A stretch of DNA of 64,000 nt from Escherichia phage PGN829.1, in sequence record NC_070871.1. One strand, written 5' to 3'. A program made the translations under genes and the position numbers. Positions 1 through 64,000 of this stretch are shown here, in pieces. Under the pieces are notes generated by a model that saw only the letters and a list, made by a program, of their open reading frames with translations, ran no database searches and was not told where the DNA came from. How positions within the stretch are numbered: the stretch's first letter is position 1; each line of letters opens with the position of its first letter.

Positions 1-8575: not shown

Positions 8576-8876
8576 CGAGTGCCTCCATCAGTATTTTACG
8601 AATAACGTTAACATCAGATTCAGTACCAATTAAACCAACAGGTTTACCTGTACTATCAGTTACAAAGCCAGCAATCCTTTCCATCTCTGCTGTAATTAAC
8701 TTGTCACCATTAATAAGACGATTACGAAGGTAAGCCTCATAAGCTACCTCTATATCTTCTACCGTGGTTCTTTCGTTACGAGCAAATGGATTACTTAATG
8801 GGAATGGTAAATGTACCCGTATATTCCTGTCAGCTACTTTAGCTTGGTGAGGAAGTATACATACTATTTCATTCAA
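8562..8876 (-). CDS. hypothetical protein
   Basis: ORF in early operon. Confidence 0.35.
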   Translation of the reverse strand: MNEIVCILPHQAKVADRNIRVHLPFPLSNPFARNERTTVEDIEVAYEAYLRNRLINGDKLITAEMERIAGFVTDSTGKPVGLIGTESDVNVIRKILMEALGEQS

Positions 8877-8906
8877 GATTATTTCTCCTGTTTAAATACA
8901 TATCTA

Positions 8907-8950
8907 ACTATTCAAGAATAAAAAATAGGAGCCTCCTAATGGAGGACTCC
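8907..8950 (-). terminator. intrinsic terminator
   Basis: Bulged ~9-bp stem (ggagcctcc/ggaggactcc) followed on minus strand by T tract. Confidence 0.5.
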
Positions 8951-9086
8951 TTACTATTTGACACATGAATGATTGAAGGTAACAATCTTACGTACTGGTT
9001 CAGATGTCTTTTGCTTAGCAGCCAGACGTTCTTTCATCTTTTGTACGTCAGATTTATTACCTAAAATAAGTGATTTACGCATTATA

Positions 9087-9560
9087 TTAATCCTTACCAT
9101 GATTAGAGTGGAAACCATATTCATTGTTAGCTAACTCTCTAGCTTCTACAGCTTCTTCGAAAGTGTTGAATCTACCTAAATGCTTTAGCTTACCATTAAT
9201 CTTTATACGAACTCTCCATTTACCAGCTTCATATCTTACTCCCGTTGCACCTGACGTATTATTAGAAGCTCTACTTCTATTACGATTGTTATCTTGGGAA
9301 GATACTGCCCTTAGGTTTTCTAAACGGTCATCTGTTCGTATGTGATTGATATGGTCAACCATATAACCGTCAGGCAATTTACCGTTGTGCATTTCCCAGA
9401 TTATAGTAGCTGCCTTAAGATGTCGGTATTTTACTTGGACATATACATATCCACTGTACGTGTCGAAACTTCCAGCAATATCCCCACTTTTAGCTCTGCC
9501 ACTACTAACCTTCCAGTAGAGTTTGCCTTCACGGTAGGAGAAGAGTTCATGCCAGTCCAT
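9087..9560 (-). CDS. HNH homing endonuclease with AP2-like DNA-binding domain
   Basis: HNH core GYMVDHINHIRTDDRLENLR plus AP2-like GVRYEAGKWRVRIKINGKLKHLGRFNTFEEA. Confidence 0.7.
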   Translation of the reverse strand: MDWHELFSYREGKLYWKVSSGRAKSGDIAGSFDTYSGYVYVQVKYRHLKAATIIWEMHNGKLPDGYMVDHINHIRTDDRLENLRAVSSQDNNRNRSRASNNTSGATGVRYEAGKWRVRIKINGKLKHLGRFNTFEEAVEARELANNEYGFHSNHGKD

Positions 9561-9753
9561 ATTTGGTTCCCATGATTAATGACTTACGCATGTTTAGTAC
9601 TCCACATAAAGTTAAAAGGCTTGCTGTTACGTACAATTCTTACAACCATTTGATAGCCATTGAGTTGCACAACACCATAGTGTCGTTTCTGTACACCAGT
9701 GTGATATCTACGAAAGATACATTCTTCAATGGCACCTTCTATGTTAGTGAATA

Positions 9754-9972
9754 TCACTGGTTCCTCTTTGCAAACTCTTCTGCTTCTTTAGCCCATAGTT
9801 GCTTGCGTACCTCTTTAGCTACGATGGAAGCAAACAGACACTTAACGAATACAACAGGTAACTTACAGATAAGTACCAGCTTAGTTCTTACCCACTTGGC
9901 TCCATTGAGAATGTAACCACGTAGGCGATACAGCACATAACAGAGTATTACAAACGCAATGAAGTCCAACAT
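9754..9972 (-). CDS. small membrane protein
   Basis: N-terminal hydrophobic helix MLDFIAFVILCYVLY. Confidence 0.35.
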   Translation of the reverse strand: MLDFIAFVILCYVLYRLRGYILNGAKWVRTKLVLICKLPVVFVKCLFASIVAKEVRKQLWAKEAEEFAKRNQ

Positions 9973-9976
9973 AGTC

Positions 9977-10162
9977 TTACACCTTATGAAGTTTACGGAT
10001 TTGTTTACGAGTAGGTTTAGCTACAAAGAAGTGGTCATGGTGCTGACCATTCTTATCTTCTACAGATACCTGCCAACGAGCATTAAGTGATATCTTACTG
10101 CCCCAAGGTTGCAACATATTAATCATCTTCTGAGAGTTATAACGGTTACATAATGTACGCAT
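9977..10162 (-). CDS. hypothetical protein
   Basis: AGGAG RBS upstream of ATG at 10162. Confidence 0.35.
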   Translation of the reverse strand: MRTLCNRYNSQKMINMLQPWGSKISLNARWQVSVEDKNGQHHDHFFVAKPTRKQIRKLHKV

Positions 10163-10266
10163 TGTGGTTACTCCTTCATCTAATATAAATCTATATCTAT
10201 CTGGTTACTGTTTCAGTACCCTTCGTCTAAAGATACTCAAAAAGTAGAAATAGCTTATCGTCTAGT

Positions 10267-10296
10267 TAAAAATAAAAGACTCCCCGAAGGGAGTCT
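10267..10296 (-). terminator. intrinsic terminator
   Basis: Perfect 8-bp stem agactccc/gggagtct, loop cgaa, followed on minus strand by TTTTATTTTT. Confidence 0.7.
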
Positions 10297-10305
10297 TATG
10301 GTTGA

Positions 10306-10689
10306 TTAGAAAGTCAGTTTACGAGCATATTTATTCTCGTCTGCTGGGATGTCAGCAGCCTCTGCTTTCACACGACGAAGTTGAACTTGCAGGTTAATGA
10401 TACCTTCTTCACCTGGTTCCAGGTTCTGAGCATATTCGATTAACTGTTCCAGCAAGTCGTTCTGTGCACAACGCATAGCACGGAAGTCAGCATTGCTGCT
10501 ATTAGTAGGCAGTGGTTCCTGAGTATCCAGCGGAATACCAGTAGGCAATGAGATGAATTTCTCATCATCAGAGCCTTCATTAGCTACATAACCAATGTTC
10601 AGCCAGAACTGAGCTTTAGGCTTATCAGCCTTAGCAGTAGAAGTAGCAGCAGCGTTAGATTGACCGAAAGTGAATTTTTGAATAGACAT
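10306..10689 (-). CDS. hypothetical protein
   Basis: Start moved to ATG at 10689 (MSIQKF) with GGAGAG RBS; the longer track ORF would swallow the promoter hairpin region. Confidence 0.4.
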
Positions 10690-10792
10690 TTTGTACTCTC
10701 CAGATTTATGTGATTTACGGGTGAACTCGTCGGTGAGAACACCCAAACAAAAGGATAAAAGTTCAATGATTAGTGGATGCATTTACATCATC

Positions 10793-10811
10793 CATAAGAC
10801 GCGGAGCGTCT
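10793..10811 (-). promoter_or_regulatory. candidate N4-type virion-RNAP hairpin promoter (P-b)
   Basis: Template strand CCATA-AGACGC-GGA-GCGTCT: 6-bp stem, GGA loop, G at -8, template C at predicted +1 (10793). Confidence 0.5.
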
Positions 10812-10816
10812 GGTTT

Positions 10817-11035
10817 TTAAGGCTCAAAGCCAGGTTGTAATTGATAAGGTAATTCAACAACTTTCCAGTATCTATCGTGATATTCTGGAGTGGATTCGTT
10901 GATAGCATCTGCAACCTTTTGTGCAGCTTCTTCACTGTGAAAGTAAGGGAGATTCTCTACGAATTTCTCGTCTGGATAATCCCCATCAAAGTTGTCTGTT
11001 TGTACGATTTTAAACTGAGGCATATCTATCTCCAA
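10817..11035 (-). CDS. acidic small protein (hypothetical)
   Basis: 72 aa, D/E-rich. Confidence 0.4.
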   Translation of the reverse strand: MEIDMPQFKIVQTDNFDGDYPDEKFVENLPYFHSEEAAQKVADAINESTPEYHDRYWKVVELPYQLQPGFEP

Positions 11036-11073
11036 AGTAGATAGTTATCTACTTTTGATTGACTATCTAATGT

Positions 11074-11101
11074 TTATAAAAGGAGACTCCGAAGAGCCTC
11101 C
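11074..11101 (-). terminator. intrinsic terminator
   Basis: Stem ggagactc/gagcctcc (1 mismatch) followed on minus strand by TTTTATAAA. Confidence 0.45.
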
Positions 11102-11109
11102 TAGGTGAC

Positions 11110-11433
11110 TTAGTCTTTAGTCAGGATGTCAATTACTTTGGAATATTCTGCGTTATAGATACGAGCGTTCTCTGAATCCTTGCAGAATTCTTCAATACTT
11201 TTCTTACGCAGAGTCTCAGTCATAGCTGTTTCCTCTGCCAGTTTATTAACAAAGGTATGCATTTCTAATTTAGTACGAATGGCTTGTTTCTCTGCCATAG
11301 TACTTACATATGAATTAAGCATACCTACTGCTTTAGTTGCTGTACCGAATGTATCTGCAACAGTAGTAGCAGCTGAGTTAACAGTACCAAGTAAAGTTCC
11401 TGCGGTCATACGTACAGTAGCGGTAGTAGTCAT
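11110..11433 (-). CDS. hypothetical protein (first gene after P-a)
   Basis: GGAG RBS; about 40 nt downstream of predicted P-a start. Confidence 0.4.
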   Translation of the reverse strand: MTTTATVRMTAGTLLGTVNSAATTVADTFGTATKAVGMLNSYVSTMAEKQAIRTKLEMHTFVNKLAEETAMTETLRKKSIEEFCKDSENARIYNAEYSKVIDILTKD

Positions 11434-11471
11434 GATGATAGCTCCAATAGTTGATGATAGGACGACATGTC

Positions 11472-11490
11472 CATAACATGCGGAGCATGT
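11472..11490 (-). promoter_or_regulatory. candidate N4-type virion-RNAP hairpin promoter (P-a)
   Basis: Template strand CCATA-ACATGC-GGA-GCATGT: 6-bp stem, GGA loop, G at -8, template C at predicted +1 (11472); shares CCATA flank with P-b. Confidence 0.5.
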
Positions 11491-11634
11491 GTAACGTGTA
11501 AGGTGGGGTAGGGTAGTGGCTACACCGTCAACATACCGGGGGGGCTAGTTGAGTGTAAGGGTGTAGCCCCAGCCACAACACTGCTGCTGTACATAGTTAT
11601 GACCAAAATGGTATGCAAAAATATGATAGCTATC

Positions 11635-11973
11635 CTACTTATAAGCAGTTAAATAGGAGGGAGCTTTGTTTATGAAACGTATAGTCCTGAATGAGTTACC
11701 TTCCCTCACCACACTGGCTCTTATTTTTACGGGTAAGAAGATGTGGAAGTAGTCTCCTTCCGGAGCAAGGTAACAATCATGTTCGTTGAGGATAACTATC
11801 TCAGCATTACTGTTATTAAGCAGTTTATGCCCTTGGGCAAAGTTTGCTAACTCTCCAGGTTCCATTATTAGAGTAGGATTACCATAGGGCATAACGTGGA
11901 TGATTGCTTTCTCTGGTTCAGAGGAATAGTGCAGTAAGTCTGTACCATTCATGCCTAAGAGCTTAACGTTCAT
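11635..11973 (-). CDS. small-protein paralog family member (degenerate)
   Basis: Shares the block hhhxPxxE..x.G.hhL......hxhLxE with five neighbours. Confidence 0.4.
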   Translation of the reverse strand: MNVKLLGMNGTDLLHYSSEPEKAIIHVMPYGNPTLIMEPGELANFAQGHKLLNNSNAEIVILNEHDCYLAPEGDYFHIFLPVKIRASVVREGNSFRTIRFINKAPSYLTAYK

Positions 11974-12277
11974 GCTTTAATACCTGTTCAAGAATGCTAT
12001 CCATGTAATAACAGTATGCTTCACTGTTACTACTGTTTACAGGCATACCAATGTAATCAAATACCCATAAGCAGAAGTGGTTTACTTCATGGATAAGTGT
12101 CGGTAAGGGTTCTGAAAAGATACCCATAAGAACCTTATTGCCGGAGTAAGAAGTGAAACCCTTACAACCTTCTATGTCTGGTTCGTACCCTTTGAGCTTC
12201 TTGTACTTTTTTCGGAAGACTTCTCTGTCATTAACTATCTCCAGTTGTACTGGGTATGGGGATGTGTTTATTTTCAT
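11963..12277 (-). CDS. small protein with HExxH motif (possible minimal zinc metallopeptidase or divergent paralog)
   Basis: LIHEVNHFCLWVF contains HEVNH; sits inside the paralog array. Confidence 0.35.
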   Translation of the reverse strand: MKINTSPYPVQLEIVNDREVFRKKYKKLKGYEPDIEGCKGFTSYSGNKVLMGIFSEPLPTLIHEVNHFCLWVFDYIGMPVNSSNSEAYCYYMDSILEQVLKHER

Positions 12278-12558
12278 TGTCTTTCCTTATATACAGGGGT
12301 GTCATCCTCGAAGGATAGGATGTACTTATCTGTATTGAGGTGCCAAGGACTAAAGCTACCTTGCCAGGACATTGGTGTTCCTGGTTCTAGTAAATGTACT
12401 ACTGAATTCTTATTGCATAAGAAAAGTAATCCTTGTAGTTCATGCAAGGACTGTTCGTCTGGAACCAGGATAAGTACATCAGCATCTAGGTTATCTACAT
12501 CTTTATGGAGAATGTAATCCTCCCCATTAGGTTCTGGATAAACTTTACTGATAACCAT
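12274..12558 (-). CDS. small-protein paralog family member
   Basis: VLILVPDEQSLHELQGLLFLCNKNSVVHLLEP. Confidence 0.45.
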   Translation of the reverse strand: MVISKVYPEPNGEDYILHKDVDNLDADVLILVPDEQSLHELQGLLFLCNKNSVVHLLEPGTPMSWQGSFSPWHLNTDKYILSFEDDTPVYKERQ

Positions 12559-12878
12559 TAGAGGCTCTCGTCGCTAGATAAATATGAGGTAGAAGGGTAG
12601 AGGGTAATAAGTCTACCGGTTAGGGTAGTTACTACCATAGGCTCATTCACAGATAGTATGTACACACTAGTGTGTTCTGGTACTTCCACGGAATCTTCTA
12701 TCTTAATAAATTTGATAGGCTGCCCCAACATTAAGCAAGTACCAATGAACACTTCTGCTTCTTCACTTGGCTCATATAGGATGGTGGTAACTCTCTCCCT
12801 ACCTGCCAGGATATTATCCAGCGTATATGGGGATAGATAGCAAGTAGTGGCAAAGCTAATAAGGCAGTACGGGTGCAT
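12558..12878 (-). CDS. small-protein paralog family member (divergent)
   Basis: TTILYEPSEEAEVFIGTCLMLGQPIKFIKIED aligns to the family block. Confidence 0.4.
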   Translation of the reverse strand: MHPYCLISFATTCYLSPYTLDNILAGRERVTTILYEPSEEAEVFIGTCLMLGQPIKFIKIEDSVEVPEHTSVYILSVNEPMVVTTLTGRLITLYPSTSYLSSDESL

Positions 12879-12881
12879 AAC

Positions 12882-13196
12882 TTATTTCCTTACATAGTAG
12901 TAACGGTATTCCTCATTCTCATAATGACTATCCCACTGGTACTCATCAGATACCATCATGAATGGTAGAGCATCATGAGCACTACTAACAGCGTATACTG
13001 ATGGAGGAATGATACATATAACCTTACGGTCACTACCTGCTAAGAATAACTGACCTCTTGCTTCATGGTAGTCCTCTAGAGTAGGAACCAGGATTACACG
13101 TTGTGAGCTACTGTTCATGACTTCTTCTAAAGTGAAGTCATTTGTATACAAAGATTCCCTTTCAGCATAACTGGGGACGGTCATTATGAATTTCAT
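12882..13196 (-). CDS. small-protein paralog family member
   Basis: VILVPTLEDYHEARGQLFLAGSDRKVICIIPP; start moved to internal Met to match family length (track ORF extends to 13259). Confidence 0.4.
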   Translation of the reverse strand: MKFIMTVPSYAERESLYTNDFTLEEVMNSSSQRVILVPTLEDYHEARGQLFLAGSDRKVICIIPPSVYAVSSAHDALPFMMVSDEYQWDSHYENEEYRYYYVRK

Positions 13197-13560
13197 GATT
13201 GATTTTCCTTCCTTTGGGGATAGGTCTGAAGTAAATGGAAAGTGTTTTATTAAAGACATTATGGTCAGCTATCAATTCCCAACCAGGTATTTTATAGAAC
13301 CTAACACCAGGGAAAATCATACTAAAGTCGCTGTAAAAGGAGAGGTCATACACCTTTGGTTCAGTGAGTATCTTAGTATTGAGTTTCAAGTTGGATAAGA
13401 AAAGAGAACCAATAACTTCGTGGGACTCTTCACAATCAGGAAAGAATACTGATTGCCACGGGGTAATGAACTTACTTACTATCTCTGGTTCCCCAAGGTA
13501 GTAAGGTTCTTGATTACGAAGTATTCCAGTAATATCAATATCAAAAGCGTAGATGCTCAT
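13162..13560 (-). CDS. small-protein paralog family member
   Basis: FFPDCEESHEVIGSLFLSNLKLNTKILTEP; GGAGG RBS. Confidence 0.45.
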   Translation of the reverse strand: MSIYAFDIDITGILRNQEPYYLGEPEIVSKFITPWQSVFFPDCEESHEVIGSLFLSNLKLNTKILTEPKVYDLSFYSDFSMIFPGVRFYKIPGWELIADHNVFNKTLSIYFRPIPKGRKINHEIHNDRPQLC

Positions 13561-13575
13561 AATTGCATACCTCCT

Positions 13576-13612
13576 GAAAAAGAAATGGGGTAGAGCCTCT
13601 CGACTCTACCCC
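13576..13612 (-). terminator. hairpin / possible terminator or attenuator
   Basis: 9-bp stem ggggtagag/ctctacccc; minus strand then reads AUUUCUUUUUC immediately before the next RBS. Confidence 0.4.
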
Positions 13613-13760
13613 TTACCGTTTTCAATCACGGGTCAGTTCATCACCCTAGATACATGTGTATCGTTAGCCTACTAGGTAGGAAAGGAGCCGGGTAACCCTG
13701 ACTGTAGAAGTTATTAACTCTTTACGAGTACCGCCACTATCTACTAGGCGGCATGACTAA

Positions 13761-14051
13761 TCACATCGTCACCATCATCCGAACACTGTCTTTTTCTCGT
13801 CTGACGGAGACACTATGAGGTAATTTTGTGAAGAACACAAGAGATGGAATAGACTTTTCTAAAGAGTAAGTTTCTCTTGGTTCTAAGATCTTAATGCCTG
13901 GACGATTTTCTAACAGCATCATCCCAGCTAATTCGTGGTAAGTATCCTCATCGTGGGTAATGATGATATCACCTGATAGAAAGCCAACCTTGGTGTGGTC
14001 TAGCTCAGAGTATTTATCTTCAGAGTCTTGGACTCTCATATAGATTCTCAA
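13761..14051 (-). CDS. small-protein paralog family member
   Basis: IIITHDEDTYHELAGMMLLENRPGIKILEP. Confidence 0.45.
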   Translation of the reverse strand: MRIYMRVQDSEDKYSELDHTKVGFLSGDIIITHDEDTYHELAGMMLLENRPGIKILEPRETYSLEKSIPSLVFFTKLPHSVSVRREKDSVRMMVTM

Positions 14052-14222
14052 AGGTTACTCCTTTTGGGAATAGGGTCATCGGAACATTACATACTATTTA
14101 GTATCATGAACTTTTTCTATATCATGACTAAAGTGTAACTGTATGGTATCGTTTCTTCAAGGGGTATCTCACCCCAAGAAAAGAATCTTCTTTAATAGAC
14201 ATAACTTTGTAGCGAGATAAGT

Positions 14223-14912
14223 ATGAGTGAACTAACTAAGCAGCAGATTGTTAATGCCCTACCTGCTAACTTCAAAAACAGTGTAACCCAGGAGTTGGTG
14301 GACACAATTAACAACATTACCCAAGACCAACTGGTTGCTGAAGCATTCCGTGAAAACTTCATCTCTTACTCTGGAGTTATGAAGGAAGGTAAGTTTAAGA
14401 CACAGGACTACATGAATGCAGTTCAGTATGTGACTTATAAACACATGGGCTACTCAAACAAGGAAGCCTACTTCAAGACATTCCCTAACCGACAAGCAGA
14501 ACTTGTAGCAAGGGGAACCAGTGAGAAAGACATTAGTGCTTACGTGTCTGCTTACCACAGAGGCAAGCTAGTTAACCTCATCATGGAACAAAGTTTGGTT
14601 CCAGTGTGGATTGTGAACCAGGATAATTATCAGAAAGCAATCAACGTTCAGGTTGAACTAATGACCACAGCAGCCAGTGAGAAGGTAAGATGTGATGCAG
14701 CTAACTCTATCCTTACCCACTTGGCTAAACCAAAAGACCAGGTAACAAATATCAATCTGGACTTAAGAGAAAACTCTGGGTTGACTGACCTCAAGGCAAC
14801 ACTTGCTGCATTAGCTGAACAGCAAATTAATGCAATCAATAGTGGTGTACCTACCAAGGAGATTGCTGGTTCTAAACTAGTACGTGCAAATGAGGACATT
14901 ACAGATGTCTGA
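14223..14912 (+). CDS. putative terminase small subunit (N4 gp69-position protein)
   Basis: First gene of late operon, directly upstream of and overlapping terminase large subunit; function inferred from position only. Confidence 0.3.
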   Translation: MSELTKQQIVNALPANFKNSVTQELVDTINNITQDQLVAEAFRENFISYSGVMKEGKFKTQDYMNAVQYVTYKHMGYSNKEAYFKTFPNRQAELVARGTSEKDISAYVSAYHRGKLVNLIMEQSLVPVWIVNQDNYQKAINVQVELMTTAASEKVRCDAANSILTHLAKPKDQVTNINLDLRENSGLTDLKATLAALAEQQINAINSGVPTKEIAGSKLVRANEDITDV

Positions 14913-16494
14913 GTTAATTAAACAGGAACTAGATGAATGGCTGGACCAGGTGGATTACTCCTACCTTAATTCATCTAACTATGTTCCTAGTCAGTTTGCT
15001 CTTACCTTTGCCAACTTTATTAAGTTGGTTAATGGTAAGGAAGGTGAATCCAACAAAACACCTCCAGTTCACTTGAAGATGTTGGATAAGATGATTAGTC
15101 CGAACCAGTATGTAGTTAACCTGTGCTTCCGTGGTGCAGGTAAGACTGCTGTGTTCATGGAATACTTTACTTTATTCCTGGCAGTGTTTGGTCACTTGCC
15201 CAGTCTGGGTAAAGTTGAAGGGATGATTTACGTATCCGACTCAATGGATAACGGTGCTAAATCTGCACGTAAGAATATTGAGTTCCGATATAAAAACAGT
15301 GAGTTCCTTCAGCAATGGATACCTGAAGCTACCTTTACGGATAACCTGTTAGAGTTTCGTAATGTAGAAGGGCATCGGCTTGGCGTTAAGCTGTTTGGTG
15401 CTAAGACAGGTCTTCGTGGTACGAAGATATATGGTAAACGTCCAACACTCTGTGTATTGGATGACTTGATTAGTGATGGTGATGCTAACTCCAAGACAAG
15501 CATGGAAGCTATCAAGGATACCGTCTATAAAGGTGTGAACCACGCCCTTGACCCAACCCGTCGTAAAGTAATTTTCAATGGTACTCCCTTTAATAAGGAA
15601 GACATTATCATTGAAGCAGTTGAGTCTGGTGCATGGGATGTCAACGTATGGCCTGTATGCGAGAAGTTCCCCTGTAGCAGGGAAGAATTTCAGGGTGCAT
15701 GGGATGACCGTTTCTCATATGACTACATCAAAGCTCAATACGATATGGCAGTTAAGACGGGTAAGCTGGCAGGCTTCTATCAGGAACTTATGCTTCGTAT
15801 TAGCTCTGAAGATGAGAGACTGGTTCAGGATAGTGAAATTAGATGGTATAGCAGACAGCAACTGTTAAGGATGAAGTCCTGCTACAACTATTATATTACA
15901 ACCGACTTTGCTACTTCGGAGAAACAGACCAGTGACTACAGTGTCATTTCAGTTTGGGCTTATAGTTCTAATGGAGATTGGTTCTGGGTTGATGGTGTGG
16001 CTAATCGTCAGCTTATGGATAAAAACTTTGATGACCTGTTCCGTCTGGTTCAGGAATACCAACCACAAAACGTTGGTGTCGAAGTTACAGGTCAGCAGGG
16101 TGGATTCATTTCACTCCTTCAGAAAGAAATGATTAACCGTAATGTCTTCTTTAATTTTGCATCCTCTGAGGGTGGTAAGCCAGGCATACGTCCTGTAACC
16201 TCTAAGCTGTCACGCTTTAACCTGGTAGTTCCATGGTTCAAAGCTGGTAAGATGTACTTCCCAGAAGAGTTGAGAGATTCAACTATTATGGGTCTGTTCA
16301 TGGGCCAGATTAAACTAGCTACCATTAATGGAATCAAAGGTAAGGATGACTGTATTGATACTATCTCCATGCTGGGTTATCTCAATCCCTGGAAACCACA
16401 AGCAGGTATGACCATGGTGGATAACAAAGGTGACCCAATGTGGGATGATGAAGAAGAAGATAGTGTTAACCCACTACGTTCATACATTGTGTGA
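14884..16494 (+). CDS. terminase large subunit
   Basis: Walker A-like RGAGKT, Walker B-like LCVLDD, 536 aa with C-terminal nuclease-like region. Confidence 0.8.
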   Translation: MQMRTLQMSELIKQELDEWLDQVDYSYLNSSNYVPSQFALTFANFIKLVNGKEGESNKTPPVHLKMLDKMISPNQYVVNLCFRGAGKTAVFMEYFTLFLAVFGHLPSLGKVEGMIYVSDSMDNGAKSARKNIEFRYKNSEFLQQWIPEATFTDNLLEFRNVEGHRLGVKLFGAKTGLRGTKIYGKRPTLCVLDDLISDGDANSKTSMEAIKDTVYKGVNHALDPTRRKVIFNGTPFNKEDIIIEAVESGAWDVNVWPVCEKFPCSREEFQGAWDDRFSYDYIKAQYDMAVKTGKLAGFYQELMLRISSEDERLVQDSEIRWYSRQQLLRMKSCYNYYITTDFATSEKQTSDYSVISVWAYSSNGDWFWVDGVANRQLMDKNFDDLFRLVQEYQPQNVGVEVTGQQGGFISLLQKEMINRNVFFNFASSEGGKPGIRPVTSKLSRFNLVVPWFKAGKMYFPEELRDSTIMGLFMGQIKLATINGIKGKDDCIDTISMLGYLNPWKPQAGMTMVDNKGDPMWDDEEEDSVNPLRSYIV

Positions 16495-16500
16495 GGAACC

Positions 16501-17211
16501 ATGCAGAAATTATCGGAAGTATACCGTGGCTTGGCACTGAGTACCTTGAAGGGTACTGGTGCAATCACGGATGACAGATTAGATATTGAACCAGATAGTA
16601 AGCCAGAGATATTGGCTGCTATTAATGAGGGGCTGGTACGTCTGCATAGTCGTTTCCCCCTTAGAACTAATAGCTGCATTGTGGAGATGAAGGAAGGTCG
16701 TACTGATTACCCTCTTCAATCCAAATATGCTTACTCCAGATTTACTAAGCCTACTCTTGAGATCCAATACCCATACATCATGGATGGGTTCATGAAACCT
16801 TTCCAGGATGATGTTATTAAAATCCTAAATGTGTTTGATAACTCGGGTAATCGCCGTAGACTTAACGACGACTCAGACCCTCATGCAATCTTCACTCCTC
16901 GGCCTGATACTATTCAGTGTATGCGACCTCGACACTTCGAGGCACTTAACGTAACTTATCAAGCTAAGCACCCAGTACTTACGGGTGACGAAGAACAGGA
17001 AGTTGACTTAGCAGATACACTAATGACGGCACTTCATAACTGGGTTGGTTATCGTTACCACACTGGTTTGAATACTCCGGAAGCTAATGCTAAGGCAGCA
17101 GAGTATCTGCAAACATATGAAAGCATCTGTGGTGAGGTTGTTGATTATGACCTAGCTAATGGAAGTATTTCAATTACCGAAACTAAATTTGAACAACGAG
17201 GATGGCGATGA
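16501..17211 (+). CDS. virion-associated protein (hypothetical)
   Basis: Late-operon position between terminase and tailspike. Confidence 0.35.
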   Translation: MQKLSEVYRGLALSTLKGTGAITDDRLDIEPDSKPEILAAINEGLVRLHSRFPLRTNSCIVEMKEGRTDYPLQSKYAYSRFTKPTLEIQYPYIMDGFMKPFQDDVIKILNVFDNSGNRRRLNDDSDPHAIFTPRPDTIQCMRPRHFEALNVTYQAKHPVLTGDEEQEVDLADTLMTALHNWVGYRYHTGLNTPEANAKAAEYLQTYESICGEVVDYDLANGSISITETKFEQRGWR

Positions 17212-20200
17212 ACGCACACAACCCCTTTGATGCAAAACAGGATTGGACCAATCCATACTGTCAAAACAGTTCCAATGACCCAATGGTAGATGCACTACTC
17301 GGTAATGCTTACCATGTGGTTCGTACTGTGTACTGCAACCTGGGTAATCTTAAACTTCTGTATGATTTCCTGAACCAATATGGGATGGTCATCGGCGTAA
17401 ACTCTGAAGAGGAGTTGAAGGCATTATCCACGCAAGTTAAATACTCTCGTATCTATGGTTTCTCTCGTGCAGGTGACCGGCAGGTAACTGACTACTTGTA
17501 CGTAGAGGGTGACCGTACAGGTATTCTACCCAACGATGTTGATGCAACTGGTTCATGGATTACTGTTGCTACTTCTGGTTCCTCTAGTGGTGGTACTTCC
17601 TCTGGAGAAGGTGCTTATATTCCTTGGGTATACAGCAATGGTTCTGCTACTGGTGGGGAAACCACAATCAATGTACCGGATGGTACGGTGGGTGTACCAT
17701 TTATCATTATTAATGGTGATATGCAGTATGTAGGACGTGGTTTTGAGTTTGATGTAGACAGTTTGTCAGTAACTCTGGCTCAGCCTCTAGAAGAAGGTGA
17801 TGAAGTGGTATTCCTTCTGACTGGAGTTCCTGCTGTACCAGATAATCCTAACATTAATGACTGGATTCAGATTAATTGGTTGTACAACAATGGTGCTGCT
17901 GTAGGTGGTGAGCAGGCTATTACTATTCCTTATACCTTCCAGTCTATTCCGGCTGTGTATAAGAACGGTCTTCGTTTGTATAAAGGATTAACTACTGAGT
18001 CTTATACTGCTGACCCGGATAACCAACGTATTTTTCTTACCGAACCACTGACAACCAATGATCGCTTGATAGTACAGATTGGTGGTGAAGCACGAGTATT
18101 AGAAGCAACGGATCGTACCATACAGGAAGTGGCTCGTGCGGCTAATGTAAAAGATTCTGAAGTTATTCTCAGTACTGATACAGTACATTCCTTGAATAAC
18201 AAAAAAGTCATTTATAATCTTGATAATCAGCAGATTTACGTTATTCCAGAATTACCAACTAATGTATATATATCCAGCGTAGCTGGTAATATACTTACAT
18301 ATATTCCGGGTAACATTCAGGTTAAGTTACTAACCAAAAAAGAAACTGACCAAATTACCCTATGGCGGGATGCCGGGGATGTGCGGGGATGGGGCGCTAA
18401 GGGTGACGGAGTAACAGACAGCACTGCTGCATTCTTGAGCGCGTTAGCAAATCACAACAGAGCTTATGTCCCGGATGGTACTTTTTTAGTGGATACGACT
18501 GCTATTGATATCAATCTGGTTCATGGCGAAGGCTATATTCTGACAAATGCTGGCATTCGAATTTCGGTTCAACAATTTCGTCATCAGATGAAAATGGTAC
18601 AGGCCAAGCTGATGGTGCCAAATTTCGGCTTTGACAACGGCACTACAGATACATCAATTTACCCTGGTGCAAGGAACGCTCTACAAGGAATAGCCGTCGT
18701 CGAAGTAAATGGGGTCACAAAACTCTTTATGTCGCAGCGTGTTGCTGGCGGTTCATGGACAGCAACCACACGTTGCAGAATTGTTGAGTGCGAACTGGTT
18801 GTCGATGGCTCTACAGTTCCACTTGTGACGTACTCAGGATTGCTTAACATTGGGCATGGTATTGATCTAACGGCTCGCATCGAGAATGGCGAAGTTTACC
18901 TTTATTCCTCACAGTCTGTTGATCCGGCCTATCCTGACGATAAGGCGGGTAAGGGTTACAGTCGCATTCACTGGCGTGGTTCACTGACCAGTCAGGCGGA
19001 TGTTGAATCATTCGCACTGTGGGGGCAGGTAGGTAGCGGGCATCGTTTTGAGAAATACAACCGCGCCTGCGTTAAAATTTCTGACGATGGGAAATTTCTC
19101 ATCATGGCCTCCTCGCCGGTCAATGCAGGGGCCAAGCGTCAGATCTTCGTCTACGACTTTAAGGAAGTACAGAACGCTTCGGACAAATTGTCTGTGGGAC
19201 CTAAATACATTACCGAGTACTCGGTACCGAGTGAGCAAAACTCCAACGTTCTGCAGGGCATCATGTCGGATGGGCGCACATTGACCATCAACATGGGTGG
19301 AACCGTGACCTTGAGTCCAAACTACATCATAGATGTAGGTTTCGACGGAACCACAGAAGTTCGCCAGGAGTACGAGGGTGCGCTAGACCAGTATGGGCTT
19401 TCTGGAATACTCAATAACCCAACTCAGGGCCATCCATGGCGTTTTGAACCAGAGGGAATCTGCTCATATAAAGGTGGGCGACTTGTCTCCATTGCAGAGG
19501 GCTGGTATGCAACTGCAAAAATAGTTTCATGGGAAGGGGCTAACTGGGCGTGCATTACGCCGAAAGATACAACTGGTGTCCCACCATCGAACGGTTCGTA
19601 CTGGATAAAGACAACAAAGGCCGCGACTGAGGGTGCCTGGAGTTCAGCCGTCAACTATGCAAACACAGCTGATTTCTCTCATGAAGTGAAGACTATCTAC
19701 TACATTGGGCCATCACTTGGTTTGCCACAGGAAAAGCCGCTTACCAGTGGGATTAATAACAGACCTGACCCGTCGCAGGTTCCAACCGGGCAGGGATCTG
19801 GTGCTACATCTATCGGCTTCCAGTGGCGTAATATACTCACAATCAGAGGATGGGCGGCAGCGATAAACCGGTACTTTGATGCGTTACAATACGACAATTC
19901 ATCGAGGTTAAGAATTTATGATTCCCAGGAAGGAGCTGACAATACCCAGTATGTATCAGTACAGGCCCTCTTTAATAGTACAATCAAGGCATTAATCCTC
20001 AGAGCGGGCGGCGCCAGTGTAACTGATAGTGCAGCCATGCGCTTACACAAGCGAGATGATCCCACGTATCCTGGTTATATCGTAGAGAGCACGCGAGCAA
20101 CTGGTGAGTTTTCCAGGGAAACCAATGATTCTGGGGCGACTAGGTTTGCATCTGCTGCTGGCAGTACGCCAGTAACAGCTTGCCGTCCCGATGATGGGAT

Positions 20201-20381
20201 GATGTATGGATTCGAAAAAAGCAGGAATGTAAATCTCTGGGGGATCTATCGCGGGATAGGTTCCCCAGAAGGGGTGATTACGGCACCTCGTGGCTCTCTA
20301 TATGTGGCAGCAACAGGCGCCCCGGCAACGTTATACGTTAAAGAATCTGGCTCAGGAAATACAGGATGGGTGGCAAAATGA
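17202..20381 (+). CDS. tailspike/appendage protein with C-terminal pectate-lyase-like beta-helix depolymerase domain
   Basis: 1059 aa; WGAKGDGVTDSTAAF motif at about residue 390; Gly/Ser-rich linker; C-terminal two thirds looks higher in GC by eye. Confidence 0.6.
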   Translation: MAMNAHNPFDAKQDWTNPYCQNSSNDPMVDALLGNAYHVVRTVYCNLGNLKLLYDFLNQYGMVIGVNSEEELKALSTQVKYSRIYGFSRAGDRQVTDYLYVEGDRTGILPNDVDATGSWITVATSGSSSGGTSSGEGAYIPWVYSNGSATGGETTINVPDGTVGVPFIIINGDMQYVGRGFEFDVDSLSVTLAQPLEEGDEVVFLLTGVPAVPDNPNINDWIQINWLYNNGAAVGGEQAITIPYTFQSIPAVYKNGLRLYKGLTTESYTADPDNQRIFLTEPLTTNDRLIVQIGGEARVLEATDRTIQEVARAANVKDSEVILSTDTVHSLNNKKVIYNLDNQQIYVIPELPTNVYISSVAGNILTYIPGNIQVKLLTKKETDQITLWRDAGDVRGWGAKGDGVTDSTAAFLSALANHNRAYVPDGTFLVDTTAIDINLVHGEGYILTNAGIRISVQQFRHQMKMVQAKLMVPNFGFDNGTTDTSIYPGARNALQGIAVVEVNGVTKLFMSQRVAGGSWTATTRCRIVECELVVDGSTVPLVTYSGLLNIGHGIDLTARIENGEVYLYSSQSVDPAYPDDKAGKGYSRIHWRGSLTSQADVESFALWGQVGSGHRFEKYNRACVKISDDGKFLIMASSPVNAGAKRQIFVYDFKEVQNASDKLSVGPKYITEYSVPSEQNSNVLQGIMSDGRTLTINMGGTVTLSPNYIIDVGFDGTTEVRQEYEGALDQYGLSGILNNPTQGHPWRFEPEGICSYKGGRLVSIAEGWYATAKIVSWEGANWACITPKDTTGVPPSNGSYWIKTTKAATEGAWSSAVNYANTADFSHEVKTIYYIGPSLGLPQEKPLTSGINNRPDPSQVPTGQGSGATSIGFQWRNILTIRGWAAAINRYFDALQYDNSSRLRIYDSQEGADNTQYVSVQALFNSTIKALILRAGGASVTDSAAMRLHKRDDPTYPGYIVESTRATGEFSRETNDSGATRFASAAGSTPVTACRPDDGMMYGFEKSRNVNLWGIYRGIGSPEGVITAPRGSLYVAATGAPATLYVKESGSGNTGWVAK

Positions 20382-20587
20382 AAATGATGAAAGTTATTCG
20401 TGATGAAACCGGCGCAGTAATAAACATCGGCGAATGGGATTACGTTTATGCAGAATCTGAGCCGGGTAAGGGGATAGTCGCCACCAACCCGCTACCAGAT
20501 GGATCAACGGAAAGCGAAGAAGAGGTGGTCAATGGCTGGGATGGCGGACTTTATGTTAAAGGTGATCCGAGGGCAAATGGGGCTTAA
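20366..20587 (+). CDS. small ORF downstream of tailspike (possible fiber chaperone)
   Basis: 73 aa, overlaps tailspike stop, same GC-rich composition as the tailspike C-terminus. Confidence 0.3.
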   Translation: MGGKMKMMKVIRDETGAVINIGEWDYVYAESEPGKGIVATNPLPDGSTESEEEVVNGWDGGLYVKGDPRANGA

Positions 20588-20726
20588 TAGTTATTTTCTA
20601 TACCCTGAATAGTAGACAGAGTAACTATTATGGTAACGACTATGGCAAGGATGCCAGTAATTATAAACACGAAAATTCCTTAAACCCCTCTTCGGAGGGG
20701 TTTCCCAGAAAAACAAAGAGGTTTAC

Positions 20727-22613
20727 ATGAACGAATTATTCTCACAAGGTGGTAAAGGCTCTACTGGTATTCTTACCAATAAACAAGCCATTGCCCGTAA
20801 GTTTGGTGTTAAGCAGAATGAAGTAGTCTACTTTTCTGTAGGTGTAGACTTGGGGGGTTACAAAGTCATTTATGACAAGACTACTCAGCGTGCTTACTCT
20901 TTGCCCGTACTCCCGGTAGGAACCACTGCTGTAAGCCTGAATGAACAAGCAATCCTGGTTCATTCAGCAGGTACTGTTGATTTGGGGGAACTTGGGAAAA
21001 GCAGGGGGGAGTATACTACCCTACCTGGCACGTTCTCCACCGGTTCCATAGTAAATACTAAGAATGACATACTCGTTTACAATGATACTGGATACACCTA
21101 CCAGGGTGCACTACCCGTTACTGTAGCTCCTGGATCATCCCCTGTTGGGGATGCTAATTGGGTTGCTATATCCGACGCATACCTGAAAGAGGAACTACTT
21201 AATAAGTATATACACTATGTTACCCCGCAAGTATTTGGTGCTATGGGGGATGGTGTTACTGATGATACTGAAGCCATTCAAGCAGCAATGGATTACTGTC
21301 AACTGAATCGAACTAAGTTGGTGATTCCATCCAAGAAGTACATTATTACTAAACCCTTGTTGTATCGCAATTTAGGCTTTTATAACTATGAAATTGAAGG
21401 ACAAGGTGGTAATGCAATTATTGAATTAACTACCTTAGCTAAGACAGGTATAACTGAGCCAGATGCTTACGGGGTGGATGTTAACGTAAATGCTGCTATT
21501 GTTGTATTAACAGATACTAATCAGAGTAAGTATGCTCGTATTTCAGGTATTCGCTTTACAACTACAGTCAATGCTGACTACGGTATCTATTTTAGTATAA
21601 CGGAGAACAGTTACGTATCAGATTGCCTCTTTGAAGGTTATAAGTTTGGTATATTTGATAAAGGTTCATGGATTCAACGTATATCCCGGTGTATTGCTCG
21701 TAACTGTACGGATACCGGGTTCTATATCCAAGACGGTACTAGTACCTACATAAAAGAATGCTATGTTGATTATGCTAATCGTGGTTACTACTTAGCTAGT
21801 GGCTATAGTTCGATTATTGATTGTGCATGCGACCATACTACCCGCTGGAGCTATGTATTTGGCGGTGGTTCCGGTGATAACGCTACTACAGATACCCGAA
21901 GCATTAGTATGCATAATTGTGGTTCTGAAAATACAGGAACGGGTTCTGCTATCTACATAGATGGTAGGGTTGCATTAGGTATTTCTAATTATCATGCGGG
22001 TAATTACCCTCCATACCAAACAGCCAATACCCCCTATCTTGTAGATGTTTCAAGTAAGGGTTCAGATTCTCAAATTACTATGAGTAATGTGCGATGTGTT
22101 AACTTCTCTTACCTTATTAATGATGCCAGCAGCTCTAATAACTATTTTGACCTTACTAACGTTACCTGTCGTAGTACATTAACTGGTAAATACAGTCTGG
22201 CTTCTGGAACCAGGGTACTAGAAAGAACCAAGGAAGGTGGTGTACGAATCATTACTAATACTGATTTAACTGGTATTGGTATTGTTGCTGGGGATATTGT
22301 GGACTCACTCTCCGATAACACCACTTTATCTGGTTTGCGTAATGGGCAATTCATCTATCGTAAGGGTATATCTATCACCCGCTCTACTGGTTCCGCTGGT
22401 AGTACTGAAGTAACACTACCTATTAACTTACTGGATTATCGTGTAGCCGTAACCTTTAATGGGGGTATTGGTGCATTGCAGAGTATTGCCCCTGTATTTA
22501 GCGTTACTAACCAAACCCCTTCTGGGTTTACGGTTAACTGCGCAAGTTCTCGTGGTGACGAAGCGTGGACTACATTAGGTGCAGATATTATTGTATATGG
22601 CTTGAAGCAGTAA
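20727..22613 (+). CDS. second tailspike with pectate-lyase-like beta-helix domain
   Basis: 628 aa; FGAMGDGVTDDTEAIQAAMDYC motif and beta-helix-like repeats (NCTDTGFYIQDG). Confidence 0.6.
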   Translation: MNELFSQGGKGSTGILTNKQAIARKFGVKQNEVVYFSVGVDLGGYKVIYDKTTQRAYSLPVLPVGTTAVSLNEQAILVHSAGTVDLGELGKSRGEYTTLPGTFSTGSIVNTKNDILVYNDTGYTYQGALPVTVAPGSSPVGDANWVAISDAYLKEELLNKYIHYVTPQVFGAMGDGVTDDTEAIQAAMDYCQLNRTKLVIPSKKYIITKPLLYRNLGFYNYEIEGQGGNAIIELTTLAKTGITEPDAYGVDVNVNAAIVVLTDTNQSKYARISGIRFTTTVNADYGIYFSITENSYVSDCLFEGYKFGIFDKGSWIQRISRCIARNCTDTGFYIQDGTSTYIKECYVDYANRGYYLASGYSSIIDCACDHTTRWSYVFGGGSGDNATTDTRSISMHNCGSENTGTGSAIYIDGRVALGISNYHAGNYPPYQTANTPYLVDVSSKGSDSQITMSNVRCVNFSYLINDASSSNNYFDLTNVTCRSTLTGKYSLASGTRVLERTKEGGVRIITNTDLTGIGIVAGDIVDSLSDNTTLSGLRNGQFIYRKGISITRSTGSAGSTEVTLPINLLDYRVAVTFNGGIGALQSIAPVFSVTNQTPSGFTVNCASSRGDEAWTTLGADIIVYGLKQ

Positions 22614-22618
22614 ATTTA

Positions 22619-22650
22619 GGTAGTGGGGTAAATTTAGTACCCCACTACCA
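22619..22650 (+). terminator. strong hairpin after tailspike gene (terminator-like)
   Basis: 12-bp perfect stem ggtagtggggta/taccccactacc, 7-nt loop; weak T tract. Confidence 0.35.
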
Positions 22651-22871
22651 AACCCATTAGTGTTTGCTGATTCCATTGCTCTAACTGTAAAAATGGTTAG
22701 GGTAACTCTCCCCCATAGGGTATTGAATATATCCAATGATGCCCTTTCTACAAAGCACAGGTTTTGCTCGTCTCTTTGTCTGGATGTATTTCAGCATACT
22801 AAGTATTATCTAAGAGTCATCTTATGATACGACCCCATTGGGGTTCCTAACTTCGTAACTACGGTAATAAT

Positions 22872-23201
22872 ATGAATGAATCGGGTGAACTGCTTCTAGT
22901 CAGACTGGAGGAACGATTGAAGACTCTGTTTGAGAACCAGACAAGGGACAGACAGGACCGTGAGAAACTGGAGGAAACTCTGGGAGAACTACGGGATTCA
23001 ATCAATGACATAGGTAATAGACTAAAAAATGTGGAGGATAGCTTAGCTAAGAATGAACCTACTATTGAAGAGTTCATCACTATTAAGCATAAAGTCGTTG
23101 GTGCTGGAATTTTTGGTAAGTGGGTGTGGGCTGGGGCAGGTGCAATTATTGGTGTATTGGCTGCTGCAAGACGGGAGATATTCGCATGGTTCGTAGGCTA
23201 A
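22872..23201 (+). CDS. coiled-coil protein with C-terminal transmembrane helix (lysis-associated?)
   Basis: Charged coiled-coil region then GAGIFGKWVWAGAGAIIGVLAAA. Confidence 0.35.
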   Translation: MNESGELLLVRLEERLKTLFENQTRDRQDREKLEETLGELRDSINDIGNRLKNVEDSLAKNEPTIEEFITIKHKVVGAGIFGKWVWAGAGAIIGVLAAARREIFAWFVG

Positions 23202-23446
23202 AAAGAAAGATTGAGTTAGTACCTAACTGGAAAAGATGCTGGAAGTGGGCATCCGTTCAGATTAGTACATTTGGTTTAATTTTATTCTCTGCTGTAGATA
23301 TCATCCAACCAATGGTGACAGGATTACCTCGTCACATCCTGGAAGATATTCCCCATGGTTCCAATATTGCAATCGCACTGTTTGCCTTAAACATCATAGG
23401 CAGATTAATACGGTTCCGTCCAAAGGAAAATTCTCATGAAAGCTAA
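23186..23446 (+). CDS. putative holin (two transmembrane domains)
   Basis: Start at internal ATG (MVRRLKRK); two hydrophobic helices; immediately upstream of endolysin. Confidence 0.45.
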   Translation: MVRRLKRKIELVPNWKRCWKWASVQISTFGLILFSAVDIIQPMVTGLPRHILEDIPHGSNIAIALFALNIIGRLIRFRPKENSHES

Positions 23447-24071
23447 ACAGAAACTTGCTGCAAAAGGTGGTGCAGTGGGAGGGGTTGTCGCTGCTATCCT
23501 GGGGGCAGTGTTCTATATGGAAGGGGGTTATGTAAACAATCCTCGTGACCCAGGTGGGGAAACTAATCATGGTATTACCCAATCGGTAGCTAAGTCTCAT
23601 AAGGAGGTTCTGGCTACTGAATATGGTTGGGATGGTTCTATGAAAGGTTTATCTAAGGAGATGGCTGCTGAGATATACATTGATGACTACGTACTTAAGC
23701 CTAACTTCGTAGCCTTCGCTGATATATCTCCTGCTGTAACGCATAAGCTGGTAGATGCTGGTGTTAATACTGGTGTAACCCGTCCGGCTAAGTGGTTGCA
23801 GTTATCCCTTAATGAAATGTCCCGTGATGGCAAAGACTACCCTAAAATACAGGTTGATGGTAAAGTCGGTGCAAGTACTGTTAATGCTTATAAAGCATTA
23901 CAGAAAAAACGAGGCAAAGTTGCAGCATGTCAGGTAATGATTAAGCTGCTTGATGCTAAACAACTAAACCACTATACCTCATTAAACATGCCAGACTTTA
24001 CGTATGGTTGGGTAGCTAACCGAATAGGCAATGTGCCACTGGAGGCATGTAATGAAGATGCTAATCTCTAA
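23436..24071 (+). CDS. endolysin, GH108-type N-acetylmuramidase with PG-binding domain and SAR-like N-terminus
   Basis: GGYVNNPRDPGGETNHGITQ (GH108 signature); N-terminal Gly/Ala-rich weakly hydrophobic segment GGAVGGVVAAILGAVF. Confidence 0.75.
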   Translation: MKAKQKLAAKGGAVGGVVAAILGAVFYMEGGYVNNPRDPGGETNHGITQSVAKSHKEVLATEYGWDGSMKGLSKEMAAEIYIDDYVLKPNFVAFADISPAVTHKLVDAGVNTGVTRPAKWLQLSLNEMSRDGKDYPKIQVDGKVGASTVNAYKALQKKRGKVAACQVMIKLLDAKQLNHYTSLNMPDFTYGWVANRIGNVPLEACNEDANL

Positions 24072-24558
24072 AGGTTGGCCTTATCTTCTGGTGGTGGTCC
24101 TTGGGGCCACCATTTACTTTTGGGGCAATTCCAATGGACAGTCTACTGTTCAAAAGAAATGGGATGCCCAAAAGGTCGAAGACCAAAGGGCAACACAAAA
24201 ATTACAGGACAAATACAATGCTCTCCAAAGAAACCATAGTTATGAAGTCGGGTTACTCACTTCTCGGTTGCAGACGGCTGAGAGTAATTACGCAAGCGAG
24301 CTTGCTCGCGTTAGTAGTGATTATGACAGCCGGATGCAACAGTCTGAAAGACGGGCATCGGTATATAAACGTCAAGCCGAAGCCGGAACCCTTGAGTGCA
24401 GAAGTCTTGCAAGCCATGCAGCCAAACTCGACAGCAGTCTTGAAGAAGGCAGACGTTTGGTTGAAGAACTCCGGGCAACTGTTAGACTCCGTGACAGCCA
24501 ACTAATTGAGTTGGGTAAACAGATTCAGGCTGACCGTAAACTTTTTGAACAGGAATAA
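24052..24558 (+). CDS. i-spanin (Rz-like)
   Basis: N-terminal TM ([17 protein letters not shown]) followed by long coiled-coil region; overlaps endolysin end. Confidence 0.55.
24242..24505 (+). CDS. o-spanin (Rz1-like) embedded in +1 frame of Rz
   Basis: Signal peptide ending in lipobox-like TAGC, short Pro-rich mature peptide (KPKPEP); wholly inside the Rz ORF. Confidence 0.5.
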   Translation: MKSGYSLLGCRRLRVITQASLLALVVIMTAGCNSLKDGHRYINVKPKPEPLSAEVLQAMQPNSTAVLKKADVWLKNSGQLLDSVTAN

Positions 24559-24560
24559 CT

Positions 24561-26831
24561 ATGGAACACCAAGACACTTTTAAGCCTTTACCAGACCCGG
24601 CTCAATCAGAGAAGTTAACGGACTGGAAGAAAGAACCAAGTATCCAATTACTGAAAGGTGATCTGGAATCAGCTAAACCTGCTCACGATGCAATCATGGC
24701 TCAGATTCGTGAGTGGAATGACTTGATGGAAGTTAAGGGTAAGGCTAAACCACCCAAAGTTAAAGGACGTTCGCAAGTTCAACCTAGACTGGTTCGCCGT
24801 CAGGCAGAGTGGCGTTATGCACCATTGTCTGAACCATTCCTCTCGTCTAATAAACTCTTTAAAGTAACTCCTGTTACTTTTGAAGATGAATTAGCTGCAC
24901 GTCAGAATGAATTAGTTCTTAACTACCAATTCCGTACTCAGCTTAATAAAGTAAAACTGGTAGATGATTACGTGCATAGTGTCGTAGATGACGGTACTGG
25001 TATTGCTCGTATCGGTTGGGAACGTAAGACTGTTAAGATTAAGACAGAAACCCCAGTCTTCCAGTTGTATCCAATTGAGAACCAGGAACAAGCAGATGTT
25101 CTTCAACAGGCTTTGCAGCTTCAGGCAGAGAATCCCCGTGAGTATGATGAAACAATGCCGGAAGATATTAAGGAAGCTGTTAACTACTTCAATGAAACTG
25201 GAGAAGCTACATATGCAATCCAGACCGGTGTTACTGAGGTAGAAGTAGAGAAAGCACTGGTTAACAGACCTACCGTTGAAATGCTTAACCCCAATAACGT
25301 AGTTATTGATCCAAGCTGTAATGGTGATTTGGATAAGGCTTTGTATGCAGTCATTTCGTTTGAGACATGCAAAGCAGACCTCATGAAGAACAAAGACCGT
25401 TATCACAACCTGGATAAGATTGACTGGGAAAGTTCCAGTCCTATGACTGACCCAGACCATGAAAGTAAAACTCCTGGTGACTTCCAGTTTAAGGATGCAC
25501 TTCGCAAGAAAGTAATTGCTTATGAGTATTGGGGATTCTACGACATTAACGATGATGGTTCACTGGAACCAATTGTTGCTACCTGGATTGGCTCTACTCT
25601 TATTCGTATGGAGAAGAATCCATTCCCTGATGGTAAGTTACCGTTGGTAGTTGTTCCCTATATGCCTCGTAAACGTGAACTCTATGGTGAAGCTGATGCT
25701 GAATTGCTAGGAGATAACCAAGCAATTCTTGGTGCAACCATGCGTGGGATGATTGACCTGTTGGGCCGAAGTGCAAATGGTCAACGTGGTTATCCTAAAG
25801 GGATGTTAGATACCCTGAACCGTCGTCGATACGATGATGGACAAGACTACGAATATAACCCAATGCAGGGCAATCCTAGTCAGGCCATTATGGAACACAA
25901 GTTCCCTGAGTTACCCCAGTCGGCAATAGTAATGACTCAGATGCAAAACCAGGAAGCAGAAGCACTAACGGGTGTTAAAGCATTCTCGGGTGGTGTAACT
26001 GGTGAAGCTTACGGAGATGTAGCTGCTGGTATTCGTGGTGTACTAGATGCAGCATCCAAACGTGAGATGGCAATCCTTCGTCGATTAGCTAAGGGTATGG
26101 CAGACATTGGTACTAAGATTTGTGCAATGAATGCTGTGTTCTTATCTGAGAAAGAAGTAGTACGTATTACTAACGAGCAGTATGTAGAAATTAACCGAGA
26201 AGACCTTAAGGGTAACTTCGACATTGAGGTTGATATTAATACTGCTGAGATTGATAACCAGAAATCCCAGGACTTGAGCTTCATGGTTCAAACGTTAGGT
26301 AATACGGTTGACCAAACTATTACGCTATCTCTTGTAGCTAAGATTGCAGAACTTAAACGTATGCCAGACCTTGCTCATGAGTTACGTACCTGGAAACCAC
26401 AGCCAGACCCTATGGAAGAACAGCTTAAGCAATTGGCAATTCAGAAAGCACAGCTTGAGAATGAAGAGTTGCAAAGTAAGATTGCACTCAATATGGCTAA
26501 GGCTAAAGAGGCTGCTTCTAGTGGTGACCTTAAAGACCTGGATTATCTGGAACAGGAATCTGGTACTAAACATGCTCGTGACATGGAAAAACAAAAAGCA
26601 CAATCTCAAGGAAACCAGAACCTTCAGATAACTAAGGCGTTGACAACACCTACTAAAGAAGGTGAAACTACCCCCAACATATCTGCTGCTGTTGGATATA
26701 ACGCTTTGACTAATGGGAACTCTATACCAGAACGTGACTTAGCTGCACAACAAGACCCAGCTTATTCACTTAGTTCCCAATTCTATGACCCTAGCCAAGA
26801 CCCAGCATCGGCTCTTGGCATGAACTTGTAA
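24561..26831 (+). CDS. portal protein
   Basis: 756 aa, position between lysis cassette and capsid genes as in N4 (gp59). Confidence 0.6.
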
Positions 26832-26844
26832 GGCAGACCTTCAC

Positions 26845-27189
26845 ATGAGTAAAGAATCAACAATCACTGGACTGGAACATCGACTGGAAGCTGCTAAAGG
26901 TGCAGTTGCACATGCAGAAGATGTACGTAAACTTCTGGAGAATCCACTGTTCCGTAAAGTAATTCTTCGTCAGTTCTGTGTGGAAGATTGTGCACGTTAC
27001 GTGCAGGAGTCTGGTGACCCACTGCTTGAACCTAATAACCGTGCAGATGCATTGAACATGGCTCAAGCTGCTGGTCACTTACGTCGTTGGCTCGACCTCG
27101 CCATTCGTATGGGCGAAAACGAAGCTGATGTTATTCTTCAGGTAGAAGAAGAACTCGATGCAGTTCGTGCTGAACCTGAAGACGAATAA
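26845..27189 (+). CDS. head-associated small protein (hypothetical)
   Basis: 114 aa between portal and scaffold-like gene. Confidence 0.4.
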   Translation: MSKESTITGLEHRLEAAKGAVAHAEDVRKLLENPLFRKVILRQFCVEDCARYVQESGDPLLEPNNRADALNMAQAAGHLRRWLDLAIRMGENEADVILQVEEELDAVRAEPEDE

Positions 27190-27208
27190 TTAACCGGAGA
27201 TATTTCCT

Positions 27209-28429
27209 ATGACTACGGAAGCTGCAACCACAGCTTCCGACATTCTCGCAATGTCGGATGATGAGATTCTGAATATGGAAGCCCCAGCAGTTATCGCTGA
27301 GGGAGATACTTCCACTCAGAACAACCCAGAAACCAACGGCGTACAGGCTCCTGATGAAGAAGTTGACACCTCTGCTGTTGAAGACCTACCAACCGAAGAA
27401 GCCTCCCCTGAAACCGAACCAGTTGAAGAAGATGAAGCAAATTCTTTAACTTCTGATAAAGTTGATGATAAAGTTGTTGACACAGAAGTTGATAGTAACG
27501 GTAAGCCGATTACTAAAGCTGAACCTTCTACTGCTGAACCAGGCCAGGAACAGAAAGAAGAAGGCAAACAGTCTGAAGGTCTGCCTGCTGACTTCAACTA
27601 TAAGGAAGGTTACGAGAAGTTGATGGCTCCTTTTAAAGCTAACGGCAAAATGATTACTCCCCGTTCACCGGAGGAGGCCATTAGCCTAATGCAGATGGGT
27701 GCTAACTATACTCGCAAAATGCAAGAACTACAGCCATACCGTAAGGTAATGCTGATGTTACAGAACAACGGTTTAATGGATGAGGACAAACTTTCTTTCC
27801 TGATTGACCTGGATAAGAAGAATCCTGAGGCTATTAAGAAGTTGCTCAAAGACTCTGGTACAGACCCTCTGGATTTTAACCCAGATGAGGAAATTAACTA
27901 CCAGGGTGGCAATCACCGTGTTACCGACACCGAAGCAGATTTTGCAACCGAAATTGACGACTTAAAGTCTACTCAAGAAGGACAAGCTACATTAGGTGTT
28001 ATTGGCTCGACATGGGATGCTGCCAGTAAAGATGCTCTTTATCAGAATCGTGGCTTACTCCATACGATTCACGAACAGCGTGAGAATGGTATTTATGACA
28101 CCATTGCTAACGAAGTGAATCGTCTTCAAATGTTAGGTCAGATTCCGGTAGGTACTCCGTTTATTCAGGCTTATAACTACGTTGGTAATCTCCTTGCACA
28201 ACAGGGAGCATTTAACCAAGTAGCTAAGCCTGAACCGGTACAAGCAGTTAAACCAGCAGTTCAGCCGGTAGTGCGTGTAGCACAACCTAAGCAGACTCTG
28301 GCTAACAACGAGCAAGCTAAAGCAGCTTCCCTTAATCGGGCTGCTACACGCAAAGCAACACCTATTGTAAACCCACTCGCCATGAGTGATGAAGATTTCG
28401 CTAAACTCCCAGTACCGGGTAGTCTTTAA
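27209..28429 (+). CDS. putative scaffolding protein
   Basis: 406 aa, very acidic Ala/Glu-rich N-terminus, directly upstream of major capsid gene. Confidence 0.4.
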   Translation: MTTEAATTASDILAMSDDEILNMEAPAVIAEGDTSTQNNPETNGVQAPDEEVDTSAVEDLPTEEASPETEPVEEDEANSLTSDKVDDKVVDTEVDSNGKPITKAEPSTAEPGQEQKEEGKQSEGLPADFNYKEGYEKLMAPFKANGKMITPRSPEEAISLMQMGANYTRKMQELQPYRKVMLMLQNNGLMDEDKLSFLIDLDKKNPEAIKKLLKDSGTDPLDFNPDEEINYQGGNHRVTDTEADFATEIDDLKSTQEGQATLGVIGSTWDAASKDALYQNRGLLHTIHEQRENGIYDTIANEVNRLQMLGQIPVGTPFIQAYNYVGNLLAQQGAFNQVAKPEPVQAVKPAVQPVVRVAQPKQTLANNEQAKAASLNRAATRKATPIVNPLAMSDEDFAKLPVPGSL

Positions 28430-28445
28430 ACAGGAATAATACGAT

Positions 28446-29648
28446 ATGTTAAACTATAACGCTCCAATTGACGGTCAGAAATCTAGCATTGATGGTGCTG
28501 GTTCCGATCAGATGAATACCTTTTACTGGCTGAAGAAAGCTATTATTCAGTCTCGTAAAGACCAGTACTTCATGCCACTGGCTAACACCATTAACATGCC
28601 GAAGAACTACGGTAAGACTGTTAAGGTGTATGAGTACGTTCCTCTGCTCGACGATAAGAACATTAACGACCAGGGTATTGATGCTAATGGTGCTACCATC
28701 GTTAATGGTAACCTGTATGGTTCTTCTAAAGACGTTGGTAACATCACTTCCAAACTGCCTCTGCTGACAGAGAACGGTGGTCGTGTTAACCGTGTAGGCT
28801 TTACCCGTCTGTCTCGTGAAGGCTCCATCCATAAGTTCGGTTTCTTCTACGAATTTACCCAAGAGTCCCTGGACTTTGATTCCGATGACCAACTGAAAGA
28901 ACACCTGTCCCGTGAACTGATGAATGGTGCTGTACAGTTGACTGAAGCTGTTCTCCAGAAAGACCTGCTGGCTGCTGCTGGTACTGTACTGTATGCTGGT
29001 GCTGCTACCTCTGATGCTACCATCACTGGTGAAGGTTCTACCCCGTCTGTAGTTTCTTATAAGAACCTGATGCGTCTTGACCAGATTCTTACTGAGAACC
29101 GTACCCCGACTCAGACCACTATCATCACTGGTTCTAAACTGACCGATACCAAAGTACTTGGTGGTACTCGTGTAATGTACGTTGGTTCTGAACTGGTTCC
29201 AGAACTGAAAGCGATGAAAGACCTGTTCGGTAATAAAGCATTCATCGAAATTCAGCATTATGCTGATGCCGGTACTCTGATGAATGGTGAAGTTGGTTGT
29301 ATCGACAAGTTCCGTATTATCCAGGTTCCTGAGATGCTGCATTGGGCAGGTGCTGGTGCTCAGGCTACTTCTAACCCGGGCTACCGTTCTTCTATGGTTG
29401 ATGGTCAGGAACACTACGACGTATTCCCGATGCTGGTAGTTGGTGATGACTCCTTCTCTACCATTGGCTTCCAGACTGATGGTAAGTCTGTTAAGTTCTC
29501 CATCATGACTAAGATGCCTGGTAAAGAAACTGCTGACCGTAATGACCCGTATGGTGAAACTGGTTTCAGTTCTATCAAGTGGTACTACGGTATTCTGGTT
29601 AAACGTCCAGAACGTCTGGCTCTGATTAAGACTGTTGCTCCTCTGTAA
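28446..29648 (+). CDS. major capsid protein
   Basis: 400 aa, strongly biased codon usage typical of highly expressed genes, followed by hairpin; matches N4 gp56 size and position. Confidence 0.65.
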
Positions 29649-29666
29649 TAGTCCGAAATAAAACAA

Positions 29667-29690
29667 GGGGGACATTAGTCCCCCTCTTAA
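29667..29690 (+). terminator. hairpin/terminator after capsid gene
   Basis: 7-bp stem gggggac/gtccccc, loop atta, short T-containing tail. Confidence 0.5.
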
Positions 29691-29715
29691 TAAAACTAAA
29701 TGAACCACAGGAAAT

Positions 29716-30357
29716 ATGAACATGAGCATTAACGATAAACCGACCGCTGACGTAGAAGTAAACGTACAGGGCAACGAAGATACCGTTAACGATATTGCAA
29801 TGCCTAGTGAACTTGAAGTTCTTAAGCAACGTGCAACGTTGATGAATATCAAGTTCTCTAACAACATCTCCGTTGAAAAACTTCGTGAAAAAATTGAAGC
29901 AGCACAAGTAAAAGATGAACCAGTAGTAGAAGAAGCTGCTGTTAATCCGCTTGGTGAAAAACAGGAAGCTGGTGTTAAGAAGATGACTCTTGGTCAAAAG
30001 ATTCGTGCAGAACAGACTCGACTGATTCGTGTACGTATCCAGAACCTTGACCCTAAGAAGAAAGACCTACCAGGTGAGATTATCACCGTAGCTAACGAAT
30101 ATATGGGTACTGTGCGTAAGTTTGTTCCATTCGGTGAAGTAACCGACAATGGTTATCACATTCCGTATTGTATCTACGAGTTCCTTAAAGAGCGTAAGTT
30201 CATCAACATTACGACCCGTAAAGGTAAGAATGGCTTACCGGATATTCGTGCAACTGAAGCACGAGAGTTCTCCATTGAGGTACTGCCTCCGTTGACTGAA
30301 GCTGAATTAGCTCAACTAGCTCAGGCACAGATTGCTGCTGGTAGCCTGAACGATTAA
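29716..30357 (+). CDS. virion protein (hypothetical)
   Basis: Late-operon ORF. Confidence 0.4.
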   Translation: MNMSINDKPTADVEVNVQGNEDTVNDIAMPSELEVLKQRATLMNIKFSNNISVEKLREKIEAAQVKDEPVVEEAAVNPLGEKQEAGVKKMTLGQKIRAEQTRLIRVRIQNLDPKKKDLPGEIITVANEYMGTVRKFVPFGEVTDNGYHIPYCIYEFLKERKFINITTRKGKNGLPDIRATEAREFSIEVLPPLTEAELAQLAQAQIAAGSLND

Positions 30358-30427
30358 CGTATAAGCTACAGTTCAACACGGCTCACTGGGGTAACTCCGT
30401 GGGCCGTTTCTTTTTGAACCAAGAGGA

Positions 30428-31270
30428 ATGATTATGTCTTGTTCTGCTGAGGTAGAAGCTAACCGACTCCTAGAAGAGTTGACTAAGGGTGATGACTTTA
30501 CCCTTCCCGATGTTGATATGACTGGTCCCGAATGGGATATCCCAGGTGGGGATGATTCTCCAATCTTTGGTGCTATTGATAAAATATCCAATGAATCCCT
30601 TACTACCCGTGAAGTAGGTGGTAGTGGTACGTTTGATGCATTAATGGAATCTGCACATAATCACCTTAAAGCTGAGTTTAAAGCTAACCGTATTACCGGT
30701 GGTGAATATACCAAAGCATACATTGCTATGATGGAATCTTGCATGAGCAATGCTGTTCAGTTCTTACTTGGTCGTGACCAGGCATACTGGGCTGCTGCTA
30801 TGGCACAGATTCAGGCAGTTACTGCTCGTGTTCAACTGGCAACTTCTAAGGCACAGTTTGTGCTGGCTAAGATTCAGGCACTGTCTGCTAAGAGTGAATA
30901 TGCTCTTACTAAGATGAAGATTGCTACTGAGTCTGAAACATACTGTGCTGCACTGTTTAATGCTAACCAGATGTTACCTCAACAGCTTAAATTGCTTACT
31001 GAGCAGACTGAAGCACAACGTGCACAGACACTTGATACCCGTAGTGATGGAGCTACTGTTACTGGTTCTGTAGGTAAACAGAAAGAGTTGTACTCACAAC
31101 AGATTACTTCTTATCAACGTGATGCAGAGGTTAAAGCATCTAAGCTGTTTACTGATGCATGGATTACTCAGAAGACTATTGATGAAGGCTTGAATCCACC
31201 AAATGGTTTCACTAACGCAAGTATTGATACCATTCTGACCAAGCTGAAGTCTAACAACGGGCTGAACTAA
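30428..31270 (+). CDS. virion protein (hypothetical)
   Basis: Late-operon ORF. Confidence 0.4.
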
Positions 31271-31271
31271 T

Positions 31272-33926
31272 ATGGGCTTATTCAGTGGGAAGACCAAAGT
31301 ATACGTAGCATCCTCTGTCTATAACATGGCAGGGGATATACATAAACGCCCTAACTATATGAAGACTGTAGTTATAGGTAATATTGTTTCCAATACAGGA
31401 TTCACTATGGCAGATACTATCTCTGATAGTTATCTGAATGGGCCAGGTATTCGTATGCGACTGTTCTCCAGCTGGAGTAAGAACCACTATGATTCAGTAG
31501 TTGGTATGGCTGGTTCTTCATTGGGTGTATTGGCTAAGATTGACCCTACCGTTATAGAGGGTCAAATTACACCCCCTGCTGGTGAATCAGTCTATGTTCA
31601 GGCAGCAGAGATTGGCTTTGCTGACTTTGAGCAATGGTGTGACCAGTATCTTTATGAGAATGCTCCAAGTCGAATCATGGAACGATTCGACATAGATATT
31701 GATGAAGATACTAATGAAATCACTATGACCTCCTTAGATGGAGGCTCTACTATTACATTCACACCTACTAACTTTGAACCAGGTGCTTTATATCTCTATG
31801 CTGATTACTCATTCTATAAGTCCCCTTCTACTAATCCTCCGGTAGTAGGACCGACTACTGTCTATGATGATGAGGATGACTTACCTTCCACTTTGTTATG
31901 GACTACCGTCTCAAGTGATACGACGGCTAACACAACCAATCTTACTAAGACTATACATACTCATTCTGTTTACTCTGATGGCAGACCGGATGAAGACAGT
32001 ACTGTCACAGAACCAAGTGTGGATAACTGGAACTCTTACGTTAAAGTTTATCGTAGAGGATTCACTGAGAAACCCGATGATGTGACTGTAGTTGTATCTG
32101 ACAGGGTAATGACTCATACAAAATTTGGTGAGATTCAATCCAGTACTTCTGTAACTACTAATGTGGTTGATATAGGTGGAGGTGTTACTCGTACAGATAC
32201 AATCACTACAACCACAGAGACACTGGTTCGTAAGTACTCATCCCAGACTACCCGTACTGATACCGAGATGACTGCTGTTAGTACACCTAAAATGCTTATT
32301 TATAAGCAGAACTCCGGTAACGTTGCACTGGATTCTTTGTTCGAGACTGAAGCTACTGATAACCGATTCTACCCATTCATTCCAATCAGGAATGATAAAC
32401 AATGGGTAGAGAATGACCCAATCTACCCTCACTGTAAGAAAGCCCTTTATAAAGCTACTGGTGGAAAAATTGATAAAGTAGTCACAGAGCTTAAGAAGAA
32501 TGATGATATAGGAGATATTCAGTACATCTATGGTTCATTCGGTGTATCCCTTAATACTCCTGAGGATACTGCTAAGGAATATATCTACCGTTTCTTTCAG
32601 ATGGCTACTGAAGCATTCCCACCTGACCCAACCTACCCAACACTGGAAGCAGTGATTGCAGGCTATCAGGCAGCAAACGATGCAGTTGATGCATACGTAG
32701 AATGGTGGAACAGGCAGGAAGGTCAGATTGTTGGAACACCTCCACCATTACCAGAATACCCAGTCATACCTAAGCGTGAGTTTAGGGTACATAGTAATAA
32801 GCAATACAAGTACGATATGACTATTGGCTGGAACTATGTATCTGAAACTACCCATTCAGGACAAGCATGGTCTGGTGCTAAGCAAGGACAACTTCGAGCC
32901 AGATATGCGGGAGATATAACGCTTACTCGTAAGAACATACGTACTGCTAGTAACTCTGGTTCAGTTAAGAAGTTGGAAGTTACTACTACATTTTACTCTA
33001 TGCAGGAGTATGAGTTACTTTGGCAGGATGGTAATGACACTTACCGTAAACTTAGAGTATTGGGTCTAAACCACAATAACAGGGTATATAAGAATAAGTC
33101 AGTGCATATTGACGTTGCCGAAGCAATGGGGGATGCAGAGGAGAGTGGGTTCATTATCCCGCTGCACACCAATATTTACCGTTCAATGTCACTGGTTCGT
33201 AGTACACAGCTGTCTACTGCCTGTTCCTACTTAGTGATGAACTCATATAAGAAAGTTAAGCAGAAGTGGTACACAACATCTGCCTTTAAGATTGTGGTTG
33301 TTGTAGTTGCTGTCGTTGTATCTGTATTTACTATGGGTGCTGGTGGTGCAGGTATTCTTGGGGCATACGGTGCAGTTGGTGCATCCCTGGGTTTTGTTGG
33401 ATTAGCTGCTGTAATAGTTGGTGCTGTAGCAAACGCAATTGCTGCAATGATTCTGGTATCTATTATCACAAAAGTATCCACTTCATTGTTCGGTGATAAG
33501 CTAGGTTTTATCATTGCTGCTATTGCCTCAATGGTAGCCATGAACGTTGGTACTGCTTTGTCTACTGGTACATCCTTATCCTCCCTAGCTGGTGAAATGA
33601 TGAATGCTCAAAACATCATGCAGCTTACCAGTTCGGTAGGTAATGGTATTAGTCAGTATATTAATGCATCCACGGCTGCTACTATTCAGAAAGCAGAGAA
33701 TATAATGCAGCAGTACAATACTGATATGATGGCAATCAATAAGCAGTATGAAGAAATGTTTGGTACTGCTGGACAGGGTGTGATTGACCCCATGCAATTC
33801 GTGTCAATGGAGTCGTTGGATTCATTCTTGTCACGTACTCTCATGACTGGTTCAGATATAGCTGACTTGTCCTTAGACATGGTTGGCAACTACTCTGATA
33901 TGACTCTTAATACTGACCTTGTTTAA
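31272..33926 (+). CDS. large internal virion protein with Gly/Ala-rich membrane-spanning region
   Basis: 884 aa; C-terminal hydrophobic glycine-zipper segment (VVVVVAVVVSVFTMGAGGAGILGAYGAVGA...). Confidence 0.5.
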   Translation: MGLFSGKTKVYVASSVYNMAGDIHKRPNYMKTVVIGNIVSNTGFTMADTISDSYLNGPGIRMRLFSSWSKNHYDSVVGMAGSSLGVLAKIDPTVIEGQITPPAGESVYVQAAEIGFADFEQWCDQYLYENAPSRIMERFDIDIDEDTNEITMTSLDGGSTITFTPTNFEPGALYLYADYSFYKSPSTNPPVVGPTTVYDDEDDLPSTLLWTTVSSDTTANTTNLTKTIHTHSVYSDGRPDEDSTVTEPSVDNWNSYVKVYRRGFTEKPDDVTVVVSDRVMTHTKFGEIQSSTSVTTNVVDIGGGVTRTDTITTTTETLVRKYSSQTTRTDTEMTAVSTPKMLIYKQNSGNVALDSLFETEATDNRFYPFIPIRNDKQWVENDPIYPHCKKALYKATGGKIDKVVTELKKNDDIGDIQYIYGSFGVSLNTPEDTAKEYIYRFFQMATEAFPPDPTYPTLEAVIAGYQAANDAVDAYVEWWNRQEGQIVGTPPPLPEYPVIPKREFRVHSNKQYKYDMTIGWNYVSETTHSGQAWSGAKQGQLRARYAGDITLTRKNIRTASNSGSVKKLEVTTTFYSMQEYELLWQDGNDTYRKLRVLGLNHNNRVYKNKSVHIDVAEAMGDAEESGFIIPLHTNIYRSMSLVRSTQLSTACSYLVMNSYKKVKQKWYTTSAFKIVVVVVAVVVSVFTMGAGGAGILGAYGAVGASLGFVGLAAVIVGAVANAIAAMILVSIITKVSTSLFGDKLGFIIAAIASMVAMNVGTALSTGTSLSSLAGEMMNAQNIMQLTSSVGNGISQYINASTAATIQKAENIMQQYNTDMMAINKQYEEMFGTAGQGVIDPMQFVSMESLDSFLSRTLMTGSDIADLSLDMVGNYSDMTLNTDLV

Positions 33927-34383
33927 CAGGAGAATCCCCATGGATTTGTCATTCTTAACAGGCAACCCAACTCCACAGCCAGCTGCTATGTCTTGGATGC
34001 CTAATAACAATCAGAACTTTAATACCCCGACTATGAACTATAACCCAGGTGCAACTATTGGTATGGGGGCAAATACAGGAGTAGCCTCCCCTACTTCTTT
34101 CCTGTCTGGTTCAGCTGATCAGTTGGGATTGAATGTACCTACCTTCCAGTTAGGCTTGGGTGCACTTGGTTCATTAGCTAATATCTACAGTGGTTTCCAG
34201 GCTAATAAGTTAGCCAAAGACCAGTTGAACTTTACCAAAAGTGTTACTAACACTAACCTGAATAACCAGATTAAGTCTTATAACACTGCACTGGAAGACC
34301 GTGCTCGTAGTCGTGCTACGGCAGAAAACCGTGACCAGTCTACTGCTGATGCTTATATTGCAGCTAATAAACTAACTCGTTAA
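33919..34383 (+). CDS. virion protein (hypothetical)
   Basis: Late-operon ORF, Asn/Gly-rich. Confidence 0.4.
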   Translation: MFNRRIPMDLSFLTGNPTPQPAAMSWMPNNNQNFNTPTMNYNPGATIGMGANTGVASPTSFLSGSADQLGLNVPTFQLGLGALGSLANIYSGFQANKLAKDQLNFTKSVTNTNLNNQIKSYNTALEDRARSRATAENRDQSTADAYIAANKLTR

Positions 34384-34455
34384 TAGGAAACCATCATGGC
34401 TCATTGAGTTTTGGGTATTGTTTAGTTAGTATGTGCCAATACTAGGAGAACTGCT

Positions 34456-34992
34456 ATGAAACAATATCCAAACTCAAATATTAACGTTCAGTGGAAACCT
34501 GCTCATATGGTTAATTCTGGCTGCAAATTTTCTACTAAAACCGAAGATGGTAGTAAGACATGCTCTGCATACATAAGATGGTGGGGTATGTTTATGCGGT
34601 GTTACAATCCTACCAATCCTGGTTATCCTCAATATGGTGCTAAAGGAGTTGTTGTTAGCAAAGAGTGGGGTAACTACCAAGACTTTGCTCAATGGTACTA
34701 TGATTCCTGTTTTCTTTTAGGCATTGATCCGGAAAACAATAACTTCCAACTGGATAAAGATAATGGGCCTGTCCCTGAGTATAGTCCAAAAGTTTGTAAA
34801 CTAGTCCCAGTGTCTGACAATGTAGCTAAGGCTAATAGTAAATCACACTGGTACATAAACCCCAATGGTGACATTGTGGAAATCATTAATTTAAACAAAT
34901 TCTGCCGTGAGCATGGGTTAAGTCGCAAACAAATGTATCGTTTGCGGGATGGAACTTGTGAATCTCACCGAGGATGGAGGCTTTACGTATGA
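34456..34992 (+). CDS. possible homing-endonuclease-like protein inserted in structural module
   Basis: IRWWGMFMRCYNPTNPGYPQYGAKGVVVSKEW resembles the N-terminal motif of phage HNH-type endonucleases; AT-rich, Cys/Trp-rich. Confidence 0.3.
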   Translation: MKQYPNSNINVQWKPAHMVNSGCKFSTKTEDGSKTCSAYIRWWGMFMRCYNPTNPGYPQYGAKGVVVSKEWGNYQDFAQWYYDSCFLLGIDPENNNFQLDKDNGPVPEYSPKVCKLVPVSDNVAKANSKSHWYINPNGDIVEIINLNKFCREHGLSRKQMYRLRDGTCESHRGWRLYV

Positions 34993-36953
34993 GTCAGATA
35001 ACCTGGCGTAATGTTGATGCACCTAACTTTTCTGGAGTTGGTGACAGCATTCGCACATTTGGCAATATGATTGGTAACGCTACCTCCGGCTTAAGTGATG
35101 CACTGGGTAATTTCCAGAACGCTGCTAAGCAGGAGGCTGGCAATGCCGTCATGATGAATGCTATGCAATACCAAGACCCTACTGAGTATCGTAATGCTTT
35201 GGCATCTGGTGCATTGTTCCAGGGGGTTGACCCTTCACTTGTAAGTCAACGCACTCTCCAGAATCTGGATGAGCGAGCAGGTACTCTTCTGACTCAGCAA
35301 GGTCAGCAGGGAGCCAATGACTACAATGCTTATCGTTTTGGTCGTTTACAGGACACTGACTCTGCATTAGATAATGCATCCCCAGCTATTCGTTTATTGT
35401 CTGAGGCTTATCAGTCTGGTGACCAGAATCGTATTAATGCTGCACTGGGTCAGACACGAGAGGCATTATCGGCACTCCCTGCTGACCAACAGTTGGAGAT
35501 GTTAGGACGTCTTCAAGGTCAAGGTGGTGCTGCTATTAACCAAGCACAAAACCGTTTTGATTTGGGTGTGGCTCAACGTAACGATGCGGATAGTCAGGCT
35601 GCTTTAGGTGTAATGTCACAAATTACCCGTGGTGCTGAGAACCCCAATGATGCTCGTTTGTTGGCAGAAGCATATAGTAAGAACCTTTCCCCTGTTGCAC
35701 AGGCACGTTTACAGGAAATGCTTGCTCGTGCATACCCGGGTGTTTACGGCAATAATGTTGGTGCTACATCCGCTCCCGGTACTGCTGGTACTCGTCAGGG
35801 TTCTCCTTATGATGTTACTTATCAGTTTGCTGGTACATCTACCCCTATTACTCAAATGAGTATTGGTGATGTAATTAAACATCAGGACGTTATGAAGACT
35901 AATCAGGGTGCTTCACCTGTTGGTGCATTCCAGATTAACCAAGCTACTCTGCAAGACTTTGCCCCCAAAGTTCTTGGTTCAGATTGGAAGAATCAGCCTC
36001 TTTCCCCTGAGAACCAGGAGAAGATTGGTAAGGCTATCTTCGAGGCTCGTAAGAACGGCAATCTTAAAGATACCTGGGCTGCTTTACCTAACTCTACCCC
36101 AGGTGCTTATAAGGATATGACTTGGGAACAGATTAAACCTGTTATTGCCCAAGCTGAAGTAGGGGCTGACCCATTTAATCTGACTCAGAATAGTCAAGGG
36201 AATCAGGCAGTATCTACCTTGGCTCAGGGTATGATTGGTACTCGCTCTATGCAGGATAATACCGGTAGTCTTAATACCGATTTCCTGGGTACTGTCACCG
36301 ATAATACTCCAGTAGGTGAGATTGCTAATCGTCTGCTGGATGGTGACTTTAAGGGTGCTGACCGTAACTGGGTACTTAACAGATTAACTGATATTTCTCA
36401 ACGTGGGAATATGTCACCAGCTATGGCTGCTGCTGTTATGCAACGTGCACAGACCGGTGTACCAGAAGGATACATTAGCCGTGCTATTGATGCGGTTAAC
36501 CCATTCATTACTAATGAAGCCGGTAATGGTATGCGTCTTAATGACCGTCTGGTAGATCAGTTAATTGAGGGTGTACAACGAGGTGAACCACTGGAAGGAA
36601 GTGTACGTAATCTTGGGCGTGCTCAAGCTATGCAGAACATTCAGGCAGCACAGACTGCTTATGATGCTGCTGTAGCTGCACTGACAAATACCCAGAACAA
36701 GATTAACACTGGACAAACTGGACTTACTGCATTGTTACCTGCACGTCAGGAAGCTGTTACTAAAGCTGCTGCAATGCTTCAAGCTGCACAAGCCCAGGTA
36801 CAAGCAGACCCAGCTAATCTGGCTCCAAGAGGTTTTCGGTCACAGGCTAGCGTGGACAGAGCACGAGCCAAGGAAGATGAAGAACGTGCTGCACGTTACC
36901 TACGTCAGGCACAAGGTTTGCCTGAGTATATGCAACCAAGACAAAATCGGTAA
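34974..36953 (+). CDS. internal virion protein (hypothetical)
   Basis: 659 aa, immediately upstream of vRNAP. Confidence 0.45.
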   Translation: MEALRMSQITWRNVDAPNFSGVGDSIRTFGNMIGNATSGLSDALGNFQNAAKQEAGNAVMMNAMQYQDPTEYRNALASGALFQGVDPSLVSQRTLQNLDERAGTLLTQQGQQGANDYNAYRFGRLQDTDSALDNASPAIRLLSEAYQSGDQNRINAALGQTREALSALPADQQLEMLGRLQGQGGAAINQAQNRFDLGVAQRNDADSQAALGVMSQITRGAENPNDARLLAEAYSKNLSPVAQARLQEMLARAYPGVYGNNVGATSAPGTAGTRQGSPYDVTYQFAGTSTPITQMSIGDVIKHQDVMKTNQGASPVGAFQINQATLQDFAPKVLGSDWKNQPLSPENQEKIGKAIFEARKNGNLKDTWAALPNSTPGAYKDMTWEQIKPVIAQAEVGADPFNLTQNSQGNQAVSTLAQGMIGTRSMQDNTGSLNTDFLGTVTDNTPVGEIANRLLDGDFKGADRNWVLNRLTDISQRGNMSPAMAAAVMQRAQTGVPEGYISRAIDAVNPFITNEAGNGMRLNDRLVDQLIEGVQRGEPLEGSVRNLGRAQAMQNIQAAQTAYDAAVAALTNTQNKINTGQTGLTALLPARQEAVTKAAAMLQAAQAQVQADPANLAPRGFRSQASVDRARAKEDEERAARYLRQAQGLPEYMQPRQNR

Positions 36954-36962
36954 TACTAATAA

Positions 36963-36984
36963 AAGCCCTTCGGGGCTTTTTTCT
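36963..36984 (+). terminator. intrinsic terminator
   Basis: aagccc-ttcg-gggctt followed by TTTTTTC. Confidence 0.7.
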
Positions 36985-37029
36985 TACACAGGCTTACTGT
37001 AGAGTAAGCTTCCTATATACGATATAAGT

Positions 37030-40000
37030 TTGAACAGGAAACATGCTATGTCAACATTTGACCGTCTGGCAGGTTTCGCAGACAGCATCACTAATGCTAA
37101 GCAAGTCGATGTCTCTACTGCAACCTCTCAGAAGCAAGCTGCACAAGGGCAAAGCCCTTTCCAATTAACCCCAGAGAATGCTTACAATCTCCAAACTGGT
37201 CGTGTAGGTAATCTTGGAATTGGTGCATTCGAACCAGGTTCACTTCAGGCAGATTTCACTCAAGCCTCCCCATTAGAAATCCTTAATAAATACGGTAATG
37301 AGCAAGGTCTACAGATTATTAATAGCCGAGCTAATGCTGCTGATGTTGTACGTCAGGACTTATCTAAACAACGTACTAACGCGGAAGCATTTGGTGATAC
37401 TCTTTCTGGTGTTGGTCTTGGTGTTGCTAATACCCTTGGGGGCATTGCTGCTCTTGGTACAGGTCTGGTCAATGATAATGCCGGAGCATCCATTGCTTCC
37501 GGGATGGATTGGCTGAATGAAGGTGTACACAATTTACAGTCTGATGCACTGAATGCTACCCGTAAGGTTGTTCAGAATCAGAACCAGATTTCTGCACAAA
37601 AGAACCAGAAGCTCTATGAAGAAGATATTAAAAATGGGGAGAGCAGTTTGGTTGCCTCCCTGTCTCGCATTGGTCGTGATGCTTTTGATTCTGTTGCTAA
37701 TACACTTGATAATGGTATGGCTGCTACCGATGGGCTGAGTGAAGGTGTTGGTTCTCTCTTTACTGGTGGTCCATTAATTCGTGGTGTATCCGCACTCGGT
37801 AAAGTAATGGTAGGTGGAGATAAAGCCGTTAAAGGTATTACCCTAGCTGCTGAGTTAGGTTCACGTCCTGCACAGATTGCATTGTCTGCTGGTCGTGTTG
37901 CTGCACCTGCTATTGCAATTGGTGGTATGGAAGCTGGTGGTGCATACCAGCAGACTGCTTCTGAAATCATGAAGATGTCCCATCAAGAATTGGCAAGTAA
38001 GTCTCCTGTTTATCAACAACATATCGCTGATGGTTTATCTCCTGATGAAGCACGTCGTCAAACTGCATCTGAAACGGGTATCATTGCTGCTAGCTTAACT
38101 GCTCCAGTTGCTGCTGCTACTGGTCCACTGGTATCTAAGTTTGAACTTAACCCACTTAAGGTAGGTTCACTGGCTGGTGCTGGCTCTAACATGCTTCGTG
38201 AAACCGTAGAAGAAGGTATTCAGTCTGGTACAAGTCAGTTTGCACAGAACAAGGCAATTCAGGGTAATGTAGATGCTAAGCGTGATCTGCTTAAAGGTGT
38301 CGGTGAGCAAGCAGGTCTTGGTGCACTCTATGGCTTCGGTAGTGCTGGTGTTTCTCAGGCTCCTGGTGCAACTGTTAAAGCTGTTGGTGCTTCTGCTGGC
38401 CCTGCTCTTCGTACTACCCTGGCTGGTGCTTCTCTGGTTGGTAGTGCATTAGCAAAAGCTGCTTCTCCTATTACTAACATCCTGGTTCAACGTGGTGAAG
38501 AAGTTGCTAAGCGTAATGAACAAGCATCCCCTGTATCTGATGCCACTGTTAATGCTGCTGCACAAGAAGCTACTGCTCAGGCAGAACAAGCACAAGCAAC
38601 TGTACAGGAAGCAGTAGATGCAATGGATATTTCTCCTGAAGAGAAAGCTGCTGCTACTCAGTATGCTGCTGACTTAACTCAGGCAATGAAGTTTGACCCA
38701 GTAGAGTTAGAGCAAGCTAATCCAGCAATCCGTGAAGCCGTTTCTGGTTCCACTAACCGTGTTGAAGCTATTCAGAAGATGGCTGACCTGGTTAATACTG
38801 CCGAAGACCCTAACGTTCAAATGGAAGCTGCAATCCAGATGTATGACAATATCATGTCTATGGATAGCTTCATTAACCGTGACCCAGGTGCTCTGGCTAA
38901 CCTGGAACAAGGTTCCCCTGCTGCTGCAATCGTTGACCAGTTCTCTGGTCTGATGGCTAACGTTCAGAATACACCTAAAGTACTTCGTGCATTCCGTGCT
39001 ATTCATTCTATGATTCAGGAACAGGCTGAAGCAGGTAAACTGAAAGCTACTGAAGAAGCCAACCAAGCCCAAGCAAACAATATTGCTATGGCTGCTGATA
39101 TGTCTCCAGAAGTACTGGATGCTGATTCAGTGAACATGATTCTGAAACATGCAAGTGAAGGTAAGATTACACTGGGGAATCATCAGCGTGCTGCCCTGCA
39201 ATCGGCTGCTGCCTTGTTACAGGGTGCACGAGAATTTGATGCTAAAGCAGAAGAACTAGGCTTACGTCCTCAAGACATTGTTAGTAAACAGATTAAAACC
39301 GACGAGTCTCGTTCTAATGAAGGTCAGTACTCTGCGTTGCAACATGCTAAACGCATTCGTTCTGCGTACAACTCTGGTAATTTCGATTTGGCTTCCGCTT
39401 ACCTCGACGACTTTATGAAGTTCGCCCAGCACATGCAGAATAAGGTCGGAGCGTTGAATGAGCATCTGATTTCTGGGAATGCGGATAAGAATAAGTCTGT
39501 CCATTATCAGGCTCTTACTCCCTCCCGTGAATGGGTACGTAGTCGTACTGGTCTTGGTGTCAATCCGTATGATACCAAGTCGGTTAAGTTTGCCCAGCAA
39601 GTAGGACTGGAGGCCAAAACCGTAGCTGATATTGCTAACGCACTTGCTACGGCTTACCCGGAGCTTAATGTTTCTCATGTGAAGGTTACTCCATTAGATT
39701 CACGTCTGGACAAGCCTGCTGCCCAGGTAGTTAAAGAGTTCCGTCAAGGTGGTCTTGATGCCACTCAGTCTCAACAGACCAATGAACCAGTGAATCAGGT
39801 TGATGAAACTCCTGCACCAGCGCAAGAGACTACTACTACTGTACAGCCTAAAGCTAAACCAGTGGTAGAAAATAAGACTGTTCCTGTTAAAGAGGCTAGT
39901 TCAAAAGCAGAAGAAGTCTCTACTACTAAGTCTGAAACAGTAGATGCTACCCTCACCAATGAGGATACCACTCAAAAAGTAGCTGAAACTAAAACGGAAA

Positions 40001-43000
40001 TGGAAACAGTTTTCCCTGTCTATAACAATGACAAGACACCGAACCAGTTCCTGAAATCATTTACCCTGCCGGAAGAACCTAAGTCTCGCACCATTGGTTC
40101 TGAATCCCCTTTGACTGATATTAAGCAAGCACTGTCTTCTACTGCACGCTTTGAAGCATTCACTCAAAAAGAAAATAACGCTCTCACAAGTGATGTGATT
40201 AAGCGTTATCAGGACTTAATGGGCTTTGGTGAAACTCTGAAGACTACTCTGTCTGATCGTCTGGCTAAGTTTCTTGCTAATAAGAACGTTGGTAAACGCT
40301 TTGCAGAAGGCACAGAGGCTAACCGTTGGGTAGGTGGTAAGTTACTTAATATCGTAGAGAAAGACGGAGACACCTTTAAGTTCAATGACCAGTTGTTAGA
40401 GACTGCTGTACTTGCTGGTCTGCAATGGCGACTGACTGCTACACAGAATGCTGCTGTTAAAGACATGAAAGATGTAGCTGCTATTACTGGTGTAGAGGCA
40501 TCTCTGTTACCTGAAGGTATTCTGGCTGACTTCGAGAATGCTCAGACTCTGGTTGAAGCTACTAACTCACTGGCTCAAAAGATTGAATCTTACTGGGGTT
40601 TGAATCGCAATCCAAATGCACCACTGGGTTATACCAAAGGTATCCCAATGGCAATGGCTACGGAGATTCTGTCTTCTTTCATTGAGATGGGTGAAGTTAA
40701 AGAATCTATGCTGGATGTGTCTGAGTTTGACCCAGACTCTAATAAGACCGTCGGTCTGTATACCATTGAGAAGCTGGATGATAACGATGCCATTAACAAG
40801 TTCCCTACTGCTATCGAGGAAGCTGTTCTCGTAGAACCAGAAGAGAAAATGTACTTTGGTGATGATATTCCTTCCGTGGCTCAAACTCAGTTACGTAACC
40901 CTGCTGTTAAGAATACCCCAGAGCAGAAAGCTGCTCTTAAAGCAGAACAGGCTACCGAGTTCCGTGTACACATGCCGATGGTTAACTTCTATGAAGCATT
41001 AGGTCGTGACAACATTCTGGAACTGATGGGTGCTGGTACTCTTAATCCTGAACTGCTGAACGTGAACACTGCTAAGTCACTGGAGGGTAAAAACCTGTCA
41101 GTGTCTATGGCATATGATTCCCTGTTCGGTGTAATCAACCAGTTACAGGAACAGGAGAATGGTCTGGATACGCCTATTCACTATGGTTACAACATGACCC
41201 GTGTAGGTCGTATGCAGATGTTAGGTAAGAACAACCCACAATCCAGTAAACTGGTTCGTGAAGCAATTCTGCCAACCTTCTCTACTATTGACTTGAGTAA
41301 TGAAAATAGCCAAACATTCTCTGACTTCCAGCTAGGACTGGCTCAGGCATTGGGTATCAAGGTACATAACATGTCCCGTGAAGCTATGTCTGAAAAGTTG
41401 ACCAAGGCTCTGGAAGGTAATCTGAAACCTGCCGTTGATATGGTGGTTGAGTTTGATAAGTCTGGTCACTTACCAGCTAATGCAGTGGATATTCTGAAAA
41501 CATCTCTGGGCGGCGATAAATCATTCGTAGCTCTTATGGCTCTTATGGAATATGCCCGTTACCTGAACAGTGATGACCGTGCCAACTTTAATACCCCTCT
41601 GTACGTTGAAGCCGATGGTGTAACTAACGGACCAATCAACGCAATGGTATTAATGACCGGTGGTAAGTTCACTTCAGACTGGGTTAAGAATACTGCTAAA
41701 GGTGGCTTGTTCTTCGGTAAAGCTGGTAAGACTATGAATGAACATCGTTCACAGGATGACAGTGTTGACCTGTATGAAGCATCTACCAATGGTCTGCAAC
41801 AAGCACTTAATGAGTTACGTACTACTTACCGTAACAACGTTCCGGTTATGAACCAAATGAATCATCTTCAGAAGTTAATGGACCTGTTTATTAAAGACTT
41901 TAACCTGAATGAAGACGGTACTCTGGACCTGAAACGTGGTATCGCTAAAAACCCACTGACTATTACCATCTATGGTTCTGGTGCTCGTGGTATTGCTGGC
42001 AAGATGGTTAGTGCAATTACTGACACCATCTATGAACGCTTCAGTGATGTTCTGCAAGCTCGTGCTGCTGACCCTAGCATTTCCCCAGCTATGGCAATGT
42101 TTGGTAAGGAGGCTGCGTCTGAGGCTGATGCTCAGGCTATGCTGGATACTTTCCTTACTTCTATGGAAGCACTGACTGGTAATGTTCCAGTTATGCGTAA
42201 AGGTGAACTGTCTATTCAACAGGTAGAAGGTGCTCTGACTGGTAAGTTAGACCCTCAGAAGTTTACCGTATCAGGAAATGCTCTGAAGAACTTACAAGAG
42301 AACATGCTTCACCTGTTCGTTGAACCAATGCGTACTGGTATCCGTAATACTGTTGGTGAAGGTCTGATGCATTCTACTGAGAACTTGCAGAAGGCTACCC
42401 AGATTCAGTCACTGGTATTGCAGGATATGTTCCAGCAACGTGTCCAGGAGAAGCTAGCAGAAAAAGAAAAAGACCCAACATGGAAAAAGGGTGATTTCTT
42501 AACACAGAAAGAACTGAATGAAATCCAGGAATCATTATCCCCACTAGCTCCAATGATTGAGACTGGTTCACAGACTTTCTACATTGCTGGCAGTGAAAAT
42601 ACTGATGTTGCTAACCAAGTTCTGGCTACCAACTTAGATGATCGTATGCGTGTGCCAATGAGCATCTATGCTCCTTCACAGGCAGGTGTTGCAGGTATTC
42701 CTTTTATGACCATTGGTACTGGCGATGGCATGATGATGCAGACCCTTTCTACTATGAAAGGTGCTCCGAAGAATACCCTGAAAATCTTTGATGGTATGAA
42801 CATTGGTATCAACAACATCACTGATGCAAGTCGTAAAGCTAATGAGGCTGTATACACTTCCTGGCAGGGTAACCCTATCAAGAATGTCTACGACTCCTTC
42901 TCTAAGTTCATGAAGAATGTAGACTTCAGCAAACTGTCTGATGAAACCAAACAGGCTATCGCTAAATCTGCTCTGGAATATGACCAGCGTGAAGGTGCTA

Positions 43001-46000
43001 CCGATGACCTGTTACGTGTTGGTGCTGAACAGATTGAACGTAACCTGCGTAATATTGCTCTGGGTGTAGATATTCGTCACAAAGTAATGAACCAGGTACA
43101 GACTACTGTTGACCAGATGGCTGCTGTTGGTGCTCCTTATGTGAACAACGGTAAAATCTCTCTGGAAGGTCTGACCGTAGACCAACAAGTAGCTAAGCTA
43201 AATGAACTGTTCGATGCTGAATTAAACAAACGTCGTGATGCAGTACGTGCTGCTAAAGTAGAACCAGTGAAAGAAGTGCCAGCAATGGAACAGGTTGGTC
43301 GTGTACTGAAGTCTGGTGTACGCCTACTGTCTAATACTGCTATCTCTAAGCTGGCTAAAGAGATGTCTCCGGAACAGCAAGCAGTACTGAAAGAAGTACA
43401 GAAATCCCTTGCTGCTAAAGACTATAAGGTTGTTTACGGTACACCTTCCCAACTGGATGCTTATGCTATTGAGAAGAATATTACTCGCCCAGCACCAGAA
43501 GATATTGAAGCTGCTGAAGCTGGTAATGCGTATGGTTGGACTAACTTTGAAGATAAGACCATCTACTTAGTTACCCCTTCCTTAGAGACTCTGGTTCATG
43601 AATTGGTGCATGCTTCTACTTTTGAATCTGTACTGGCTCACTATGAGGGTACTCCTAATGAAGCGGTCCAGAACATTGAAGACCTGATGAACCAGTTCCG
43701 TGCTCTGGATGTTAAGGATGAATCCCCGGCAGTTCGGGAAGCATATGCAGATGCTCTTAATACTATTAACGGTCATTTATCTAATGGCTTTATTGAGCCA
43801 GCAATGGCTAAAGCTGCTGCACTGAATGAGTACATGGCATGGGGTTTAACCAACCGTGAACTGATTAGTAAGCAGAAGAAAACCACTGCACTTAAGACTA
43901 TGGTTCAGGCTGTATATGAAGCAATTAAACGTCTGGTATTCGGGCGTAAGAAAGCACCAGCTAATGCAGATGATATGTTCTCTGGCTTACTGTTTAACTC
44001 GTCCGTAGTTATGCGTGGGCAAGCTCCTACTGCTGCTGTAGTCAAAGATACTACTCTGTTCCATAACAAAACGTATGGTGACAATACTCGTCTGGAAGAG
44101 CTAGGGAAAACCTTCGATAAACTGATTACTGACTACATTGGTTCTGAACCAGTACAGCAAGTAATTCGTAAAGGTAAGTTCTCTGATGCAGTGGTTAATG
44201 CGACTAAAGTAACTCGTGATGTTCAGGCTCATGGCTTCACTATGAATATGCAGGAACAACGTCTCTTTACTAACATTGTTGCTGCTCTGGCTACTGAGGC
44301 TGCTATTAATCCTGCTGCTCTGGCTCGTGCGCAGGAATACTACACACATGTTACTAAGAACCTGACCGTTGAGTCATTCATGACTGACCCAGATAGTACT
44401 AACCCTGCTGACCGTTACTATGCACAGCAGAAGTTCGATACCATCATGGGTGCTAACAACATTGAGTTTGATTCACAAGGTCGTTCCTCCTTACTGCCTA
44501 CCTTTATTGGTCTGGCGATGGTAAGTGAAGAGGTACGTAAAGTGCTGGCTGATATTCCAGTTATGAAAGTAGACAAGAAATCTGGCAATACCGCTGATGC
44601 AATGCTGACTAACATCGGTACTGCTGCAATGGCTAGTCTGAATGCTCGTGTAGCAGGAGATACTAAAGCTACCAACGTACAGGAAGGTATGGATGCACTG
44701 GCTCAGACAATCATGCAGACCAGTCTTAATGCACAATCCTTCTATGATTCCGTTGCTACTCCTACGGGTAATGCTATTGATCGTGCTAACCAGTATCTGG
44801 TGGACTCTATTGATGTACTGTCTACCCGTGCTTTAGAAGGTGCTCGTGAAGTTGCAGCTAATACCAAGAACCCGTTGGTTAAAGGTGCTGCCCATGCTGC
44901 ACAATTAATAGCTGCTATTGCTACAGAGAAGAATGGTGCAATCGTAGCCGAAGGTGTTATGGCTGCAATGAACCAAGGTAAAGTATGGCAACCCTTTCAC
45001 GATCTGGTTAATGACTTAACTGGTCGTACTAAGAGTAATGCTTCTGTATATGATTTGATTAAGGCAGTGCGTGCCCAGGTACAGGCTGACCGTCAACAGT
45101 TCCGTGAACATCTGCCCACCACTATCGCATCTAAGTTCAGCCGTAAGCTGACTAATGATGAGTGGAAAGCAATGCATACCGGTATGGGTAAAACCGACTT
45201 AGCTGTTCTGCGTGACACTATGTCTCTGGCTGAAATTCGTGACCTGCTGACTGACCAGAAGATTGTTGACCGTGAGGTTAATAAACTGGAAGCAGATTTG
45301 CAGAAACAAGCTGGTCGTAACTGGCCTTTGATTAACCGTAAATCTAAGCAACTGGCTCAGTACATGATTAATGGAACAGTTGGTAATAACCTGCTGCGTA
45401 ATGCTACAGCAATCTCTCGTATGCTGGGTGAACGTCAGGCTGCACGTTCTACTGTAGACGTAGCTCAACTGGATAAACTGATTACTCTGTATGCACTGGA
45501 AGCAATGAGTAAAACTGACCGCGAGGTGTTATCTTCACTGGCTCAGACAGAGATTGAAGGCATGGACTTCGCTACTTCTTATCTGGTTGGTCAGCGTAAA
45601 GATGAAATGGCTAAAGCCAAATCTGATACTCGTGCAACTCTGAACCAGTACAAAGGGTATATTCCTGGTGAGACTAAACAGGGTGTTAACTTGATAGTTG
45701 CTGAAGATAGTCAGTTTGCTGATTTGATTGAGAAGTCCTATGTACGTCTGGGTACTTATCAGGGTAGCTCTGCTAATCGTGGTCCAGCACGTAGCTACTA
45801 CTTTGCACCGGTACAGGCACAGGCTCCATTCTCGCAAGGTATCTTACAGAACGTTCGCAATACTGCTGGTGGTGTAGACCTTGGTACAGGCTTTACGATG
45901 GGTACAATGGTAGCTGGTCGTATCACTGACAAGCCTTCTGTAGACCGTATCACTAAAGCACTGGCTCGCGGTGAACGTGGTAATGAACCACTGCTGCCTG

Positions 46001-47400
46001 TATATGATGATAAAGGCAATGTGGTTGCTTATGAGCAATCTATTGACCCTAACATGCTGAAGCACATTGAGGGTGAGAACCATCTCGCTCGTGCAATCGG
46101 TGTATGGCGTGGTCGTCAGGTAGAGGAAGCTAAGGCTCAGCGTTTCAACGATATGCTGATTGAGAACCTGCATAGCATGTATGAGAACGACATTAAGATG
46201 TCTACCTCTAATAAGTCACAGTACGTTAACCTTCTTGGTTCTAAACTGGATCCAGTAACTGCTGATGCTCTTAAACTGATGAACAGTGAAACTCGTCAGA
46301 AAGCAGAAAGTCTGTTTGGTGAAGGTGAACTGTGGGTACGTCGTGACATGCTGAATGATGCACTGGGTTATCGTGCAGCTTCTGTAGGTGATGCCTGGTC
46401 TGGTAACTCTCGTTGGTCACCGGAAACATTGGATACCTTCAAGAAAGCTATGTTGGGTGTATTTGGCAACCGTGCTTACAAATATGTAATGGGTGGTGAG
46501 AATCTGGTTCAGAACTTAGTTAAAGAAGCCAAAACTCTGATTGTAGTTAAATCAGTAGTTGTGCCTGCTGTTAACTTCCTGGCTAACCTTTACCAGATGG
46601 TCGGTCGTGGTGTACCTGTTAAGAACATTACTAAGAGTATTCCACAGAAGACTGCTGAGATTAATCAGTACCTGAAATCTCGTCTGCGTCAGGTAGATGC
46701 AGAAGCGGAATTACGTGCAGCTACTAACCCGAACCAGATTCGTAAACTTAAAGCTGAGATTCAGTCCATCACTGATAGCCATAAGCGTATGAGTATCTGG
46801 CCTCTGTTAGAAGCTGGTGAGTTTTCTTCAATTGCAGATGCTGGTATTGGTCGTGATGACATCCTGATTACTGAAGGTAAACTTCATGAATACATGGATA
46901 AGCTGGCTGATAAGTTACCTAAGTCTGTACGTAATGCTGGACGTTATGCACTTATCACCAAAGATACTGCTCTGTTCCAGGGTATCCAGAAGACGGTTGA
47001 GTACTCTGACTTTATTGCTAAAGCAATCATCTATGATGATTTGACTCAGCGTAAAGGTAAGACTCGTGAAGAAGCACTTGGACGTGTAACGGAAGAGTTC
47101 ATTAACTATGACCGTCTGCCTGGTCGCTTCCGTGGGTATATGGAAAGTGTTGGTCTTATGTGGTTCTATAACTTTAAGATTCGTTCTGCAAAAATTGCAG
47201 TATCCATGATTCGTAACAACCCGGTACACGCAGCTATGGCTATGTTGGCTCCAACTCCTACCATGTTTGGTAATGTTGGTTTACCTATTCAGGACAACAT
47301 CTTCAGTATTGCTGCACAAGGCAATCTCGGTTACTCCTGGGGCTTCGGTCAGGGACTTCGTGCCCATAACCTTAACCCTTGGCTCAATCTAGCTAACTAA
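37030..47400 (+). CDS. virion-encapsidated RNA polymerase (N4 gp50-like vRNAP)
   Basis: 3456-aa ORF; central single-subunit RNAP motif B (RGIAKNPLTITIYGSG); size and position match N4 vRNAP. Confidence 0.85.
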   Translation: MNRKHAMSTFDRLAGFADSITNAKQVDVSTATSQKQAAQGQSPFQLTPENAYNLQTGRVGNLGIGAFEPGSLQADFTQASPLEILNKYGNEQGLQIINSRANAADVVRQDLSKQRTNAEAFGDTLSGVGLGVANTLGGIAALGTGLVNDNAGASIASGMDWLNEGVHNLQSDALNATRKVVQNQNQISAQKNQKLYEEDIKNGESSLVASLSRIGRDAFDSVANTLDNGMAATDGLSEGVGSLFTGGPLIRGVSALGKVMVGGDKAVKGITLAAELGSRPAQIALSAGRVAAPAIAIGGMEAGGAYQQTASEIMKMSHQELASKSPVYQQHIADGLSPDEARRQTASETGIIAASLTAPVAAATGPLVSKFELNPLKVGSLAGAGSNMLRETVEEGIQSGTSQFAQNKAIQGNVDAKRDLLKGVGEQAGLGALYGFGSAGVSQAPGATVKAVGASAGPALRTTLAGASLVGSALAKAASPITNILVQRGEEVAKRNEQASPVSDATVNAAAQEATAQAEQAQATVQEAVDAMDISPEEKAAATQYAADLTQAMKFDPVELEQANPAIREAVSGSTNRVEAIQKMADLVNTAEDPNVQMEAAIQMYDNIMSMDSFINRDPGALANLEQGSPAAAIVDQFSGLMANVQNTPKVLRAFRAIHSMIQEQAEAGKLKATEEANQAQANNIAMAADMSPEVLDADSVNMILKHASEGKITLGNHQRAALQSAAALLQGAREFDAKAEELGLRPQDIVSKQIKTDESRSNEGQYSALQHAKRIRSAYNSGNFDLASAYLDDFMKFAQHMQNKVGALNEHLISGNADKNKSVHYQALTPSREWVRSRTGLGVNPYDTKSVKFAQQVGLEAKTVADIANALATAYPELNVSHVKVTPLDSRLDKPAAQVVKEFRQGGLDATQSQQTNEPVNQVDETPAPAQETTTTVQPKAKPVVENKTVPVKEASSKAEEVSTTKSETVDATLTNEDTTQKVAETKTEMETVFPVYNNDKTPNQFLKSFTLPEEPKSRTIGSESPLTDIKQALSSTARFEAFTQKENNALTSDVIKRYQDLMGFGETLKTTLSDRLAKFLANKNVGKRFAEGTEANRWVGGKLLNIVEKDGDTFKFNDQLLETAVLAGLQWRLTATQNAAVKDMKDVAAITGVEASLLPEGILADFENAQTLVEATNSLAQKIESYWGLNRNPNAPLGYTKGIPMAMATEILSSFIEMGEVKESMLDVSEFDPDSNKTVGLYTIEKLDDNDAINKFPTAIEEAVLVEPEEKMYFGDDIPSVAQTQLRNPAVKNTPEQKAALKAEQATEFRVHMPMVNFYEALGRDNILELMGAGTLNPELLNVNTAKSLEGKNLSVSMAYDSLFGVINQLQEQENGLDTPIHYGYNMTRVGRMQMLGKNNPQSSKLVREAILPTFSTIDLSNENSQTFSDFQLGLAQALGIKVHNMSREAMSEKLTKALEGNLKPAVDMVVEFDKSGHLPANAVDILKTSLGGDKSFVALMALMEYARYLNSDDRANFNTPLYVEADGVTNGPINAMVLMTGGKFTSDWVKNTAKGGLFFGKAGKTMNEHRSQDDSVDLYEASTNGLQQALNELRTTYRNNVPVMNQMNHLQKLMDLFIKDFNLNEDGTLDLKRGIAKNPLTITIYGSGARGIAGKMVSAITDTIYERFSDVLQARAADPSISPAMAMFGKEAASEADAQAMLDTFLTSMEALTGNVPVMRKGELSIQQVEGALTGKLDPQKFTVSGNALKNLQENMLHLFVEPMRTGIRNTVGEGLMHSTENLQKATQIQSLVLQDMFQQRVQEKLAEKEKDPTWKKGDFLTQKELNEIQESLSPLAPMIETGSQTFYIAGSENTDVANQVLATNLDDRMRVPMSIYAPSQAGVAGIPFMTIGTGDGMMMQTLSTMKGAPKNTLKIFDGMNIGINNITDASRKANEAVYTSWQGNPIKNVYDSFSKFMKNVDFSKLSDETKQAIAKSALEYDQREGATDDLLRVGAEQIERNLRNIALGVDIRHKVMNQVQTTVDQMAAVGAPYVNNGKISLEGLTVDQQVAKLNELFDAELNKRRDAVRAAKVEPVKEVPAMEQVGRVLKSGVRLLSNTAISKLAKEMSPEQQAVLKEVQKSLAAKDYKVVYGTPSQLDAYAIEKNITRPAPEDIEAAEAGNAYGWTNFEDKTIYLVTPSLETLVHELVHASTFESVLAHYEGTPNEAVQNIEDLMNQFRALDVKDESPAVREAYADALNTINGHLSNGFIEPAMAKAAALNEYMAWGLTNRELISKQKKTTALKTMVQAVYEAIKRLVFGRKKAPANADDMFSGLLFNSSVVMRGQAPTAAVVKDTTLFHNKTYGDNTRLEELGKTFDKLITDYIGSEPVQQVIRKGKFSDAVVNATKVTRDVQAHGFTMNMQEQRLFTNIVAALATEAAINPAALARAQEYYTHVTKNLTVESFMTDPDSTNPADRYYAQQKFDTIMGANNIEFDSQGRSSLLPTFIGLAMVSEEVRKVLADIPVMKVDKKSGNTADAMLTNIGTAAMASLNARVAGDTKATNVQEGMDALAQTIMQTSLNAQSFYDSVATPTGNAIDRANQYLVDSIDVLSTRALEGAREVAANTKNPLVKGAAHAAQLIAAIATEKNGAIVAEGVMAAMNQGKVWQPFHDLVNDLTGRTKSNASVYDLIKAVRAQVQADRQQFREHLPTTIASKFSRKLTNDEWKAMHTGMGKTDLAVLRDTMSLAEIRDLLTDQKIVDREVNKLEADLQKQAGRNWPLINRKSKQLAQYMINGTVGNNLLRNATAISRMLGERQAARSTVDVAQLDKLITLYALEAMSKTDREVLSSLAQTEIEGMDFATSYLVGQRKDEMAKAKSDTRATLNQYKGYIPGETKQGVNLIVAEDSQFADLIEKSYVRLGTYQGSSANRGPARSYYFAPVQAQAPFSQGILQNVRNTAGGVDLGTGFTMGTMVAGRITDKPSVDRITKALARGERGNEPLLPVYDDKGNVVAYEQSIDPNMLKHIEGENHLARAIGVWRGRQVEEAKAQRFNDMLIENLHSMYENDIKMSTSNKSQYVNLLGSKLDPVTADALKLMNSETRQKAESLFGEGELWVRRDMLNDALGYRAASVGDAWSGNSRWSPETLDTFKKAMLGVFGNRAYKYVMGGENLVQNLVKEAKTLIVVKSVVVPAVNFLANLYQMVGRGVPVKNITKSIPQKTAEINQYLKSRLRQVDAEAELRAATNPNQIRKLKAEIQSITDSHKRMSIWPLLEAGEFSSIADAGIGRDDILITEGKLHEYMDKLADKLPKSVRNAGRYALITKDTALFQGIQKTVEYSDFIAKAIIYDDLTQRKGKTREEALGRVTEEFINYDRLPGRFRGYMESVGLMWFYNFKIRSAKIAVSMIRNNPVHAAMAMLAPTPTMFGNVGLPIQDNIFSIAAQGNLGYSWGFGQGLRAHNLNPWLNLAN

Positions 47401-47403
47401 ATG

Positions 47404-47436
47404 AAAAAGCCCCTCATTAGAGGGGCTTTAATTTTT
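47404..47436. terminator. bidirectional intrinsic terminator between convergent genes
   Basis: 10-bp stem aaagcccctc/gaggggcttt, loop atta, T tracts on both strands. Confidence 0.7.
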
Positions 47437-47437
47437 A

Positions 47438-47938
47438 CTAAACTAACACCCAGTCTTCAGCTAATATATCTGATTGGGATGGGACCCAAGGCATAAACTG
47501 GTTATCAACAGTTTTGATTCCTAACCATGGACGAGGTTTCAATTCATCAGCAAGTCCTGGACGCTCTAAGCTACTGCTATTCCATTCTTGAGCAGCAACG
47601 TACTCAATGTACATTCCTTTACCATTCCAGCCTTTACGGGCTAGTTTGAAGCCGGATTTGAGAAGCTCTACTGCATGACCAAAGGTGCAACCTTTTTCTA
47701 CGTCATGGTACGCAGTTTCAAATGCAGATTTAGGTGACCAGCTAATATAGCCACGGAACTGAGGATGGTTAGACTTAGAGTCTGGGTACTCTACTAAGTA
47801 ACCTTCTTCTAATGGGTCCTCATTAGCAGGTACATCCCAGCCACGAAGTTTGCAGTATGTTTCTTTGTTCATTCGGAAACCATTTACACACTTGGTTCCG
47901 ATATAATTGGTAAAATGGACTTTAATTTCTTCTGACAT
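47438..47938 (-). CDS. DUF2829 (Tad2-like) domain protein
   Basis: C-terminal ELLKSGFKLARKGWNGKGMYIEY ... FMPWVPSQSDILAEDW matches recalled DUF2829 signature; start at MSEEIK with GAGGT RBS. Confidence 0.5.
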   Translation of the reverse strand: MSEEIKVHFTNYIGTKCVNGFRMNKETYCKLRGWDVPANEDPLEEGYLVEYPDSKSNHPQFRGYISWSPKSAFETAYHDVEKGCTFGHAVELLKSGFKLARKGWNGKGMYIEYVAAQEWNSSSLERPGLADELKPRPWLGIKTVDNQFMPWVPSQSDILAEDWVLV

Positions 47939-47956
47939 AACTACCTCAAATGAGAA

Positions 47957-47988
47957 AGCCCTCACTAGGAGGGCTTGTTTTGTTTTGG
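47957..47988 (+). terminator. hairpin with plus-strand T tract (terminator-like)
   Basis: agccctc-acta-gagggct followed by GTTTTGTTTTGG on plus strand. Confidence 0.4.
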
Positions 47989-48056
47989 CTTCATGAGCCT
48001 TACCACATGTCGGGTAGTTCAGTACCTTTCGGTAAAAACTACCTTACACTTTTGAA

Positions 48057-48437
48057 TCAGATTGTACAACCACCACCATCACAGGTGTTGTTTTCTGCAA
48101 AGGAAGCCAGAGCTTTAGCAGTCTCTTCTTTCTCATGCAGTACCTGACGTAGCAGGTAACCTTCTAATTCCCAAATCTTATTGAATGCATTTTCATATGC
48201 ATACTGACGGCCTTTTTGCTCATCATAGATAGCTGGGTCAACACAGGCAGATACACCTTCAACTTTGAAGCCATTTTCCAAGATGATAATGCAATAGGTT
48301 ATCAGACCCAGGTTAGCCAAATCATCTGCCGGGAGTGCAGATGGATCAACAAATGCAGACTTCACTGCATCAGCTCCATTAAAATAGTAGACGCTCTTAA
48401 TCTTAGCTTCGATTGCTTCTTTACTTACTGTTGCCAT
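48057..48437 (-). CDS. hypothetical protein (possibly N4 gp49-family)
   Basis: Start at MATVSK with GAGG RBS; family assignment from memory only. Confidence 0.35.
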   Translation of the reverse strand: MATVSKEAIEAKIKSVYYFNGADAVKSAFVDPSALPADDLANLGLITYCIIILENGFKVEGVSACVDPAIYDEQKGRQYAYENAFNKIWELEGYLLRQVLHEKEETAKALASFAENNTCDGGGCTI

Positions 48438-48604
48438 TATTAGCCTCATAGAGTGGTTTGAGTTTGTACTTAAACATGACTGCGTTGTTATAGGCTACGC
48501 TACCTGCAAACACCAAAGACTTGCGTCCTCGATTATCCGTTACCTCATAGGCATACGGGGTTGAGATTAGGTCAATCATATTGATTATCCAATTATTAAT
48601 ACTC

Positions 48605-48643
48605 AAATAAAAAAGTCCCCCAGAGTGACGGCTCCAGGGGACT
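48605..48643 (-). terminator. intrinsic terminator
   Basis: 7-bp stem agtcccc/ggggact with internal pairing, followed on minus strand by a long T tract. Confidence 0.5.
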
Positions 48644-49325
48644 TAGTACTATTTACCCATAGCTGGGAGGCTTTTGGTTCTTACCACGAAGACAGTCCAC
48701 GCTGACCAGGCTTGGGATTGATAGTCCCGTTCCTGTGGTAATTACTCAGGCTAGGATTTAAGGAGTTCCTATTCTCCAGCGAAATTCCCGTCGAAGGGAA
48801 TAACAATACAATAGCAGCCACTGGACTGTCTTACCAGTGTTGTCTTTAGAGTGCGGTGCAATCAGGACTATGTTACTGCTAAATAGGTGAGTCATGCCAG
48901 ACTCTAACTGGCTCCTTCTTCGCAATCCTTACATACCCCTACATAATTATTGCGTTAAGCTTTTTTGTTTAAGTTTAAGTGAAGGCGTTCTTGCTGACTC
49001 ATAATAGGGTGGGCGTTTGACGAATGACTAGTTCGTTACTACCCATTTGCCATAAGTACCTGGCGACTTGGGTTTGAGGTGGGAGTCCGAGTCCTGTACA
49101 GCCTTACCGTTAACACATTGGCAGCGTATCTAGAATTGCACTTCCGGCAACTGGATTTAACTGTTACACCTCAAATATGGTAGGGGCGTCCAGAAGTCTC
49201 ATCTGGTACTTACGCCGTCGTATGGTTACGACTTACCCCCATAATTCTTCCAATTCAGAGTAGCACTGTCACGGTAGGTGCTTTAAATGCCGGGAAACAT
49301 TTAAATATACAATGCTACTTTGAAT

Positions 49326-49448
49326 TGGTTATCAGTGAAGGATTCGAACCTCCGGTTGGAGTCTATAGCTTACCGCAGCAGCCCTCCAATCTAGCGGTGT
49401 CACACTTAGTCCAAACTTGAACATGTCAAGCCATCTCGTGCAACTGAT
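49326..49448 (-). ncRNA. tRNA-like element 1 (T-arm, acceptor, encoded CCA; non-canonical length)
   Basis: Minus strand GGAGG-TTCGAAT-CCTTC T-arm, 3' ACTGATA-A-CCA; perfect 5' partner TATCAGT lies 124 nt upstream; no canonical cloverleaf found by hand. Confidence 0.3.
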
Positions 49449-49450
49449 AA

Positions 49451-49516
49451 TTGGTTCCGGCGTCTGGACTCGAACCAGAACACTCATGCCGTGCACGGCA
49501 CTAGTACCTACACCGG
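49451..49516 (-). ncRNA. tRNA-like element 2 (T-arm, acceptor, encoded CCA; too short for a canonical tRNA)
   Basis: TCTGG-TTCGAGT-CCAGA T-arm, acceptor TCCGGTG/CGCCGGA, 3' A-CCA; 66 nt; 2 nt from element 1. Confidence 0.3.
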
Positions 49517-49697
49517 AATAAATTGCCAGGGATTCCACCTGGCTCCATCTGTTTTTAAAGTCACTCAGATATCGTCTGGACTTGTTGTGGAGTGACGCAC
49601 CACCTCACTCTTAAATGTTAACCCATTCCCAGCCCCACAACACACGCTACGGTTAAGATTATTGCGCATGGTGTATGGTCTTGCTGGTCACAACGGA

Positions 49698-49780
49698 AAG
49701 AGCACTTGCGGAGTCGAACCGCCTTGTCTTCTAGAGCTTTCGCATATAACTAATCGCTAGTCTACGTCACCCGTAATGCT
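49698..49780 (-). ncRNA. tRNA-like element 3 (T-arm plus 7-bp acceptor, no CCA)
   Basis: GGCGG-TTCGACT-CCGCA T-arm; acceptor GAGCATT/AGTGCTC; 83 nt; no anticodon arm found by hand. Confidence 0.25.
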
Positions 49781-50475
49781 CTTTCCTGTTATGTTCCCTG
49801 ACTTATTAATCACACCTCAGGGACGCAGTGCGCCGAATTTGTTTACAAGGAATCGGAAGACCTTGCTGACTTACAGGCTATTACGCCGCCATCAGAATAA
49901 CATCATCGTTTGCATTTATGTAATTGGTTCGTTTCTAAAAAACCGCATAATCGCTTACGAAAACTATCAAAGAGTACACTAAGCACAGGTAGCTATCCTG
50001 CCGTCTTCTCTACCTACACCGGCTACAGTGTAGACCTCCGCACGTTAGCTTAATATACTCATTGATAGGATGTTATAATAGGGGAGGGAGGACGAGTCCC
50101 TCTTTACCCTATGATTTAGTTTACACGTAAGACCTAACATTTCAATGCTGGATGAATAGAGTAATGAACTATCCGACATTAATGGTTAATGTTGTGCTCA
50201 GCATGAGCGTTAGTTGATAAGGGATCTGAAGCCTTATCCCAAAGATACTAACCTTTGGGATATAGCCTAAGATTCAGAAATGGCCACTATAGGGAGAGGC
50301 CATTGATTAACCCGAATGTTGCTTTACATTTTCTGTGATAACCCATTCTTAAAATAGTCTGTCTGACGGATGGGGGGCCACCCCTAGCGTCAGTGCCATA
50401 CGGCAAAGATTAAGTTAAGAAAGGTTATGATAGGAGTTCCTATCTCAAAGGATTCTAACAGAACCCTTCACGATA

Positions 50476-50646
50476 TTAACTACTCTTTTTCAGTGCTTCT
50501 ACTTCGCCCTCTTTATACCAAGCATATGGTATTAAGATTTTGCAGCCTTCTGATTCAATGTGAAATGCTTTCTTTCCTTCAACAGGTTCTCCACCCATGA
50601 AAGAACTAATCTTCCCATTGAGCCAGTGAATAGTAAATTTGTTCAT
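50476..50646 (-). CDS. small ORF (56 aa), hypothetical
   Basis: Own translation: ATG at 50646 with GAGG RBS, MNKFTIHWLNGK...; below the track length cutoff. Confidence 0.3.
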   Translation of the reverse strand: MNKFTIHWLNGKISSFMGGEPVEGKKAFHIESEGCKILIPYAWYKEGEVEALKKSS

Positions 50647-50877
50647 ATTAGCCTCAGTTGAACCAATCCCCTTCGGAGAGTATTAAAGGGGACTGGTTCG
50701 GTTGTTGTTATTCTGGCGGCTTGTCACCACCGTGTTTACCACTGCATTTCCACAGGATAATGACAGTGATGATAAAAGCTATGTATGGAGCCGACACGTC
50801 TATAATCCTGACCAGTAGTAGCATCAGGACTATAAACACTACCACACCTAGCAGCAGCTTCTGAGCCACCTACCAAA

Positions 50878-51318
50878 TTAACTACGTTTAAGGCCAGCGA
50901 ACAGTGAAGGCTTAGTAGCAGGTTTCTCTGCTGGTTCTTCAGCCTTAACTTCTTCCTGCACAACTTCTTCTTGTGCTTCTGGTTCAGTCACTGCTTCTTC
51001 TTCAGGTTCCGGCGTAGAACTCCCGTTCTGACCACCAGTAGAGGTCTGGGTTTCTTCTTCCTTTACCTCTTCAACCGTTTCTTCCGGTTCCGGTTCTACC
51101 GGACGGTGTTTGGCTTCCTGAGGATTCTTACGAGAACGGCGAGTTTTCTTCTCTACTCCCACGGGTGGAGTATCTTCATGAACCTCTTCGTTGATACCAA
51201 CGGAGGCTGTACCATCTGCATTGATGACAATATTAATATCACCAGCAAGGTTGATTTGATCATCGACATAAGCCTGTACAGCAGCTTCTACTTCGGACTG
51301 GTTCAAAATGATTTGCAT
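50878..51318 (-). CDS. highly acidic protein (Glu/Pro-rich tail)
   Basis: 146 aa with PEPEE-type acidic low-complexity C-terminal half. Confidence 0.45.
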   Translation of the reverse strand: MQIILNQSEVEAAVQAYVDDQINLAGDINIVINADGTASVGINEEVHEDTPPVGVEKKTRRSRKNPQEAKHRPVEPEPEETVEEVKEEETQTSTGGQNGSSTPEPEEEAVTEPEAQEEVVQEEVKAEEPAEKPATKPSLFAGLKRS

Positions 51319-51319
51319 A

Positions 51320-51874
51320 TTATGCCTTTAATAACTTAATGAGGTTCTGGAAAGCTGGGAGATTTACACCAGCGTGGATTGCACCGATTGCATCTGCTAA
51401 GTGCTCATTCTTATTCAGAAGTTTGCCCTTCTTATCAGTGAGCCAGTTGGCTTCTGGATAGACGGCATGAGCAGCACGAATCATCGTGTCCTTAGATGCA
51501 GTTTTATCACCGACCAGTGCAAGTTTGTTTTCAATTGGGGATACTTCAAAGATTGGACAACCTAATGCACGAAATGCACCTATTAATCCTACGCATACGC
51601 CATAGGATTTCATACCGTTAGCAGACTGAGAGCCTACTGGTACTTCTACGAATACTGCTTTAGCAGACCGTAACCATTCTTCACAACCAAGAAACAAATC
51701 GTGAGCGGCTTGTATATCTTTGGAGTTGGTTCGAACTTGTTTGTTGTGGTCAACTTCAGTTTGAACCAGTTTAAGTTCGACCTGCTCGAAGACGCCGGAC
51801 TCAATGTCCAGCATCCCACGAGCTAAACCCCAATTGCGGAGACTAATGTCTGCACCAACAATTGGGATTTTCAT
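51320..51874 (-). CDS. RuvC-like Holliday junction resolvase
   Basis: N-terminal VGADIS, FVEVP and C-terminal EHLADAIGAIHA resemble RuvC catalytic motifs. Confidence 0.5.
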   Translation of the reverse strand: MKIPIVGADISLRNWGLARGMLDIESGVFEQVELKLVQTEVDHNKQVRTNSKDIQAAHDLFLGCEEWLRSAKAVFVEVPVGSQSANGMKSYGVCVGLIGAFRALGCPIFEVSPIENKLALVGDKTASKDTMIRAAHAVYPEANWLTDKKGKLLNKNEHLADAIGAIHAGVNLPAFQNLIKLLKA

Positions 51875-52671
51875 TAACGTTTACCGAACAGTGATTTACC
51901 ACCAGCAGGAGCAGTACCCGTGCCAGCACTTGGTTTAGGAAGCAAGCCACCTTTGCCATTAACACCAGCAGAACCCTTGGTCTTATCACGGGTTTTACCC
52001 TTGTTCTTTTCTAACCATGCTGCATAAAATACAGCCAGTTCTGGGGTCAGTTCTTTCTCAGCCTTCTCTGCTTCCTGAGCCTCGACGACTGTGACCAGCA
52101 GTTCCGGGTGAAACACTTTCTGAATCTCGTTTACTTCACGGGTTTCACCGGAATCAACGTAACCGTTGTCACCCTTAACCTGCTTAGATTCCAGAACCTT
52201 TTCCAGGGCGAAGGTAACAGTCTGACCAACCAGGTCTACTGGAACCATGACAGATTTATTAACTTCTGCTTTAGCATCGAAGTCATAGACTTTAACAATC
52301 TTCTCTTCGAAGTCAGCCTCAGGCAGTTCCGTACCGGTAGCCATCAGCATCATGTCGTTAATGACGGTGTATCCCGGCAGGAAGTATTCTTTACCGTTCT
52401 TCTCGTAAGTAGGCTTATTGCCTTTAGAATTACCAGAAGTGAAGTACACCTGTGAACGGAACTCGCCAGCATCATTACCATCAGAACCTTTCAGGTTTTC
52501 AATGATTAACTGCATCCAGTCTGCACCAGAGTCAGCTTTACCTACGTAAGCTACTTTTACAGTACCGGTGTAGATATCTGACTCCTTTGCACCGAAGCCA
52601 CCACCACCAAGGGAGTCTTTTACAGCTTCAACGTTTTTGGTTTTTTCTTTCAAGTTACTGAACAGTGACAT
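51874..52671 (-). CDS. single-stranded DNA-binding protein (N4 gp45-like)
   Basis: 265 aa with Gly-rich flexible C-terminal tail; size and position match N4 SSB. Confidence 0.55.
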   Translation of the reverse strand: MSLFSNLKEKTKNVEAVKDSLGGGGFGAKESDIYTGTVKVAYVGKADSGADWMQLIIENLKGSDGNDAGEFRSQVYFTSGNSKGNKPTYEKNGKEYFLPGYTVINDMMLMATGTELPEADFEEKIVKVYDFDAKAEVNKSVMVPVDLVGQTVTFALEKVLESKQVKGDNGYVDSGETREVNEIQKVFHPELLVTVVEAQEAEKAEKELTPELAVFYAAWLEKNKGKTRDKTKGSAGVNGKGGLLPKPSAGTGTAPAGGKSLFGKR

Positions 52672-52711
52672 AATATTTTTCCTAATAAGTGATTAACAAC
52701 CAGGCAAACGC

Positions 52712-53464
52712 TTAAGCGTAGTATTCAGCCAGATGGTCTAAGAGTTTCTGGGCATCATTATCAATGTAAGTCTCAGACTTATCGAACATACCCATTGGGG
52801 AACGTAGACGTTTACCAACAGACTTCTTGGTTGGGCGAGTCTGGAATACGTGCTTATAACCTAAGTCACGTTCTTCTTCGGTAATTTCAAGCATCTTGTT
52901 GCCATACTTCTCCAGCTCTTTAATGTCTACACGCTCTGCGTAAACCACTGTAGAGAAGTAAGCCTCAAGACCATTGTTCTTCAGAGAACCTTTCACTGGG
53001 ATGAATGTTTTAATCACACCAGCAGCTTCGTCGAGTTCATCTTTGGCATGGGCAGTAATAATTACTGGCTTACCAAATTTAACAACTTTCTGTTGCAGCA
53101 GTATTTTAAAGAACTGTGCAAAATCTCCCCATGCCTTCTGAGTATTAGCAGATGGCAGTACATACTGAGATTCCAGCATATCCATCATGAAGGTAGCAGA
53201 GTCGATAATGATTCCATCAACATCGTCTGCCATTTCACCACCTGGGGATGCAACATCAAATGCTTCCCAAATCTGATATGGGTCTTCAATGTTGTAGGTA
53301 TTAAACTTGTTACGGAAAGGTAGACGTTTACCTGCTTCAGTATTCAGATAGAGCCAGCGTTCCTGGTTCCTGATGTTACGCAGTGATGCTGATTTACCAC
53401 TCGCTGAGAATCCTGCAATCAGGATTAGCTGAGTGTTCATATCATTGGAGATTTCTTCGGACAT
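52712..53464 (-). CDS. RecA-fold ATPase (AAA_24 / Sak4-like recombination protein)
   Basis: Walker A GFSASGKS, Walker B-like IIIDSATF; about 250 aa. Confidence 0.5.
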   Translation of the reverse strand: MSEEISNDMNTQLILIAGFSASGKSASLRNIRNQERWLYLNTEAGKRLPFRNKFNTYNIEDPYQIWEAFDVASPGGEMADDVDGIIIDSATFMMDMLESQYVLPSANTQKAWGDFAQFFKILLQQKVVKFGKPVIITAHAKDELDEAAGVIKTFIPVKGSLKNNGLEAYFSTVVYAERVDIKELEKYGNKMLEITEEERDLGYKHVFQTRPTKKSVGKRLRSPMGMFDKSETYIDNDAQKLLDHLAEYYA

Positions 53465-53520
53465 TATTTTTCCTCGTTTAATTTAGGAGTCCTTCAAACC
53501 AAAGAAAGACTCCTGTTTAC

Positions 53521-55671
53521 TTATTTGCCAGCGTAGCGTTTAGCTACAGTGACCATTACGGTTGCATTCAATTCATCATCCGGCAATGGATTAGCCAGTT
53601 TCTTATTGAATGTGTGGACGGCTTGCTGTACTTGGGCAAAGTCCCAACCACTGTCAACCAATGCCAGTGCGTACTTAATCATTTGATTATTACGATTACC
53701 GGAGGCAATACGACTAGCGAACCAACGCTCCAGATTATCCAACGACTGTACTTCCTTCATCTGGTTCTGGAACTGCTCGTTCTTACTAGTACGAGGAATA
53801 AAGTCACGCACATCTAACAGATTCGCATCAAGATTGTAATGATAGGAACCAGTCTCACAGGACATCCACTTCTTGGCTCGTTGGTTAGCTGACTCATCCG
53901 TTTCGAATGGTAGCCAAGCCATAACATTATTCATGAACTCTTTGTATTCCTCAGTGTCGAGGTGTAACTCATAGTTCATTGGAATAATCAGACGGAAGCG
54001 GTTCTCTTCATCAGTATGACGCTTGGTGGTATAGGTCATGAACTTATATTCCTTCATCAGTTCATGGCACGTATGCAGAGGTACTCCACCATCACAGTCA
54101 ATAACAATCATGTTAAATCCTGGGATAACATTCTCTTCAGAACGATGTCCATTCTTCATGTGATGGTTTACCCAGTGCATACCTGGAGCTTGGGTTAATA
54201 CATGCAACTGGTCGAACGGTACACGTTCACCAATGTAGTCATAAGCAAAGCTATCACTATACGCCACAATCATCTCATTGATGTCAGTCTCTTTAAGAGT
54301 CTCACCACGGAAGAACTCAATACCCTCATTGAAGGTCTTCTTAATGATGATGTGCTGTTTGTAACCCCATGCAGTAGCAAGAGTCATCATCTCATTACGA
54401 GCTGCATTACCACTCTTATAGAATGGCAAAGACTCCAGTAAGTCAGCATGAGTTACTTCTTTACCTACAGAGGCAATGTACTTAGCCAGTTTCACATAGG
54501 CTTTTTCACGATTGAGGATTGTCTGGAATGCTGCCCCAGATTCCTCTACAAGCAGAATTGCTTGTTTAAGGTGAGCCATCTCAATAAATGAACTCTGGTC
54601 AACAAATGCCAGTGCACCTGCCAGCTTAAGAGCCTTGAAGTAACGATGGGAGATTTCAGCCTTACGAATTTCTTCGTGGTCAGCCATAGCTTCTGCTTGT
54701 TTCTCACAATCAATCTTGTAAGTAATAAGAGCAATGCCCACAGCATCTTCTACAACCATCTTGAAGCCAAACAGGTTTGGGTCAGCCAGACTATGGAAGT
54801 GATTAGCCCACTTGCCAAGAGATTGTACGTTATCCTGTTTAATCAGGTTACGGTAGATTTCTTCCGGAGTCAGTGTTGCATGTGCTCGCTTGTCTAAATG
54901 CCCGATAGCAAACAAGCAGCGACGTGCATACCCTGTATCGAGGAAGTCATAGAACTGATCTTCGGTCTGACCACCATCCAGCAGCTTACTCGGAGTACCA
55001 AACAGCAGCAGGTTAGTTGGAGTCTTACCATCCAGTTCTTCACCACGAACACTTTCAGCAGTATTCTTGGTCAGCTTCTGCTTAACCTTACCTTGGTCAT
55101 ATAGCTCCAGGAACAGAGTTAATACATCAGAGTTAGCCAGCAGATTTGAACCAATTTCATCAATCTGAAGATTGATTGAACCACACCCAGCCATTAACAG
55201 TTTATGACGCAGTTGTTTAACTGCTGGTGGAGTACCAGAGTCAAACGTAAACGGATATGCTCCGGCACGTTTATACTCTGCTTCAACTTTATCAAACTCT
55301 TCCTGCTGGTCAGTACCTTGACGTGCAGAACGTTCGTTAGCAATCTTCCATAAACGGTCATTTGCAATGACGGGCATGGTGTCTTCCATAAAACGTTTAC
55401 GGAAGCCAGTCATGAACCCATCTTCGATGATATTTACTGAGTGACCTTTACCGAAACCAGATGTAGCCAACGCTATAGCGTAGATGTTTACCGGCAGGTC
55501 ACCACGGTCTTTAGTTACAATGGTTGCACCCATGCAGGATGCCATTTTAGCCAAGAAGTAGGCTACTTCGACACGGAAGAATCCCCTGTCATTGTTCTGA
55601 GTACGGTTACACAGTACATCAACAATCTCTTCAATAGCATGATGGTGGGTTACACCTGTAAGGTCAATCAT
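53521..55671 (-). CDS. putative DNA primase / replication initiation protein
   Basis: 716 aa; C-terminal acidic motif IVIDCDGG and VHTFNKKLANPLPDDELN; placed between SSB and polymerase. Confidence 0.45.
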   Translation of the reverse strand: MIDLTGVTHHHAIEEIVDVLCNRTQNNDRGFFRVEVAYFLAKMASCMGATIVTKDRGDLPVNIYAIALATSGFGKGHSVNIIEDGFMTGFRKRFMEDTMPVIANDRLWKIANERSARQGTDQQEEFDKVEAEYKRAGAYPFTFDSGTPPAVKQLRHKLLMAGCGSINLQIDEIGSNLLANSDVLTLFLELYDQGKVKQKLTKNTAESVRGEELDGKTPTNLLLFGTPSKLLDGGQTEDQFYDFLDTGYARRCLFAIGHLDKRAHATLTPEEIYRNLIKQDNVQSLGKWANHFHSLADPNLFGFKMVVEDAVGIALITYKIDCEKQAEAMADHEEIRKAEISHRYFKALKLAGALAFVDQSSFIEMAHLKQAILLVEESGAAFQTILNREKAYVKLAKYIASVGKEVTHADLLESLPFYKSGNAARNEMMTLATAWGYKQHIIIKKTFNEGIEFFRGETLKETDINEMIVAYSDSFAYDYIGERVPFDQLHVLTQAPGMHWVNHHMKNGHRSEENVIPGFNMIVIDCDGGVPLHTCHELMKEYKFMTYTTKRHTDEENRFRLIIPMNYELHLDTEEYKEFMNNVMAWLPFETDESANQRAKKWMSCETGSYHYNLDANLLDVRDFIPRTSKNEQFQNQMKEVQSLDNLERWFASRIASGNRNNQMIKYALALVDSGWDFAQVQQAVHTFNKKLANPLPDDELNATVMVTVAKRYAGK

Positions 55672-56152
55672 GGTTTACATACTCTCCGTGAAGTTTATTT
55701 CTTAATTCGGTTGCTACTGCGATTGCAGTTTCCAGGTCGGCGTGTCGGCCTCCCCAATAAGTTTTATAGTTAACACAGACTTTAACCATCCACTTAGAGG
55801 TGGACTTGCACCAGAAAACACCCTTAGCACCAGACGTATTGTCGCAGTGCTTGGGGGTATTACATCTGTTCTGCGATTCAGTCGCTTCCCTTAAATTAGT
55901 AATAAGGTTATTCGACGGATTTCTGTCTTTGTGTTCTATGAGGAGTGGCACGGTTCCATGATGTAAGAACCATACTACTCGGTGGCATTTTAGTAAGGTG
56001 CCTTTGCCCTTGCCTACTCGTACTAACCAGTAACCACTACCATCGAGGGTTCCAACTTCCTTACCATTTTTCCGTATGCAACTACGGGAGGCTGGATCGT
56101 AAGACAACTCAAGAGCTGCCTGTTGGTACACCTCGATTGGTATTAATTTCAT
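55664..56152 (-). CDS. HNH homing endonuclease with AP2-like domain
   Basis: HRVVWFLHHG...HKDRNPSNN (HNH) and GVFWCKSTSKWMVKVCVNYKTYWGGRHADLETA (AP2-like). Confidence 0.65.
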   Translation of the reverse strand: MKLIPIEVYQQAALELSYDPASRSCIRKNGKEVGTLDGSGYWLVRVGKGKGTLLKCHRVVWFLHHGTVPLLIEHKDRNPSNNLITNLREATESQNRCNTPKHCDNTSGAKGVFWCKSTSKWMVKVCVNYKTYWGGRHADLETAIAVATELRNKLHGEYVNHD

Positions 56153-57126
56153 GGGTAATATCGTTTCCTCTGTTCACAAATGGTAGCGACGGGACAGTAC
56201 AGGCATCTTTTAACCTGCCCCTCCACGACCTTGATAGCACCCTTGCCACCTTTTTCAGCCAGGAAGATACGAGCAGATGCCATATCGTCAAAGTTTTTGG
56301 TACTTCTGGCTCCAGGTACATCTACCTTAGAAGCATCAGAAAAGTACTTAAACTGTGGCTCTGTTCGCCATAACTCCTCGTCAGTACATTCAGGAATTTC
56401 CTCTTCAGGAGCATCCCAGTACTTTTCTATGAGATAAATCTTCTCTTCCACCCAACGTTCAGTCTTCTCGACAGATAACAACGGAATATCCTTATGCATA
56501 ATACGATTAGCAGGATAGTTCGGATTGCTATTAGCCATGTGTTTCATGAAGTCAGTGAAGATGTAGTTAATACGTATTACATCCTCCGTAATGATGTCGT
56601 TGTGAATCCAACGGTACAAGCTGCCCTGCATCTTATGTTCATCATCACGGGAACCAGCAACCCAGGAATAGGTTGAAGTAGACTTGAAGTCTTGCAACAG
56701 ACCTTCCGTTACGATGTCGAACTTACCACCGATAGTCCAACCCTTAACTACCCTGGTTCCACGTTGTTCAATGTATATTGGGATAAGGTCAGGATTAACA
56801 TCAAAGTCTGCTTTGGTTGGGTTAATGACTACTGCATCAATGACTCGCTGAGGATAACCCAACTTCTTCAATGCAGTCTTGTGACCCAGCTTCCAGGCTT
56901 TCTCGATAGAATCATGCAAGCCAGTACCCATTGATGTGGAGACGAAATCCATAACGTCAATAGACTGCTCACTAAGATCTACACGATGTTTCATGACGAT
57001 TTGCTTAAGTGGCTTAAGCAGTGTGGTTACAGACAGATACTTAGGATTGTCTACATAATCATATTCGTCATGTAATAGCCATACAGCCAGAGCCAGTGAA
57101 ACATCATGATTGTTGGTTATCTTCAT
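56149..57126 (-). CDS. PD-(D/E)XK nuclease with C-terminal Cys cluster (Cas4/RecB-like exonuclease)
   Basis: C-terminal RCLYCPVATIC plus upstream Cys, typical Fe-S cluster arrangement of Cas4-family nucleases. Confidence 0.45.
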   Translation of the reverse strand: MKITNNHDVSLALAVWLLHDEYDYVDNPKYLSVTTLLKPLKQIVMKHRVDLSEQSIDVMDFVSTSMGTGLHDSIEKAWKLGHKTALKKLGYPQRVIDAVVINPTKADFDVNPDLIPIYIEQRGTRVVKGWTIGGKFDIVTEGLLQDFKSTSTYSWVAGSRDDEHKMQGSLYRWIHNDIITEDVIRINYIFTDFMKHMANSNPNYPANRIMHKDIPLLSVEKTERWVEEKIYLIEKYWDAPEEEIPECTDEELWRTEPQFKYFSDASKVDVPGARSTKNFDDMASARIFLAEKGGKGAIKVVEGQVKRCLYCPVATICEQRKRYYP

Positions 57127-57599
57127 TAGTAGGTAATCCTATAACGATAAATATCTACCCAGTTAATAGACAGAAGCTGTGGTTCCTCTGGAAAGCATGT
57201 GTAGGTTGTACAATGGTTTTTGTACTCATACTCAAGCTTTTTCCACTTACGCATGAAGGAGGGTCTTTCATTACTGTAAACCCAATCCGTATTGGATTCT
57301 TCCAACTTAACTACTTCACCGCTATCCTTAGAATCAAAGTAAGCTTTAGCAAGTAGACGATTAGCGTAATGAACAAGCTTCTCACAATCATACACTGGAG
57401 TATTTCCAGGTTTACCATTACCCATACGGGCAGCAGCATTTCGCCACAAAGCTTTAAAGGCACAACCTTCATCGAAGGTCATGCCCAGTGCCTGGATAAT
57501 ATCCTCACACTCTGCTTGGTATGGCTCTTGCTCTTTCCGTTGAGGGTTCTTAACTGATACTACATACCAGTTATTCAATCCACCGGAGAGCTTAGTCAT
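57126..57599 (-). CDS. hypothetical protein
   Basis: 157-aa ORF in replication operon. Confidence 0.4.
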   Translation of the reverse strand: MTKLSGGLNNWYVVSVKNPQRKEQEPYQAECEDIIQALGMTFDEGCAFKALWRNAAARMGNGKPGNTPVYDCEKLVHYANRLLAKAYFDSKDSGEVVKLEESNTDWVYSNERPSFMRKWKKLEYEYKNHCTTYTCFPEEPQLLSINWVDIYRYRITY

Positions 57600-57904
57600 T
57601 ATTCCCCCTTGGGAATCATGTTTGCCCGGAACTTTGGTTCAGACATCAGACCCAGGTTGCTAAGAGACAGATAAACAATGTCTTTCAAGTCAACTGAGGT
57701 GTCGAAACGCTGATCCAGACTAATCTTCAGTGAGTGATTGGCACGAGCCAAATCTTTATAAGTCACGTAAGGTTCATCAGTGAGTAACATTGTATTCATG
57801 GTAAGCAGAGAGCCATCATCCACTTTAGGAAGCTGAAAGATTACCTGTGCTGCTACCATCCAATGATATTTTCTGACTACGGTTTCTTTAGTACTTTTAG
57901 TCAT
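57599..57904 (-). CDS. hypothetical protein
   Basis: 101-aa ORF in replication operon. Confidence 0.35.
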   Translation of the reverse strand: MTKSTKETVVRKYHWMVAAQVIFQLPKVDDGSLLTMNTMLLTDEPYVTYKDLARANHSLKISLDQRFDTSVDLKDIVYLSLSNLGLMSEPKFRANMIPKGE

Positions 57905-58896
57905 GCGAATGCCTTTTGAATTATTTGATGAACTTCTTCTGGGGTAGCGTGATTTGGAATTTCAATCTCGTTAGCCCACGTTGGGTAAAACAAGGATAGT
58001 TCCCCACCCAAACCAACTTCTGGATGAGCAATGTCAGGATGGTCTTGCCAGTTAACGGCTTCGACCAGATGCTTGTTCGTGTACTGCAAGGTATCCATAT
58101 TGTCACGAATCATGAAGTATTGGGCATCATGAATATGAATACAAGGACGTATATCTAACCTGAACTCACTGGCTCTGACTTTACGCATAAACTCTGAGCC
58201 AGCACGGTTATTCAGTAAACACCAGCTTTGGCCTAATGCATTACCAGCAGTTCTGCCTTCTGCTTCTGCTTCATATGGAGTCTTACATGTCCCACGTAAA
58301 ACCTGAGCCAGTAAAGGAGTACGGACTCTCAAACCAAATGCAGCAGTTACATAACCAGTCTTAGCAGCTTCGTCTAGCTTAGCCTGAACCCAGGCATCAC
58401 TAACCGTATACATTTCGTGGTATCTGGACTCAATTAATTTAGCCTTCTCTTCCGAGAAGCCACAGTTTTTCATTAAGCCCATATAAGTTCCGCCGTAGGT
58501 CAGTAAGAAAGTAGGTGCTTTCGATTCGCTACGTAAGGCTTTATATTTTTTCTGTATAGAGTTGATGCTTTCTACAGAGTCATCAATATCCGGCATTTGT
58601 TCACCGAAATAAAATTTAGCTCTGAGTGAATGACCGTCAAACCCGTCAGTATACACACGCAATTTATTAGGGTCTTTGGTTGTTAGGGCTGATATGCGAT
58701 CCTCTAAGGACGCAAAGTCTAGCCCACAAAACAACCATCCACCCTCATAGTCAAAGCATTCAGATACTTGTTCCTGCATGCCATATTTACTAGCTAATTG
58801 TATTAACTCGTCATAGTCATCCAGGGTTACTCTATCCTTTATGCTAACTAATTTATTTAATAAGTCCTGCATTACGAAGTACCTTCTCCTGTTCAA
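57901..58896 (-). CDS. family A DNA polymerase, C-terminal palm part (split gene)
   Basis: Pol A motif A GLDFASLEDRI, motif B RSESKAPTFLLTYGG, motif C IHIHDAQ. Confidence 0.75.
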   Translation of the reverse strand: MNRRRYFVMQDLLNKLVSIKDRVTLDDYDELIQLASKYGMQEQVSECFDYEGGWLFCGLDFASLEDRISALTTKDPNKLRVYTDGFDGHSLRAKFYFGEQMPDIDDSVESINSIQKKYKALRSESKAPTFLLTYGGTYMGLMKNCGFSEEKAKLIESRYHEMYTVSDAWVQAKLDEAAKTGYVTAAFGLRVRTPLLAQVLRGTCKTPYEAEAEGRTAGNALGQSWCLLNNRAGSEFMRKVRASEFRLDIRPCIHIHDAQYFMIRDNMDTLQYTNKHLVEAVNWQDHPDIAHPEVGLGGELSLFYPTWANEIEIPNHATPEEVHQIIQKAFA

Positions 58897-59509
58897 CCAA
58901 GTTATTAGCTAATACATAAGCAATAACTGCATTCATAACAGTATCTAGATCTCTATCTACCCGGATTTCTATTCTCTTACCCAAATGGGTAATTCTACCT
59001 ACCCATTTATTTTTTGACTTACTGTAGCTAACGTAAGGAGTTGTACTCCAAACCCTTTTGTTAGTTTGTTGGGTACTTCTATTTGCCCATCTACAGTTGT
59101 CTGGAGAATATCCTTTATAGGCATCAATCCTGTCGATACTAAGACCTGCTGCATAACCAGAAGATAATGCCCAATCTCGGAAAGTTTCGTATGAATTTTT
59201 CCACTCATCGCAAACACTTATGCCCTTAGCCCCATATTTGTAATAAGTGGAACACTTTTCATTATGGCAGCGGTCAAGGATGCCGTAGTAAACCTTATAT
59301 AGTAGTTCCTTAGAACGACCATCTTTATAGTTACGTAGGCATTCTTTGTGTAAACATCCACAACTTCTTGTATGACCACTCTTTAATTTTTGATTGTTGA
59401 CTATAGTAGTATTCCCACAGTCACAAAGGCATTCCCAATGCTTTGCATAGTATTTGTCTTTGTGACTGAACCTGACTACAGTCAATCTATTAAATTTCTT
59501 TCCTATCAT
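58853..59509 (-). CDS. HNH homing endonuclease interrupting the DNA polymerase gene
   Basis: Cys cluster CLCDCG...CGCLH, HNH-like IDRIDAYKGYSPDNCRWANRSTQQTN; overlaps both polymerase pieces. Confidence 0.7.
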   Translation of the reverse strand: MIGKKFNRLTVVRFSHKDKYYAKHWECLCDCGNTTIVNNQKLKSGHTRSCGCLHKECLRNYKDGRSKELLYKVYYGILDRCHNEKCSTYYKYGAKGISVCDEWKNSYETFRDWALSSGYAAGLSIDRIDAYKGYSPDNCRWANRSTQQTNKRVWSTTPYVSYSKSKNKWVGRITHLGKRIEIRVDRDLDTVMNAVIAYVLANNLVEQEKVLRNAGLIK

Positions 59510-61323
59510 TTGGCACCACTAATTGTATTTTTCAGGGACTGGATTAATGTATCCAGCTTGGTCCTGTTTGGCAAGTAACAACTAGGTGGAGCTTCGAAGC
59601 ATTTCTTAATCTTCTTGGCATATTTAGAGCCGGATGGAATTGTTTGTAGATTTGGCTCTGAAGCCGATAACCTACCGGAGACTGTGCCTCCCAGATTGAG
59701 GTTACCGAACAGGTAGTGCCAGCCATCCGGTCCCGGTTGGGCATTCCTGAAAGCTGGTATAAAGCTAGTGATAATCTTATCCACGAGCTTATAGTCGATA
59801 AGTGCATTGAGCAGTTCCTTAACATCTTCACTCTGCGTATGTGTACGCAGTGCTTTAATAGTGTCACCGTCAGTAGTAGGTTGCTTGCTCTTAGTAAGAC
59901 CAAGAACTGGTAAGCCAATATAATCAAATAACAGTTTCTGTAATTGTGGACCGGAGTTAGGATTAAACTGGATGTCACAATCAGCCAGTGTTACCTGCTT
60001 CTTCTTAAGCTTAGCATTCTTATCGTCTACCCATTCCTGACGAAGCATCAGGGTAAAGTTCTTCATGAGATTAGACTCACGAATAGTTTTCAGAGCCTGG
60101 TTCCTGTCAGTTTCCATTTCTTCAGCTACTTGGTTAACGGTTTCCATATTCATGGGCATACCGGTTAACTGCATCTGAATAATGTCTTCACAGGCTGGTT
60201 TAAAGATGTTGTTGTAAACATCTAGTTGGTCATCGGCAATGAGAGTATCCCAGTGCTTCTCATAAGTGTACCAAGTACACAATCCATCAATGAGGTTGTA
60301 GCGTAACAATTGCTCATTGGGTATAAGACGTATGTCTTTAATATCATCCTGAGCATAGTTACCAGCATATTCCTGAGCCTGGTCTTTCAGACTAAGATGA
60401 TTGCCTGCACAACTGTTAGTAGCCAGATAGGTGATTAACTTAGTACAGTCCCAATTACGCAGCATGATGTCCATGCCATGTAGTAGTCCCTCTGTATCAA
60501 TCAGATTATCCATGAATAACTGATAGATAAGTATGTACACATCATAGCTAATATTGTGATACATCTGCCGTTGGGTGTACTTAATGAAGAACTCACGCAG
60601 AAGGTTTCGAACAATATCATTACGGTTGATACGCCCGTATGGTGCTTCAGTAGCTCCAGGAATCGGCTCGTAGTCCACGTTAAAGGCTATGCCTTGTGTT
60701 TTACTCCAACAGAATGTAATTGTCCCTATACCGGCGTTATAGTGCTTTAAACCGAATGCTTCGATGTCTATAGCCAATGGCTTATTCATCTCAAGCAACT
60801 GGTCTAGCCAGGCTTTAATCTTCTCGGGAGTATCCGGATAGGCTTCAAACTCAATGATTCCTTGACCTGGTTCAGCATACTGCCCACGTATGTGGTTAAG
60901 TAATGCATCCATACCCTGAGCAATCTTGGATTTCACTACAGGAGGGTCATAAAAGACCTGTCTGTAGCTAGGTGCATAGATAACCTTCTGCTTACCCCAT
61001 ACTGAGTCACAAACATAGCCGAGGTTAGCCTCTGCTTTAGCTTCTTTAGTCAGTATTTTGAAGTAGTCAGAATCGGTACAGATAATGTATTGAGTCTCTG
61101 CATCATCCAGTACTTGTTGCAGTTCCTGCTGTATGAACTCCTTAATCTCTCTTGCAGGAGTTTTCTTCTTGCCGGGGGCAGAATGAAGTTCAATAAAGAT
61201 GAAGTCTTCCATACTTAGGTCATAAGGCAGCAGATAGGTTTTAATCATCTCCTCCCTTCGGATTTGATGACCGAGGATAGCAATAGGATACTTACCAGTA
61301 TCCTGAGAGGTGATGTAACGCAT
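59506..61323 (-). CDS. family A DNA polymerase, N-terminal 3'-5' exonuclease and thumb part (split gene)
   Basis: Exo motifs (AIDIEAFG; YNLIDGLCTWYTY), Pol A SGRLSASEPNLQTIP ... IKKCF, then the frame diverges and stops. Confidence 0.75.
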   Translation of the reverse strand: MRYITSQDTGKYPIAILGHQIRREEMIKTYLLPYDLSMEDFIFIELHSAPGKKKTPAREIKEFIQQELQQVLDDAETQYIICTDSDYFKILTKEAKAEANLGYVCDSVWGKQKVIYAPSYRQVFYDPPVVKSKIAQGMDALLNHIRGQYAEPGQGIIEFEAYPDTPEKIKAWLDQLLEMNKPLAIDIEAFGLKHYNAGIGTITFCWSKTQGIAFNVDYEPIPGATEAPYGRINRNDIVRNLLREFFIKYTQRQMYHNISYDVYILIYQLFMDNLIDTEGLLHGMDIMLRNWDCTKLITYLATNSCAGNHLSLKDQAQEYAGNYAQDDIKDIRLIPNEQLLRYNLIDGLCTWYTYEKHWDTLIADDQLDVYNNIFKPACEDIIQMQLTGMPMNMETVNQVAEEMETDRNQALKTIRESNLMKNFTLMLRQEWVDDKNAKLKKKQVTLADCDIQFNPNSGPQLQKLLFDYIGLPVLGLTKSKQPTTDGDTIKALRTHTQSEDVKELLNALIDYKLVDKIITSFIPAFRNAQPGPDGWHYLFGNLNLGGTVSGRLSASEPNLQTIPSGSKYAKKIKKCFEAPPSCYLPNRTKLDTLIQSLKNTISGAK

Positions 61324-61332
61324 AGCTTTACC

Positions 61333-61863
61333 TTAGAAAATCAGATGGGAAGCTGCATAATACTCAATAGAGGGCAGAATCTTCTCATACTGCTTGATTG
61401 CCATAGCATCACCAGCAAGTGTCCAGGCTGCTTCACGAGTACGTGGCAGACCTTTATACTTACCAGTCTGGTCTTGTGCTACCAGACACTCAGGCAGAGC
61501 ATCACGTACATCCTGATAGGACATACAGCCACGAACCAGGCGATATACAGTCTGGTTCACAAGGTGTACTTCCATAATCAAACGACTGGAGGCTTTCAGA
61601 TACTTGTCCATTGCAGGCCATAGTTCTGGATTAAGCGTTAATCGCTCACCGTAGGTTGGAGGCCTGGTAGCGTTAGAACGCTGATAGAACTCCCCCTGGT
61701 GAAGGAATCCAGCCGATACATCAATACCATTGATACGGTCGTTCTTATCAATAATACTGTTTAACACACCATCAAGACGAACCAGTTCTGCTAAGAACAG
61801 GTGTTTGACTATCTCGCTACTATTGGCAACCTGACCAATAGTCGCTGAACCAATCTGAGGCAT
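61333..61863 (-). CDS. hypothetical protein
   Basis: 176-aa ORF between polymerase and helicase. Confidence 0.4.
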   Translation of the reverse strand: MPQIGSATIGQVANSSEIVKHLFLAELVRLDGVLNSIIDKNDRINGIDVSAGFLHQGEFYQRSNATRPPTYGERLTLNPELWPAMDKYLKASSRLIMEVHLVNQTVYRLVRGCMSYQDVRDALPECLVAQDQTGKYKGLPRTREAAWTLAGDAMAIKQYEKILPSIEYYAASHLIF

Positions 61864-61873
61864 ATATCCTCCC

Positions 61874-63184
61874 TTAGAAAGTTAGACCACCGTACTTACT
61901 GGCAAGATTGCCATAGAACACTACACGCTTACGAGCACGAGACACAGCGACGTAAAGCAGACGGGCAACCATATCTGGTTGGCGACAGCTTGAGAGGTCA
62001 TTTGCATCAATGAAGATTGTGTCATAAGTAGAGCCTTGTGATTTATGGACAGTACATGCATGAGTAGCACGTAGGTCTGGAATGGTTTCTTTAAGACGGA
62101 AATAAGGTTCCCAGTTTTTCTCTTTACCTAACCACTTAACCAAACGGTTGAAGTAGTCTGGGTCAGTAGGAACTGGAACTTCACTTACAATGCCACCATA
62201 ACCGAGGTCAAGAGTACTATCACGAACTTCCAGTTCCAGGTCACCTGTAACTTTAATCATGCGAGTACTGCTATCCTGGTCGATGAGTTTTACGTCCTGC
62301 TCAATAGACAAACGGTCTTCCACACCCAGGCGAACAGCAGAGTTAGATACCAGCTGCTCGCCGATGGAGTACTCACCTACATAGCCGTTAGCCTCACGAA
62401 TGTAGTTATTGTAATTAATAACCTGGTCATTTGTGTAAGCAACAATACGGCTGTTGGTAGGTTGAGTGAAGTGACTGAGAACCAATTTCTCCATCTCTTC
62501 CTCCTGTACCCAGTCAATGATACCTGGGATACATTTAATTGGCAGGAAGCCTGTCTTACCTTCCACCGTATCACGCAATTGCTGGTGCAATGCTTTAAGT
62601 TCCGGTGCATCAGTACGCATCTGTTCAGTCAGATAGTGTGTTGGGATATTACCTGCATATACCGGAGACTTATTCTCTTTAACGGGCAGTAGCTGAGAAG
62701 CATCGCCTACAAATACCAGTTTGCACTGGTGAGTACCTTCACGAGCATACTTAAGTAACTGACGATCAATCATGGATGCTTCGTCTACGAAGATAATCTT
62801 GTTCTTCTTAATGTTGAATGATTTAGATGGCACTACGTTAGCCTCACCAGTCTTAAAATCATTCTTAACAATCAGACCCTGGAAGGAGTGATAGGTAGAT
62901 GTTGGACGTCCTGTAGCTTGAGCCAGTACTTCAGCAGCTTTGTTCGTGGTTGCAGTCATGACAACTTCGTTATACAGGGGCTTGGTTCCCATCAAAGAAC
63001 AAGTTTCCATGTATGCAGGCATAGTGTCATCAATGAGGTGCGACATCAGGAATGTCTTACCAGTTCCCCCTGGGCCACTAATATTGAATTCGGTAGCATT
63101 AGGGTCGAGCAGGAAGTCGAAGAACTCCTTCGCAACCGCTTCTTGCCCCTGGTTCAGTGGGGCTTTGGTAGGTTTGGAAAACAT
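61874..63184 (-). CDS. SF1 DNA helicase (Dda/RecD-like)
   Basis: Walker A GPGGTGKT, Walker B FVDEASM, C-terminal VAVSRARKRVVFYG. Confidence 0.7.
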   Translation of the reverse strand: MFSKPTKAPLNQGQEAVAKEFFDFLLDPNATEFNISGPGGTGKTFLMSHLIDDTMPAYMETCSLMGTKPLYNEVVMTATTNKAAEVLAQATGRPTSTYHSFQGLIVKNDFKTGEANVVPSKSFNIKKNKIIFVDEASMIDRQLLKYAREGTHQCKLVFVGDASQLLPVKENKSPVYAGNIPTHYLTEQMRTDAPELKALHQQLRDTVEGKTGFLPIKCIPGIIDWVQEEEMEKLVLSHFTQPTNSRIVAYTNDQVINYNNYIREANGYVGEYSIGEQLVSNSAVRLGVEDRLSIEQDVKLIDQDSSTRMIKVTGDLELEVRDSTLDLGYGGIVSEVPVPTDPDYFNRLVKWLGKEKNWEPYFRLKETIPDLRATHACTVHKSQGSTYDTIFIDANDLSSCRQPDMVARLLYVAVSRARKRVVFYGNLASKYGGLTF

Positions 63185-63217
63185 TTAAATCTCCAGTAAA
63201 AAACCCTCTGTAGAGGG

Positions 63218-63679
63218 TTAGATGTATGGGGTTAAATCCGGGGGAGTGTAGTCTTTCCCTTTCATAACTTTCTTATTCTCATTGAAGACAGGTTCCCCAT
63301 CTTCAAACTTAGAATAGTTAGAGCGATTGACTTCAGCCAATGCTCCCGGGACATTCATCCCAAGGAAAGTACCGACGCCAGTTGCTGTAACAATCTGGTC
63401 TGCCAGTGAGTCCAGCAGGTTGGTACTAGCATCAATGCGATATGCATCGTCCTTACGTTTCATATGGTTTGCCAGATTTGTAATGGCATCTTGTGCTCGT
63501 TGCAGCAATTCTGCATCATAGCTACCATTCGGATAAATGGTCTGAAGCATTTCTTCTACTTCTTCCAGATGACAACCAATCTGGGTACTAATATTCTTAC
63601 TCGTCGGATTTGGTACTGCTTTCCGGAACCAGGCTTCCGTATTTGCCAGCGTACAAACGGATGAACTTGTCATGCTCAC
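63218..63679 (-). CDS. putative MazG-like nucleotide pyrophosphohydrolase
   Basis: All-alpha acidic motifs HLEEVEEM, LDSLADQ, EVNRSNYSKF; true start may be an internal Met because of 83-bp overlap with upstream ORF. Confidence 0.35.
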   Translation of the reverse strand: MSMTSSSVCTLANTEAWFRKAVPNPTSKNISTQIGCHLEEVEEMLQTIYPNGSYDAELLQRAQDAITNLANHMKRKDDAYRIDASTNLLDSLADQIVTATGVGTFLGMNVPGALAEVNRSNYSKFEDGEPVFNENKKVMKGKDYTPPDLTPYI

Positions 63680-63992
63680 TCTCTTGGTTAAGGTGGCGAT
63701 TATTATATGCCTCCAGAATCAAGTCTCTTACATATGAGCGAATCTCATAAGCTGGACCAACTTGTTCTGATAGCCAATCTGCCACATGGGTTGGTAAAGG
63801 ACGTAATACGTTTTCCATGAACGTCCGACGTGTGTCGGCTGGTTCAATGTTTAAAGAACGCAATCGCAAAGTAACCGTAGTGGGGTGAACCCCCAACGTC
63901 TTAGCGATAGTTGCGAGGGACAGCCCAACAGCATTCATACGAATGATGTCTTCATCAGTTGCTTTGCGATTACTTCTGAATACTTTACTCAT
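63597..63992 (-). CDS. helix-turn-helix DNA-binding protein
   Basis: GLSLATIAKTLGVHPTTV HTH near N-terminus. Confidence 0.45.
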   Translation of the reverse strand: MSKVFRSNRKATDEDIIRMNAVGLSLATIAKTLGVHPTTVTLRLRSLNIEPADTRRTFMENVLRPLPTHVADWLSEQVGPAYEIRSYVRDLILEAYNNRHLNQESEHDKFIRLYAGKYGSLVPESSTKSDE

Positions 63993-64000
63993 AGTACAAT

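What the first reader, a model, noticed from the sequence alone, without database searches (positions are those of the whole stretch)
57901..61323. Family A DNA polymerase gene split in two by an HNH homing endonuclease
The 605-aa ORF carries the 3'-5' exonuclease motifs and Pol A SGRLSASEPNLQTIP...IKKCF, then drifts and stops. The 331-aa ORF downstream carries motifs A (GLDFASLEDRI), B (K...YG) and C (HD). The 218-aa HNH ORF lies between them and overlaps both. The break falls inside the conserved R-x-A/C-F region just before motif A (CFEAPP in piece 1, CFDYEGGW in piece 2), which is a typical homing target. Either a self-splicing intron or intein restores one polypeptide, or the polymerase works as two chains.
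Basis: seen in the sequence. Interest (0 to 1): 0.6.

Follow-up and report, generated by a model that had tools for sequence, protein, structure and literature searches.

The report
Phage DNA polymerase split by endonuclease cassette
In this N4-like coliphage an 843-base mobile cassette carrying an HNH homing endonuclease gene sits seven codons before the catalytic aspartate of the DNA polymerase gene, and the sequence evidence indicates that the polymerase is made as two separate proteins that must reassemble, not repaired by an intron or intein.

Summary
On the minus strand there are three ORFs. ORF 59506-61323 (605 aa) is the N-terminal part of a family A polymerase. ORF 58853-59509 (218 aa) is an HNH-type endonuclease. 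ORF 57901-58872 (323 aa from the conserved ATG) carries motifs A, B and C. Close relatives have one uninterrupted 2580-bp gene. The difference is an exact 843-bp insert (59583-58741) between ...KKCFEAPP and GW(L/I)FCGLDF.

The insert is a discrete mobile cassette. It is 85-98% identical to a metagenomic copy whose flanking polymerase is only about 50-70% identical.

No group I or II intron signature is found, although a positive control (the PhAPEC5 polymerase intron) is detected. Seven divergent cassettes share no RNA structure. Intein features are absent.

The cassette contributes a 25-aa tail to piece 1 and a 44-aa helical N-terminal extension to piece 2. The extension keeps its own Shine-Dalgarno sequence and ATG, and it evolves under purifying selection as protein. 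The same tail-HNH-extension layout at the same site recurs in very divergent N4-like metagenomic phages.

Best reading: a free-standing homing endonuclease has made a genes-in-pieces, two-chain polymerase (confidence about 0.75). This is a new variant of a known kind and is moderately interesting.

The parts
59584..61323 (-). Polymerase piece 1, canonical part (580 aa). It contains 3'-5' exonuclease-like motifs, the thumb, and the motif SGRLSASEPNLQTIP...IKKCFEAPP.
   Evidence: Pfam PF00476 positions 11-150. phrog_17 covers residues 6-582. Residues 437-580 align to Taq polymerase residues 469-601. Colinear with the intact ECBP1, UE-S5a and Mimir124 genes.
58741..59583 (-). The 843-bp mobile cassette, absent from intact relatives. 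It comprises the tail codons, the HNH gene and the extension codons.
   Evidence: Exact gap against the 2580-bp intact genes. Identity to metagenomic contig L037 jumps from about 50-70% in the flanks to 85-98% exactly inside these bounds.
59506..59583 (-). Cassette-encoded 25-aa C-terminal tail of piece 1 (SCYLPNRTKLDTLIQSLKNTISGAK) plus the TGA stop.
   Evidence: The ORF is kept in all copies. Related tails occur in divergent cassettes (...NLRNLIQTLKQTLDGAA...NMLQTFILELKQSLKGA). Protein-level constraint is weak to moderate.
58853..59509 (-). HNH-type homing endonuclease gene (218 aa). It has an N-terminal Cys-rich region, the motif GLSIDRID..GYSPDNCRW..QQTN, and an AP2-like C-terminal part. 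Its ATG overlaps the piece 1 stop (ATGA).
   Evidence: phrog_374 E=3e-63. 56 of 80 variable sites are at third codon positions. 93% identical to the copy in a divergent polymerase. Weak PacI-like match over the nuclease motif.
58882..58890 (-). Shine-Dalgarno-like AGGAGAAGG, 9 nt upstream of the piece 2 ATG. It lies inside the 3' end of the HNH ORF.
   Evidence: Read from the sequence. Invariant in the close copies. AAAGGT or GAAGG occurs at the same position in L048, L040, L042 and L036.
58741..58872 (-). Cassette-encoded 44-aa N-terminal extension of piece 2 (MQDLLNKLVSIKDRVTLDDYDELIQLASKYGMQEQVSECFDYEG).
   Evidence: Purifying selection as protein: pS 0.35 against pN 0.055 versus L037; pS 0.95 against pN 0.29 versus L036; pS 0.55 against pN 0.11 for L048 versus L040. 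Predicted as three helices with pLDDT 74-87. Homologous extensions occur in P0082, P0085, P0113, P0162 and P0141.
57901..58740 (-). Polymerase piece 2, canonical part, from GW through motifs A (Asp52), B (Lys118...Tyr126-Gly) and C (His248-Asp249) to the stop codon.
   Evidence: Pfam PF00476 positions 137-341. Invariant columns. AlphaFold model pLDDT 91.6, matching Taq, Klenow and Bst palm and fingers.
59513..59592 (-). Predicted RNA stem pairing the exon-cassette junction (GCUCCACCU|AGUUGU, 59592-59578) with the HNH ribosome-binding region (ACAAUUAGUGGUGC, 59526-59513). It encloses a 6-bp hairpin at 59539-59556.
   Evidence: MFE fold of the window copy. The outer stem recurs in the folds of G17, ST4 and L037. 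A U-A to C-G change occurs at the junction pair across six copies. The z-score is only -1.3, and the covariation could be haplotype linkage. Not seen in the divergent cassettes.

Best explanation
A free-standing HNH homing-endonuclease gene, carried on an 843-bp cassette, has homed into the polymerase gene between codons ...CFEAPP and GW..., seven residues before the motif A catalytic aspartate.

The cassette supplies everything needed to keep two separate cistrons translatable. It adds 25 codons and a stop that end piece 1. The HNH ORF follows, with its start coupled to that stop (ATGA). Inside the HNH 3' end lie a Shine-Dalgarno sequence and an ATG that open a 44-codon helical extension running in frame into the rest of the polymerase.

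The phage therefore makes a 69-kDa chain (exonuclease, thumb and DNA-binding motif) and a 37-kDa chain (motif A palm strand, fingers, motif C). These must associate non-covalently to form the active polymerase, as in the genes-in-pieces enzymes of T4-like phages.

The endonuclease presumably cuts or nicks cassette-free polymerase alleles during co-infection. Recombinational repair then copies the cassette in.

Shown here: the anatomy, the cassette boundaries, horizontal transfer, the lack of intron and intein features, and protein-level selection on the extension.

Inferred: separate translation, assembly of the two chains, a role for the extension and perhaps the tail in folding or docking, and endonuclease activity and target.
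For: (1) The 843-bp insertion is precise relative to intact 2580-bp genes in close relatives.

(2) The cassette is a discrete mobile unit. Against contig L037, the polymerase flanks are about 50-70% identical and the cassette is 85-98% identical, with sharp edges at the insertion boundaries. A recombination breakpoint lies at the cassette: the window is 97-100% identical to UE-S5a over the roughly 270 nt up to about 30 nt before the junction, and about 63% identical just downstream.

(3) No intron signal. Rfam finds nothing at gathering threshold or at E<=10, nor in five related loci. The PhAPEC5 polymerase intron gives RF00028 at 38 bits, E=7e-8, under the same settings. RNAalifold over seven divergent cassettes gives -0.5 kcal/mol, meaning no shared structure. 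The last exon base is U in three copies and C in three.

(4) The extension behaves as a protein. Its ATG and Shine-Dalgarno sequence are conserved. pS far exceeds pN in comparisons with the cassette copies that differ at enough sites to be informative. 11 of 18 variable flank sites are at third codon positions (p=0.014). It is predicted helical with pLDDT 74-87.

(5) The same site and the same layout (tail, same-clade HNH, extension) occur in polymerases only 35-54% identical to this one in piece 1 and 61-71% in the core of piece 2: L040, L041, L042, L044 and L048. In L041 the HNH gene has decayed to 83 codons, yet the tail and extension ORFs are intact.

(6) The polymerase-inserted HNH proteins are reciprocal best hits of one another among 50,697 phage records.

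(7) There is precedent. Homing-endonuclease insertions split Aeh1 nrdA, T4 topoisomerase and phage 25 gp43 into chains that reassemble into active enzymes (PMC2988022).
Against: There are no expression data. Neither separate translation nor assembly has been observed.

Rfam's group I model is known to miss divergent introns, and a novel ribozyme class cannot be excluded by homology searches.

The insert length is a multiple of three, and its edges are as sharp as those of a mobile intron.

A boundary shifted by one Gly codon would give a 5' exon ending in U (in three of six copies) and an insert ending in G, as in group I introns.

The break lies in the catalytic palm, only seven residues from the metal-binding Asp, which is a demanding place for non-covalent reassembly.

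Both pieces carry a CF....(GW)-type segment, so which copy occupies the native position is unknown.

Selection on the 25-aa tail is weak and partly confounded by the HNH ribosome-binding site and a possible RNA stem.
Confidence: 0.75

Rival explanations
1. The 843-bp insert is a self-splicing intron, either a divergent group I intron or an unrecognised ribozyme, that carries the HNH gene. Splicing restores one mRNA and a single 98-kDa polymerase, and the tail and extension reading frames are incidental.
For: HNH-bearing group I introns do interrupt family A polymerase genes. The sister phage PhAPEC5 has one 60 nt upstream, and the literature describes others in SPO1, T7-like phages and Pf-WMP3 (PMC3428280, listed). 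The insert has sharp mobile-unit boundaries. Its removal restores the exact PPGW junction in frame. A stem pairs the 5' junction with downstream cassette sequence.
Against: No RF00028 or group II hit even at E<=10 on a 1.4-kb stretch, while the control intron scores E=7e-8. No structure is conserved across seven cassettes. The junction base pairs U-A or C-G, not the U.G wobble, and is C in half the copies. Only 74 and 112 nt lie outside the HNH ORF. The 3' flank evolves under codon-level purifying selection in frame with exon 2 and keeps its own Shine-Dalgarno sequence and ATG over deep divergence. That is unexplained if the flank is removed from the mRNA.
Confidence: 0.12
2. The tail and extension are the halves of a split intein flanking a free-standing endonuclease gene (the 'fractured gene' arrangement). 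Protein trans-splicing then ligates the two polymerase pieces.
For: The gene order (N-piece plus extra peptide, endonuclease gene, extra peptide plus C-piece) is the one described for fractured genes (PMC2677866, listed). The 44-aa extension is about the size of a C-intein.
Against: The first tail residue is S, A or G across cassettes, so no nucleophile is conserved. The extension does not end in His-Asn or Asn. The +1 residue is always Gly rather than Cys, Ser or Thr. The 25 + 44 residues are about half of a minimal Hint fold. The extension is predicted as three alpha-helices, whereas Hint domains are all-beta.
Confidence: 0.01
3. The two-chain arrangement is right, but the tail and extension are neutral baggage left over from the insertion event. 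They play no part in folding or assembly.
For: The tail shows only weak constraint. Its 3' end doubles as the HNH ribosome-binding site. The C-terminal part of the extension looks like a diverged duplicate of the native segment SKYAKKIKKCFEAPP (shuffle p 0.0005-0.05), as a duplication remnant would.
Against: The extension is kept at 44-55 aa, with conserved amphipathic spacing and pN well below pS, across cassettes whose HNH proteins are only 39-54% identical. It is also kept where the HNH gene has decayed.
Confidence: 0.1

Closest known systems
Genes-in-pieces enzymes made by free-standing homing endonuclease insertion in T4-like phages: Aeh1 nrdA split by HNH mobE, T4 topoisomerase gp39/gp60 with mobA, and phage 25 PolB gp43A/43B with a seg gene (PMC2988022)
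   Same: An endonuclease gene with its own translation signals sits inside an essential replication gene that is intact in relatives. The two resulting cistrons are colinear with the intact protein. In those published cases the chains reassemble into active enzyme.
   Different: Here the host gene is a family A polymerase of an N4-like podovirus, and the break is seven residues before the catalytic Asp. The mobile unit itself encodes a conserved tail and a 44-aa extension. The same cassette type at the same site is spread over very divergent polymerases. Function of the split enzyme is untested.
HNH-encoding group I introns in family A polymerase genes: PhAPEC5 in the same genus; Pf-WMP3 I-PfoP3I (PMC3428280); SPO1 I-HmuI and the T7-like phage introns (from my own knowledge)
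   Same: An HNH gene interrupts a conserved stretch of the polymerase domain. It shows presence/absence polymorphism among close relatives, and its likely spread is by homing.
   Different: The PhAPEC5 insert lies at SASEP|NLQTIP and is detected as a group I intron. The window's insert lies 20 codons further downstream, gives no intron signal, shares no structure with its relatives, and has flanks that evolve as protein.
Fractured genes: split inteins flanking a free-standing endonuclease gene (PMC2677866)
   Same: Identical gene order, found in phage-like replication genes, with extra peptides at the broken ends.
   Different: No intein catalytic residues, the +1 residue is Gly, the flanks are too short and helical, and the endonuclease is HNH/AP2-like rather than the family described there.
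N4-like Vibrio phages JA1 and VchO139-I, whose polymerase, gp24 and gp43 homologues are split by HNH genes (PMC3670811)
   Same: The same virus family and the same kind of event. The authors suggested introns but did not test this.
   Different: The insertion site and HNH relationship were not compared here. Among isolates, only U1G, phi G17 and ST4 carry an HNH closely related to this one; the next best match in any phage record is about 40% identical.

Membership tests
Family A DNA polymerase (both pieces together) | Pfam DNA_pol_A domain with motif A Asp, motif B Lys...Tyr-Gly and motif C His-Asp | tested here: met
   PF00476 positions 11-150 are on piece 1 and 137-341 on piece 2. Asp52, Lys118, Tyr126, His248 and Asp249 are invariant or nearly so in 73 homologues. 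The piece 2 model matches Taq, Klenow and Bst.
Group I self-splicing intron | Conserved catalytic core (P3-P9) recognisable by a covariance model | tested here: not met
   No RF00028 hit at gathering threshold or at E<=10. The positive control, the PhAPEC5 intron, scores 38 bits with E=7e-8. Related loci are also negative.
Group I self-splicing intron | The 5' exon ends in U, wobble-paired to G in P1, and the intron ends in G | tested here: not met
   The last exon base is U in the window, U1G and L037, and C in G17, ST4 and L038. In the predicted stem it pairs with A or G by Watson-Crick pairing, not as a U.G wobble. The insert, as defined by intact genes, ends in U, A or G. A terminal G needs a boundary shifted by one Gly codon.
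Group I self-splicing intron | RNA secondary structure conserved with covariation among homologous introns | tested here: not met
   RNAalifold on the 3' third of seven cassettes gives a consensus energy of -0.5 kcal/mol and only three short helices.
Group I self-splicing intron | Splicing of the transcript | not testable with these tools
   Needs RT-PCR or RNA-seq of infected cells, or in vitro splicing.
Group II intron | Domain V/VI RNA and a reverse-transcriptase/maturase ORF | tested here: not met
   No Rfam group II hit. The only ORF is a 218-aa HNH-type protein.
Intein or split intein (fractured gene) | An in-frame insertion without stops, or split halves with an N-terminal Cys/Ser, a C-terminal (His-)Asn and a +1 Cys/Ser/Thr, together forming a Hint fold of about 130 aa | tested here: not met
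   The piece 1 frame stops at 59506-59508 and the HNH gene is in another frame. The first tail residue is S, A or G, and the +1 residue is Gly in all cassettes. The flanks total 69 aa and the extension is helical.
Free-standing homing endonuclease creating a genes-in-pieces enzyme | Endonuclease ORF with its own start between two cistrons colinear with an intact homologue; precise presence/absence among relatives | tested here: met
Free-standing homing endonuclease creating a genes-in-pieces enzyme | Independent translation signals for the downstream cistron, conserved in evolution | tested here: met
   A Shine-Dalgarno-like element 7-10 nt before a conserved ATG in the window, G17, ST4, L037, L048, L040, L042 and L036.
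Free-standing homing endonuclease creating a genes-in-pieces enzyme | Evidence of horizontal mobility of the endonuclease unit | tested here: met
   The cassette is 85-98% identical to the L037 copy, against about 50-70% for the flanking polymerase. A recombination breakpoint lies at the cassette.
Free-standing homing endonuclease creating a genes-in-pieces enzyme | The two polypeptides are made and assemble into active enzyme; the endonuclease cleaves the cassette-free allele | not testable with these tools
   Needs proteomics, co-purification, activity assays and cleavage assays.
HNH (beta-beta-alpha-metal) endonuclease | Match to a curated HNH model and the catalytic His...Asn...His/Asn motif | tested here: inconclusive
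   No Pfam or NCBIfam HNH hit. PHROG HNH families match strongly (phrog_374 3e-63, phrog_3377 1e-37). The motif reads GLSIDRID..GYSPDNCRW..QQTN, with Arg where the first His is expected. It aligns weakly to the HNH restriction enzyme PacI (3ldy, E=0.13).

The most novel reading that the evidence does not exclude
The homing endonuclease travels with a built-in gene-splitting kit. This comprises a short tail for the upstream fragment and a roughly 45-aa helical extension for the downstream fragment, which includes a surrogate copy of the helix that precedes the motif A strand. The kit would let a family A polymerase cut seven residues before its catalytic aspartate fold and dock as two chains. 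This would be a third, protein-level way, besides introns and inteins, for a selfish endonuclease gene to neutralise the cost of sitting in an essential gene. It has persisted at this one site across deeply divergent N4-like phages, even after the endonuclease itself decays.
Probability: 0.35. Interest if true: 0.7.

Novelty: new variant of a known kind. Interest (0 to 1): 0.5.

Why it matters
Homing endonucleases in essential genes are normally made harmless by a ribozyme (intron) or a protein-splicing domain (intein). A few T4-like cases show that simply splitting the enzyme can also work.

This locus would extend that to a family A polymerase broken next to its active site, in easily grown coliphages (U1G, phi G17, ST4 and this one). 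Natural intact controls exist in the same genus.

The cassette-borne extension is conserved across very divergent phages. That makes a concrete question testable: how do fragments of a replicative polymerase find each other, and did the selfish element evolve the peptide that makes this possible?

There is also a practical point. Annotation pipelines and polymerase-based phylogenies of Schitoviridae will mis-handle these two- and three-piece genes.

Tried and rejected
(1) Frameshift or assembly artefact. Rejected: the same three ORFs occur in three isolates and several metagenome assemblies, with substitutions but no indels.

(2) Intron. Tested with Rfam in two modes, a positive control and RNAalifold. 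All were negative.

(3) Intein or split intein. Rejected on residues, size and predicted helices.

(4) Looking for a donor. IMG/VR holds no HNH more than 53% identical and no copy of the extension. One metagenome scan found only another Gamaleyavirus copy. Among the 50,697 phage records the extension aligns over its whole length only in the split phages U1G, phi G17 and ST4. The source of the extension remains unknown.

(5) Is the extension a duplicate of the native upstream segment? Smith-Waterman scores against shuffles give p=0.0005-0.05 for many pairings, but some are not significant. At the DNA level the result is not significant. The idea is suggestive only.

(6) Modelling the tail-extension contact with a linker fusion.

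(7) Promoter and terminator scan. Promoter-like sites did not exceed the shuffle expectation (10 against 11.0), and terminator-like sites were only marginally above it (5 against 2.7, sd 1.8).

(8) Literature on U1G and ST4. Neither paper discusses the split polymerase.

Full report
**What is in the window.** All genes here are on the minus strand. The mechanical ORF list gives three ORFs. The first is 59506..61323 (605 aa), the second is 58853..59509 (218 aa), and the third is 57901..58896 (331 aa from a TTG, or 323 aa from the ATG at 58872).

- Pfam places DNA_pol_A profile positions 11-150 of 381 on the first ORF (E=4e-18) and positions 137-341 on the third (E=1.5e-15). They are two halves of one domain.
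- PHROG polymerase families match both pieces. The middle ORF matches PHROG HNH families (phrog_374, E=3e-63), but it has no Pfam or NCBIfam HNH hit.
- The piece 1 stop overlaps the HNH start (ATGA).
- The piece 2 ATG lies 20 nt inside the HNH 3' end, 9 nt after AGGAGAAGG.
- No tRNA genes and no Rfam family at gathering threshold occur anywhere in the window.

**Where it comes from, and the exact insertion.** The region is 98.7% identical to Escherichia phage U1G, 92.9% to phi G17 and 91.2% to ST4. These are Gamaleyavirus, N4-like Schitoviridae.

- Those three phages have the same three ORFs, annotated as DNA polymerase I / HNH / DNA polymerase I.
- About 45 further records of the genus match in two blocks that span a single 2580-bp polymerase gene.
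- Alignment defines an 843-bp insert, window 59583..58741, between ...AAATGCTTCGAAGCTCCACCT and GGATGGTTG. In protein terms this is between ...KKCFEAPP and GW(L/I)FCGLDF.
- Piece 1 residues 437-580 align to Taq polymerase up to about residue 601.
- The break is therefore seven residues before the motif A aspartate (Asp52 of piece 2, invariant in 73 homologues).
- The finding is real and is not a sequencing artefact.

**The insert is a discrete mobile cassette.** A protein search with the start of piece 2 led to metagenomic contig L037.

- L037 is a much more distant N4-like phage, with piece 1 54% identical at the protein level.
- In a nucleotide identity profile, the window and L037 are about 50-70% identical along the polymerase.
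- They are 85-98% identical exactly between the two insertion boundaries.
- Within the genus, the window is 97-100% identical to cassette-free UE-S5a over the roughly 270 nt up to about 30 nt before the junction, and about 63% identical just after it. A recombination breakpoint therefore sits at the cassette.
- These are the marks of homing with exchange of flanking markers.
- The HNH ORF is under purifying selection, with 56 of 80 variable sites at third codon positions.

**Intron?** Rfam searched permissively (E<=10) on 58500-59900 gives only three chance-level hits on the other strand.

- The same search on the PhAPEC5 polymerase insert detects a group I intron at 38 bits, E=7e-8. That insert is annotated as a 672-bp intron at SASEP|NLQTIP.
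- Five related metagenomic loci also give nothing.
- RNAalifold on the 3' third of seven divergent cassettes gives a consensus energy of -0.5 kcal/mol. No catalytic core is shared.
- The base before the insert is U in three copies and C in three. In the predicted local stem it forms U-A or C-G, not the U.G wobble of a group I P1.
- Only 74 and 112 nt lie outside the HNH ORF.

**Intein?** The piece 1 frame runs into a stop, and the HNH gene is in another frame. As a split intein the flanks fail every defining feature.

- The first tail residue is S, A or G.
- There is no terminal Asn.
- The +1 residue is always Gly.
- The flanks total 25 + 44 residues.
- The extension is predicted to be helical.

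**The flanks are protein.** The cassette gives piece 1 a 25-aa tail (SCYLPNRTKLDTLIQSLKNTISGAK). It gives piece 2 a 44-aa extension (MQDLLNKLVSIKDRVTLDDYDELIQLASKYGMQEQVSECFDYEG).

- Among the close copies, 11 of 18 variable flank sites are at third codon positions (p=0.014).
- For the extension, synonymous differences far exceed non-synonymous ones:

| Comparison | pS | pN |
|---|---|---|
| window vs L037 | 0.35 | 0.055 |
| window vs L036 | 0.95 | 0.29 |
| L048 vs L040 | 0.55 | 0.11 |

- The tail is less constrained (pS 0.45-0.89, pN 0.35-0.39). Its last codons double as the HNH ribosome-binding site.
- An AlphaFold model of piece 2 (73-sequence alignment, mean pLDDT 91.6) shows the extension as three helices (residues 2-10, 17-29 and 33-37; pLDDT 74-87). 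These lead into the motif A strand.
- The rest of the model matches the palm and fingers of Taq, Klenow, Bst and Pol theta.

**The arrangement is old and widespread.** A search with the whole of piece 2 returned many C-terminal polymerase pieces of about 330 aa with N-terminal extensions. One cluster (P0073) holds 131 member sequences.

- Their contigs (L040, L041, L042, L044, L048) share the same layout. The break follows ...CF.AP(P/E/K). An 18-25 aa tail follows the break. An HNH of the same family follows the tail. A 44-55 aa extension ends in ...(C/S/V)(F/V).(Y/Q)(E/D/G).GW.
- The gene overlaps are similar, for example 4 nt and 29 nt in L048.
- These polymerases are only 35-54% (piece 1) and 61-71% (piece 2 core) identical to the window's.
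- In L041 the HNH gene has decayed to 83 codons, but the tail and extension ORFs persist.
- The polymerase-inserted HNH proteins are each other's best hits among 50,697 phage records. The endonuclease lineage is therefore tied to this site.
- The C-terminal part of the extension (…SKYG..…ECF.YE.GW) resembles the native segment that it duplicates (…SKYAKKIKKCFEAPPGW). Shuffle p-values are 0.0005-0.05 for many pairings but not all. This is suggestive only.
- Among phage isolates the extension aligns over its whole length only in the split phages. The motif scans of IMG/VR and the metagenome contigs found it only in one further split copy.

**Most likely mechanism.** A free-standing homing endonuclease has made a genes-in-pieces polymerase.

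- Chain 1 is 69.3 kDa and carries the exonuclease, the thumb and the DNA-binding motif SGRLS..PNLQTIP.
- Chain 2 is 36.7 kDa and carries motif A, the fingers with motif B, and motif C.
- Each chain is translated from its own start and the two associate non-covalently.
- The extension, and perhaps the tail, would help piece 2 fold or dock. This step is inferred.
- Published precedents are Aeh1 NrdA/mobE, T4 gp39/gp60/mobA and phage 25 gp43A/B, where the split chains assemble into active enzymes (PMC2988022).
- N4-like Vibrio phages with a polymerase split by HNH genes have been reported, with an intron suggested but not tested (PMC3670811).
- I put the two-chain reading at about 0.75, an undetected ribozyme at about 0.12 and a split intein at about 0.01.

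**The endonuclease.** The protein has three recognisable parts.

- An N-terminal Cys-rich region (C..C.C.CG...H..SCGC).
- A central motif, GL(S/T)IDR..(x5)..YSP.NCRW...Q..N, conserved in the whole clade.
- An AP2-like C-terminal region.

Arg occupies the position of the first HNH histidine. The motif aligns weakly (E=0.13) to the HNH restriction enzyme PacI. From my own recollection of the PacI structure paper, a tyrosine is proposed there to start cleavage. Membership of the HNH superfamily is therefore probable but was not shown by a curated model. Activity and target are untested.

**Novelty and verdict.** The three-ORF arrangement is already annotated in GenBank for U1G, phi G17 and ST4. 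The papers I could read on U1G and ST4 do not discuss it.

- The kind (an endonuclease-split essential gene) is known.
- The variant is new in three respects. The split gene is a family A polymerase, broken next to its active site. The cassette carries its own conserved coding tail and extension. The cassette recurs at one site across divergent Schitoviridae.
- It matters mainly as a tractable system for asking how a split polymerase reassembles.
- Interest is 0.5. All functional claims await RT-PCR, proteomics and co-expression.

Noticed in passing
L037:5001-6700, L036:275-1728, L039:28-1694 (metagenomic relatives, not in the window): These polymerases are in three pieces. After the same cassette, a second HNH_3-type gene (179-180 aa) sits after ...TKDPNKLKVY. 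That leaves a 116-118 aa middle piece with its own roughly 43-aa tail, and a third piece with a roughly 29-aa extension (MQLFETLQKSTLDIPAGAIVTVKRVGNTP|GYDGH). Many short middle pieces (P0005, P0007, P0010, P0015, P0026) suggest multiply fragmented N4-like polymerases are common.
   Followed up: partly
L040:2466-3364: This contig combines the window-type cassette with another HNH_3 gene inserted at SSSKPNL|, the site of the PhAPEC5 group I intron. Rfam finds no intron there, even on an 1.8-kb stretch. The exon between the two inserts was not called as a gene.
   Followed up: partly
L003:3204-3831 (Escherichia phage PhAPEC5): The 672-bp insert annotated as an intron in the sister phage's polymerase gene matches Rfam group I intron RF00028 at 38 bits (below the gathering score of 50), E=7e-8. 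The core overlaps the 3' end of its HNH ORF. One genus therefore holds two different solutions to an endonuclease gene in the polymerase gene, 20 codons apart.
   Followed up: partly
window 59513-59592 (-): A predicted stem pairs the exon-cassette junction with the HNH ribosome-binding region and encloses a 6-bp hairpin (59539-59556). The junction pair is U-A in three copies and C-G in three. It might throttle HNH translation as in T4 and Aeh1 endonuclease genes. Alternatively it may reflect the complementarity of Pro-Pro codons CCACC to a GGUGG Shine-Dalgarno sequence, plus haplotype linkage.
   Followed up: partly
window 57901-61323 compared with L046 (UE-S5a), L047 (Mimir124) and L001 (ECBP1): Gamaleyavirus polymerase genes are mosaics. 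The window is 97-100% identical to UE-S5a over the roughly 270 nt up to about 30 nt before the cassette site, but only about 63% for several hundred nt after it, where it is closer to ECBP1. The first roughly 65 nt after the cassette are shared by the window, G17 and L038 and differ from all cassette-free genes. This is a candidate co-conversion tract.
   Followed up: partly
window 311/312 and 63148-63215: Two HNH genes present in the 95-97% identical phage U1G are absent here. One is gp27 (U1G 10313-10882), which splits an ATPase gene into gp26 and gp28 and is annotated 'Phage intron'. The other is gp45 (22280-22777), upstream of the helicase. In the window the ATPase gene appears uninterrupted and runs off the left end. 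Endonuclease gene content differs even between near-identical phages.
   Followed up: partly
L041:3535-4000: In one divergent relative the polymerase-inserted HNH gene is reduced to an 83-codon remnant ending at ...YTPNNCR*, followed by 214 nt without a called gene. The tail and the extension reading frames remain intact.
   Followed up: no
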